Source: Isurus oxyrinchus (lineage: Eukaryota). From it: a stretch of 64,000 bases of DNA. Positions 1-64,000 of this stretch are shown here, in pieces; positions within the stretch are counted from its first letter, which is position 1, and each line of letters starts with the position of its first letter. The notes beneath the pieces are model-generated. The model saw nothing but the letters and a program-made list of their open reading frames with translations, made no database searches and was not told the origin of the DNA. The stretch covers positions 682,001-746,000 of the forward strand of contig JANJGN010000052.1 of assembly GCA_026770705.1 (NCBI GenBank). Reading direction: 5' to 3'. The position numbers and the translations under genes are program-made.

Positions 1-23019: not shown

Positions 23020-25160
23020 GATTAAGAGCTTCCTAACAGACCAAAAAGATATTGAACTCTCTAAAAGTGACCTGTTTTTCAAAGAAATACGAGATTGTAC
23101 ACAGATCAAAAATGGCTGACACAAGTCATCTGATTGCTGATACTGTGAAGTTGATCACTTCTCTGGAAAGGTTCAAATGAATTGCACTGCAGACCTGTTG
23201 CATCGAAGTTCATGCCTGGGGTGTGTCAGGATCCACTTCAAACAGGGACACTCTTAAAAGGAAGGCATTAAAATGCAAAGTGCTGGACTTTGATCAGCTG
23301 TAGTTCTATCAAAACAGTGGGAACTGCTCACCAAACAGAGAATCATCAGCCATTCAAAACCCCCTGTGGAGGATGCAATACCCCCATCTCCTGTTGATTT
23401 ATATCTTGAAATGCATCAAATGTTTCAGAGATGCAAAGATAAAAAATGGGAATACTTGGTCTATAACAATGAATGCAAAACATGCTGAGTGAATTCCCTT
23501 CAGGAATATACAGACAGGAGTTAAACAAATGCTTCTGCCAAGCAGATATAAGAGAAAGGAGGAGGAAAAAGAAATATGGCAGTCTTCCACAAACACTGCT
23601 GGAAAAGAGCAGAAATGATTTCTCCCTCTCTCTCTTTCTCTCCCTCTCTGTCACTCTCTCTCTTTCTCTCTCTCTGTCTGAAGCTAACAGAGTGTCTTCA
23701 ACAACGTGCAAGTCTGAGCCAAATGAAATACAGGAATCTACAGAAAACCAACTAAATTAAAACAGCTTCAAACTTCACAGCCTACGCTGCATGTACAAGC
23801 AAATGACTCTTAATTTTTTATTGGACTCTATAATNNNNNNNNNNNNNNNNNNNNNNNNNNNNNNNNNNNNNNNNNNNNNNNNNNNNNNNNNNNNNNNNNN
23901 NNNNNNNNNNNNNNNNNNNNNNNNNNNNNNNNNNNNNNNNNNNNNNNNNNNNNNNNNNNNNNNNNNNNNNNNNNNNNNNNNNNNNNNNNNNNNNNNNNNN
24001 NNNNNNNNNNNNNNNNNNNNNNNNNNNNNNNNNNNNNNNNNNNNNNNNNNNNNNNNNNNNNNNNNNNNNNNNNNNNNNNNNNATTATTTTTTCTCTAGTT
24101 AGGTAACTAATAAACTTACTCTTTCTTTGACACAACCAAACGTGGTTTAATTGGTTCATTCTTAACAACCAAAGAGACTTATTTTGGAAATTGCAATTGG
24201 GGGAAAATATATTTTAAACCCTTTTTTCAACCAACCATAATTACCTCTTAAACCTCTTAACCTCATTACTGCTGAATTCAAAACCCACATCTCAAAACAT
24301 ACAAGTTGGAAATTAGTTGTGACAGTTGTTTCAAGTTTCCCTCCAGGATTTGAACAGCTCAGCATTTACCATCTGTTATGTCATAACAGAGCTTCCTTCA
24401 AATTAACCAACGTGCCAAAAATGTATTGAACTGTTTAAAGGAGACCTGTTTTTCAAAAGTACAAGATTAGGCACTGATCAAAAATGGCTGTCACGAGTCA
24501 CCTGATTGCTGATACTGCAAACTTGATCACTTCTCTGGAAAGCTTCAAATGAATTGCACTACAGACATGTTGCATGAAAGTTCTCACTGAGGTGTGTCAG
24601 GGTCCACTTGAAACAGGGGCTCCCTTAAAAATGCAAAGCGCTGGACTCTGATCACTGTAGGTCTATCAAGCTAATGGGAACTGCTCACCATGCAGATATT
24701 CATCAACCGTTCAACACCCCTTGTGGAGGATGAAATGTCTCCATCTCCTGTTGATTTATATCTTGAAAAGCATCAAATGTTTCAGAGATACAAAGATCAA
24801 AAATGGGATTACTTGGTCTGTAACAATGAATGCAAGACATGCTGATCGAATTCCCTTTTGGGAATATACAGACAGGAGTTTAACAATAGGTTCCGTCAAG
24901 CAGATATAAGAGAAAGTACGAGGAAAAAGAAAGATGGCAGTCACTCAAAAACACATTGCTGGAAAAGAGCAGAAATTCTCTCTCTCTCTTTCTGAAGCTA
25001 ACAGAGCATCTTCAACAAAGTGCAAATCTGAATCAAATCACCACAAAGATGCCACAGGAAACCAATTAACCTTGAACAGCTGCAACCTTCAACAATCTAC
25101 ACCTCAAAGACAAGCAAAGATGTTAACCATATATTCTTTTAATTTTTTATTGGACTCTAA
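23020..25160 (+). repeat. Diverged direct duplication of an ~800-bp LTR-like unit (~23020-23835 and ~24385-25160) flanking a gap (23835-24082)
   Basis: Collinear shared blocks, e.g. GATCAAAAATGGCTG, TCACTTCTCTGGAAAG, ATCTCCTGTTGATTTATATCTTGAAA, TTTTTTATTGGACTCTA. Confidence 0.75.
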
Positions 25161-25862
25161 CTTTTTAATTATGACATGTGTGTCTGTGTGAGTGTGTGTG
25201 TGTATCTGTGTGAATGTGTGTGAACGTGTGTGTGTGTGTGTGTACCTGTGTGCATGTGTATTGCTGCATCTTTATTATAAATGTTATTTAAAAATAGTGA
25301 TCACACAAGCCTGGTTTCTAATAAAATGAAACTGCAAACAATTTACAGTAAAGTGAAACGTACAGGAATAATCTATTTTGAGCTGATGATATATAATTAT
25401 ACATGATGCATGTTGCTAATTTCAAACATCATCTGAAATATGGTAGGTCTGACAGAGCAGCTTTTCCTCAGTGCTCAGCCTCCGACAGTGCAGCACTCCC
25501 TCAGTACTGACCCTCTGACAGTGCAGCACTCTCTCAGTACTGACCCTCTGACAGTGCAGCATTTCCTCAGCGCTCAGCCTCCGACAGTGCAGCACTCCCT
25601 CAGTACTGACCCTCCGACAGTGCAGCACTCCCTCATCACTGGCCCTCTGACAGTGCAGGACTCCCTCAAAAATTAAAAGAATATATGGTTAACACCTTTG
25701 CTTGTCTTTGAGGTTGTTGAAGGTTGCAGCTGTTCAAGGTTGATTGGTTTCCTGTGGCATCTTTGTGGTGATTTGATTCAGATTTGCACTTTGTTGAAGA
25801 TAATTGTATCTCACAGATGGTGCGGTCATACTGCCAGAGTCCAGGTGTACACAGTATCTGAC

Positions 25863-27250
25863 CAAAACAAAAACAGAATTAGCTGGAAAAACTCAGCAGG
25901 TCTGGCAGCATCGGCGGAGAAGAAAAGAGTTGATGTTTCGAGTCCTCATGACCCTTCAACTGAACTAGGTGAGTCCAAGGAGAAGGGTGAAATATAAGCT
26001 GGTTTAAGGTGTGTGTGTGTGGGGGGTGGGGTGGGGTGGGGGTGGGGGGGCAGCGGGGTTGGGTGGAGGGAGAGAAGTGGAGAGGGTTGGTGTGGTTGTA
26101 GGGACAAACAAGCAGTGATAGAAGCAGATCATCAAAAGATGTCACAGACAACAGAACAAAAGAACACATAGGTGTTAAAGTTGGTGATATTATCTAAACG
26201 AATGTGCTAATTAAGAATGGATGGTAGGGCACTCAAGGTACAGCTCTAGTGTGGGTGGGGGGAGCATAAAATATTTAAAAATAATGGAAATATCCTCAAC
26301 CCCCTCCTATGGCACCTCCCCATGCCCACGCAATAGATGCAACACCTGCCCCTTCACTTCCTCTCTCCTCACCGTCCAAGGGCCCAAACACTCCTTTCAA
26401 GTGAAGCAGCATTTCACTTGCATTTCCCCCAACTTAGTCTAGTGTATTCGTTGCTCCCAATGTGGTCTCCTCTACATTGGAGAGACCAAACGTAAACTGG
26501 GCGACTGCTTTGCAGAACACCTGCGGTCTGTCCACAAGAATGACCCAGACCTCCCTGTCGCTTGCCATTTTAACACTCCACCCTGCTCTCTTGCCCACAT
26601 GTCTGTCCTTGGCCTGCTGCACTGTTCCAGTGAAGCCCAACGCAAACTGGAGGAACAACACCTCATCTTCCGACCAGGCACCTTACAGCCTTCCCGACTG
26701 AATATTGAGTTCAACAACTTTAGGTCTTGACCTCCCTCCCCCATCCCCACCCCCTTTCTGTTTCTTCCTCCTTGCTTTTGTTTTTTCCAATAAATTATAT
26801 AGATTTTTCTTTTCCCACCTATTTCCATTATTTTTAAATATTTTTAAATCTTTTATGCTCCCCCCACCCCCACAAGAGCTGTACCTTAATTCCCCAACCA
26901 TCCATTCTTAATTAGCACATTTGTTTAGATATATATCACCTACTTCAACACCTCTGTGTTCTTTTGTTCTGTTGTCTGTGACATCTTTTGATGATCTGCT
27001 TCTATCACTGCTTGTTTGTCCCTACAACAACACCCCCCTCTCAACTTCTCAGCCCCCACCCAACCCCGCTGCCCTCCCCCCACCCCCCCAACACACATAC
27101 ACACCCCTTAAACCAGCTTATATTTCACCCCTTCCTTGGACTCACCTAGTTCTGTTGAAGGGTCATGAGGACTCGAAACGTCAACTCTTTTCTTCTCCAC
27201 CGATGCTGCCAGACCTGCTGAGTTTTTCCAGGTAATTCTGTTTTTGTTTT
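25863..27250 (+). mobile_element. Penelope-like retroelement fragment: GIY-YIG endonuclease end with inverted terminal duplication
   Basis: HFTCISPNLV*CIRCSQCGLLYIGETKRKL..FAEHL at ~26410-26530; 25863-26290 is the reverse complement of ~26820-27250. Confidence 0.85.
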
Positions 27251-27254
27251 AGGT

Positions 27255-29230
27255 TTAATACATGATCTCAGAATAAATGATCCCCTGGAAAACAGTGACC
27301 ATAACCTGGTAGAATTTAGCATTCCCTCTGAGACTGAGAAACTTGGGTCGGAAGCAACTGTGCTGGACTTAAATAAGTGTAATTACAAAGGAATAAGGAC
27401 AGGGTTGTCTGGAGTGGACTGGGAAAGGGGTTTAGCAGAAAAGATGGAGGATGAACAATGGCAGATCTTTAAGAAAATAGCTCATGACTCACAACAAAGA
27501 TATATCCCAGTGAGGAAGAAGGATTGTAGGAAGAGAATAAACCAACCTGGGTTACCCAAAGAAGTTAAGGTGTGTGTCAAATTGAAAGAGAAACCATGCA
27601 ATATGGTTAGTGGTAAGCCAGAGGATTGGGAACGTTTTAAAAACCAACAGAAGATGACCAAAAAATAAATAAAGAGGCAGAAAACTATGTAAACTAGCAA
27701 ATTATTAAAAAAAGGACAGTAAAAGCTTCTTTAAGTATATAAAAAGGGAGAGAGAGACCAAAGTGAACATGGGCCCCTTAGAGAACTAGGCTGGGGAAAT
27801 AATAATGAGGAGCCAGGAAATGACAGAGGAGTTGAATAAATACTTTGCATCAGTCTTCACGGTAGAACACACTAATAGCATTCCAAAAATACTAAATAAT
27901 CAAGGGGCAAAAGGGGGGTGGGGAGAGGAAATAAATACAATAACTATCACTAGAGAGTAATACTAGGGAAACTCATGGGTCTCAAGTCTGATAGGTCCCC
28001 TGGACCTGATAGGTTGCATCTTAGGATATTAAAGGAAGTAGATGCAGAGATAGTGGATGTACTGGTTTTAATCTTCCAAGAATCCTTAGATTCTGGGCAA
28101 GTCCCAGAGGATTGGAAATCTGCCAAAGTAACACCCATATTCAAAAAGGGAGGGAGACAACAAACAGGTAACTATAGGCCAGTGAGCTTAACATCTGTCA
28201 TTGGGAACATGTTAGAGTCCATTATAAAGGATGTAATAGCAGACTATTTAGAAATGCATAATTTAATCACACACAGGCTTCATGAAGGGGAAATCATGCA
28301 TGACAAATTTATTAGAATTCTTTGAGGAGGTAACAAACAGGATAGATAAAGGGGAGCCAGTAGATGTAATATATTTGGATTTCCAAAAGTCGTTCAGTAA
28401 AGTATCACATATAAGGCTACTTAATAAGATAAGAGCCCATGGTGTTGGGGGCAGTATATTAGCATGGATAGAGGATCGGCGAACTAATAGAAGTCAGAGA
28501 GTTGAGATAAGGGGGGCATTTTCAGGATGGCAACCTCTGGATTGCCACAGGGATCAGTGCTGTTAATAGGGAAGGCAGGTGGAATGTTGGCCTTTATTTC
28601 AAAGGGAATGGAGTATAAAAATAGGGAAGCCTTGCTAAAACTGTACAAGGCACTAGTTAGACCACACCTAGAATACTGTGAGCAGATTTGGTCCCCTTAT
28701 CTAAGGAAAGATGTACTGGTATTGGAGGCAGTCCAGAGAAGGTTCACTAGGTTGATCCCAGTAATGGAGGGATTTTCATATGAGAAGAGGTTGAGTAGGA
28801 TGGGCCTGTACTCATTGGAGTTTAGGAGAATGAGAGCTGACCTTATTGAAACATATAAGATTCTTAGGCGCTTGACAGGGTAGATGCTGAGAGGTTGTTT
28901 CCCCTTGTGGGAGAGTCTAGGACCAGAGGGCTTAATCTCAGAGTAAGGGGTCACCCATTTAAGACAGAGATGAGGAGTTTCTTCTCTCAGAGGGTAGTGA
29001 ATGTGTGGAATTCTTTACTGCAGAGAGCTGCAGAGGCTGGGTCATTAATTATATTCAAGGCTGAGATACACAGTTTTTTAATCAGTCAGGGAATCAAAGG
29101 CTATGGGGAAGAGGCAGGAAAGTGGAGTTCAGGATTGTCAGATCAGCCATAGTGTCATTGAATGGCGGAGCAGAGTTGATTGGCCGAATGACCTCCTTCT
29201 GCTCTGACGTCTTGTGGTCTTATGGTCTTA
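27255..29230 (+). mobile_element. CR1 LINE ORF2, degenerate with an internal deletion
   Basis: SPGPDRLH, NYRPVSLTS, YLDFQKSF, LYKALVRPHLEYC, RADLIETYKIL and CR1 3' UTR. Confidence 0.92.
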
Positions 29231-29745
29231 TCACCCTCCAACAGTGCAGAGCTCCCTAATTACTGACCCTCCGACATTGCAGCACTCCCTCAGTACTGAC
29301 CCTCCGACAGTGCAGCACTCCCTCAGTACTGACCCTCTGACAGTGCAGCACTCCCTCAGTACTGTTCCTCCAACAGTGCAGCACTCCCTCAGTACTGATT
29401 CTCTGACAGTGAAGTACTTGCTCAGTACTGACTATGCGGCAGTGCAGCTTTCACAGCACCTGCCCTCCAACAGTGCAGCAGGTCATCAGTACTCACGCTC
29501 CAAGAGGGCAGCTCTCCCTCAGTACTGACCCTCTGACAGTGCAGCACTACCTCAGTACTGACCCTCCAACAGTGCAGCACTCCATCAGTACTGACCCTCC
29601 AACAGTACAGCACTCCCTCAGTACTGAACTGAAGTGTCTGACTGAATTAAGTGCTTTGTGGTGAAGGAACCTACACTGATATCACACCTTTCACATTCTC
29701 AGGGTCTCTCAAAGTGTTTCACAGTCAATGTAAGTAACTGATCAG

Positions 29746-30006
29746 ACACACCACAGAATCTCTCAATTAATTCTCTTGATATGATTAACGCTTCATCGAT
29801 CAATATAATTGAGGGGAATTCGGCAGTGATAATCTGCTCTGTCGAGAGCTTCCCAGCTTCTAACCTGACGTGGCGACATCTTAATGTCCCAATGAACAGA
29901 ACAAGTTCCAACAATGAGCTGTGGTTGGTGATTCCTCAGGTTACATCCAGGGACACTGGAGACTATCAGTGTGTGGCAGAGAATGAACATGGAGCAGTGG
30001 AGGGAT
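29746..30006 (+). pseudogene. Region B: truncated C2 repeat exon
   Basis: Near-identical to gene A C2 exons, but polypyrimidine tract deleted (compare 53221-53242) and 3' end/donor replaced by a LINE. Confidence 0.85.
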
Positions 30007-30029
30007 TACACAGAATTGAACGTTCTCTT

Positions 30030-31075
30030 GTTATTAGCTCATGGGATGTGGGCATTGTTGACAAGACCAGAAATTATTGCCCATCTGTAACTGCCCCTTG
30101 AGAAGGTGGTGGTGAGCTGCCTTCTTTAACCAAAGCAGTCCATGTGGTGTAGGCACACCCACAGTGCTGTTAGGGAGGGAGTTCCAGGATTTTGTCCCAG
30201 TGATGGTGAAGGAACGGCCGATATAGTTCCAAGTCCAGGGCAGACCACCACCTCAAGTTCGCTTCCAAATCACACACCATACTGACTTGGAACTGTCTCA
30301 GCGGAAGAGGTTAAGAGTTTGGAAGGTGCTGTCGAAGGAGCCTTGGTGAGTTGCTGCAGCGCATCTTGTAGATGGTTCACACACTGCTGCCATTGTGTGC
30401 CAGAGATGTAGGGTATGAATGTTTATGCTGGTGGATGGGCTGTCGATCAAACAAGCTGCTCCAGGATGGTGTCGAGCTTCTTGAGTGTTGTTGGAGCTGC
30501 ACTTATCCAGCCAAGTGGAGATTATTCCATCACACTCCTGACTTGTACCTGGTCGATGGTGGGCAGGCTTTGGGGAGTCAGGAGTTGAATTACTCACCAC
30601 AGAGTTCCCAGACTCATACTCGCATTTGTAGCCACATTATTTCCTGTTGCTGGGTTGTTGCCAGGGCCAATAGCCTTTGCTGTAGCCAGTATCATCAGCT
30701 GATTCCTGATGTCACGTGGAGTCAATCGAATTGTCTGAAAGCTGACATCTGTGATGCTAGGACCCTCTGGAGGAGGCCGAGATGGATCATCCACTCAGCA
30801 CTTCTGGCTGAACATGGTTGCCAATGCTTCAGCCTTGTCGTTTGCACTGATGTGCTGAGCTCCCCCATCATTAAGGATGGGGATATTTGTGGAACATCCT
30901 CCTCCTGTTAGATCTTTAATTGTCCATCACCATTCATGACTGGATGTGGCAGGACTGCAGAGCTTAGATCTTACCCGTTGGTTGTGGGATCGCTTTGCTC
31001 TGTCTATAGCATGTTGTTTCCGCTGTTTGGTGTGTATGAAGTCCTGTGTGTCACCTCAGCAGCTTGGCACCTCTG
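30030..31075 (-). mobile_element. LINE fragments, same family as 19341-21410
   Basis: Reverse complement of 20850-21360-like sequence; IRLTPRDI...KAIGPGNNP. Confidence 0.75.
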
Positions 31076-31265
31076 TTATATGTGAATCCTCCTTATAGAA
31101 ACCTGCATGTACATGGATATTATCAATAAATATTACATAGATAAATGTTATTTGTATAGACCTTTCATGCATAGACAATATCACTTCACAAGTTCAGAAT
31201 TACTACATGTACACAGGGAACCATTCTCAAACTGTACCGGAGTCATTCATTGGCTGATTTTACAG

Positions 31266-31362
31266 GGCGAGATTCCAATGAATGGAAAGCAGGATTGCTT
31301 GGAGCTGGAATCTGTTTGAGTGTTGGACTGAGTGGATTCTTCATCTTCAAGTGTGTGAGAAA
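31266..31362 (+). CDS. Region B: intact orphan transmembrane exon
   Basis: ttttacag|..RDSNEWKAGLLGAGICLSVGLSGFFIFKCVRK|GTAAGT; 97 nt, same size and phase as the gene A TM exon. Confidence 0.7.
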
Positions 31363-31664
31363 GTAAGTGTGAAGGTTTAATTGGTTGTTTTTGAAAATGT
31401 TTTCTTCAAACTTCTCTCCTTATAGAAAGAACTTGCATTTCTATAACACCTTTTACAATCCAAAACCCTTCACAGCCCCTGAAGAGTTTTGATGTTCACC
31501 TACTGTTTAACATCTCATCCAACATTCACTGTTTCACAACTCAGACCTGTAATTGGCAGTGTTGACCTGGACCATAAGATACTTTGTGACCTACTGAGGA
31601 TGTGAAAGGTGCTATATAAATGAAAACCTTTCTTTTGTTAGTGAATGCAATCTCTTTCCTTTTT

Positions 31665-31930
31665 CCATGTTTCATTCACTCTCTCTTACCTCCACTAATG
31701 CACGCCTTCTCATTCTCTCTCTCATTCACTCTCTCTCCAATCTCCACTAATGCTCTCCTTCTCATTCTCTCTCTCATTCACTCTCTCTTACCTCCACTAA
31801 TGCTCTCCTTCTCATTCTCTCTCTCATTCACTCTCTCTCCAATCTCCACTAGCTCTCCTTCTCATTCTCTCCCTCATTCACTCTCTCTCCTATCTCCACT
31901 AATGCTCTCCTTCTCATTCTTTCTCTCGTC
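31665..31930. repeat. Pyrimidine-rich degenerate tandem repeat
   Basis: Recurring CTCCACTAATGCTCTCCTTCTCATTCTCTCTCTCATTCACTCTCTCT. Confidence 0.8.
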
Positions 31931-32160
31931 CTCTTACACGTTGTTCAGTCTCTCACATTTTTAAGGAGCGCTGAGCAACATCTGCTCCTTCAGAAGATCC
32001 ACCTCAACACCTGGATTGAGCAGTGAATTGAAACTCGCTCAACGACTGCTCAGCTTTACACAGGAATCACGTCACAGAGTCAGGACACAAAGGGTTAACA
32101 GTTTGCTTACAACACAACACTAAGTCCCTACGTTTCAATGAAAGGGTTTTCACAATTGTT

Positions 32161-32468
32161 CCCCAATTCCTGATTTGACTCACAGAGACACATGCACCCT
32201 TTCTAATTAAACACACAGAGGGAGCAGCACAGGAAGAGGTCATTCAGCCCAAGCAGAGCGTGTGGGCAGTTCCTCCCCAGGCGAGCAGTCGGACAGGTCC
32301 TGGGTAAGTAACGGAACGATTGGAATTCACTTCCACCACCAACACCGTCCTTTGTTGATGTTGTGACTTTATAAAGACAGATTCCAATGATTGATGCCTT
32401 TGAAAGATTTCTACTGATGATTGAGATCTGGGTGTGAGGCTCAGGTTTGTTGTACAGAACATCTTTCT
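32161..32468 (+). promoter_or_regulatory. Promoter/exon 1 copy B (donor at 32303/32304), no leader exon
   Basis: Near-identical to 1075-1378; homology stops at a CR1 3' fragment (~32470-32740). Confidence 0.7.
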
Positions 32469-32814
32469 GGTTAAATTATGCAGACAGGTTACACACAGTC
32501 TACGATTATATTCCCTCGGGTCTAGAAGATTAAGAAGGGATCTAATTGAACGGTTCAAACTGATTAAACACTCGATAGGGTCGATAGAGAGAAGCTATTC
32601 CCTCGGGTGGGGGTGGGTGGTGGGTGTCGGGTGGAGTCCAGAACAAGGGGGCCGGAACTTCAGATTGGAGCCAGGCCGTTCAGGGGTGATGTCAGGAAGC
32701 ACTTCTTCACACAAAGGGAAGTGGAAATCTGGAACTCTCTCCCCAATAATCAAACCCAACACCGAATACACATCATGTTGATAGTCACTCTGTCCATTTC
32801 CATCTCTATTACAG

Positions 32815-32919
32815 AAGAGAGGCGAGAGGAAAGCAGGAATCAAATCAAACCACCGTGTTGATGAATATCGAGGTCCTGTTTATGAAAACTGTGAGCGTGG
32901 TTGGGCTTTGAGGAATCAG
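32815..32919 (+). CDS. Region B: cytoplasmic exon with YEN motif
   Basis: ctctattacag|KRGERKAGIKSNHRVDEYRGPVYENCERGWALRNQ|GTGAGT; phase 0-0, open. Confidence 0.65.
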
Positions 32920-33052
32920 GTGAGTCACACACCACAGGATCCCCAGCCTCTCAGCTGCTCCAGTAGCCTGGTTATTGATATGGCTGCTCCAGTCCTGTAT
33001 CTGCAATGTTTTATACAGTCACTCCCAAACCCAACCAAACTCACACCCAACA

Positions 33053-33862
33053 CCGTTCAGAATCAATAATCAAACCCCGATCAGAATCAATAATCAAACC
33101 CCGTTCAGAATCAATAATCAAACCCCGTTCAGAATCAATAATCACACCCCGTTCAGAATCAATAATCAAACCCCGTTCAGAATCAATAATCAAACCCCGT
33201 TCAGTATCAATAATCAAACCCCGTTCAGAATCAATAATCAAACCCCGTTCAGAATAAATAATCAAACCCCATTCAGAATCAATAATCAAACCCCGTTCAG
33301 TATCAATAACCAAACCCCGTTCAATATCAATAATCAAACCCCATTCAGAATGAATAATCACACCCCGTTCAGTATCAATAATCAAACCCCGTTCAATATC
33401 AATAATCAAACCCCATTCAGTATCAATAATCAAACCCCGATCAGTATCAATAATCAAACCCCGATCAGTATCAATAATCAAACCCAGTTCAGAATCAATA
33501 ATCAAACCCCGTTCAGTATCAATAATCAAACCCCGTTCAGTATCAATAATCAAACCCCGTTCAGAATTAATAATCAAACCCCGTTCAGAATCAATAATCA
33601 AACCCCGATCAGTATCAATAATCAAACCCCGTTCAAAATCAATAATCAAACCCTGTTCAGAATCAATAAACAAACCCCGTTCAGAATCAATAATCAAACC
33701 CCGTTCAGAATTAATAATCAAACCTCGTTCAGTATCAATAATCAAACCCCGTTCAGAATCAATAATCAAACCCCGTTCAGTATCAATAATCAAACTCCGT
33801 TCAGTATCAATAATCAAACCACGTTCAGTATCAATAATCAAACCCTGTTCAGTATCAATAAT
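33053..33862. repeat. 24-bp minisatellite (CCCCGTTCAGAATCAATAATCAAA), ~34 units
   Basis: Direct tandem repeat. Confidence 0.95.
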
Positions 33863-33960
33863 TAATGTATCTATTGTGGGTGGAATTTTCGATTTGGATC
33901 AATAATACTAAACACTGATCACTCTGATTGTCACTCTGATCATTTCTGTTTCTATTACAG

Positions 33961-34077
33961 AAGAAAGATGAGAAGGATCTGGAAATGAAATCTAACCGCG
34001 GAGTCAATCCTGATACAGATGATGATCTTTACGCAAACTGTGAATTTGCTGAGGATTCTGTTTATGGGAATTTATAA
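33961..34077 (+). CDS. Region B: terminal cytoplasmic exon with two tyrosine motifs
   Basis: ttctattacag|KKDEKDLEMKSNRGVNPDTDDDLYANCEFAEDSVYGNL*; SVYGNL fits the ITIM consensus; paralogous to 32815-32919. Confidence 0.7.
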   Translation, partial: KKDEKDLEMKSNRGVNPDTDDDLYANCEFAEDSVYGNL

Positions 34078-35129
34078 ACTGAGCAAGAATGAGACACACA
34101 CAGTGTGGGGAGAATACAGAATGGGAGAATCATTCAAAACTCCAATTTACCTTCCTAATATCCACAGGAACTCACTCCCAGGAAATAGATTTAAACCTCT
34201 TGTTACAATCTGATGGAATTTCTTCGGAATGATCTATCCAGGATGATTGTCTGTGGGTTTCAATTTGAACATCCTCCTTCAGAATTGTCCCTCCCTGTTG
34301 GAAACATCCTTCTCTCCATTCTGACTGTAAATGTCTTTAGATATCGTTCGATGATGTACCAGGACAGAACGGACAAATTCAATCCCGTGTCCATGATTAT
34401 GAGTTAATTTTCATTCTGTTATTCACCTTCCTGTCTGTCAGTGTTTACAGAATATTCATCAGCCAGTGTAGACTTCAGGAAATGCAGGATCGGTGGATAA
34501 TTGGAGCAGAGGAGATTGGCAAAATTTACTCAGCATTTTGTAATCAAATGTATTTTCAGATATATATTTGGATTTTACACTTCATCGTTAAACAGCAAAA
34601 CTAACAGCAATCTGGGAAACAGGGAAACAATTTGTTTGGAGATTTGAGAAGTTCTCTGCAGCTCAGAGGATAACAGATGTGCTACAGTGCCACCACTGGT
34701 GGCAGGACATCATTTCAGCGTGACATGTTTACATTGATGTTGCCAATGAACATAGGAAATTATGATGTGAAAAATTGGTTGCAGGTTTACCTTCTTCAAT
34801 ATGTCATGGATGGATGAGACAGCTTTGATAACAGAATGAGATATAGCTGCAATAAACCTCAATTTTAGTCTTTCACACTTGGAGAGTACAATTAGCATCC
34901 ATTCTGAAGGCTGAGTGGATGGGTGGACTGTGCGATGTGTTACAGATCACAGAGACCAACATCCTTGATCCTGGTTCTGCTCTATGTTTGATGACATTCT
35001 TGGATAAAAGATTGGGAAAATAAATAATCCTCCTGCATTGATCTGTAACTGGTCTCTCCATCTGTCAATGTCCTGAGGACAGAATTGGGTTTGAGGTCCA
35101 AAATCAGACGCATACCTTGACTGCCCATT

Positions 35130-36200
35130 GAATAGGAACAGGAGGAGGCCATTCAGCCCCCTCGAACCTGCTACACAGGAACAAGAGAGCACCTGAAATA
35201 AAAACAGAAAATGCTGGAGAAACTGAGTCGGTCTGGCAGCATCTGTGCAGAGATAAACAGAATTAACATTTCGAGTCCGTATGACCCTTCTTCAGAGTCT
35301 ATAAGCAAAAACTCTGTTTCTCTCTCCACAGCTGCTGCCAGACCTGCTGAGTTAATGCAGCATTTTCTGTTTTTATTGAAGATTTACAACATCTGCAGTA
35401 TTTATTTTTAATGAGAGGAGGACATTCAGCCCCGCGACCCTGTTACACAGGAACAGGAGGAGGCCATTCACCCTCCTCGAGCCTGTTACACAGGAACAGG
35501 AGGAGGCCATTCAGCCCCTCGAGCCTATTACACAGGAACAGGAGGAGGCCATTCAGCCCCTCAAGCCTGTTATACAGGAACAGGAGGAGGCCCATTCAGC
35601 CCATCGAGCCTGTTACACAGCAACAGGAGGAAGCCCATTCAGCCCCTCGAGCCTGTTACACAGCAACAGGAGGAGGCCCATTCAGCCCCTCGAGACTGTT
35701 ACACAGTAACAGGAGGAGGCCCATTTATAACTTCAAGCCTCTAACACCAGAACGGAATGAGGTCATTTCAGCCCCATGAGCTTGATGAACAGGAACAGGA
35801 GGAGGTCCATTAAGCCCCTCAAGTCAGTTACATAGGAACAGGAGAAGTCTCATTCAGCCACACGAGCATCTTATATAAGAACATGAGGGGGCCCAAACAG
35901 CCCCTCAAGCCTCTTACACAAGAAACGGAGGAGGAGGTTCATTCAGTCCCTCGAGGCAGTTTTACAGGAACAGGAGGAGGCCCATTCAGCCCCTCAAGCC
36001 TGCTACACAGGAACAGGAGGAGGCCCATTCAGCCACACAAGCCTCTTACACAGGAACAGGAGGAGGCCCGTTCAACCACCTCGAGCCTGTTACACAGGAA
36101 CAGGAGAAGGTCCATTCAGCCCCTCAAGCCTGTTACACAGGAACAGGAGGAGGCCCGTTCAACCACCTCGAGCTTGTTGCATGTGAACAGTCGATGGCCC
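35130..36200. repeat. ~43-bp minisatellite resembling the antisense CR1 3' end, interrupted by a Penelope-derived element (~35195-35410, minus)
   Basis: Unit ACAGGAACAGGAGGAGGCCCATTCAGCCCCTCGAGCCTGTTAC; compare 48860-48898. Confidence 0.85.
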
Positions 36201-36283
36201 TTCAGCCACATTCTTGGCACGCAAAGGGTTAACAGTTTTCTAACTGTGTGAGGCAAAGAGTTGCTTTCTAACTTGGTACTAAC

Positions 36284-36424
36284 CACTTCCTCATTTTGTC
36301 TCACAGTGACACATCAACCCTTTCTAATTAAACACAAATAGGGAGCAGCACAGGAAGAGGTCATTCAGCCCAAGCAGAGCGTGTGGGCAGTTCCTCCCCA
36401 GGCGAGCAGTCGGACAGGTCCTGG
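36284..36424 (+). promoter_or_regulatory. Promoter/exon 1 copy C
   Basis: CACTTCCTCATTTT ETS site and conserved exon ending GG|GTAAGT. Confidence 0.65.
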
Positions 36425-36867
36425 GTAAGTAACGGAACGATTGGAATTCACTTCCACCACCAACACCGTCCTTTGTTGATGTTGTGACTTTATAAAGACA
36501 GATTCCAATGATTGATGCCTTTGAAAGATTTCTACTGATTATTGAGATCTGGGTGTGAGGCTCAAGTCTGTTGTACAGAACATCTTTCTAGCTCAAGGGA
36601 TGAGGGAAGTGCAGGGACATGAGCTTTGGGGTGTCCTGAGCAGGTAAAAGGTGATATAGAAATGCAAGTCCTTCATTGTTTTACTTTCTTAAAGCCTTAT
36701 AACTCTCTGCAGAGCAACTATCATCCCACAGAGAATGAAATTAGTCTGTGAAGACATTGTCTAAAAGCAGTTCCGATCTCTCGAGAGGTGTCGGACAAGA
36801 GGTGAGGTCTCGTTAACTCATTTCTCTTTCACAGCTTGAGAACCAATGAAATACCTGGGAGTGTACA

Positions 36868-36907
36868 ATGATCAGGAAATATTACTTCCTCCTGTCACTT
36901 CTCCAAG
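36868..36907 (+). CDS. Unit C leader exon (MIRKYYFLLSLLQ), no dedicated V exon
   Basis: Acceptor at 36834, phase-1 donor; intron homology to gene A ends at ~38020 and the next promoter follows. Confidence 0.65.
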
Positions 36908-37691
36908 GTAATATCATTGTCAGCTCGGATAGATTTATGGCTAATCACCTTTGTAAAACATAATTCTTATTGAGCTCTGATTGGGAACAGATTCAGCAGT
37001 GAGCCAGTGTACAATCTCACACCAAGTCCCATTCACCCATCACCCCTGTGCTCACTGATATACACTGACTCCCTGTCTGACAGCAGAATTGGAGGAGAGC
37101 AGAGGACTTTGAGGTTTGCATGGTTGGAGGAGAAAGTGATTGGAGAAGAGGAATGGAGGGAATGGAAATTGAGGATGAGAGTCTTAAACTCGAGGCTCTG
37201 CTGGACTGGGAGCCAGTGCAGGTCAGCGAGTGGCAGAGGGTGTGAGGTGTTGAGTCGAGAAACAGTGATAAATACTGGGGGATGAAGTCTATCCTGATGC
37301 TTGGACTCTGATAGCAAAGGAATGAAATTTGTGTCTTTTCCTGATTTTAATCAGAATTTCCCATGAAGACAACACAGCAGCTCCTAGAATAGACAGGCTG
37401 TTCAGTGTCACACTTCCTGTCCATTCTCACCTTGCTAGATACTTCAATAAGGGAGCAAGATAACTGAAAGAGAGAAGGAAGGTAAAGCTGTCCGTGTGTA
37501 AATGGGTCAATATTCAGTTTGTATATTTGTCTTTCTCTCGACACATGCAGAGCTCAGGCTAGAGGCACTTTGTTAGTGTGTTTCACAGTGTCTGCTGGAG
37601 TAGGGTCAGTGCTGAGCTTGGGGACAAGTCAGTCTACAATGCTGCATCGGAATCAACAATACAACAATATGGGGTTTGGATCAGAAATAAT

Positions 37692-37875
37692 CCCTTAGAC
37701 AATGAGGATCCAAAGAGATTCCATAGACAATGAGGATCCAAAGAGATTCCTTAGTCAATGAGGATCCAAAAAGATTCCTTAGACAATGAGGATCCAAAGA
37801 GATTCCTCAGACAATGAGGATCCAAAGAGATTCCTTAGACAATGAGGATCCAAAGAGATTCCTTAGACAATGAAC
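37692..37875. repeat. 28-bp VNTR (~6.5 units; ~3 units in the paralog at 2875-2962)
   Basis: CCTTAGACAATGAGGATCCAAAGAGATT repeated. Confidence 0.9.
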
Positions 37876-38467
37876 ATACAAAGTGCACCAATCAGATTGA
37901 ATCAGATTAACCAATCAGCTGTGTTGAAGAGCAGACAGGAATGTTAGGCTAATTAGTGATTCATGACGGTGATAATGGGGGGAGTTCTGAGGGCTCCTAA
38001 TCCATTGTCCTGTCTTGTAAATCAGCACCTTAATACTGACCCTCCAACAGTGCAGCACTCCCTCAGTACTGATCCTCCAACATTGCAGCACTCCCTGATT
38101 AATGTCCCTCTGACAGTGCAGCAATCCCTCAGTACTGACCCTCAAACAGTGGAGATCTCCCTCAGTACTGACCTTACAATAGTGAAACACTCGCTCAGTA
38201 ATGACCATCCAACAGTGTAGCACTTGCTCAGTACTGACACTGGGGAGTTTCAGTCTACTGTGTGGGGCAGACGTCCCCTGAATCGGGTCTTGAACCCCAC
38301 AATGTTCTGACCCCCTGAATTTGGCTGTGAAACCCACTGACCCAAAGGAGAAACTCCTGGTCAATGACTGTCCACCTGTGAGCAGAAATATCACCACAGG
38401 GTCAGGACACAAACGGTTAACAGTTTACCAGCATCTCAAAACAGGAGCTGCTCTGTCACTTTGATCC

Positions 38468-38608
38468 AACTTCCTCATTTTGTCTCACAGTGACACATCC
38501 ACCCTTTCTAATTAAACACACAGAGGGAGCAGCACAGGAAGAGGTCATTCAGCCCAAGCAGAGCGTGTGGGCAGTTCCTCCCCAGGCGAGCAGTCGGACA
38601 GGTCCTGG
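38468..38608 (+). promoter_or_regulatory. Promoter/exon 1 of gene D
   Basis: AACTTCCTCATTTT and conserved exon ending GG|GTAAGT. Confidence 0.65.
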
Positions 38609-39058
38609 GTAAGTAACGGAACGATTGGAATTCACTTCCACCACCAACACCATCCTTTGTTGATGTTGTGACTTTATAAAGACAGATTCCAATGATTGAT
38701 GCCTTTGAAAGATTTCTACTGATTATTAAGATCAGGGTGTGAGGCTCAGGTCTGTTGTACAGAACATCTTTCTAGCTCAAAGGATGAGGGAAGAGCAGGG
38801 ACATGAGCTTTGGGACATCCTGAGGTGGTGAAAGGTGCTATAGAAATGCAAGTCCTTCACTGATTTATTTTTTTACAGCTTTTTAACTCTCTGCAGAGCA
38901 CCTATCATCCCACAGAGAACCAAATTAGTCTGTGAAGACATTGTCTAAAAGCAGTTCTGATCTCTTGAGAGCTGTCGGACAAGAGGTGAGGTCTCATTAA
39001 CTCCTTTCTCTTTCACAGTTTAAGAGTCAGAAGCTAAAGGCATATCTGGGAGTGGACA

Positions 39059-42000
39059 ATGGTTGGGAAATCTTACTTCCTCCTGTCACTTCTCCAAGGT
39101 AATAACATCGTCAGCTTGGACAGACTTATGGCTAATAGTCTTTGTAAAAGAACATTCTTATGGAGCTCTGATAGGGAACTGATTCAGCAGTGAGTCAGTG
39201 TACAAACTCACACCACGTCCCATTCACCCATCACCCCTGTGCTCACTGATATACATTGACTCCCTGTCTGACAGCAGAACTGCAGGACAGCAGAGACCTC
39301 AAAGGGTTTCAGGGCTGGAGGAGGTGACAGTGATAGGGATTAGAGATGGAGAATGGAGGGATAAGGAATCAATGAAGAGATTTTGAAAATTGAGGCATTG
39401 CTGGACTGGGAGCCAGTGTAGGTCAGTGAGTGACAGGGGAGCGATCGGCTGAATAGAGAAGCAGGGATAAAAACTGGGGGATGAAGTCTATCCTGATGCA
39501 AGCACTCCGATATCAATGCCCTGAAATTTTTCTCTCTTGCTGATTTTCATCAGAATTTCCCATGAAGACAACACAGAAGCTCTTAGATTAGACAGGCAGT
39601 TCAGCGTCACACTTCCTGTCCATTCTCACCATGCTAGAAAATTCGATAAGATAGCAAGATAACTGATAGAGAGAAGGGAGGCAAAGCTGTCTGTATGTAA
39701 AACTGTCAAATATTCTGAGTTATCATGATTGTTTCTGATCTGCTGCAGAGTTTATATTTCATTGAAACTTATCACTTTGCAGCTCAGAGAGAGACCATTG
39801 ACTCACTGCCTGAAAGGGCGGTGGAAGCAGATTCAACAGGAACTTTCAGAAGGGGAACTGGATAAATACTTGAAGGGGACATTTTGCAGGGCTGTGGGGG
39901 AGAGAGCAGAGGTGAGAGTGGGACTAATTGGACAGATCTTTCAAAGGCCCAGCACAGGCTCGATGGGCCAAATGGCTTCCTTCAGTTCCGGATCATTCCA
40001 CAATCCGATAAATTAAATCTCTTATCAGTAACACTTCAGGCTCCCGCTGCAGGAATGGATCTTTGAGAAGGACAGGGAACAAGCGGTTTCTCATATCATG
40101 TTCATATTTATTGACAATTACATAAGTGCATGGAACTGTTGAATATTTGACTCTCTAAAGTGTGGATTTAACCTTCTGGTCCACCCAGATCTTGTGCTGG
40201 TTACCTTGTCTGGAGGTGTCTTTAACTGCTCACAGTGGTCTGTGGGATTGTCACCCTTGGATGTTGTTCCTGATTTCATGTGGGATCTTCTCCTCGATGG
40301 AATAGGAGCGGGAATGGATCTGATTTATCCTCGGTTCCGCCTCACCGCTGTGCCCTTGTGTGTTTGACTCCATAGGCCCTTGGTTCTGAACAAATCCTTG
40401 TCACCTCGGCTGGTGGTCATGAACCTTCTGTGGGATCCTGGATGTGAACTTGTCCCAACTCTAAACTTGGCAACTCTGCACCTCCATTTTTATCATGAAC
40501 ATTCCTTATCTTCTCTTGTAGTTTTAAAAGCTGCCCTCTGGTTTCTGAGAGAGTAGAATGGGTAAGAGTAGCGAAATTGGTCACTACTGGCACACCAAAC
40601 ATGATCTCTGTCAGTGATGGAATAAGGTGAGGTGATGGTGTAGTGGTATTGTTGCTGGATGAGTAATTCAGAGACCCAGGGTAATGTCCTGAGGATATGG
40701 GTTCAAATCCGGCCATAATAGATGATGGAATTTGAATTTAATAAAAATATGAAATTCAAAGTCTAGTGATGACCACAAAACCATTGTTGGAAATCCCACC
40801 TGGTTCACCAGTGCCCTGTAGGGAACAAAATTGTCTGGCCGACATGTGACTCCAGACTCCACGTCAATGTGGTTGACTCTTACATTAGGGATGGGTAATA
40901 AATCCTGGCCTCGCCAGTGACTCCCACATCCCATGAATGAATTTAACAAAGTTGCAGTTGTAGGTGTCGATCTCAGATGTAACATTGCAATGTGTGGATC
41001 TTGCTTGGCCTGTCTACATTTGAGAATTAGGGATTTCACTGTGTGCATCATTCATTCAGCGAGGCTGTTAGATCTGGGGTAATGAGGAGAAGAAGTAGTG
41101 TGATTGATATTCCAGATTATCTGTAATCATGTCCCTAGGTTCACCAAATAATCTGAAAATCGTGCTTAGAGTGTGTGCACCAGTTGTGCTCGGTGTGTTG
41201 TGCTATTTTTGAATAACGGGATATCTGGTAAAGCTGTCGACGATGACGATGAAGTCAGTGACATGGACATGAAAGGATTCAGATGTGATTTTGGACTAAG
41301 AATAGGCAGGAATTTCCTGTGGAATCAGTGGTTCTTTGTGTTGACTTGGCTCATCCTCTTGACAAGCCTCGAACTTCCCTACAACAACTTCAAGGTCATT
41401 GTTCATACCCGGCCAGGGACTGTATCTCTTGTGAGTCTCCTTGTCTGATCTGTGCCCATGTGTGAGGGATGAAGTTGTTGAAGAATATAGGATCACAAAT
41501 GTGCCGGTATGATGCCCTGCCTGCCATTAAAAAAGACTCCCTGGGAGATACCTCGCTTATCTCGATGAGGTCAAGTTGAATCAGGCCACCCTTTCAATGA
41601 TATTTCCACAGTTCCTGCCGAATTTTTCACTGTTCCCTCTTGTAGCTGCTGGCATTTCTCTTGTGCTAAATGTACTGGATCAATTGACAGACTTGCATTC
41701 TCCTGCAGGTGTAATGTTGCAGCTCCCTTGAAACTGACAATACTGTTGAAACTTTCTGCATATTTCAATGTTATGTCCATGAACTGAGTTGCTGGGGTAG
41801 TTTCTGAGTTTGACCCATGTGAGGTCTGACAGATTCCATGGATTGTCTCTAGGGTGAGGTCACCGCATGCCGGTAGACTTGCAATTGCTCAGCCTTTAGT
41901 CTCCACGATGTAGAACATCTGTGACACCCAGGAGGATTGATTGTACTTGCACCCCAGGACTATGGATTCTGCACATGGAGTTGGTGAAGTGTTGTACACA

Positions 42001-45000
42001 GCAGTAGGTTTTCCCATGGACTCCCATGTCCTTGGATACATGTCTTTGAAAATTTGCTGGGGTGGGCTGTGGGAGGGGAATGTTGGTACTTGCCCCTGTG
42101 TCAATCTTGGTCAATAAAGGGGAGGTTGCAACTTTCTCAGGGCAGAAAATTGGAATCTTGGCCAATAGTGCGGGTGATGTGACAGCATCTGTTCTCCGTG
42201 AGATTGATGGTGTAAAAGGTTTGAAATTGTTCAACAATTGTACAATACGTTGAGCACAAGTGCTGCACAAACTCTAGGCTGGGGTTTTCCGGCACAGTCA
42301 TGATGGGCCCTGCCGTGGGAGATTGGACAAACATTGGCTTTCGGCCGGACCGGACAATCCTGGCAGTGGGTGGGGCCAGAAAATCCCACCCCTATGGGAC
42401 ATTTTCAGTTTATTTGATGTGCCCAGAGAGATCTTTAAAGACAACAATCCACAATTTATTGGCAAGCCACGTCAGGATATGTGTGAGAGGTGGAATATCG
42501 ATCACCACTCCTCGTCTCACCGTGTACATCATCGCCATTTCCTGGTTTGTCAGTCACCACATGTATATGTTCCTGATGGGATAGTGGATGGTCATTCTTA
42601 TTGCTTGAAGGTTCCCCGTTGTGTAGGGTCTGTTTGGATCAGCGCACGGCTCTTTGTAGCTGCATGAGCCTTTGCTCTAGTGCCCTGCCGCTGTCAATGG
42701 CCCTTTCTGCCACAAGCCTTGCAGGATTGGTGGAAAGCTGGGCATTTCCTTGGTGCCTGCAGAAGGCCACACCTTCCACACTTCTCACTAGGTTTGGATG
42801 TTCTAGTGAGTGTGTCAACAATTGATGTTGTACTGAGGACCTGTAATCTTCGTTGACCTGCGAGGATCACTTCGTATTTATGTCCATCCTTGAGTAGCTC
42901 TTCAATGCTATAGGCTTTGGTCGTATCTAGCAGTTCTCACCATGAGGGATCCGTCTGCTCCCCAGCTCTTTACTTGAGCTCTTTCCCATCACTGTGTCTT
43001 CAAAGGTTTCCTGAGCAGTCAGTACACTGTGATTTCAACCCTCTCTGATGCTGTGTCTCTGTTGTGGTCTGACCAAAGCGTCGAAGCATGACTCATGTCA
43101 TCTAGCTCGATCTAAGGTTGTTCACCACGTCATACCTGTACTGAATCTTGCTGCCTGAATGTTTGGCCACCGCTGATCACCATGTTGTGTTTTTATAATG
43201 ATATAAAGGCACCAGCCACTGATACGGAATTGGGTAAATACATTGTGGGTTCAGTTATTTAGAATAGGGACATGAGAACAGATATACAAGGATAGAAAGC
43301 TGGGAGACACCTGCAGCCAAAGTGTGTGAGCTGTGTTCTGCTCACAGGCCAAAGTGAAACTTGGACTGGATGGTGTTATCATCCCAGCTGATGTTGCTAC
43401 TGGGCAAGTCAGATCCCAGGGTGGAACTCAGCTTGATAGGTCCTAACTTTTATTTTTTATTTAGGAATGTGGAGTGCGGCTACTGAACAGAGTCACAGGA
43501 GTCATCTGATGACCTTCTAACTAAAGAATAAAACATTTATTAAACTAGGAAAGACAAACTATATGACATTTCTCCTTCACCCAGACCTATACATTTACAG
43601 ATATATACAGATTCATAAAGATCACGCAAGTTACAATAGCTATCTTATACTCTCATGTTCACACTAAGTACACAGTCCATGTAAACCAATAGACGACCTG
43701 TGGTCAGGGACACCACATTCTAAAATCAAGTGACAGAACCCACTTGAAACAAATGCTATGTCTCCCTCCTCATCTGACCCCAGACGCTTGTTACACTGTG
43801 AGCCAACCAGTCTCACTGAACTGAGATATCCATATGAGGGTTTCCAATCTCAAAGAGAGCCAAGTGCTCTCTTTGGAATCTTCTCCAACATGACACTTTC
43901 ACTCAGACACCTTCCACAAGGGTCCACTTTCACTATTTCAAACTCTCCTTCCCATGTTCCTGCCCCCTGGATCGCCACGTGCATTCAGCCTTCCTTCCAC
44001 GCCCTGTCTCTCCAATGCTCAGCCGTGTCAATGGAACACCATGGCTTCACATGGCCGTAGTAATGAGTCACCAACCTGTGGTGTCTCCTAGGATCTTCTG
44101 GCTTCTCACAAGCCTATTTTGCTTTAGGCCTGTGTCCTGCTGCTTTCTCCCTTTAAGCTTGAAGCCTTCTTCTGCTCCTCACTCTTAACTTCACTTAACA
44201 GGGCCTTTTCCAGATTTGACTAGAAGGTTTTCTTGGGCCCTTTCTCCTGTCAAACTCGATGGTTTTGGCTTCTTCTTTACTTTGGGACTGACTATCTGTC
44301 CCGCTCCTTTGCTGCTTCTCCTGGCAACTCCTTTCAACAGAACTGAAAGTACTTTTCTGTTTTTCTCGGTCTCTGTGGGTCCTTCCCTCTGGATCACTGT
44401 TGCCAGGCAACAGCACAGTTTCTTACACCTTGTATTTGTTTTGACTTCCTGCAAGAGTCTTAAAACCTCAAAGGAATGCTGGCTTATTTTTAGCTCAAGC
44501 TCCCCCTTTTCTCAACACCCAAATACAGAAATACAAATTAAAATTAAACATAAATATATACCTTAAAGATACACCTTATGCCTAACACACAGAAATACAC
44601 ATAGAACTTACTTAAGCCAACCCCAGTTCCTAAAAATCACATGACACACTTCCCCTCGAGTGATGTCATGCTGCTGTCCCTGAAAGGCATATTATAACAG
44701 TGTTATCACTTGGCAGGTGATGTGTGCCAGGCAGACCAAGTCCCTGAGAGAAACCTGGTCACACTATCATAATGATTTTGCAATTTGTATTTATTTTGAG
44801 ATGTGTGCACTGAATTCAGAAGCAATGACTCCACCAAACTTTCAGAGATTTAAAACAATAAATTAAAATATTTGTCATCAAAATGAAAGATTTCAAGCAC
44901 ATACATAAGACTACAATGACTGCTATAATAACTCCTAAAATTCCTAATTAACCTGACTCCCAGTTACACTCCATTTAAGGCAACAGACCAAAATTATATG

Positions 45001-48000
45001 TTAGATTTAAAACAAATTCAACAAGTTAACACAATGCCCTGGACAGTGGAATTCCAAATGGATTTTCCCCAACTTCAGTTCTGTTGGATAGCAGGCTTGT
45101 GCACAAACAGGGTCCTGAGGACCATGAGCCAATGTAGAATGAACTTGTCCACTCCTGTGTCCAGGATTCTCTTCCATCCGTTATGAAACATTGGGGAGTT
45201 CCATGTGTGTCCTGTAGATGGTCCACACTGCAGCCACTGTGCCCCAGTGATGGAGGGGGTGGATATCGAGTCTAGTGGATCTACAAACCATCCAGAGTTA
45301 AATATTGATATTTCTCTCCCCAGTTGGACTGTCACAAGAGTGGAAAGGTGACACTCCACGAGAGGTGACAGCACAGAAAGGTTCGTGTGTACAGATTCCA
45401 TGTAATTACAATTACCCATCACATTTGTTGGAGAAAACACGTGTTGGAATCTGGAAAATGAGAAGGGACAAATGGCATACATCGTCTATAGCCTTTCACT
45501 CCAAGGATCACAGTCACGAGTTACCACGGTTCCACCATCGGACCCGGCTGTCTGGAGACCTGAAAGATGGTGACTGTTCCCTGATTATAAACAACATCAG
45601 ACGGGAAGATGCAGGACCTTATTTTTTCACGATAAAATTTGGCAATGGTCCGAGCCATAACTATTACCCTGTAACCCAGCTTCACGTTTCTGGTAAGTGC
45701 TGTGTTATAATTACTCAACAATTCACATTCAACACTCAATGGGAAATAATAGTGTTTGATTTGCTTGTTTTTTGGCCGTGTTAACCAGCGTCACTATTTT
45801 TAATGATTTGTCTATTTCTGCTCCCAGATCCATGAGCTTATTGTGTGTGATTGAATCCACATCATAGCTGTAACGTAAACCGAGCTGAGGGGTGATGACA
45901 CCTCCCCGCTGAGTGAAGTATCTCCTCCCCACTACACCTTCCACCCCTCACACTGTCCGTGTAAACCCCTGTCCCATCTCCAGCCTCTCTTTCCCCTCCA
46001 AAGTCCTTGAACGTGTTTCCATCTCCCGAATCCGTTCCCATCTTTCCCGGAACTCCATGTTTGAATCCCTCCAATCAGGTTCCCACCCCAGCCACTGTGC
46101 TGAAACAGCTCTTATCAAGGTCACAAATGGCATCCTGTGTGACTGTGACAAAGGTCAACTTTCCCTCCTCGTCCTTCTCGATCTGTCTGCAGCCTTTGAC
46201 CCGCTCGACCACACCATCCTCCTCCAACCCCTCTCCACTGTCGTCCAGCTGGGTGGGACTGCTCTCCCCTGGCTCCATTCTTATCCATCTCATCGTAGCC
46301 AGAGAATCACTTGCAATGGCTTTGCAGCATCATCTGAACAGTATTAGTTTTCACCTGTCCACTGAGGATCCCCAGCTCTACCTCACCACCACCTCTCTCG
46401 ACTCCTCCACTGCTGCTAAATTATCAGGCTGCTTATCCGACATCCAGTACTGGATGGGCAGAAATTCCCTCCAATTAAATATTGGAAAGACTGAAGCCAT
46501 TGTCTTCATTCCCCACTCCAAACTCTGTTCCCTCGCTACCAACTCCATTCCTCTCCCTGGCAGCTCTCTGAGATTGAAGCCAATCTGTTCACAGCTTTGT
46601 TGTCCCATTTGATCCTGAGATGAGCTTCCGGCCTCATATCTGCGCCCTCACTAACACCGTCTATTTCCACCTCCGTAACATCGTACGACTTCACCCTGTC
46701 TCAGCTCATCTGCTGCTGAAACCCTCATCCACGCCTTCATTACCTCCAGACTCGACTGTTCCAACACACGGTCTACACTCCATAAACTTGAGGCCATCCA
46801 AAACTGCTGACCACGTCCTTACTCACACCAAGTCCCATTCCCTTATCACCCGCTCTGCTCGATGACCGAGACTGGCTCCTGGTCAAGCAAAGTCTCAATG
46901 TCCAAATTTTCATCTTTGTTTCCTCACTATCTCTGTAATCTCCTCCTCCTCCTCCGCCAGCCCCTACAACCCTCCCTATCTCTGTAACTTCTTTCAGTGA
47001 CCAGAAACCACCCCTATCTCAGAACCTTCCTCCAGCTCCAACAACCCTCCCTTTCTCTGCACCATTCTCCAGCCACTCCAACAAACCCTATCTCTAAACC
47101 CCCTTCCAGTCCCTACAGCAATCTCTATCTATGTATCCTCCTCCAGTCCCTACAACCCTCCCTATCTCTATAAACTCCAGTCCCTACAGCCCTCCCTATC
47201 TCTATAATCTCCTCCAGTACCTACATCCCTCCCTATTTCTATAACCTCCTCCAATCCCTACAGACCTCCCTATGTCTATAACCTCCCCCAGTCCTTACAG
47301 CCCTCCCTATCTCTATAACCTCCTACAGTTCCTACAGCCCTCCCTATCTCTATAACCTCCCCCAGTCCTTATAGCACTCTTTCTCACTGTAACCTCCTCC
47401 AATCCCTACAGCCCTCCCTATCTCGATAACCTCCTCCAGTCCCTACATCCCTCCCTATCTTGATAACCTCCTCCAGTACCTACAGCATTCTCTATCTCTG
47501 TAACTTCCTCCAGCCACAACAAACGTCCCTATATCTGTAACCCAATCCTGTACCTACAAACCCCCTATCTCCATAACATTTCCCATTCCCGTCCACCCTC
47601 CCTATCTCTGTTACTATCTTTTGCCCCTAAAGCCTCCCTTTCACTGTAAATTTCTCCAGTCCCTCCAAACCCCCTGTCTCTGTAACCTACTCAGGCCCCT
47701 AAAGCCTCCCTTATCCTTTAACGTCCAACAGTCCCTACAATCCCCTTTTCGCTCAAAGCTCCTCAAGACCCAACAACGTTCCCTAACTCTGTAACCCCAG
47801 CCTGCCCCAACAACCCTTCCTTTCACTGTAAGTTCCACCAGCCCCTCCAACCTTCCCTATATCTGTAACCCCATCCTGCCCCTACAACCCTCCCTGGCTC
47901 TGTAAACTCCTACAGCCCCTCCAATCTTTCCTACCTCTGTAGCCTCACTACAGCCTCTGTACAAAGTACAGCCCCTACAACCCCCCGAGATCACTGCACT

Positions 48001-51000
48001 CCTCCAATTCCGGAATCTTGACCATCACCAGATGCTATCGCTCCAAAATTGGCGGCCGTGCCTTCTGTTGCCTGGGACCCTAAGCTCTGGAATTCCCACC
48101 CAAATCCTCTCCCTATCTCTCTCTCTCTCTGTCTCTTTGTCTCTTTCTCTCTATCTCTCCATAACACCGACCTCTTTTGGTCAGCTGTCGCTAATATCGC
48201 CACATGTGTCTGGGTGACATACTTTGTTTTATGACGCTCCTGTGTAGCACCTTGGGGTGATTGGTCATGTTAAAGTTGTTGTGTAAATATAAGTTGTTGC
48301 CCTTTGACCCTCGACCCCAGATCGAGTCTTATTTTTGAGGGAATGTACAACCTCCTTAGATTTCTGACCAAAATGTCATTTGATTATTTTTATTGAGCGA
48401 ATGCCAAGCCCCGATACCGAGCGAGAGCCTCCTCATTTGCTGAGTTTAAGGTGATGAGTCAGCCCCTTAGTCCGTAGAGGGGATTCTCCTGGGTAATGTG
48501 CAGCCTTGTTTGTGTCTCTCCACAAGCGCATGAGGGGTTTGTACAGAGGCTGCAGCGCTGGAGGGGGTCTGCACAGGGGTCCTGGCCTGTCCTGAGCCAG
48601 TTTTAGCAAGGACTACTCTGGCCTTGGCAGCTGAAAGCCAGCCATTGGACAGACGGGGCCTGTCACAAGGAGCCTGTTAGTCACTCCCCCCCGTGTCTCC
48701 TGTGCTCGGATCCAGACCATGTTGGCTGGTGGATCTGGCTCAGGAAGGGTCCTCCCCATGGGACCCCCAGATGGAAGGTGGGTCGAGCGGGTCATTCACT
48801 TGCATGTTTATTCTGCAGCTTTAATATTTTAAGAAGGTAAGAATGTAGGAACATAAGAAATAGGAACAGGAGCAGGCCATTCGGCCCCTCGAGCCTGCTC
48901 TCGCTGATCTGGTTGTGGCCTTAACTCCATTTTCCTGCCTGTCCCCCAAACCCTTGACTCCCTTGTCGATCAAAAACCTGCCTCACTCAGCCTTGAGTTT
49001 ATTCAATGGCCCAGTCTCCACTGCTCTCTGGGGAAGGGAATTCCACAGGCTAGCGCCCCTCTGAGAGAGGAAATTCCTCCTCATCTCAGTCTTAAATGGG
49101 AAAGCCCTCATTCCGAAACTGTGCTCCCTGGTTCTAGATTCCCCCACGAGGGGGAAACATCCTCCCAGCATCCACCCTGTCAAGCCCCCTCGGAATCGGA
49201 TATGTTTCAATAAGGTCACCACTCATTCTTCTAAACTCCAATGGATACAGGCCCAACCTGCTCAACATTTCCTCACAGGACAAACCCTTTAATCCCAGGA
49301 ATCAGCCCAGTGAAGTTTCTCTGAACTGCCTGTACACAATGATCCTGTTACAATCTCACCAACGCCCTGTGCAGCTGTTGCAAGACTTCCCTCCTTTTAT
49401 ACTCCATCCCTTTGCAATAAAGGCCAACATTCCACTTGCCTTCCTCATTCCGTGGTGTTCCTGAATGCTGACTTTCTGTGATTCATGTACCAGGACACCC
49501 AGATCCCTCTGTACTGCATTCTGCAGCCTCTCTCCATTTTAATAATATTCTGTTTTACTATTCTTCCTGCCAAAATAATTTGTTGCCATTCTCCTCAGTA
49601 TTGACCATCCTCCAAATTCAGCCACATCTGTAAATATCGGGTTCAGTGGATCCACAAACCATCCAGAGTTAAATATTGATATTTCTCTCCCCAGCTGAAC
49701 CCTCACAAGAGTGGAAAGGTGACACTCCACGAGAGGTGACAGCTCAGAAAGGTTCGTGTGTACAGATTCCATGTCATTACAGTTATCCATTGTGTCTGGA
49801 AAACCAACCGCGAGGTGGAGTCTGGTTTAATAATGAGGAATGGAGAACATCGTCTATAGCCTTTCACTCCAAGGATCACAGTCATGAGTTACCACGTTTC
49901 CACCATCGGACCCGGCTGTCTGGAGACCTGAAAGATGGCGACTGTTCCCTGATTATAAACAACATCAGATGGGGAGATGCAGGACCTTATTTTTTCAGAA
50001 TAGAATTTGACAGCGGAAATAGATACAGCTACTATCCTGTAACCCAGCTTCATGTTTCTGGTAAGTGCTGTGTTATAATTACTCAACAATTCACATTCAA
50101 CACTCAATGGGAAATAACACAAACTGTGCCGTTTACATATTAACACAAAACACAGCTTATTATAACACACTGTCTGATTCTCAATAACCTGGTGATAGCT
50201 TCCAGTTCAGTCCTAAAGCAACATCTAATACTCACTTTAATATCAATGATTAAATGTATTGACTGTGTCCATCAGTGTTATCAGGTTATCCACTCGCACC
50301 GATCTCTCTAATCCTGTCTCGAAGTCTGACATATCGATAGAAGAAATATTCACATTTCTATAGCACATTTCACCATCTCAGCATGGACCAAATCACTTCA
50401 CAGCCAATGAGCTGATTCCTGAATTGTAGTTACTGTTGTAAAGTGGGAAACACAGCAGCCAATTTGTGCACAGCAATCTCCCACAAATTGCAAAGTAATA
50501 AATGGCCCAGATTGCTGAGGGACTGATGGGGTAGTGCACTCCAAACTCTGGTCTGCTCCACCACCCTCACCCACTATTATCAGTTCAAGTGTCTCGGAGT
50601 GAACGTGTATTAAGCTGAGAGACAGAAACACCAAAGTCTCAAAGCAGGAAATTCTCTCCTGATCGTTGTAACCTCTCAGTTCTGATATCATCCTTGTAAA
50701 AGTGCTTTCTCTTGTGGGACTGTGATTTCTATTTGAACTGATGCTTCACGTTATATTTCTCTAAAAGGATCCATTCTCTGTCTGTTAGATTTCACAGATA
50801 AACCCACGATATTCCCTGCTGAAATTATTGCAGGAAAGCGTATGGATGTAAGCTGCACCTTCAACACAACGTGCAATGGAACAGCAGCACCTGTCTTAAC
50901 CTGGGACACTCCCACTGACGTACCTGGATCAGTCTCAAACACTGTAACTCAGCATGGTGTCACTCTGACCTATACTTCTGTTCTGACCCTGATCCCATCA

Positions 51001-54000
51001 CTCAAACACCACGGACACACTCTCAGCTGCAGAGTGAGATATCCATCTGTTTCATCGGAGCAGACCCTCGTACTAACTGTGCAATGTAAGTTGAGATATC
51101 CTTCATTCTACATCAGCACTCCCTCAGCGCTGACCCTCTGACAGTGCAGCCTGTTCTCAGTGTCCACATTCTCATTCCTCTCAAAGTGCTTCACAGTCGA
51201 TAGAAATTAACTGATCTTTATTTGATTACTGCTGAATGAAGAGACAAGCTGTCTTAACTTTACACCTCGCACACATTATTTTCCATGGCAACACCTCCTC
51301 CAATCAGTGACCACTTGCCAACCAATCAGCACTCTCTTCCCATCAAGTATAAATTGTTGTTCACTTTCTGTTGGTAAAACTGCGATCTGTCTGTTGAGTC
51401 CTGCCCTGACATCTGAATATCACAATGAACAGAACAAGTTCCAACAATGAGCTGTGGTTGGTGATTCCTTACGTTACATCCGGGGACACTGGAGACTATC
51501 AGTGTGTGGCAGAGAATGAACATGGACCAGTGGATGGGCTCATAACCATCACTGTGGAACGTGAGTGGACACAGACTTCAACATCTCTCTCAGATTGAAT
51601 CATGACACAAACACACACAAATATACAGACCTAAATAGACACCTGCAGACACACAATCCCACATGTATGAGCACACACAATGACACACTCACAAACTAAC
51701 ACACTCAAACACATCTCCCCCGTGGGTTACCTGACCTCCATCAGTGCTGCATCGGAGAGTTGACGTAGATTCTGGGATTTGTGTTCCCATTCATATTTCT
51801 GGAAGAACATGGAAATTGCAAATTCTATTAGACACTCAGATGCACAGAGATACTTACAGATACTGATTGCCTCTCCAACTCTCTCTCTCCCTTGAAGAAT
51901 CTTCTTCAAACCAAACCCTTTGACCAGGCATCTGTCCCAACTCCTCCTTCTGTGAATCTGTGTGAAATATTGTTTGAGTATCTGAGAGTAAGAGAGAGGT
52001 GGAGAGGTTTAGGAAGGGAATTCCTGTTGGTGAAAAGCTTACATCATGTTCCCACCTTTCCAGAGCCCATTTTGCACATGATGTCCAATATCCCTGTTCA
52101 TCATGGGGATTGCCTATGTAAACATCACGCTGTAGTTACACTCTCCTACCAGTGGTGGCACGGTAGCACTTAACCCTTGCATCTCCCAGATTTTCAAGCA
52201 ATTTCACTTCCCAATTTGCTACTACTCACCTCAACCACTCCCTGTGGGAGCGAGTTCCACATTCTCCCCTCTCTCTGGGTAAAGATTGGAACTGTTTATT
52301 AAGCGGGGGGTGTAAGTCCGTGGGGGAGTCCATCTCGATCCTGCCCGATTCGCACACGCGTCCGAGATGGATTTCCATCTTGCACTAAGAAAAGTGTTGA
52401 CGTTTCGAGTCCTCATGACCTCAGTTCTGTCGAAGGGTCATGAGGACTCGAAACATCAACTCTTTTCTTCTCCCCCGAAGCTGCCAGACCTGTTGAGTTA
52501 TTCTTAGCTGATGCTCGCTATCAATAACCAAGAGAGACCGACATTAGAACAAGCTGATTATTTATTGTAACAGAGGGCAGAGCACTAAATCCTTGCCTGC
52601 TCCCACAGCCACCTCCAGCTCTAGACTTACAGTTAACCAGTGGCCCACACTGTCCAGTGATTGGTCAGTACTGTCACATGGTTTATCCACTTGTATTCTC
52701 TTAAAGGTACCTGGCACTCCACATTATCACAGGAGGCCTATAGTACACACATAACAGCATGTTTGCCTCCTCAGCACTGACCCTTCTACAGTGCAGCACT
52801 CCCTCATTACTGACTCTCTAATAGTGTAATGATCCCTCAGTAGTGCTCCTCCAACATTGCACTGGTCAATCAGAACTGACGCTCTGACTGTGCAGTTTTA
52901 TCTCAGCAGTAACCCTCCTACAGTGCAGTGCTCCCACAGTACTGTCCCTCCTACAGTGCAGCACTCCCTCAGGACTGACCCTCTGACAGTGCAGCACTCC
53001 CTCAGTACTGACCCTCTGACAGTGCAGCACGCCCTCAGTACTGACTCTCTGACAGTGCAGCACTCCCTCAGTACTGACCCTCTGACAGTGCAGCACGCCC
53101 TCAATACTGAACTGAAGTGTCTGCCTGGATTACGGGCTATGTGGTGAAAGAACCTACATTGACATCACACCTTTCACATTCTCAGTGTCTTTCAAAGTGC
53201 TTCACAGTCAGTGTAAGTTAACTGATCTGTATTTGTTTTTAGACGCTCCACGGAATCTCTCAATTACTTCTCCAGATATGATTAACGCTTCATCAATCAG
53301 TATAATTGAGTGGAATTCTGCAGTGATAATCTGCTCTGTCGAGAGCTCCCCAGCTTCTAACCTGATGTGGCGACATCTTAATGTCCCAATGAACAGAACA
53401 AGTTCCAACAATGAGCTGTGGTTGGTGATTCCTCATGTTACATCCAGGGACACTGGAGAATATCAGTGTGTGGCAGAGAATGAACATGGAGCAGTGGAGG
53501 GGTTCATAACCATCACTGTGGAATGTGAGTGTACACAGACTTTAAAATTTCTCTCATCTCCAAACACATATACTCAGATGCTCTCCCACACACACACACA
53601 AGCACTCACAAATGTACAGACCCAAAGTGCATGCACACACACAATCCCACACTCATGAGCACACAGAAAGACACACTCACACACTAACACAGTAGTACAC
53701 ACTCCCCTGTGAGTTACCTGACCTCCCTCAGTACTGCACTGGAGAGTTCTCCTGGATTCTGGGATTTGTGTTCCCATTCATATTTATCGAAGAATATCCA
53801 AATTACAAAGTCTATTCCAGAAACTCACATGCACAAAGATTCCAACAGATACTCCCCACCTCTCCGTGTATCTCTCCCCTCCTTTAAGAAGCTTCCTAAT
53901 CCCTCACTCTTGCCTGTCCTAACTCCTCCTTATAATGCCCTGTGTCAAATTTTTTGTGTATCTGAGAGAAAGGGAGCGATAAGGAAGTTTAGGAAGGGAT

Positions 54001-55368
54001 TTCCTGTTAGTGAAAAGCTTACTTCATTTTCTCACCTTTCCAGTGTTCAGTTTTGCCATCATGTCCAATGACCCTATTTATAATGGGGGCATCCTATGTA
54101 AACGTCACACTGTCTTTACATCCTCCCACCAGTGGTGGCACTGTGGTGCTTAACCTTGCACCTCCCAGCTTTTCAGCCAACTTCACTTCACAATTTGCTA
54201 CACATGCTGTAAGGTCATCAAAATTAACTTATATATCAAATGGTAGATTTGATAATACAGTTTATTGAAAGGTTCATCCGCGCTCTGGGAAGGGTTTACA
54301 CTCTCCAGGAAGCAGGAATAGGCTGGATGTTGGGGAGTTCATCTTTTCCCAGAGAGTCGGGATCTTCGGGAATGTGCTGTCAGTGGGTGTGGTGGTTGCT
54401 GTTTCTCTGTTGCCTTCAAGAGGGATCTGGAGTGGTTACTAACTGGGGGAGAGATCATGGAAGCAGAGAATGGTACAGCACAGGAGGAGGCCATTCAGCC
54501 CATTGAGCCTGTGCCAGGTCTTTCAATGTTCTATCCAATCAGATCCACTAACCACCACTCCACTTTGCCCCCATCTTCTTCCTTCAAGTGTTTATCCAAT
54601 TTCCCTTTTGAAAGTTCCTATTGAATCTGCTTCCACCGCCCTTTCAGGCAGCACCTTCCAGATCACAACAACTCGCTCTGTCAAAACAAATTCTCCTCAT
54701 CTCCCCCTCCAGTTGGTCAATCTGTGTCCCTCTGGTTACCGACCCTCCTGCCCCTTAAATACATCGATACTGTTCACCTCAACCACTCCCTGTGGGAGTG
54801 AGTTCCACATTCTCCCCTCTATCTGGGTAAAGATTGGAACTGTTTATTAAGCGGGGGGTGTAACTCCGTGGGGGAGTCCATCTCGATCCTGCCCGATTCG
54901 CACACACGTCCGAGATGGATTTCCACCCTGCACTAAACGTTTCCAGAATTTTCTACAGCACAATCCTGTACACAGCGATGGAGAGAAACATTGGACAGGG
55001 AGTCCAACAGCACAATGATCCATTCTCACCAATGTTCCACGCTAAGGGGAAAGTTCCGATTGTCCACTCTTAGAGTGTTTACAATGAAAACATTCATTCC
55101 ACATTGAATCCCAGTGGATGGGTCAATATTACAGCAAATGTTGCAGTGATATGAAGCTTGATTGTTCAGCCAGAGTGAGAGATTGAAAGCGGAGAGTCAG
55201 TGATGATTTCTTTCTGTGTGTTCTCTAGACAGTGGAGGAGAGATTCTGCACGTGATCCTGATCCTGGGAATACAAGCTGTGATATTCCTTGTGGCTGTGG
55301 TTATCACTATCGCTGGAGTCTGTGTCTGGGAGAGACAAACAGTGAAAGGAAGTCGACAGACTGTTTGA
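39059..55368 (+). CDS. Gene D: Siglec-like receptor with two V-set domains and a short tail; join(39059-39098,45324-45692,49695-50060,50789-51085,53243-53524,55229-55368), ~497 aa
   Basis: All introns phase 1 with AG/GT; no promoter or leader copy between the two V exons; TM followed by 12 residues and a stop. Confidence 0.8.
40100..42940 (-). mobile_element. Degenerate Ty3/Gypsy LTR retrotransposon internal region with a nested SINE (40625-40945, plus)
   Basis: Protease KIDTGAS; integrase HGH..WPGMNNDL..CQE and TTSSPHYPRSNSLAE*MMHTVK. Confidence 0.8.
43392..45230 (-). mobile_element. LTR-like elements upstream of V1
   Basis: TG...CA-bounded segment to ~44646; 44930-45070 is reverse-complement-similar to 19960-20100; partly shared with 62342-63240. 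Confidence 0.45.
45324..45692 (+). CDS. Gene D V1 exon (essential Arg replaced by Thr)
   Basis: KGSCVQIPC, GDCSLII, GPYFFTIKF with ACG at 45629-45631; 369 nt, phase 1-1. Confidence 0.9.
45870..48300 (+). mobile_element. L2-type LINE with an internal ~37-bp CT-rich satellite (~46925-47990)
   Basis: ETALIKVTNGIL..LLVLLDLSAAFD.LDH; DPQLYL; LQLNIGKTEAI. Confidence 0.88.
48850..49590 (-). mobile_element. CR1 LINE 3' end
   Basis: FPLVGESRTREH..FKTEMRRNFLSQR..LWNSLPQ on minus. Confidence 0.88.
49695..50060 (+). CDS. Gene D V2 exon (essential Arg present, extra Cys)
   Basis: AEPSQEW..PCHYSYPLCLEN..GPYFFRIEF with AGA at 49997-49999; 366 nt; near-identical to gene A V. Confidence 0.9.
50789..51085 (+). 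CDS. Gene D C2 (Siglec domain-2 type) exon
   Basis: 297 nt, near-identical to 6487-6783. Confidence 0.9.
51408..51560 (+). pseudogene. 3' half of a C2 repeat exon (5' half and acceptor lost)
   Basis: MNRTSSNNELWLVIP..DYQCVAENEHG with donor; downstream intron duplicated after 53524. Confidence 0.85.
52388..52503. mobile_element. Minimal palindromic Penelope-terminus insertion
   Basis: GTTGACGTTTCGAGTCCTCATGACC ... GGTCATGAGGACTCGAAACATCAAC inverted arms. Confidence 0.7.
53243..53524 (+). CDS. Gene D C2 repeat-type exon
   Basis: 282 nt, phase 1-1, open, both Cys. Confidence 0.85.
55229..55368 (+). CDS. Gene D transmembrane and short-tail exon
   Basis: ttctctag|(Y)SGGEILHVILILGIQAVIFLVAVVITIAGVCVWERQTVKGSRQTV*; phase 1. 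Confidence 0.8.
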
Positions 55369-55479
55369 AGCTTTGTACAGCAACAATCTGGTCAGTCAGT
55401 GCGGACAAATAACGTGTGATGTTGGGTTAAGTTGTAATGAAACTGGTCAGTGTCCTGGTTAGAATCACCTTCGTATCAG

Positions 55480-56075
55480 AGAGGCATTCCAGCACAGTGG
55501 GAGCCCATTCAGCCCATTGAGTCCATGCTGCCTCTCTGTAAAGCAATCCAGTCAGTCCCATTTCCCCCTCTCTATCCCCGTATCTCTGCAAGTTTATTTC
55601 CCCTCAAGTGTCCATCCAATTTCCTTTTGAAATCGTTCATCGTCTCCACTTCCACCATCCTCGTAGGCAGCGAGTTCCAGCTCATTACCACTCACTGTGT
55701 AAAAAAGTTCCTCCTCACATCCCCCCTCTGCCCAAAACCTTCAATCTGTGTCCCCCAGTCCTTGTACCATCAGCTAATGGCAACAGCTTCTCTTTGTCTG
55801 CCTTATCTAAACCCATCATCATCTCTTACACCTCGATCAGATCCCCCCTCAATCTCCTTTGCTCCAAGGAGAACAACCCCAGCTTCTCCAACCCAACCTT
55901 GTAGCTAAAATCCCTCATCCCTGGACCCATTCTGCTCAATCTCCTCCCCACCCTCTCAAGGACCCTCACTTCCTTCCCAAAGTGAGGAGACCAGAACTGG
56001 ACACAATACTCTAGTTGTGACCTAACCAGAGCTTTATAAATGTTCAGCATAACCTCCCTGTGTTTGTTCTCAATC
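55480..56075 (-). mobile_element. CR1 LINE 3' end
   Basis: YKALVRSQLEYCVQFWSPH..RRLRGDLIEV on minus. Confidence 0.88.
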
Positions 56076-56446
56076 CCTCGATTTATGAAAAGCTTATTCT
56101 TTCCATCAGCACAAACAGCAATTTCCAAGCGGACTCCCATCAGCAGACAGAGTGCAATGAAACATCGGCATGCCTGCTTCTTAATGTACGGAGAGAAACC
56201 TGCAACGAGAGATTCTCCTTCTTCTCCTCAGCAAGCTGAAACTTTTCCTTATACCTGGTGCTCCCCAGTCCTGCTGTGTGGACACATCATAACCACGGCA
56301 TTGTCTGGCTGTGTGCAGCCAACATGGTCGAATAGGAATGAACAGAAATGTGACGTTGCTAAACTCTGTTCTCTGATTGGAATGTGCTTTCTGAATGCTG
56401 CACCTTTTTCATGCTGCGATAGATTGTAAGAAGCATTTGGGTTATG

Positions 56447-56452
56447 AATAAA
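56447..56452 (+). terminator. Candidate polyadenylation signal of gene D
   Basis: AATAAA in a block (56310-56670) homologous to the gene A 3' UTR (19175-19330 plus 21410-21610). Confidence 0.5.
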
Positions 56453-57179
56453 ATTACATTGATTTCCTCAAGTGATTAAAATGCTCAGCCTTTTCTGTAG
56501 ATATTTATAGATTAAAATTCTTATTTTGCAACCAAATTTTTGGCTCAAAGACATTACTTCATGTTGTCACATATTCTCTATCATATGAATTCCTGTGCCC
56601 ATCTTTATAATAAAAATTTCCCATGTAAACATGTCACATTGTAGTTGCACACTCCTGCCAGTGGTGGTGCCATTCCAAAGCTGTCTTGCTGCACCGACAC
56701 AGTGAGAAATATTCTCGACGTGTACATGATGTTGTTGTTACACGGACATCAGGCGGAACCTTGGGCAGTGCCTAGAATGCACTTAGGACAGTGCAGACCA
56801 TGCTCAGAACTGACAGTGCAGCGTTTCCTCAGTGCTGACCCTCCGTCAGTGCAGCGCTCCCTCATTACTGTCCCTCTGACAGTGCTGCACTACCTCATTA
56901 TTGACCCTTTTCAAGTGCAGCACCCCGTCAGCACTGACCTTCTGACAGTGCAGCACTCCCTCAGTACTCACCCACCCACAGTGCAGCATTCCCTCAGTAC
57001 TGATCCTCTGATACTTTATCCCTCCCTCACTACTGACCTTACGACAATTCAGCACTCCCTCAGTACTGATGCTCCCACAGTGCAGCACACCCTCAATTCT
57101 CACCCTCCCACAGTGCAGCCCTCCCTCTGTACACACCCTCCCACAGTGCAGCACACCCTCAGTACTCCCCCTCCCACAG

Positions 57180-58095
57180 TGCTGTGCGAGTTGTTTCAAT
57201 CAAGACTGGTGCCCAAAGAGGGAGGTTTCATTGCTAAATCATTGAAATAGTTGAAAATTATTTTTAGGCTTACGGGAACAAGACTTAGTTCCTCAAATCC
57301 TTTCTTTTGCAATAACACACAGTACAAGAATCTTTGTTTAAATAAATTCCAGTTAAACTTTGCCATGAAAGGATATATCCTCATGCTCCACTCTACCTCA
57401 GTACTAACCCTCCCACAGTCCGGCACACTCTCAATACTGACCCTCCAACTGTGCGGAACTCACTCAGTACAGACCCTCCGACAGTGCAGCACTCCCACAT
57501 TACTTACCCTCTGATAGTGCAGCACTCCCTCATTACTGACCCTCTGATGTTGCAGCACTCCCTCATTACTGACCCTCTGACAGTGCGGCCCTCCCACATT
57601 ACTGACCCTCTGACAGTGCAGCACTCCCTCAGTACTCACACTCCTACATTGCTGTGCGAGTTGTTTCAATTAAGACTGGTGCCCAAAGAGGCAGGTTTCA
57701 ATGCTAAATCATAGAAATCGTTGAAAATTATTTTTAGGCTCACGGGAACAAGACTTAGTTCCTCAAATCATTTCTTTTGCAATAACACACAGTACAAGAA
57801 TCTCTGTTTAAATAAATTCCAGTTAAACTTTGCCATGAAAGAATATCTCCTCACACTCCGCTCTACCTCAGTACTAACCCTCCCACAGTCCGGCACACCC
57901 TCAATACTGACCCTCCAACTGTGCGGAACTCATTCAGTACAGACCCTCCGACAGTGCAGCACTCCCACATTACTGACCCTCTGACAGTGCAGCCCTCCCA
58001 CATTACTGACCCTCTGATAGTGTAGCACTCCCTCATTACTGACCCTCCCACAGTGCAGCACTCCCACAGTAAAGTCATGCTGACAGTGCAGCACT
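57180..58095. repeat. ~470-bp tandem duplication embedded in 33-bp minisatellite
   Basis: 57180-57650 repeated at 57650-58095; ORFs 57251 and 57721 near-identical. Confidence 0.9.
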
Positions 58096-58325
58096 CACTC
58101 CGTAATGATCAGGGATCGTTGAAATGTATCATAGGGCCAGAGACCTGTATTGGGAACTCTTATCGCCTGAGTTTCATCCTCCGAGGTGAGGGGGAGGAGT
58201 CTAAACCCATGGAGCCAATGGAGAAGCTTGATGACTACAGCTGCCCAAATATGAGCTGACAGATCATCACATGGTAAACGTTTTGCTGAGAGCACAAAAC
58301 ATCCTCGATCTTCTCACTGGTTACC

Positions 58326-58466
58326 CACTTCCTCATTTTGTCTCACAGTGACACATCCACCCTTTCTAATTAAACACACAGAGGGGGCAGCACAGGAAGA
58401 GGTCATTCAGCCCAAGCAGAGCGTGTGGGCAGTTCCTCCCCAGGCGAGCAGTCGGACAGGTACTGG
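58326..58466 (+). promoter_or_regulatory. Promoter/exon 1 of gene E
   Basis: CACTTCCTCATTTT and conserved exon ending GG|GTAAGT. Confidence 0.65.
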
Positions 58467-58916
58467 GTAAGTAACAGAACGATTGGAATTCACTTCCACC
58501 ACCAACACCGTCCTTTGTTGTTGTTGTGACTTTATAAAGACAGATTCCAATGATTGATGCCTTTGAAAGATTTCTACTGGTTATTGAGATCTGGGTGTGA
58601 GACTCAAGTCTGTTGTACAGAACATCTTTCTAGCTCAAGGGATGAGGGAAGTGCAGAGACATGAGCTTGGGGACGTCCTGAGCTGGTGAAAGGTGCTATG
58701 GAAATGCAAGTCCTTCCTTGCTTTTCTTTCTTAAAGCCTTGTAACTCTCTGCAGAGCACCTATCATCCCACAGAGAATCAAATTAGTCTGTCAAGACATT
58801 GTCCAAAAGCAGTTCTGATCTCTTGAGAGCTGTCGGACAAGAGGTGAGGTCTCATTAACTCCTTTCTCTTTCAGAGTTTGAGTGTCAGAAGCTTATGAAA
58901 TATCTAGGAGTGGACA

Positions 58917-61900
58917 ATGATCGGGAAATCCTACTTCCTCCTGTCTCTTCTCCAAGGTAATAACATCGTCAGCTCGGACAGGTTTATGGCTAATAGTCTT
59001 TGTAAAAGATCATTTTTATTGAGCTGTGATTGGGAACCGATTCAGCAGTGAGCCAGTGTACAAACTCACACCAAGTCCCATTCACCCATCACCCCTGTGC
59101 TCAGTGATATACACTGACTCCCTGTCTGACAGCAGAATTGGAGGAGAGCAGAGATCTCAGAGGGTTTTAGGGTTGGAGGAGGTTACAGGGATCGGGAGTG
59201 TAGAGGGGGGATGGTGGGGTAAGAAATCGATTATGAGAATTTGAAAATTGAGTCATTGCTGGACTGGGAGCCAGTGTAGTTCAGCCAGTGACAGGGGAGC
59301 GATCGGCTGAATAGAGAATCAGGGATAAAAACTGGGGAATGAGGTCGATCCCGATGTTAGGACTCGGATAACAATGGCCTGAAATTAGTGTCTTTTGCTG
59401 ATTTTGTCAGAATTTCCCATGAAGACAGCACAGCAGCTCCTAGAATAGACAGGCTGTTCAGTGTCACACTTCCTGTCCATTCTCACCTTGCTAGATACTT
59501 CAATAAGGGAGCAAGATAACTGAAAGAGAGAAGGAAGGCAAAGCTGTCTGTGTGTAAAACTGTCAAATATTCTGAGTTATCATGATTGTTTCTGATCTGC
59601 TGCAGAGTTTAAAGTTCTCAGAACATTAGCACTTTGCAGCTCAGAGAGAGACCATTGACTCACTGCCTGAAAGGGCGGTGGAAGCAGATTCAACAGGAAC
59701 TTTCAGAAGGGGAACTGGATAAATACTTGAAGGGGACATTTTGCAGGGCTGTGGAGAAGAGAGCAGAGGTTAGAGTGGGACTAATTGGACAGATCTTTCA
59801 AAGGCCCAGCACAGGCTCGATGGGCCAAATGGCATCCTTCTGTTCCGGATCATTCTACAATCTGATAAATTAAGCCCCACATCAGTAACTCTTCAGGCTC
59901 CTGCTGCAGGGATGGATCTTTGAGAAGGACAGGGAACAAGAGGTTCCTGGTATCATTTTCATATTTCTTGACAATTATATAAGTGTATAGATCTGTTGAA
60001 TATTTGAGTCTCTAAAGCGTAGAGGTAATCTGCTGTTATATCGAGATCTTGTGGTGGCAAAATTGTCTGGAGGTTTCTTTAATTGCTCACATTGATCTGT
60101 GGGATTGTCATTCTTCGATGTTGTCCCTGGTTTCAATTGACATTACACCCTTGATGCAACTGAGGAGGCTTTAAACTAATATGGCAGGGGATGGGATCCC
60201 GAGAGGAGGTTCAACAGAGAGAGATGCACGGCCAAAATTAGAAGAGAGAGCAAATGAAACTGGAAGGCATAGAAATTATTGACCATTTAAGGCTCAAGAT
60301 AGTGTGGCAAAGTTGGATTGTATTAATTTTAATGCAAGGAGTCTGACAGACTTGCATTCTCCTGCAGGTGTAATGTTGCAGCTCCCTTGAACCTGCCAAT
60401 ATTGTTGAATCTGTCTGCATATTTCAATGTTATGTCATGAACTGAGCTGATGGGATAGTTTCTGAGACTGGGACAGACATAAATCCATTGGCTTTCGGCC
60501 GGACTGGACAATCATGGAAGTGGGTGGGGCCAGAAAATCCCACCCCTATGGGAACATTTTCAGTTAATTTGATGTGCCCAGAGAGATCAATAAAGACCAC
60601 AATCCACAATTTATTGACAAGCCACGTCAGGATATGTGTGAGAGGTGGAATATCGATCACCGCTCCTAGTCTCGTCGTGTACATCATCGCCATTTCCTGG
60701 TTTGTCAGTCACCACATGTATATGTTCCTGATGGGATAGCGGATGGTCATTCTTATTGCTTGAAGGTTCCCCGTTGTGCAGGGTTTGTTTGGATCAGCGC
60801 ACGGCTCTTTGTAGCTGCATCAGCCTTTGCTCTAGTGCCCTGCCGCTGTCAATGGCCCTTTCTGCCACAAGCCTTGATGGATTGGTGGAAAGCTGGGCAT
60901 TTCCTTGGTGTCCGCAGAAGGCCACACCTTCCACACGACTCACTAGGTTTGGATGTTCTAGTGAGTGTGCCAACAATTGATGTTGTACTGAGGACCTATA
61001 AGCTTCGTTGACCTGCGAGGATCACTTCGTATTTATGTCCATCCTAGAGTAACTCTTCAATGCTATAGGTTTTGGTCTTATCTAGCAGATCTTTCTGGAA
61101 GGCTTCCATGGGAGTGGATGCGATCACCAACTCAACAACTGTGTCTGCAGGCTCTGTGTTTGAAATCACAGTGCGTACCCTTTTCTCTACATCGGCTGAT
61201 GAAGTGGTCTATGGATTGTGTAGGCTGATGAAATGACATAAACTCTAGTTGATGAATATGGAGTTTCACCTGATTCTGAACCTGTCTTCCAATGTCGTCC
61301 ATATCTATTGGGGATCCTTTCGCTCTTCTGCTGTTAATCCTGACGTGTTCAGCCTGTGTAGACCTTCATTCCCAATCGCGAGGTGAATTTTTATGGGTGG
61401 TTCGTCTGGTTCAGTCACACCTGAATCAGGAAACCAGAGCTCTGTACGCTGTTTAAACATTCTGAATTCAGATAGTCGGTCAGCTACATCCCAGTTCAAA
61501 CTGGGGAATTTCGTGGACATTCTGACAATATTCCTTTGACGTTCCTTCTTCTACAGGACCCGGGATGAGTGTCGCTTTAGCCCCTTTTGTGCGCTTTTCT
61601 GAAGCTCCGCCCACGGAGACGGGTTGTGGCAGGAACACACCACGGAGTAATGGAGTCTTTGTTTTTTATTCAATTTGCTGTTCATCAATCTCAAAGCCGC
61701 CCGTTATAATCACTAACTTCTCTGGGCTGATTTTTATAATGGTTTTTGTGTGTTTGAATCTCCCTCGCTCACTATCGATCCAGCCCACACCCTGGTCACT
61801 CGCCTTCCCTGACTGAGCTAACCCGCTGCTGGTCCTGGCAATACACACTGTCCCACTCACTGACCTACAGGCCGTGTGCTGTAATCTCACCACGAGGGAT

Positions 61901-63726
61901 CCGTCTGCTCCCCAGCTCTTTACTTGAGCTCTTTCCCATCACTGTGTCTTCAAAGGTTTCCTGAGCAGTCAGTACACTGCGATTTCAACCCTCTCTGATG
62001 CTGTGTCTCTGTTGTGGTCTGACCAAAGCGTCGAGGGTCGTCTCATGTCATGTAGCTCGATCTCAGGCTGTTCACCATGTCATACCTGTACTGAATCTTG
62101 CTGCCAGAATGTTTGGCCACCGCTGATCACCATGTTGTGTTTTTATAATGATATAAAGGCACCAGCCACTGATACGGAATTGGGTAAATACATTGTGGGT
62201 TGAGTTATTTAGAACAGGGACATGAGAACAGATATACAAGGATAGAAAGCTGGGAGACACCTGCGGCCAAACTGTGTGAGCTGTGTTCTGCTCACAGGCC
62301 AAAGTGAAACTTGGACTGGATGGTGTTATCATCCCAGCTGATGTTACTACTGGGCAAGTCAGATCCCAGGGTGGAACTCAGCTTGATAGGTCCTAACTTT
62401 TATTTTTTATTTAGGAATGTGGAGTGCGGCTACTGAACAGAGTCACAGGAGTCATCTGATGATCTTCTAACAAAAGAATAAAACATTTATTAAACTAGGA
62501 AAGACAAACTATATTACATTACACCTTCACCCAGATCTATACCTTTGCAGATTCATAAGTAGAACACAAGTTACAATAACTATCTTATATTCTCATGTTC
62601 ACACTAAGTGCACAGTCGATATAAACCAATAGACGACCTGTGGTCAGGGACACCACATTCTGAAAGAAACTGACAGAACCCACTTGAAACAAATGCCAAG
62701 TCTCCCTCCTCATCTGACCCCAGACGCTTGTTACACTGTGAGACAACCAGTCTCACTGACTCTCCAAGAACTCGCTTTGGAATCTTCTCCAACATGACAC
62801 ATTCACTCAGACACCTTCCACAAGGGTCCACTTTCACTATTTCAAACTCTCCTTCCCATGTTCCTGCCCCCTGGATCGCCACGTGCATTCAGCCTTCCTT
62901 CCACGCCCTGTCTCTCCAATGCTCAGCCGTGTCAATGGAACACCATGGCTTCACATGGCCGTAGTAATGAGTCACCAACCTGTGGTGTCTCCTAGGATCT
63001 TCTGGCTTCTCACAAGCCTATTTTGATTTAGGCAAAACAAAATCAGCAAGTTAACCCAATGCCCCGGACAGTGGAATTCCAAATGCATTGTCCCCAACTT
63101 CAGTTCTGTTGGAGAGCAGGCTTGTGCACAAACAGGGTCCTGAGGACCATGAACCAATGTAGAATGAACTTTTCCGCTTTTGTGTCCAGGATTCTCTTCC
63201 ATCTGGTGTGATACCTTGTGGAGTTCATTGTGTGTCCTGTAGATGGTCCACACTGCAGCCACTGTGCCCGAGTGATGGAGGGGGTGGATAATGAGTCTTG
63301 TGGATCAACAAAACATCCAGAGTTAAATATTGATATTTCTCTCCCCAGTTGGATTGTCACAAGAGTGGAAAGGTGACACTCCACGAGAGGTGACAGCGCA
63401 GAAAGGTTCGTGTGTACAGATTCCATGTCATTACAGTTATCCATCAGATTTGGTAAAGAAACCACATGTCGGAATCTGGAAAATGAGAAGCTACATACGG
63501 AACAAATGGTCTAAATGGTCTACAGCCTTTCACTCCAAGGATCACAGTCACGAGTTACCACGGTTCCGCCATCGGACCCGGCTGTCTGGAGACCTGAAAG
63601 ATGGCGACTGTTCCCTGATTATAAACAACATCAGACGGGAAGATGCAGGACCTTATTTTTTCACGATAAAATTTGGCAATCGTCCGAGCCATAACTATTA
63701 CCCTGTAACCCAGCTTCAGGTTTCTG
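58917..63726 (+). CDS. Gene E (5' part): join(58917-58956,63349-63726); leader plus Arg-less V1, continues past the window
   Basis: MIGKSYFLLSLLQ plus VGLSQEW..GPYFFTIKF (ACG 63663-63665); introns collinear with gene D. Confidence 0.87.
59960..61900 (-). mobile_element. Degenerate Gypsy element, paralog of 40100-42940, retaining a gag-like N-terminus
   Basis: MSTKFPSLNWDVADRLSEFRMFKQRTELWF (61305-61520); shared blocks with 41680-41800 and 42330-42940. Confidence 0.7.
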
Positions 63727-64000
63727 GTAAGTGCTGTGTTATAATTACTCAACAATTCACATCCAACACTCAATGGGAAATAATAGTGTTTGATTTGCTT
63801 GTTTTTTGGCCATGTTAACCAGCGTCACTATTTTTAATGATTTGTCTATTTCTGCTCCCAGATCCATGAGCTTATTGTGTGTGATTGAATCCACATCATA
63901 GCTGTAATGTAAACCGAGCTGAGGGGTGATGACACCTCCCCCCTGAGTGAAGTGTCTCCTCCCCACTACACCTTCCACCCCTTACACTGTCTGTGTAAAC

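What the first reader, a model, noticed from the sequence alone, without database searches (positions are those of the whole stretch)
31266..34077. Hidden second tail type: orphan TM plus duplicated YxNCE exons
Seen: three exons absent from the ORF track have clean splice sites and open frames: a TM paralog, an exon with PVYENCE, and a terminal exon with DDDLYANCE and EDSVYGNL*. The last two are diverged duplicates with similar acceptors. No V or intact C2 exon lies between them and gene A. Known: pYxN binds Grb2-family SH2 domains and SxYxxL is an ITIM. Inference: either a decaying third receptor type, or an alternative C-terminus that gene A C2 exons (phase 1) could reach by skipping their own TM.
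Basis: partly seen in the sequence, partly recalled or inferred. Interest (0 to 1): 0.7.

Follow-up and report, generated by a model that had tools for sequence, protein, structure and literature searches.

The report
Orphaned tail of shark YxN-type Siglec
These exons are a headless leftover copy of a shark immune receptor that is intact and spliced elsewhere in the genome, and its tail, conserved across sharks, likely signals through Grb2-type adaptor proteins rather than the usual inhibitory or activating Siglec routes.

Summary
The three exons are real, but they do not join in frame.

This copy is an orphan. A deletion removed its leader, V and first C2 exons, and 27 nt including the remaining C2 exon's donor are also gone. 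Four near-identical orphans exist, two with a frameshifted TM exon.

The tail type is not decaying. Of 20 paralogous loci checked, 3 assemble into complete V-C2-TM-tail reading frames. RNA contigs show every junction and carry the non-orphan allele. Named proteins from ten shark genera and probably one ray share the tail. Asn at Y+2 is kept in 20 of 20, the ITIM consensus in only 7. Grb2-type signalling is inferred, not shown.

Exon X also stands in front of leader exons and is spliced to one as 5' UTR. An alternative tail for gene A is unsupported. The scan has noted this gene family before, but not this tail. No description was found in print.

The parts
29746..30007 (+). C2-type Ig exon relic; acceptor kept, last codons and splice donor removed by a 27-nt deletion
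   Evidence: 95-99% identical to gene A's C2 repeats; deletion seen against an intact paralog; junction matched at 99-100% in only 4 of the 40 scored places
25669..28580 (.). Site of the deletion: first exon, leader, V and C2-set exons of a type-B gene lie between the same flanks in other loci and are absent here
   Evidence: Collinear flanks on both sides in C52 (two loci), C71 and C1130 (exon places)
31266..31362 (+). Type-B transmembrane exon, phase 1 to 2, no charged residue in the hydrophobic span
   Evidence: RNA loose ends join it to an intact C2 end in runs X1 and X6
32219..32303 (+).
   Evidence: Restores the frame; found after TM-B in 30 of 30 copies, 28 intact; TM-to-X and X-to-E2 joints in RNA; present in 20 named proteins
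32815..32919 (+). E2, phase 0 to 0, YENC motif; internal duplicate of E3
   Evidence: open with YENC in 30 of 30 best copies; E2-to-E3 joint in X6 and X7, loose ends in X1
33045..33865 (.). 24-bp minisatellite in the E2-E3 intron, of variable length among copies
   Evidence: Sequence, self-alignments, E2-E3 distances
33961..34077 (+). E3, terminal exon with YANC and YGNL motifs and the stop
   Evidence: 40 of 40 scored matches at 99-100% among 139 candidates
1130..19147 (+). Gene A (context): X-like 5' exon 1130-1214, leader 1606-1687, V 5262-5627, C2-set 6487-6783, seven full C2 repeats, TM-A 16415-16511, 17207-17288, terminal exon 18899-19147 with ILYANI and TEYTQI
   Evidence: Assembles to 1034 aa without an internal stop; Pfam; PDB

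Best explanation
This is the four-exon membrane anchor and tail of a shark Siglec-like receptor class, here cut off from its head by a deletion and therefore likely a non-functional leftover, while intact copies elsewhere are spliced and are predicted to signal by docking Grb2-family adaptors on their YxN motifs. SHOWN: the exon structure and frame; loss of leader, V and C2-set exons and of the C2 donor in this copy; four such orphans; complete reading frames at other loci; spliced junctions; conservation of the tail across sharks; E2 as a duplicate of E3. INFERRED: the window copy makes no protein (about 0.85). Ligand binding by the V domain would lead Src/Syk-type kinases to phosphorylate the acid-flanked tyrosines. 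These would recruit Grb2/Grap/Gads SH2 domains directly, without a charged-TM adaptor (about 0.6). The E2 duplication would raise the number of docking sites from two to three.
For: Frame. Deletion: window flanks 18801-22996/25669 and 28580-29627 are collinear with loci that hold X, leader, V and C2-set between them. Donor loss. Decay: a 1-nt TM deletion in 2 of 4 orphans. Intact genes of 557, 463 and 462 aa at C52:2.59-2.61 Mb, C1130 and C1343. RNA: C2-to-TM (X1, X6), TM-to-X (X6, X7), X-to-E2 (X7, X1), E2-to-E3 (X1, X6, X7); the three joints inside the tail are listed with GT..AG ends. Alleles: orphans have A at 32827 and 32847 (4 of 30 copies), the others G; all contigs over 32847 in X1, X2, X6 and X7 read G. 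Homologues: P0037 and P0038 have the same four-exon tail, and related tails occur in ten shark genera and probably Mobula. Motif: N at Y+2 in 20 of 20, ITIM consensus in 7 of 20. Grb2 SH2 binds YXNX (PMC2709368, passage).
Against: All four tail exons in this window are still open with canonical splice sites, so the copy is not visibly decayed beyond the C2 donor. The RNA runs are coded, held as contigs and not shown to be the same species or individual, so the orphan allele may simply be absent from those animals. Runs X5 and X9 showed none of the tail junctions. The 20 homologues were picked by likeness to E3 or by a visible YxN end, which inflates the 20 of 20. Two of them (P0009, P0080) have lost the inner YxN. 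One sample (X1, X2) also shows a TM-to-E2 joint that skips X and removes all tyrosines. No binding or signalling was tested. The 20 loci came from the 40 best-scoring of 139 candidates, not a random sample.
Confidence: 0.75

Rival explanations
1. The tail is an ordinary inhibitory tail: the terminal SxYxxL is an ITIM that recruits SHP-1/SHP-2, and the YxNC motifs are accessory, as in CD22. The window copy is still a relic.
For: The last motif in this genome fits S/I/V/LxYxxI/V/L (consensus from PMC4810170, passage), as do 7 of 20 homologues including the squalomorph ones. CD22 combines ITIMs with a Grb2 site (PMC8710542, passage).
Against: 13 of 20 homologues fail the consensus, mostly with A or P at Y-2, while N at Y+2 is kept. 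The family already has a separate ITIM plus ITSM-like tail, type A.
Confidence: 0.2
2. The orphan is an alternative C-terminus of gene A, reached by splicing from a phase-1 C2 exon past gene A's own TM and tail.
For: The phases are compatible. The tail exons are intact here and in the C121 twin. The C2 end joined to TM-B in RNA is a sequence that gene A's C2 exons also have, so that junction cannot be assigned to a gene.
Against: Gene A has its own stop and A(A/T)TAAA hexamers from 19945 on, about 11 kb before TM-B. A deletion of an ordinary neighbouring gene explains the layout. Two of 4 orphans have a frameshifted TM. RNA over E2 shows only the non-orphan letter.
Confidence: 0.07
3. In the orphan, exon X works as a first exon with its own promoter and drives an X-E2-E3 transcript that is non-coding or makes a short cytosolic peptide.
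For: The 313 bp around X are 94-96% identical to the copies that precede leader exons. X is spliced to a leader exon in one contig.
Against: TM-to-X joints show that X is an internal exon in tail B. X has no ATG. The ACTTCCTC element (PU.1-like, label recalled) is present upstream of 4 of 4 leader-side copies but altered in the tail copy. Start sites cannot be read from contigs.
Confidence: 0.06

Closest known systems
CD33-related Siglecs and MAG (Siglec-5, CD33, Siglec-8, MAG are the best PDB matches)
   Same: V-set domain with the F-strand arginine, C2-set domains, type I membrane topology, a fast-evolving cluster with broken copies, and inhibitory and charged-TM forms side by side.
   Different: The review section read (PMC13358205 section 21) lists ITIM-type, adaptor-coupled, sialoadhesin and MAG types; it lists no class whose tail is built of repeated YxN motifs. 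Orthology to any mammalian Siglec was not tested.
CD22 (Siglec-2)
   Same: A Siglec with a Grb2-binding tyrosine (PMC8710542 passage; PMC5302901 title and passages).
   Different: CD22 has six tyrosines, three in ITIMs. The shark tail has two or three YxN motifs and at most one poorly conserved ITIM. CD22's V domain is a much weaker match (E 1e-5 against 2e-15).
Prolectin and catfish LITR 1.1b
   Same: Immune receptors with a YxN motif; prolectin co-purifies with Grb2 (PMC2709368 passage), and LITR 1.1b is proposed to bind it directly (PMC4810170 passages).
   Different: Prolectin is a C-type lectin, and LITR 1.1b also carries ITIMs and an ITSM. These are functional analogues, not relatives.
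[quoted passage not shown]
   Same: The same TM-X-E2-E3 tail at 81-94% identity per exon.
   Different: They carry automatic names only; the tail type is not distinguished from other tails under the same name.

Membership tests
Siglec (intact type-B paralogs and gene A) | N-terminal V-set Ig domain | tested here: met
   Gene A's V exon hits Pfam V-set and Ig_CD22 above cut-off, and its best PDB hits are Siglecs. Type-B paralog V exons are 92-93% identical in DNA.
Siglec (intact type-B paralogs and gene A) | Conserved F-strand arginine | tested here: met
   FFRIE aligns with Siglec-5 FFRVE and is present in the 3 complete type-B frames. Its identification as the essential arginine is recalled; its role is from PMC13358205 section 21.
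Siglec (intact type-B paralogs and gene A) | C2-set domains, single TM and cytoplasmic tail | tested here: met
Siglec (intact type-B paralogs and gene A) | Sialic-acid-dependent glycan binding | not testable with these tools
   Needs a glycan array with an arginine mutant.
Siglec (the window's orphan copy) | Leader and V-set domain in the same gene | tested here: not met
   Absent between gene A and the TM exon; the copy is a fragment of a Siglec-like gene, not a receptor on its own.
ITIM-bearing inhibitory Siglecs | Conserved S/I/V/LxYxxI/V/L motif | tested here: inconclusive
   Met in this genome and in 7 of 20 homologues, not met in 13.
ITIM-bearing inhibitory Siglecs | SHP-1/SHP-2 recruitment | not testable with these tools
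   Needs a pull-down.
Activating (charged-TM, adaptor-coupled) Siglecs | Basic residue inside the TM helix and a short tail | tested here: not met
   TM-B has no charged residue in its hydrophobic span and has a long tail; a separate Arg-bearing TM type exists in the family.
Grb2-recruiting YxN receptors | YxN motifs in the cytoplasmic tail | tested here: met
   Three here; the terminal one is kept in 20 of 20 selected homologues, and two or more are present in 18 of 20.
Grb2-recruiting YxN receptors | Phosphorylation-dependent Grb2 SH2 binding | not testable with these tools
   No phosphotyrosine modelling or assay was available.
CD33-related Siglec subgroup | Common descent with mammalian CD33-related Siglecs rather than MAG or CD22 | not tested
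   No tree was built; Siglec-5, CD33 and MAG score within 5 bits of each other.

The most novel reading that the evidence does not exclude
Sharks have a third, old, multi-copy Siglec signalling class that is neither ITIM-inhibitory nor adaptor-coupled. It wires glycan recognition straight to Grb2-Ras/PI3K, sets signal strength by duplicating a YxNC exon, and is switched off by skipping exon X. The same exon X, with its upstream flank, has been recruited as the first exon of the family's genes, so one exon serves as coding sequence in one class and as 5' UTR in all of them.
Probability: 0.3. Interest if true: 0.65.

Novelty: new variant of a known kind. Interest (0 to 1): 0.42.

Why it matters
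Siglecs are usually sorted into inhibitory (ITIM) and activating (charged TM) forms. A conserved, highly amplified shark class with a YxN-based tail would add a third output and show how tails are built by exon duplication. It can be tested with chimeric receptors in standard cell lines. The dual use of exon X also explains fused or mis-started automatic gene models (P0036, P0039, P0042). The window's own copy matters little: it is one of many broken duplicates in a birth-and-death cluster.

Tried and rejected
2) A Pfam scan of the TM, E3 and gene A's terminal exon found no family.
3) The skip-X frame of E2 had no match among 116 proteins, so it is not treated as the conserved frame.
4) The first read-laying was crowded by repeats at 30095-30550. 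It was repeated on a narrower stretch. Six of 21 listed runs were laid; X5 and X9 showed no tail junction, which proves nothing for contigs. Depth values were not used to rank anything.
5) My first exon boundaries for leader, V and C2 were off, and the C2 query failed; both were corrected.
6) The donor pattern missed a GTAGAAC variant. By eye, 22 of 30 TM-B copies keep the upstream C2 donor (5 of them on partial C2 exons) and 8 lack it, including this window and its C121 twin.
7) Paper searches: siglec+shark+cartilaginous fish, siglec+evolution+chondrichth (27), siglec+grb2+YxN (28), YGNL+grb2+transmembrane adaptor (32, none), siglec-10+grb2+binding motif+ITIM (39), siglec+elasmobranch (40), and siglec+fish+evolution+CD33-related+cytoplasmic tail (44). 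No listing describes shark Siglec tails. PMC3015071 was not held, and most subscription papers are not searchable. No supplements were opened; Supplementary file 9 of PMC8455134 lists Siglec gene families and may bear on family size.
8) No fold or complex prediction was run: the tail is short and probably disordered, and phosphotyrosine cannot be modelled.
9) No family tree was built.

Full report
Setting. The window is a cluster of Siglec-like genes. The V exon at 5262-5627 hits Pfam V-set and Ig_CD22. Its best solved relatives are Siglec-5, CD33, MAG and Siglec-8, with the FFR motif aligned. All named hits among 116 database relatives are from sharks, rays and skates, with the highest V identities (up to 93%) in Cetorhinus and Carcharodon, so the animal is inferred to be a shark. 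Gene A assembles to 1034 aa with a tail ending in ILYANI and TEYTQI.

Checking the observation. E2 and E3 are duplicates: 0 of 2000 shuffles reached the alignment score, with or without flanks. However, the TM exon ends in phase 2 and the YENC frame of E2 starts in phase 0, so the three-exon join stops inside E2. An 85-nt exon X at 32219-32303 (phase 2 to 0) restores one open frame with three YxN motifs. X follows the TM exon in 30 of 30 best TM copies, 28 of them intact, and precedes E2 in 30 of 30 best E2 copies. These sets were chosen for likeness to the window, so they overstate intactness.

Why the tail is orphaned. E3 has at least 40 matches at 99-100% among 139 candidates; the TM exon gave 336 candidates and E2 gave 96, with 40 scored each. 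I took 20 of the 40 best E3 places with upstream DNA. Nine carry E3 alone and 11 carry TM-X-E2-E3. Of the 11, three are twins of the window, two are other orphans and six have a V exon upstream. Three of the six give complete frames of 557, 463 and 462 aa; in the last, the nearest leader is 8.6 kb upstream of the V exon, with a partial V between. One is open from V onward with no leader in the 20 kb fetched. Two have stops in V. In four loci the DNA is collinear with the window on both sides of a block that holds X, leader, V and C2-set; in the window that block is missing between about 25669 and 28580. The remaining C2 exon has lost 27 nt including its donor, and that junction occurs at 99-100% in only four places. 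The same four places share A at 32827 and 32847, where the other 26 of 30 copies have G. Two of the four have a 1-nt deletion in the TM exon. The C121 twin is 99.85% identical and may be an allele or a very recent duplicate.

RNA. Six of 21 listed runs were laid, all as Logan contigs whose RNA status is a guess, from coded organisms. The junctions seen were: an intact C2 end to TM (loose ends, X1 and X6); TM to X (X7 with 43 letters on the short side, X6 with 18); X to E2 (X7 with 71, loose ends in X1); and E2 to E3 (X7, X6, loose ends in X1). The joints inside the tail fall at the GT..AG sites. X5 and X9 showed none of them. Every contig over 32847 in X1, X2, X6 and X7 reads G, and the X1 loose end into E2 reads G at 32827, so the spliced RNA matches non-orphan copies. 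This does not prove that the orphan is silent, because those animals may lack it. One sample (X1, X2) also joins TM to E2 directly, flagged 'between: not known'. That form would end without tyrosines, with its stop beginning 11 nt before the last junction, close enough to escape decay by the recalled 50-nt rule.

Conservation. Cetorhinus models P0037 and P0038 have the same four-exon tail. Related tails, with or without E2, occur in Carcharodon, Mustelus, Rhincodon, Stegostoma, Chiloscyllium, Hemiscyllium, Pristiophorus and Heptranchias, in part (TM and X) in Heterodontus and Scyliorhinus, and probably in Mobula. E2-bearing forms occur in Cetorhinus, Mustelus and four carpet-shark genera, so the duplication predates their split (inference; the order assignments are recalled). 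In 20 selected tails the last tyrosine has Asn at +2 in all 20, but the ITIM consensus holds in only 7; 18 have two or more YxN. Selection by likeness to E3 inflates the first number, not the contrast.

How it likely works. Grb2's SH2 domain binds YXNX (PMC2709368, passage). The ITIM consensus is S/I/V/LxYxxI/V/L, and a YxN in catfish LITR 1.1b is proposed to bind Grb2 directly (PMC4810170, passages). The type-B tyrosines follow acidic residues, the TM helix has no charge, and the family already has an ITIM-type tail and an Arg-bearing TM type. I therefore infer that intact type-B receptors are phosphorylated on ligand binding and recruit Grb2-family adaptors directly (about 0.6), with the E2 duplication adding a third site. 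The outcome could be activating or dampening: the title of PMC5302901 describes a Grb2-dependent attenuation by CD22 (title and passages seen). The window copy likely makes no protein (about 0.85).

Exon X. About 313 bp around X recur at 1130, 36340, 38524 and 58382, each about 0.4-0.5 kb before a leader exon, at 94-96% identity for three and 86% over a longer stretch for 38524. One contig in X6 continues from the end of X into letters that match the start of leader exons. Carcharodon model P0042 begins with X-like sequence joined to the leader, and Cetorhinus models P0036 and P0039 run from the tail X into a second X and leader. X is thus a coding exon in type-B tails and a 5' UTR exon before leaders. 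Which use came first was not determined.

Compared with what is known. The review section read (PMC13358205 section 21) defines Siglecs by a V-set domain with a conserved arginine, C2-set domains, a TM and a tail, and sorts them into ITIM and adaptor-coupled types. The intact paralogs meet the sequence features; sialic-acid binding is untested, and the orphan itself fails for lack of a V domain. CD22 carries a Grb2 motif beside ITIMs (PMC8710542, passage). The whale shark genome paper mentions Siglecs once, as an enriched family (PMC8455134, passage; supplement not seen). Seven searches listed no description of shark Siglec tails, though most subscription papers are not covered. Earlier scan notes cover this gene family, but look-ups by sequence and by words found none on this tail.

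Verdict. The locus is an ordinary broken duplicate. What it points to is a conserved, amplified shark Siglec class with a YxN tail and a dual-use exon: a new variant of a known kind, with an inferred mechanism. Interest 0.42.

Noticed in passing
window 1130-1214, 36340-36424, 38524-38608, 58382-58466: Copies of exon X stand before leader exons and are spliced to them as 5' UTR (one contig in X6; model P0042). All four keep an upstream ACTTCCTC element that the tail copy lacks. The copy at 36340 has lost its acceptor AG.
   Followed up: partly
window 31362 to 32815: A TM-to-E2 joint that skips X in one sample (X1, X2) would give a membrane receptor without tail tyrosines and with a late stop, a possible decoy isoform.
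   Followed up: partly
window 55228-55365: A third TM exon type, which carries Arg in relatives (GIRAVIF), reads GIQAVIF here, so this copy has lost the charged residue.
   Followed up: no
window 17207-17288: Gene A's first tail exon has TNYIAL, an extra tyrosine motif, where most paralogs read TSDIAL; Carcharodon P0032 shares it.
   Followed up: no
L032, L040, L042, L044, L046, L048, L049, L050 (about 4800-6800 and 9350-10000): In 8 of 20 loci, E3 lacks TM and E2, breaks at about window 33850, and has an X-leader(-V) unit on the opposite strand 2.7-4.1 kb upstream: an amplified inversion-breakpoint unit.
   Followed up: no
window 36340-63726: Three X-leader units, three V exons (45324, 49695, 63349) and partial C2 exons follow the orphan; several look incomplete, for example the V at 45324 has no C2-set exon before the next V.
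   Followed up: no
window 7003-15577: Gene A has seven full tandem C2 exons at about 93-99% identity plus two partial ones (7003-7097 with an internal deletion, and 15531-15577).
   Followed up: partly
L082, L092, L094, L096, L098: The C2 donor before TM-B has been lost independently in other copies by GT-to-AT change or by a different deletion.
   Followed up: no

What the first reader, a model, noticed from the sequence alone, without database searches (positions are those of the whole stretch)
45324..50060. Double-V Siglec: V2 appears re-engineered as an internal domain, with a new Cys placed to bond V1
Seen: no promoter or leader lies between V1 and V2. V2 starts AEPSQEW, whereas the three other V exons start VGLSQEW (the signal-peptide end). 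V2 alone has PSHL changed to PLCL, placing a Cys 7 residues after the B-strand Cys; domain 2 has its extra Cys at +6 (CTFNTTC). Known: the first Cys of Siglec V-sets (GSC) bonds that domain-2 Cys, and SIGLEC12 has two V-sets. Inference: V2 gained a BC-loop Cys that pairs with V1's otherwise free Cys, giving a V-V-C2 disulfide chain convergent with SIGLEC12-like tandem V.
Basis: partly seen in the sequence, partly recalled or inferred. Interest (0 to 1): 0.85.

Follow-up and report, generated by a model that had tools for sequence, protein, structure and literature searches.

The report
Shark Siglec with two disulfide-ready heads
A shark immune-receptor gene of the Siglec family carries two sugar-binding "head" exons in a row, and the second head has an extra cysteine found across sharks and rays only in non-first heads, which suggests (unproven) that stacked heads are stapled together by disulfide bonds.

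Summary
Gene D has the exon order leader (39059-39098), V1 (45324-45692), V2 (49695-50060), C2 (50789-51085). All exons are phase 1 and in frame, and no leader-like exon lies between V1 and V2. Among the four V exons in the window, only V2 starts AEPSQEW and reads PLCL, which puts a Cys 7 residues after the B-strand Cys.

The Cys was not invented in this gene. It marks non-first V domains in predicted Siglec-like proteins of ten shark and ray species: 27 of 35 internal V domains have it, against 0 of 112 first V domains, and 33 of 35 internal domains carry some fourth Cys. An AEPS-like start occurs in 13 of 34 internal domains and 0 of 110 first domains, so it is typical of internal domains but not required.

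Contigs from one probable RNA run join a V-exon 3' end to the AEPS start. Three runs also join a V1-type exon directly to C2, so V2 inclusion may be optional or specific to some paralogues.

AlphaFold models of natural homologues stack V on V roughly as V stacks on C2 in Siglec crystal structures. No coordinates were returned, so the disulfide remains an inference. I found no paper describing this. First-stage notes of this scan report the same Cys pattern at two other loci of this genome.

The parts
39059..39098 (+). Leader (signal peptide) exon of gene D. It encodes MVGKSYFLLSLLQ plus one G (phase 1), followed by donor GTAATA.
   Evidence: It matches the N-termini of shark homologues (MIGKSYFLLSLLQ).
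45324..45692 (+). V1, the first V-set exon (369 nt, phase 1 to phase 1). It starts (V)GLSQEW, has three Cys (GSC, IPC, DCS) and PSHL with no loop Cys. It reads YFFT, so it lacks the sialic-acid Arg.
   Evidence: Pfam V-set 1.5e-12 and Ig_CD22.
45386..45388 (+). Codon of the first Cys of V1 (GSC), the proposed disulfide donor at the membrane-proximal end of V1.
   Evidence: Sequence. It is equivalent to the Siglec V-set Cys that bonds domain 2 (PMC10122656; alignment to Siglec-5).
45693..49694 (+). V1-V2 intron (4.0 kb). It holds a LINE-type reverse-transcriptase fragment (about 45913-46609), a degenerate tandem repeat (46922-47955) and other repeats. It holds no leader-like exon.
49695..50060 (+). 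V2, the second V-set exon (366 nt, phase 1 to phase 1). It starts (A)EPSQEW, has four Cys and keeps YFFR, the essential Arg.
   Evidence: Pfam V-set and Ig_CD22. Best PDB sequence matches are Siglec-5, CD33 and sialoadhesin. dN/dS against V_A is 0.18.
49793..49795 (+). TGT codon of the extra B-C loop Cys (PLCL), at B-strand Cys +7. This is the proposed acceptor for the first Cys of V1.
   Evidence: The position is Cys in 27/35 internal and 0/112 first V domains of homologues.
50789..51085 (+). First C2-set exon, (D)FTDKPTIF...VSCTFNTTC.... The acceptor Cys codon is 50872-50874.
   Evidence: Pfam C2-set_2. Aligns to MAG and CD33 domain 2. The splice acceptor at 50789 is seen in contigs.
53243..53524 (+). 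Second C2/I-set exon ((Y)APRNLSITSP...ITITVE).
55229..55368 (+). Transmembrane exon with a short tail and the stop codon (SGGEILHVILILGIQAVIFLVAVVITIAGVCVWERQTVKGSRQTV*). It has no ITIM and no Lys or Arg in the membrane span.
   Evidence: The same tail ends the Scyliorhinus torazame protein P0006.
5262..5627 (+). V exon of gene A, the only V exon found between gene A's leader exon (1648) and its C2 exon. It is a natural recombinant. Its upstream flank and 5' part through PSHL are V1-type. Everything from ENQP onwards, including the downstream flank, is V2-type. The switch lies between 5363 and 5367. It has no loop Cys.
63349..63726 (+). First V exon of gene E. It is V1-type (YFFT) and 86-88% identical to V1 of gene D at the protein level. 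The rest of gene E lies beyond the window.

Best explanation
Gene D is a Siglec-type receptor gene of a shark. Its closest relatives among annotated proteins are from the lamniform sharks Carcharodon and Cetorhinus. Two V-set exons lie in tandem behind a single leader exon. V2 belongs to an old class of internal V exons found in elasmobranch Siglec-like genes. That class carries one extra Cys in the B-C loop, at the end of the domain that faces the preceding domain.

In known Siglecs, the first V-set Cys, at the foot of strand B, forms a disulfide with a B-C loop Cys of the C2 domain below it. I propose that the same donor-acceptor bond is repeated here. The GSC Cys of V1 bonds the PLCL Cys of V2, and the GSC Cys of V2 bonds the CTFNTTC Cys of C2. 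The result would be a covalently stapled V-V-C2 stack. V2 keeps the sialic-acid arginine, and the distal V1 lacks it.

Shown: the exon anatomy, the positional Cys rule, purifying selection on V2, Siglec membership, and a V-to-AEPS-V2 splice junction in one run's contigs. Inferred: the disulfide itself, and how often V2 is included in the mRNA of this gene.
For: There is one leader per gene and none between V1 and V2.

Positional rule: Cys at B-strand Cys +7 occurs in 27/35 unique non-first V domains and 0/112 first V domains (Fisher 1e-22, not corrected for phylogeny). Of the internal domains, 33/35 have a fourth Cys, whereas 97/112 first domains have exactly three. The rule holds in ten species, including the rays Hypanus and Mobula.

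In lamniform sequences, V segments are mosaics shared between positions, yet the Cys always follows position. Examples are P0170 (single V, PSHL) against P0196 V2 (PSCL), and window V_A against V2, which are about 92-93% identical pairs. On the V-domain tree the Cys state needs at least 6 changes.

V_A is a V1/V2 recombinant whose breakpoint falls just after PSHL. This sole V domain therefore carries the first-type start and no Cys on a V2-type body.

V2 is under purifying selection (dN/dS 0.18 against V_A, dS 0.22).

RNA-type contigs: three X1 contigs carry TTCACGTTTCT immediately before 49694. That is the 3' end of a V exon (as in V1_D) joined to the AEPS start. The X1 contigs listed as covering the loop (6) read T>C at 49791 (Ser, giving PSCL), and no change of the Cys codon appears among the differences shown. 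X1 also has a joint from a V2-type end to a V1-type start.

Known chemistry: a V-C2 interdomain disulfide, Siglec-6 Cys46-Cys172 (PMC10122656).

Geometry: in the AlphaFold model of the natural V-V-C2 homologue P0003 (pLDDT 84.6, pTM 0.66), the V2-C2 pair superposes on CD33 and Siglec-10 V-C2 at Z 19-20, rmsd 2.7 A over 204-209 residues. In the model of the V-V protein P0004, the V1-V2 pair superposes on Siglec-10, CD33 and Siglec-5 V-C2 at rmsd 4.8-5.9 A over 197-209 residues. The Fab and scFv rows that span both domains in the same list give about 14-17 A.
Against: No coordinates were returned, so no S-S distance was measured. The two-chain V1+V2 complex test gave no verdict (ipSAE 0.02).

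Eight of 35 internal V domains lack the +7 Cys. Two of them have only three Cys (P0001 V2, P0163 V2). Ray V2 and V4 place their fourth Cys after strand C instead.

The homologues are mostly automatic gene predictions, so 'internal' means genomic order and not proven mRNA order.

A GT..AG joint 45691->50788 (V1-type exon directly to C2) occurs in X1, X3 and X12. V2 can therefore be skipped, or single-V paralogues cross-map at the 90% likeness used.

No run held more than 44% of V1's sampled words, and all runs were only guessed to be RNA. The junction contigs may come from a paralogue or a related species. The V-to-V2 junction rests on 11-letter overhangs.

The association is partly inflated by shared ancestry; the independent-pairs test had too few pairs.
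Confidence: 0.6

Rival explanations
1. V1 and V2 are alternative heads, used as cassette or mutually exclusive exons. Mature receptors would then carry one V domain on the C2 stalk, and the tandem reading would be mostly an artefact of gene prediction. The extra Cys would have another role or none.
For: A V1-type exon is spliced directly to the C2 acceptor at 50789 in contigs of three runs from three studies. One is a 972-nt X12 contig that runs from upstream of V through a V1-like exon into C2 and beyond. An earlier first-stage note reads gene E as a possible alternative-V receptor (s1-863597). NCBI lists several isoforms for these genes in other sharks.
Against: X1 contigs join a V exon end to the AEPS start of V2, and a V2-type end to a V1-type start, so tandem V-V transcripts exist. 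If V2 were only ever the first domain, the strict absence of the loop Cys from 112 first V domains and its presence in 27/35 internal ones would be unexplained. The V part of the X12 contig differs from V1 at 29 positions and 10 gaps, so it probably comes from a single-V paralogue or another species.
Confidence: 0.15
2. The tandem V-V protein is made, but the extra Cys of V2 does not bond V1. It forms an intermolecular disulfide (a covalent dimer), or it stays free or is modified, and the first Cys of V1 is unpaired.
For: The bond was not observed. The complex prediction gave no support. Some internal V domains lack the Cys or carry a fourth Cys elsewhere. This shows that a stack can exist without a +7 acceptor.
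Against: A dimerisation Cys has no reason to be excluded from first V domains. Cys counts fit one acceptor per added domain. The Cys lies in the same loop as the known C2 acceptor (+7 against +6). The predicted V-on-V geometry resembles V-on-C2.
Confidence: 0.13
3. V1 of gene D is a decaying or non-functional exon that has lost the sialic-acid Arg. The working receptor would be leader-V2-C2, with AEPS as the mature N-terminus. The Cys would be an inherited relic of an internal-type exon.
For: V1_D and V_E read YFFT where every homologous first V domain reads FR or FK. dN/dS between V1_D and V_E is 0.63, with changes clustered in the loops.
Against: V1 has an intact frame and consensus splice sites. 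It is shared with gene E at dS 0.09 with no stop codon. V1-type 3' ends are present in spliced contigs: X3 record 24 shows 4 differences in 120 nt. Carcharodon P0178 has a closely similar first V domain followed by a PSCL V2.
Confidence: 0.08

Closest known systems
Mammalian Siglec V-set/C2-set pair with its interdomain disulfide (CD33, Siglec-5, Siglec-6, Siglec-10, MAG)
   Same: The V-set Cys pattern is the same (first Cys at the foot of strand B, plus a B-E intrasheet pair). The F-strand Arg lies in YFFR. The C2 domain has a B-C loop Cys at +6. The model of the homologue's V2-C2 pair fits CD33 and Siglec-10 at Z 19-20, rmsd 2.7 A. The V-C2 disulfide is documented (PMC10122656).
   Different: Here a second V-set domain sits on top, and the acceptor Cys has been placed in the B-C loop of a V-set domain (+7) instead of a C2 domain. 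The distal V lacks the Arg.
Primate SIGLEC12 (Siglec-XII), the Siglec with two V-set domains
   Same: Two tandem V-set domains lie ahead of the C2 domains (PMC6288428). One V domain lacks the essential Arg in the human protein.
   Different: The duplication is probably independent, arising in a cartilaginous-fish family that also has 3-, 4- and up to 7-V genes. Whether V2 of SIGLEC12 carries an acceptor Cys was not checked here. NCBI's name 'Siglec-12' for the shark proteins reflects similarity, not orthology.
NCBI-predicted multi-V 'sialic acid-binding Ig-like lectin 12/13' proteins of sharks and rays (for example Carcharodon carcharias P0178, Mustelus asterias P0003/P0005, Scyliorhinus P0001/P0155, Hypanus sabinus P0002)
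   Same: They share the leader, the V-V(-V)-C2 layout, the AEPSQEW and P[SL]CL internal V domains, and the CTFNTTC C2 domain. The first V of P0178 has the same LLEKTRVGIW.MRRDKW loop as V1 of gene D.
   Different: They are automatic predictions with no described function. V1 of gene D has lost the Arg (YFFT). Gene D ends in a short uncharged TM tail, where P0178 has a long tail with Tyr motifs.

Membership tests
Siglec (I-type lectin) family | V-set Ig domain with the Siglec Cys pattern: an extra Cys at the start of strand B plus a B-E intrasheet pair | tested here: met
   Both V1 and V2 have GSCVQIPC...DCSL. Pfam V-set and Ig_CD22 hit above cut-off. The best PDB sequence hits are Siglec-5, CD33, sialoadhesin, Siglec-8, -10, -7 and MAG.
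Siglec (I-type lectin) family | Essential arginine on strand F (YFFR) for sialic-acid binding | tested here: met
   V2 reads YFFRIEF, aligned to YFFRVE of Siglec-5. V1 reads YFFT, so this feature is not met for V1.
Siglec (I-type lectin) family | C2-set second domain with a B-C loop Cys that receives the V-set Cys | tested here: met
   VSCTFNTTC aligns to VSCMVPDNC of MAG domain 2. Pfam C2-set_2. The bond itself was not observed.
Siglec (I-type lectin) family | Two-domain V-C2 fold and geometry as in solved Siglecs | tested here: met
   The test used the natural homologue P0003, not the window's joined protein. CD33 gives Z 19.8, rmsd 2.7 A over 204 residues. Siglec-10 gives Z 19.3, rmsd 2.7 A over 209 residues.
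Siglec (I-type lectin) family | Binding of sialylated glycans | not testable with these tools
   This needs recombinant V1-V2-C2-Fc on glycan arrays.
Elasmobranch multi-V Siglec-like receptors (annotation-level group) | Two or more V-set exons in tandem behind one leader and ahead of the CTFNTTC C2 exon | tested here: met
   Homologues with 2 to 4 complete V domains.
Elasmobranch multi-V Siglec-like receptors (annotation-level group) | Non-first V domains carry a Cys at B-strand Cys +7 (P[SL]CL) | tested here: met
   V2 reads PLCL. The rule is 27/35 against 0/112.
Elasmobranch multi-V Siglec-like receptors (annotation-level group) | Both V domains present in one mRNA | tested here: inconclusive
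   A junction from a V end to the AEPS-V2 start appears in 3 X1 contigs. A V1-type-to-C2 joint also appears in 3 runs. The runs are not proven to be RNA, nor to come from this locus.
SIGLEC12 orthology | Descent from the mammalian SIGLEC12 duplication | not tested
   No mammalian sequences were compared. Multi-V genes with varied V numbers in sharks and rays suggest lineage-specific exon duplication.

The most novel reading that the evidence does not exclude
Cartilaginous fishes have turned the single Siglec V-C2 interdomain disulfide into a repeatable donor-acceptor module. Every V exon brings a donor Cys at its foot, and every non-first V exon brings an acceptor Cys in its B-C loop. Exon duplication or alternative exon inclusion then yields covalently stapled stacks of 2 to 7 lectin heads. 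In gene D the stack is capped by an Arg-less, fast-evolving distal V domain over a canonical sialic-acid-binding V domain.
Probability: 0.5. Interest if true: 0.72.

Novelty: new variant of a known kind. Interest (0 to 1): 0.6.

Why it matters
Siglecs are studied almost entirely in mammals, where one V-set head sits on a C2 stalk and is tied to it by a single interdomain disulfide. Suppose sharks and rays build multi-head Siglecs whose heads are linked by the same bond, with a dedicated acceptor Cys that appears only in non-first V exons. That would be a simple sequence rule that makes Ig-domain exon duplication structurally safe. It would also describe a new receptor architecture, rigid poly-lectin rods with a non-canonical distal head. 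The idea is directly testable with Cys mutants, non-reducing mass spectrometry or a structure. It also bears on how SIGLEC12-type double-V receptors fold, and on the design of stacked V-domain biologics.

Tried and rejected
1. Complex prediction with V1 and V2 as separate chains gave ipSAE 0.02, no verdict. It counts neither for nor against.
2. I checked whether the AlphaFold models are exposed as coordinates, so that the Cys-Cys distance could be measured. They are not. I used only indirect rigid-body comparisons.
4. A word search across the V-V junction of P0003, looking for transcript-derived (Logan) V-V proteins, returned only genome-based NCBI or UniRef predictions.
5. A first, hydrophobicity-based search for the leader exon gave only false candidates. 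The leader was then found from homologue N-termini.
6. The independent-pairs test on the V-domain tree had too few supported pairs to reach significance.
Exons were searched one by one by reference, and the folds used natural database homologues.
8. I rejected the idea that the loop Cys pairs with V2's own first Cys. The two lie at opposite ends of strand B, 12 residues apart. This is inference from Ig topology and the strand assignment.
9. I rejected the idea that the repeated 5' regions are transposons. They are the promoter-leader regions of the paralogues.


Full report
**What is there**

The window is a cluster of paralogous Siglec-type receptor genes from a shark. A translated search with the two exons of the finding detects four V-set exons on the + strand: 5262-5627 (gene A), 45324-45692 (V1, gene D), 49695-50060 (V2, gene D) and 63349-63726 (gene E). 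All four have a ...ctctccccag acceptor and a G|gtaagt donor and lie in phase 1. A V1-to-V2 splice therefore reads ...QLHVS-AEPSQEW in frame. The first residue of each exon (V or A) is a split codon completed by the last G of the preceding exon.

Pfam calls both V1 and V2 V-set plus Ig_CD22, and calls the next exon C2-set_2. The best sequence matches among solved structures are Siglec-5, CD33, sialoadhesin, Siglec-8, -10, -7 and MAG. GSCVQIPC aligns to GLCVLVPC of Siglec-5, and YFFRIE aligns to YFFRVE. The C2 exon's VSCTFNTTC aligns to VSCMVPDNC of MAG.

**Gene model of gene D**

- Leader: 39059-39098, MVGKSYFLLSLLQ plus G.
- V1: 45324-45692.
- V2: 49695-50060.
- First C2 exon: 50789-51085.
- Second C2/I-set exon: 53243-53524.
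- TM exon with short tail and stop: 55229-55368.

Leader exons of the same type lie at 1648 (gene A) and 58917 (gene E), with a diverged extra copy at about 36868. None lies between V1 and V2, by peptide pattern or by blastn-short. The 4-kb V1-V2 intron is filled with a LINE reverse-transcriptase fragment, a degenerate tandem repeat and other repeats. Homology between the two V units extends only about 60 nt on either side of the exons.

V2 alone starts (A)EPSQEW, from CTGAACCC where the others have TTGGACTG. V2 alone reads YPLCL where the others read YPSHL or YPSDL, which puts a Cys 7 residues after the B-strand Cys (IPC). The C2 domain has its extra Cys at +6. V1 of gene D and the V exon of gene E read YFFT, so they lack the sialic-acid arginine. 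V2 and the gene A V exon keep YFFR.

**The Cys is a family-wide positional rule**

An exhaustive HMMER search with V2, followed by a word-index search, returned NCBI-predicted 'sialic acid-binding Ig-like lectin 12/13/10' proteins of many sharks and rays. Several have two to four complete V-set domains.

I cut all high-scoring, full-length V domains out of 258 proteins, giving 147 unique domains.
- Cys at B-strand Cys +7: 27 of 35 non-first V domains and 0 of 112 first V domains (Fisher 1e-22, not corrected for relatedness).
- A fourth Cys of any kind: 33 of 35 non-first domains, whereas 97 of 112 first domains have exactly three Cys.
- An E[PLQ]S-type start (AEPSQEW and variants): 13 of 34 internal domains and 0 of 110 first domains. 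Carcharodon internal V domains start VGLSQEW and still carry PSCL, so the start motif is typical but not required.

The rule holds in ten species, including the rays Hypanus sabinus and Mobula hypostoma. So V2 was not re-engineered in this gene. It belongs to an old internal-V exon type.

**Evidence that the Cys is selected and not just inherited**

On a tree of the V domains, which is short and poorly resolved, the Cys state needs at least six changes. The window's sequences group with Carcharodon and Cetorhinus.

Within this lamniform set the V exons are mosaics. The C-C' and F-G segments occur in both positions, yet the Cys follows position without exception. The clearest cases are two near-identical pairs. 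Carcharodon P0170 (single V, PSHL) pairs with P0196 V2 (PSCL). The window's gene A V exon (PSHL) pairs with V2 of gene D (PLCL, 92-93% identical at the protein level).

Site-by-site typing shows that the gene A exon is a recombinant. It is V1-type from its upstream flank through the PSHL codons, up to 5363. It is V2-type from 5367 through its downstream flank. The only V exon found between gene A's leader and its C2 exon thus combines a V2-type binding body with the first-position start and no loop Cys.

V2 is under purifying selection (dN/dS 0.18 against the gene A exon, at dS 0.22). V1 against the gene E exon gives 0.63, with replacements clustered in the B-C and C-C' loops.

**RNA-level evidence (one call, contigs only, 90% likeness)**

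No run held more than 44% of V1's sampled words, and the runs are only guessed to be RNA. The contigs laid may come from paralogues or a related species. Within that limit, one search shows the following.
- Three X1 contigs begin with TTCACGTTTCT immediately before 49694. That is the 3' end of a V exon (identical to that of V1 of gene D) joined to the AEPS start of V2.
- The X1 contigs listed as covering the loop (6) read T>C at 49791, giving the canonical PSCL. No change of the Cys codon appears among the differences shown.
- One X1 joint links a V2-type 3' end to a V1-type start.
- A GT..AG joint 45691->50788 (V1-type exon directly to the C2 exon) occurs in X1, X3 and X12. In X12 it lies on a 972-nt contig whose V part differs from V1 at 29 positions and 10 gaps, so that contig probably comes from a single-V paralogue or another species.

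Tandem V-V transcripts therefore exist in this family. V2 skipping in gene D is neither shown nor excluded.

**Geometry**

In Ig topology, the first V-set Cys sits just before strand B, at the membrane-proximal end of the domain. The B-C loop sits at the N-terminal end. In the AlphaFold model of the natural V-V-C2 homologue P0003, strand B of V2 is 171-177, the first Cys is residue 170 and the loop Cys is residue 182. The V2 loop Cys therefore faces V1, just as the C2 loop Cys faces the V domain above it. The V-C2 disulfide is documented for Siglecs, for example Siglec-6 Cys46-Cys172 (PMC10122656).

The P0003 model has pLDDT 84.6 and pTM 0.66. Its V2-C2 pair superposes on CD33 and Siglec-10 V-C2 crystal structures at Z 19-20, rmsd 2.7 A over 204-209 residues.

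A model of the V-V-TM protein P0004 (V domains at pLDDT 80-95) superposes its V1-V2 pair on Siglec-10, CD33 and Siglec-5 V-C2 at rmsd 4.8-5.9 A over 197-209 residues. The Fab and scFv rows that span both domains in the same list give about 14-17 A. The predicted V-on-V stacking therefore resembles V-on-C2.

The two-chain complex test gave no verdict.

**Exceptions and limits**

Eight internal V domains lack the +7 Cys. Two of them have only three Cys (P0001 V2, P0163 V2). Ray V2 and V4 carry their fourth Cys after strand C instead.

Nearly all homologues are automatic predictions. 'Internal' therefore means genomic exon order. That is enough for the positional rule but not for protein architecture.

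The V exons of gene E beyond the window could not be read. An earlier first-stage note says that gene E has three V exons.

**Comparison and novelty**

This is a member of the Siglec family by V-set Cys pattern, F-strand Arg (V2), C2 acceptor Cys and fold. It resembles primate SIGLEC12 in having two V-sets (PMC6288428), but it is most likely an independent, lineage-specific exon duplication.

Full-text searches found no paper on shark or ray multi-V Siglecs or on a V-V disulfide. The multi-V layout is already present in automatic annotation. First-stage notes of this scan saw the same Cys pattern at two other loci of this genome (s1-865473 and s1-871258), and a follow-up confirmed a seven-V gene (s1-865389).

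I rate it a new variant of a known kind. The positional Cys rule is well supported, while the disulfide and the inclusion of V2 in this gene's mRNA remain inferred.

Noticed in passing
window 5262-5627 (with flanks 5043-6815): The gene A V exon is a V1/V2 recombinant. Its upstream flank and 5' part through PSHL are V1-type. The rest, including about 1.2 kb of downstream intron, is V2-type (homologous to 49634-51117). This suggests unequal crossing-over or gene conversion between the two V units of a two-V ancestor.
   Followed up: yes
window 45324-45692 and 63349-63726: V1 of gene D and the first V of gene E read YFFT where every homologous first V domain has YFFR or YFFK. They therefore lack the canonical sialic-acid arginine. 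Their differences from each other cluster in the B-C and C-C' loops (dN/dS 0.63).
   Followed up: partly
window 36855-36939: There is a fourth, diverged leader-like exon (MIRKYYFLLSLLQ plus G|gtaat) with its 5' region (36235-37515). It lies 2.2 kb upstream of gene D's leader. It may be a duplicated promoter-leader, an alternative first exon, or a remnant of a lost gene.
   Followed up: no
window 51410-51560: Between the first and second C2 exons of gene D lies the second half of a C2/I-set exon (HLNITMNRTSSNNELWLVIPYVTSGDTGDYQCVAENEHG...ITITVE, with donor GTGAGT). The first half is not in the same open frame, so this is probably a decayed exon copy.
   Followed up: no
window 7068-15600: Gene A carries about nine tandem copies of the C2/I-set exon unit. 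The exon-end motif ATCACTGTGGAA recurs at 7083, 8033, 8998, 10026, 11083, 12171, 13430, 14497 and 15585. This gives a very long repetitive stalk, interrupted by an N run at 14517-14983.
   Followed up: no
window 55229-55368: The last exon of gene D encodes a TM segment with Gln and no Lys or Arg, then a 14-residue tail (ERQTVKGSRQTV*) with no ITIM. The same ending occurs in Scyliorhinus torazame P0006.
   Followed up: partly
window 49791 (run X1): Six X1 contigs covering the V2 loop read C where the window has T (Leu to Ser, PLCL to PSCL). The Leu of this window is therefore a private or paralogue-specific variant of the conserved PSCL motif. Mustelus P0151 V2 also reads PLCL.
   Followed up: partly
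window 45913-46609 and 46922-47955: The V1-V2 intron holds a LINE-type reverse-transcriptase ORF fragment (LLVLLDLSAAFD...) and about 1 kb of degenerate tandem repeat made of roughly 75-nt C-rich units. Both show very high contig depth in all four runs.
   Followed up: no

What the first reader, a model, noticed from the sequence alone, without database searches (positions are those of the whole stretch)
55229..55368. Activating-type TM with Gln at the expected Lys position: possible decoy
Seen: this TM is unrelated to the A/B TMs, has a polar Gln mid-helix (LGIQAVIFL, codon CAA at 55273-55275, one base from AAA Lys), an N-terminal His and a 12-residue tail without Tyr. Known: Siglec-15 uses a TM Lys and Siglec-14 an Arg to recruit DAP12. 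Inference: D derives from an adaptor-coupled activating receptor and may now be signalling-null or couple differently.
Basis: partly seen in the sequence, partly recalled or inferred. Interest (0 to 1): 0.7.

Follow-up and report, generated by a model that had tools for sequence, protein, structure and literature searches.

The report
Shark Siglec missing its membrane arginine
One copy of a hugely multiplied shark immune-receptor gene carries glutamine where 217 matching sites in the genome carry a membrane arginine, a common type of mutation that likely unplugs it from its signalling partner and looks like ordinary gene-family turnover rather than a purpose-built decoy.

Summary
In detail: CAA (Gln) at 55273-55275 in the membrane-anchor exon, with a 12-residue Tyr-free tail. 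The gene is an intact 497-aa shark Siglec-like receptor (leader-V1-V2-C2-Ig-TM).

The expected residue is Arg, not Lys. Genome-wide the site reads CGN in 217 places, CAA in 5 and AAA in none; 7 of 7 homologues with this anchor in other sharks have Arg. CGA>CAA is a CpG transition that arose twice: once in a four-copy clade duplicated together with inhibitory neighbours, once beside a frameshifted V exon. Two origins equals the median for 38 nearby CpG bases.

RNA-like contigs of the family splice only after the stop, so no tyrosine tail is added; all contigs laid across the site show Arg. Best reading: a likely adaptor-uncoupled, near-neutral variant in a birth-and-death family; a selected decoy is unsupported.

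The striking context is family size: about 220 activating-type and 330 inhibitory-type anchor exons and 780 V exons in this assembly. The scan noted the Arg anchor before on other DNA of this genome.

The parts
39059..39098 (+). Leader (signal peptide) exon of the gene
   Evidence: tblastn with shark homologue N-termini; ATG and GT donor, in frame
45324..45692 (+). V1 exon, Siglec-type V-set; the sialic-acid-binding Arg is replaced by Thr (FTIKF)
   Evidence: Pfam V-set 1.5e-12 and Ig_CD22 1.2e-07; AG/GT, in frame
49695..50060 (+). V2 exon, Siglec-type V-set with the YFFR Arg kept
   Evidence: Pfam; best PDB matches Siglec-5 1.1e-13, CD33, sialoadhesin
50789..51085 (+). C2-set exon
   Evidence: Pfam C2-set_2 6.2e-09; RNA-like contigs of the family join its 3' end straight to the anchor exon (loose ends)
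51408..51561 (+). 5'-truncated remnant of an Ig (C2b) exon, intronic
   Evidence: tblastn covers only residues 44-93 of the C2b exon
53243..53524 (+). Intact Ig (C2b) exon; may be skipped
   Evidence: Pfam Ig_3 / I-set; AG/GT, in frame
55229..55368 (+). Membrane-anchor exon with 12-residue tail and stop
55273..55275 (+). Gln467 codon CAA, derived from CGA (Arg) by a G>A transition at 55274 in a CpG
55391..56110 (+). Intron in the 3' UTR, donor 22 bases after the stop
   Evidence: GT..AG joint 55389/90 to 56109/10 in RNA-like contigs X3 and X17, two studies
56111..56470 (+). Non-coding last exon, AATAAA at 56447; 3' end approximate
16414..19144 (+). Neighbouring inhibitory-type gene A: anchor and cytoplasmic exons with ILYANI and TEYTQI motifs
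31265..34074 (+). Neighbouring gene B: anchor and cytoplasmic exons with tyrosine motifs (DLYANC, SVYGNL)

Best explanation
This exon is the membrane anchor of a shark Siglec-like receptor of the activating type whose ancestral membrane arginine (CGA) has mutated to glutamine (CAA), which likely unplugs the receptor from its ITAM adaptor and is likely a near-neutral event in a fast-turnover gene family. Shown: ancestral Arg, the CpG context, two origins, an intact 497-aa reading frame, no tyrosine tail, and co-duplication of four copies. Inferred: Arg copies would pair with the Asp pair of an adaptor dimer, best guess FcR-gamma (Arg in a type I anchor, 5-8 residues into the helix; an FcR-gamma-like exon is in the genome). 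The Gln copy, if expressed, would reach the surface but not signal. Its four copies were likely carried along in a block of at least 39 kb that also holds inhibitory genes A and B.
For: 217 CGN against 5 CAA, 0 TGA/AGA/GGA, 0 AAA. Arg in 7 of 7 homologues with this anchor among 96 hits, from white shark and two catsharks. Gln needs 2 changes on the tree of 116 copies; 0% of 200 bootstrap trees allow 1. Two origins against a median of 2 and mean of 3.0 for 38 other CpG bases, and 0.28 for non-CpG transitions. The fifth Gln copy groups with copies that share a V-exon frameshift. 48 of 153 full V exons near these anchors carry a frameshift or stop. B anchors lie about 24 kb upstream of all 4 clade copies, and an A anchor about 38-39 kb upstream of both C52 copies. 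PMC1440944 (passages): assembly rests on the basic side chain, and even Lys/Arg swaps cut it strongly. PMC11335228 (passages): TREM2 K186N does not co-precipitate DAP12 yet stays at the surface. PMC6288428 (passages): null alleles of activating Siglecs are frequent in humans.
Against: All 4 clade copies keep a full frame and canonical splice sites, where only 52 of 116 sampled loci show an intact V upstream of an intact C2 within the 8.7 kb viewed; the copies are young (about 0.4-1.5% apart), so this says little. No coupling was measured for any shark copy, so 'activating' is inferred from anatomy. The CpG comparison uses parsimony counts that gene conversion can inflate, on a sample chosen by an exact match around the codon. 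PMC1440944 notes that Gln or Asn in model helices can drive self-association, so the residue may not be inert.
Confidence: 0.65

Rival explanations
1. Selected decoy: the Gln clade was kept and amplified because a ligand-binding, non-signalling receptor damps its activating or inhibitory siblings.
For: Four intact copies; V2 keeps the binding Arg; the change arose twice; TREM2 K186N shows such mutants can reach the surface (PMC11335228).
Against: Frequency matches CpG background; the second origin is beside a broken V exon; duplication included neighbouring genes; only 5 of 222 sites; the outer V1 lacks the binding Arg.
Confidence: 0.1
2. Altered rather than lost coupling: Gln keeps a weak polar contact with the adaptor's Asp pair, or makes the receptor self-associate in the membrane.
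For: Carboxamide side chains can oligomerise model helices (discussion in PMC1440944). The rest of the anchor is identical to the commonest Arg version, 57 of 116 copies.
Against: The basic side chain is critical in KIR-DAP12 and Fc-alpha-RI-FcR-gamma; the amide swap K186N abolishes binding. His7 is not conserved and lies at the helix edge.
Confidence: 0.13
3. Silent copy: the frame is intact only because the duplication is young; the gene is not transcribed and the Gln has no consequence.
For: Every contig laid across 55274 in three RNA-like runs (2 samples) has G; broken copies are common.
Against: Contigs drop rare variants and the individuals differ from the assembled one, so this is no evidence of silence; leader, splice sites and UTR exon are intact.
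Confidence: 0.1
4. Sequencing error, or derivation from a Lys codon.
For: The A was not seen in contigs of 4 of 4 public runs laid.
Against: Five assembly copies on 3 contigs and two branches; polishing would favour the majority G; no AAA copy; Arg in all homologues with this anchor.
Confidence: 0.02

Closest known systems
[quoted passage not shown]
   Same: Siglec V-set plus C2 ectodomain, short tail without ITIM, basic membrane residue in the family, ITIM-bearing look-alikes next door, frequent loss of activating members (PMC13358205, PMC13233462, PMC6288428; passages). That Siglec-14 uses Arg is recalled, not checked in a call.
   Different: This copy has Gln; two V domains; hundreds of paralogues rather than a pair; adaptor untested and possibly FcR-gamma; orthology to mammalian genes not established.
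TREM2 K186N
   Same: Basic-to-amide change in the membrane helix; the mutant loses the adaptor and stays at the surface (PMC11335228, passages).
   Different: A human disease allele of a single-copy, Lys/DAP12 receptor; here Arg>Gln in 5 of 222 redundant sites.
FcR-gamma-coupled Arg receptors (Fc-alpha-RI, LILRA2, GPVI, NKp46, Xenopus XFL TM1)
   Same: Type I receptor with Arg in the outer part of the helix and a short tail (PMC1440944, PMC2413239; passages).
   Different: No NxxR motif here (LGIR); Arg sits at about position 5-8 rather than 3; Siglec ectodomain.
Primate Siglec-12 / Siglec-XII
   Same: Loss of the essential Arg in a V domain (PMC6288428); the tandem V arrangement of Siglec-12 is recalled and echoed in scan note e1-9575185.
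   Different: Siglec-12 is recalled as ITIM-bearing; here the anchor is of the activating type and V2 keeps its Arg.

Membership tests
Siglec family | N-terminal V-set domain of Siglec type followed by C2-set | tested here: met
   Pfam V-set, Ig_CD22 and C2-set_2; the top 18 PDB matches are Siglecs, including CD33, sialoadhesin and MAG
Siglec family | Essential Arg in the outermost V domain | tested here: not met
   V1 reads FTIKF; V2 keeps YFFR, aligned to Siglec-5; 97 of 104 intact family V exons keep Arg
Siglec family | Siglec cysteine pattern (two Cys near strand B, one in strand E, extra Cys in C2) | tested here: met
   Three V Cys align with Siglec-5; the C2 exon has a second Cys after the first; disulfides themselves not tested
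Siglec family | Binds sialic acid | not testable with these tools
   needs a glycan assay
Adaptor-coupled activating receptors (Siglec-14/15/16 type) | Basic residue in the membrane helix | tested here: not met
   Gln in this copy; Arg at 217 of 222 sites in the genome
Adaptor-coupled activating receptors (Siglec-14/15/16 type) | Short tail without tyrosine motif | tested here: met
   12 residues, no Tyr; the only downstream splice seen lies after the stop
Adaptor-coupled activating receptors (Siglec-14/15/16 type) | Association with DAP12, DAP10 or FcR-gamma | not testable with these tools
   FcR-gamma-like and zeta-like exons are in the genome; the DAP10 family search gave no credible hit (best E 0.41); DAP12 was not searched
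Siglec-15 (Lys-type) | Membrane Lys | tested here: not met
   0 AAA or AAG among the matches; Siglec-15 is a weaker PDB match (7e-09) than Siglec-5 or CD33
FcR-gamma-coupled NxxR receptors | NxxR motif at the helix start | tested here: not met
   The family reads LGIR
Decoy receptors | Expressed, binds the shared ligand, reduces sibling signalling | tested here: inconclusive
   Gln allele not seen in contigs, which cannot show absence; function untested

The most novel reading that the evidence does not exclude
A one-base CpG switch turns activating Siglec-like receptors into surface decoys, and a recently amplified clade of four intact Gln genes tunes a paired-receptor array of some 550 anchor exons and 780 V exons in one shark genome.
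Probability: 0.1. Interest if true: 0.65.

Novelty: new variant of a known kind. Interest (0 to 1): 0.3.

Why it matters
The Gln variant alone matters little: loss of the membrane charge has precedent and here occurs at mutation background. It does supply a natural Arg/Gln pair on an otherwise identical anchor, a clean control for finding which adaptor shark activating Siglec-like receptors use. The wider point is the array: one 4.17-Mb contig holds 66 activating-type, at least 65 A-type and at least 32 B-type anchor exons. That implies activating/inhibitory Siglec-like pairing on a very large scale in cartilaginous fish. Four paper searches (listings) showed no paper describing it, but the library lacks most subscription journals.

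Tried and rejected
Lys ancestry: rejected, no AAA or AAG copy and Arg in all homologues with this anchor.

His as a substitute basic residue: rejected, Asp in catsharks.

Splicing to a tyrosine tail: not seen; the one GT..AG joint downstream lies after the stop.

Comparison with gene E: not possible, the next anchor exon is B-type.

Public runs: no listed holder is on record as RNA. X3, X5 and X17 are guessed RNA, though their exon-exon joints fit RNA. All contigs across 55274 in X3, X5, X17 and X4 had G. Contigs drop rare variants, and the organism code need not be the window's species, so this shows neither silence nor absence.

The Gly>Trp change in C2b as a sign of decay specific to the Gln clade: rejected, it is also in 2 Arg copies.

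DAP10 family search: no credible hit. DAP12 was not searched.

No structure or complex prediction was run: a one-residue membrane change would not be resolved.

Search of earlier findings by sequence: nothing.

Scripts 39 and 40 ended in errors and were rerun. L153 was dropped from the 116-copy set because it matched only partly.

Full report
Observation. The sequence is as described: CAA at 55273-55275, in an exon that begins after AG at 55227-55228 and stops at 55366-55368. His is residue 7, Gln residue 15, and 12 Tyr-free residues follow the Trp. The exon has no relative elsewhere in the window.

The gene. Homologues of the V exon are all shark and ray proteins, mostly named Siglec-, CD33- or MAG-like; 96 of 108 candidates passed, the closest at 92% from Carcharodon carcharias. 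Mapping them back gives one gene: leader 39059-39098, V1 45324-45692, V2 49695-50060, C2 50789-51085, C2b 53243-53524 and the anchor exon. All junctions are AG/GT and in frame, giving 497 aa without an internal stop, with Gln at 467. V2 matches Siglec-5, CD33 and sialoadhesin best in the PDB and keeps YFFR; V1 has Thr there. Genes A and B upstream end in tyrosine-motif tails.

What the residue was. A DNA search of the own genome gave 229 candidates for this exon; the first 30 loci held 25 CGA and 5 CAA. Exact patterns gave whole-genome counts: 217 CGN, 5 with a non-G middle base, all CAA, and 0 TGN/AGN/GGN. Two patterns with other flanks returned the same five. One of the 217 belongs to a non-Siglec Ig gene on C21. 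About 10-15 further candidates (229-237) were not typed by these patterns. Among the 96 homologues, 7 carry this anchor, from white shark and two catsharks, all with Arg and a short Tyr-free tail. The ancestor is therefore CGA (Arg), and CAA is a transition at a CpG. Lys plays no part. The His is Asp in catsharks.

History. I fetched 10-kb stretches for all 5 Gln copies and 111 Arg copies, about half of the family, mostly from C52 and C71. L153 was left out as a partial match. On a tree of the surrounding 680 bases with the codon masked, Gln needs two changes: a clade of four (98/83) and a lone copy; no bootstrap tree of 200 allows one origin. The four are intact 497-aa genes differing at 3-6 coding positions from the window copy and share at least 20 kb at 98.3-99.6%. 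B anchors lie about 24 kb upstream of all four, and an A anchor 38-39 kb upstream of both C52 copies, so the duplicated unit is multi-gene. Two of the four lie 2.46 Mb apart on one contig; the others could be alleles. The lone copy groups with L103, L063 and L149, and shares a frameshifted V exon with them.

Is two origins special? No. The 38 other CpG bases in the region show a median of 2 and a mean of 3.0 parsimony origins, non-CpG bases 0.28, although the sample holds every Gln copy but only half of the Arg copies. An Ala>Thr CpG change in the same helix is in 24 of 116 copies. Caveats: gene conversion can inflate such counts, and the sample was chosen by an exact match around the codon. 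Decay is common: 48 of 153 full V exons have a frameshift or stop.

Transcripts. Contigs of runs guessed to be RNA join the C2 exon directly to the anchor exon (X3, X5, X17) and splice a GT..AG intron that starts 22 bases after the stop (X3, X17; two studies). The family is thus spliced as modelled and gains no tyrosine tail. Every contig across 55274 had G, including DNA run X4 (76% read); contigs cannot show absence, so expression and population spread of the Gln allele remain open.

Mechanism. PMC1440944 (passages) shows that adaptor assembly centres on one basic side chain against an Asp pair, that type I Arg receptors use FcR-gamma with Arg near the outer end, and that DAP12 prefers a central Lys. 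Here Arg is residue 8 after the His/Asp, or residue 5 in white-shark homologues with a Gln before ILG. The genome holds an FcR-gamma-like exon with the membrane Asp (2 copies; best PDB match FcR-gamma, 4.6e-12) and a zeta-like exon. A DAP10 search found nothing credible; DAP12 was not searched. FcR-gamma is my best guess and is untested. TREM2 K186N loses DAP12 yet stays at the surface (PMC11335228, passages), which is the predicted behaviour of the Gln form. Null alleles of human activating Siglecs are frequent (PMC6288428, passages).

Context. Patterns with up to one mismatch count 780 V exons, 225 A-type and 108 B-type anchors beside 222 sites of this type. These are exon counts in one assembly and may include haplotype duplicates and dead copies. 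81 of 104 intact V exons sampled are distinct proteins, with variation concentrated in one segment in the first half of the domain. Paper searches (listings only) showed no description of this array. PMC8455134 mentions Siglecs once as an ancestral jawed-vertebrate family (passage; its Supplementary file 9 was not viewed and may bear on this). PMC13262535 lists the Siglec family under Tetrapoda (passage). The scan's earlier notes already describe the Arg anchor and the paired layout on other windows of this genome.

Verdict. A real but ordinary Arg>Gln CpG variant of an activating-type Siglec-like anchor, likely uncoupled (0.65). Selected decoy 0.10, altered coupling 0.13, silent copy 0.10, error or Lys origin 0.02. 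Interest 0.3, most of it owed to the family context.

Noticed in passing
G000 C52, C71, C121, C150, C189, C323, C385, C546, C557, C646, C724 and others: Very large paired Siglec-like array: 780 V exons, 222 activating-type, 225 A-type and 108 B-type anchor exons by pattern count; activating and A-type are near 1:1.
   Followed up: partly
L153:8657-8760 (G000:C21 near 89.45 Mb): A related Arg anchor exon (QILGIRAVIF) follows Ig exons that do not resemble the Siglec ones (Pfam ig 4e-05); they look CD2/SLAM-like by recall. Agrees with scan note e1-9340811.
   Followed up: partly
L157:1483-1602 and L158 (G000:C1723, C1648): FcR-gamma-like membrane exon in a shark, whereas PMC4016189 (2014; passage) found no FcR-gamma homologue in the shark genomes then available.
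   Followed up: partly
window 45324-45692 and 63348-63725: Outer V1 exons lack the sialic-acid Arg (FTIKF); 7 of 104 intact V exons sampled lack it.
   Followed up: partly
window 49695-50060: V2 has an extra Cys (CLENQ), common in the family and in other sharks.
   Followed up: no
window 6990-15600: Gene A has seven near-identical full C2b Ig exons plus fragments; RNA-like contigs show such exons joined head to tail.
   Followed up: no
window 29748-34074 and 36868-36906: Gene B's C2b exon is cut at its 3' end by a repeat and no V or C2 exon of its own was found; an orphan leader exon lies at 36868.
   Followed up: no
anchor exon, window-equivalent 55354 and 55240-55311: Other copies carry a tail stop (2 of 116) or in-frame deletions inside the anchor (2 of 116).
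   Followed up: no
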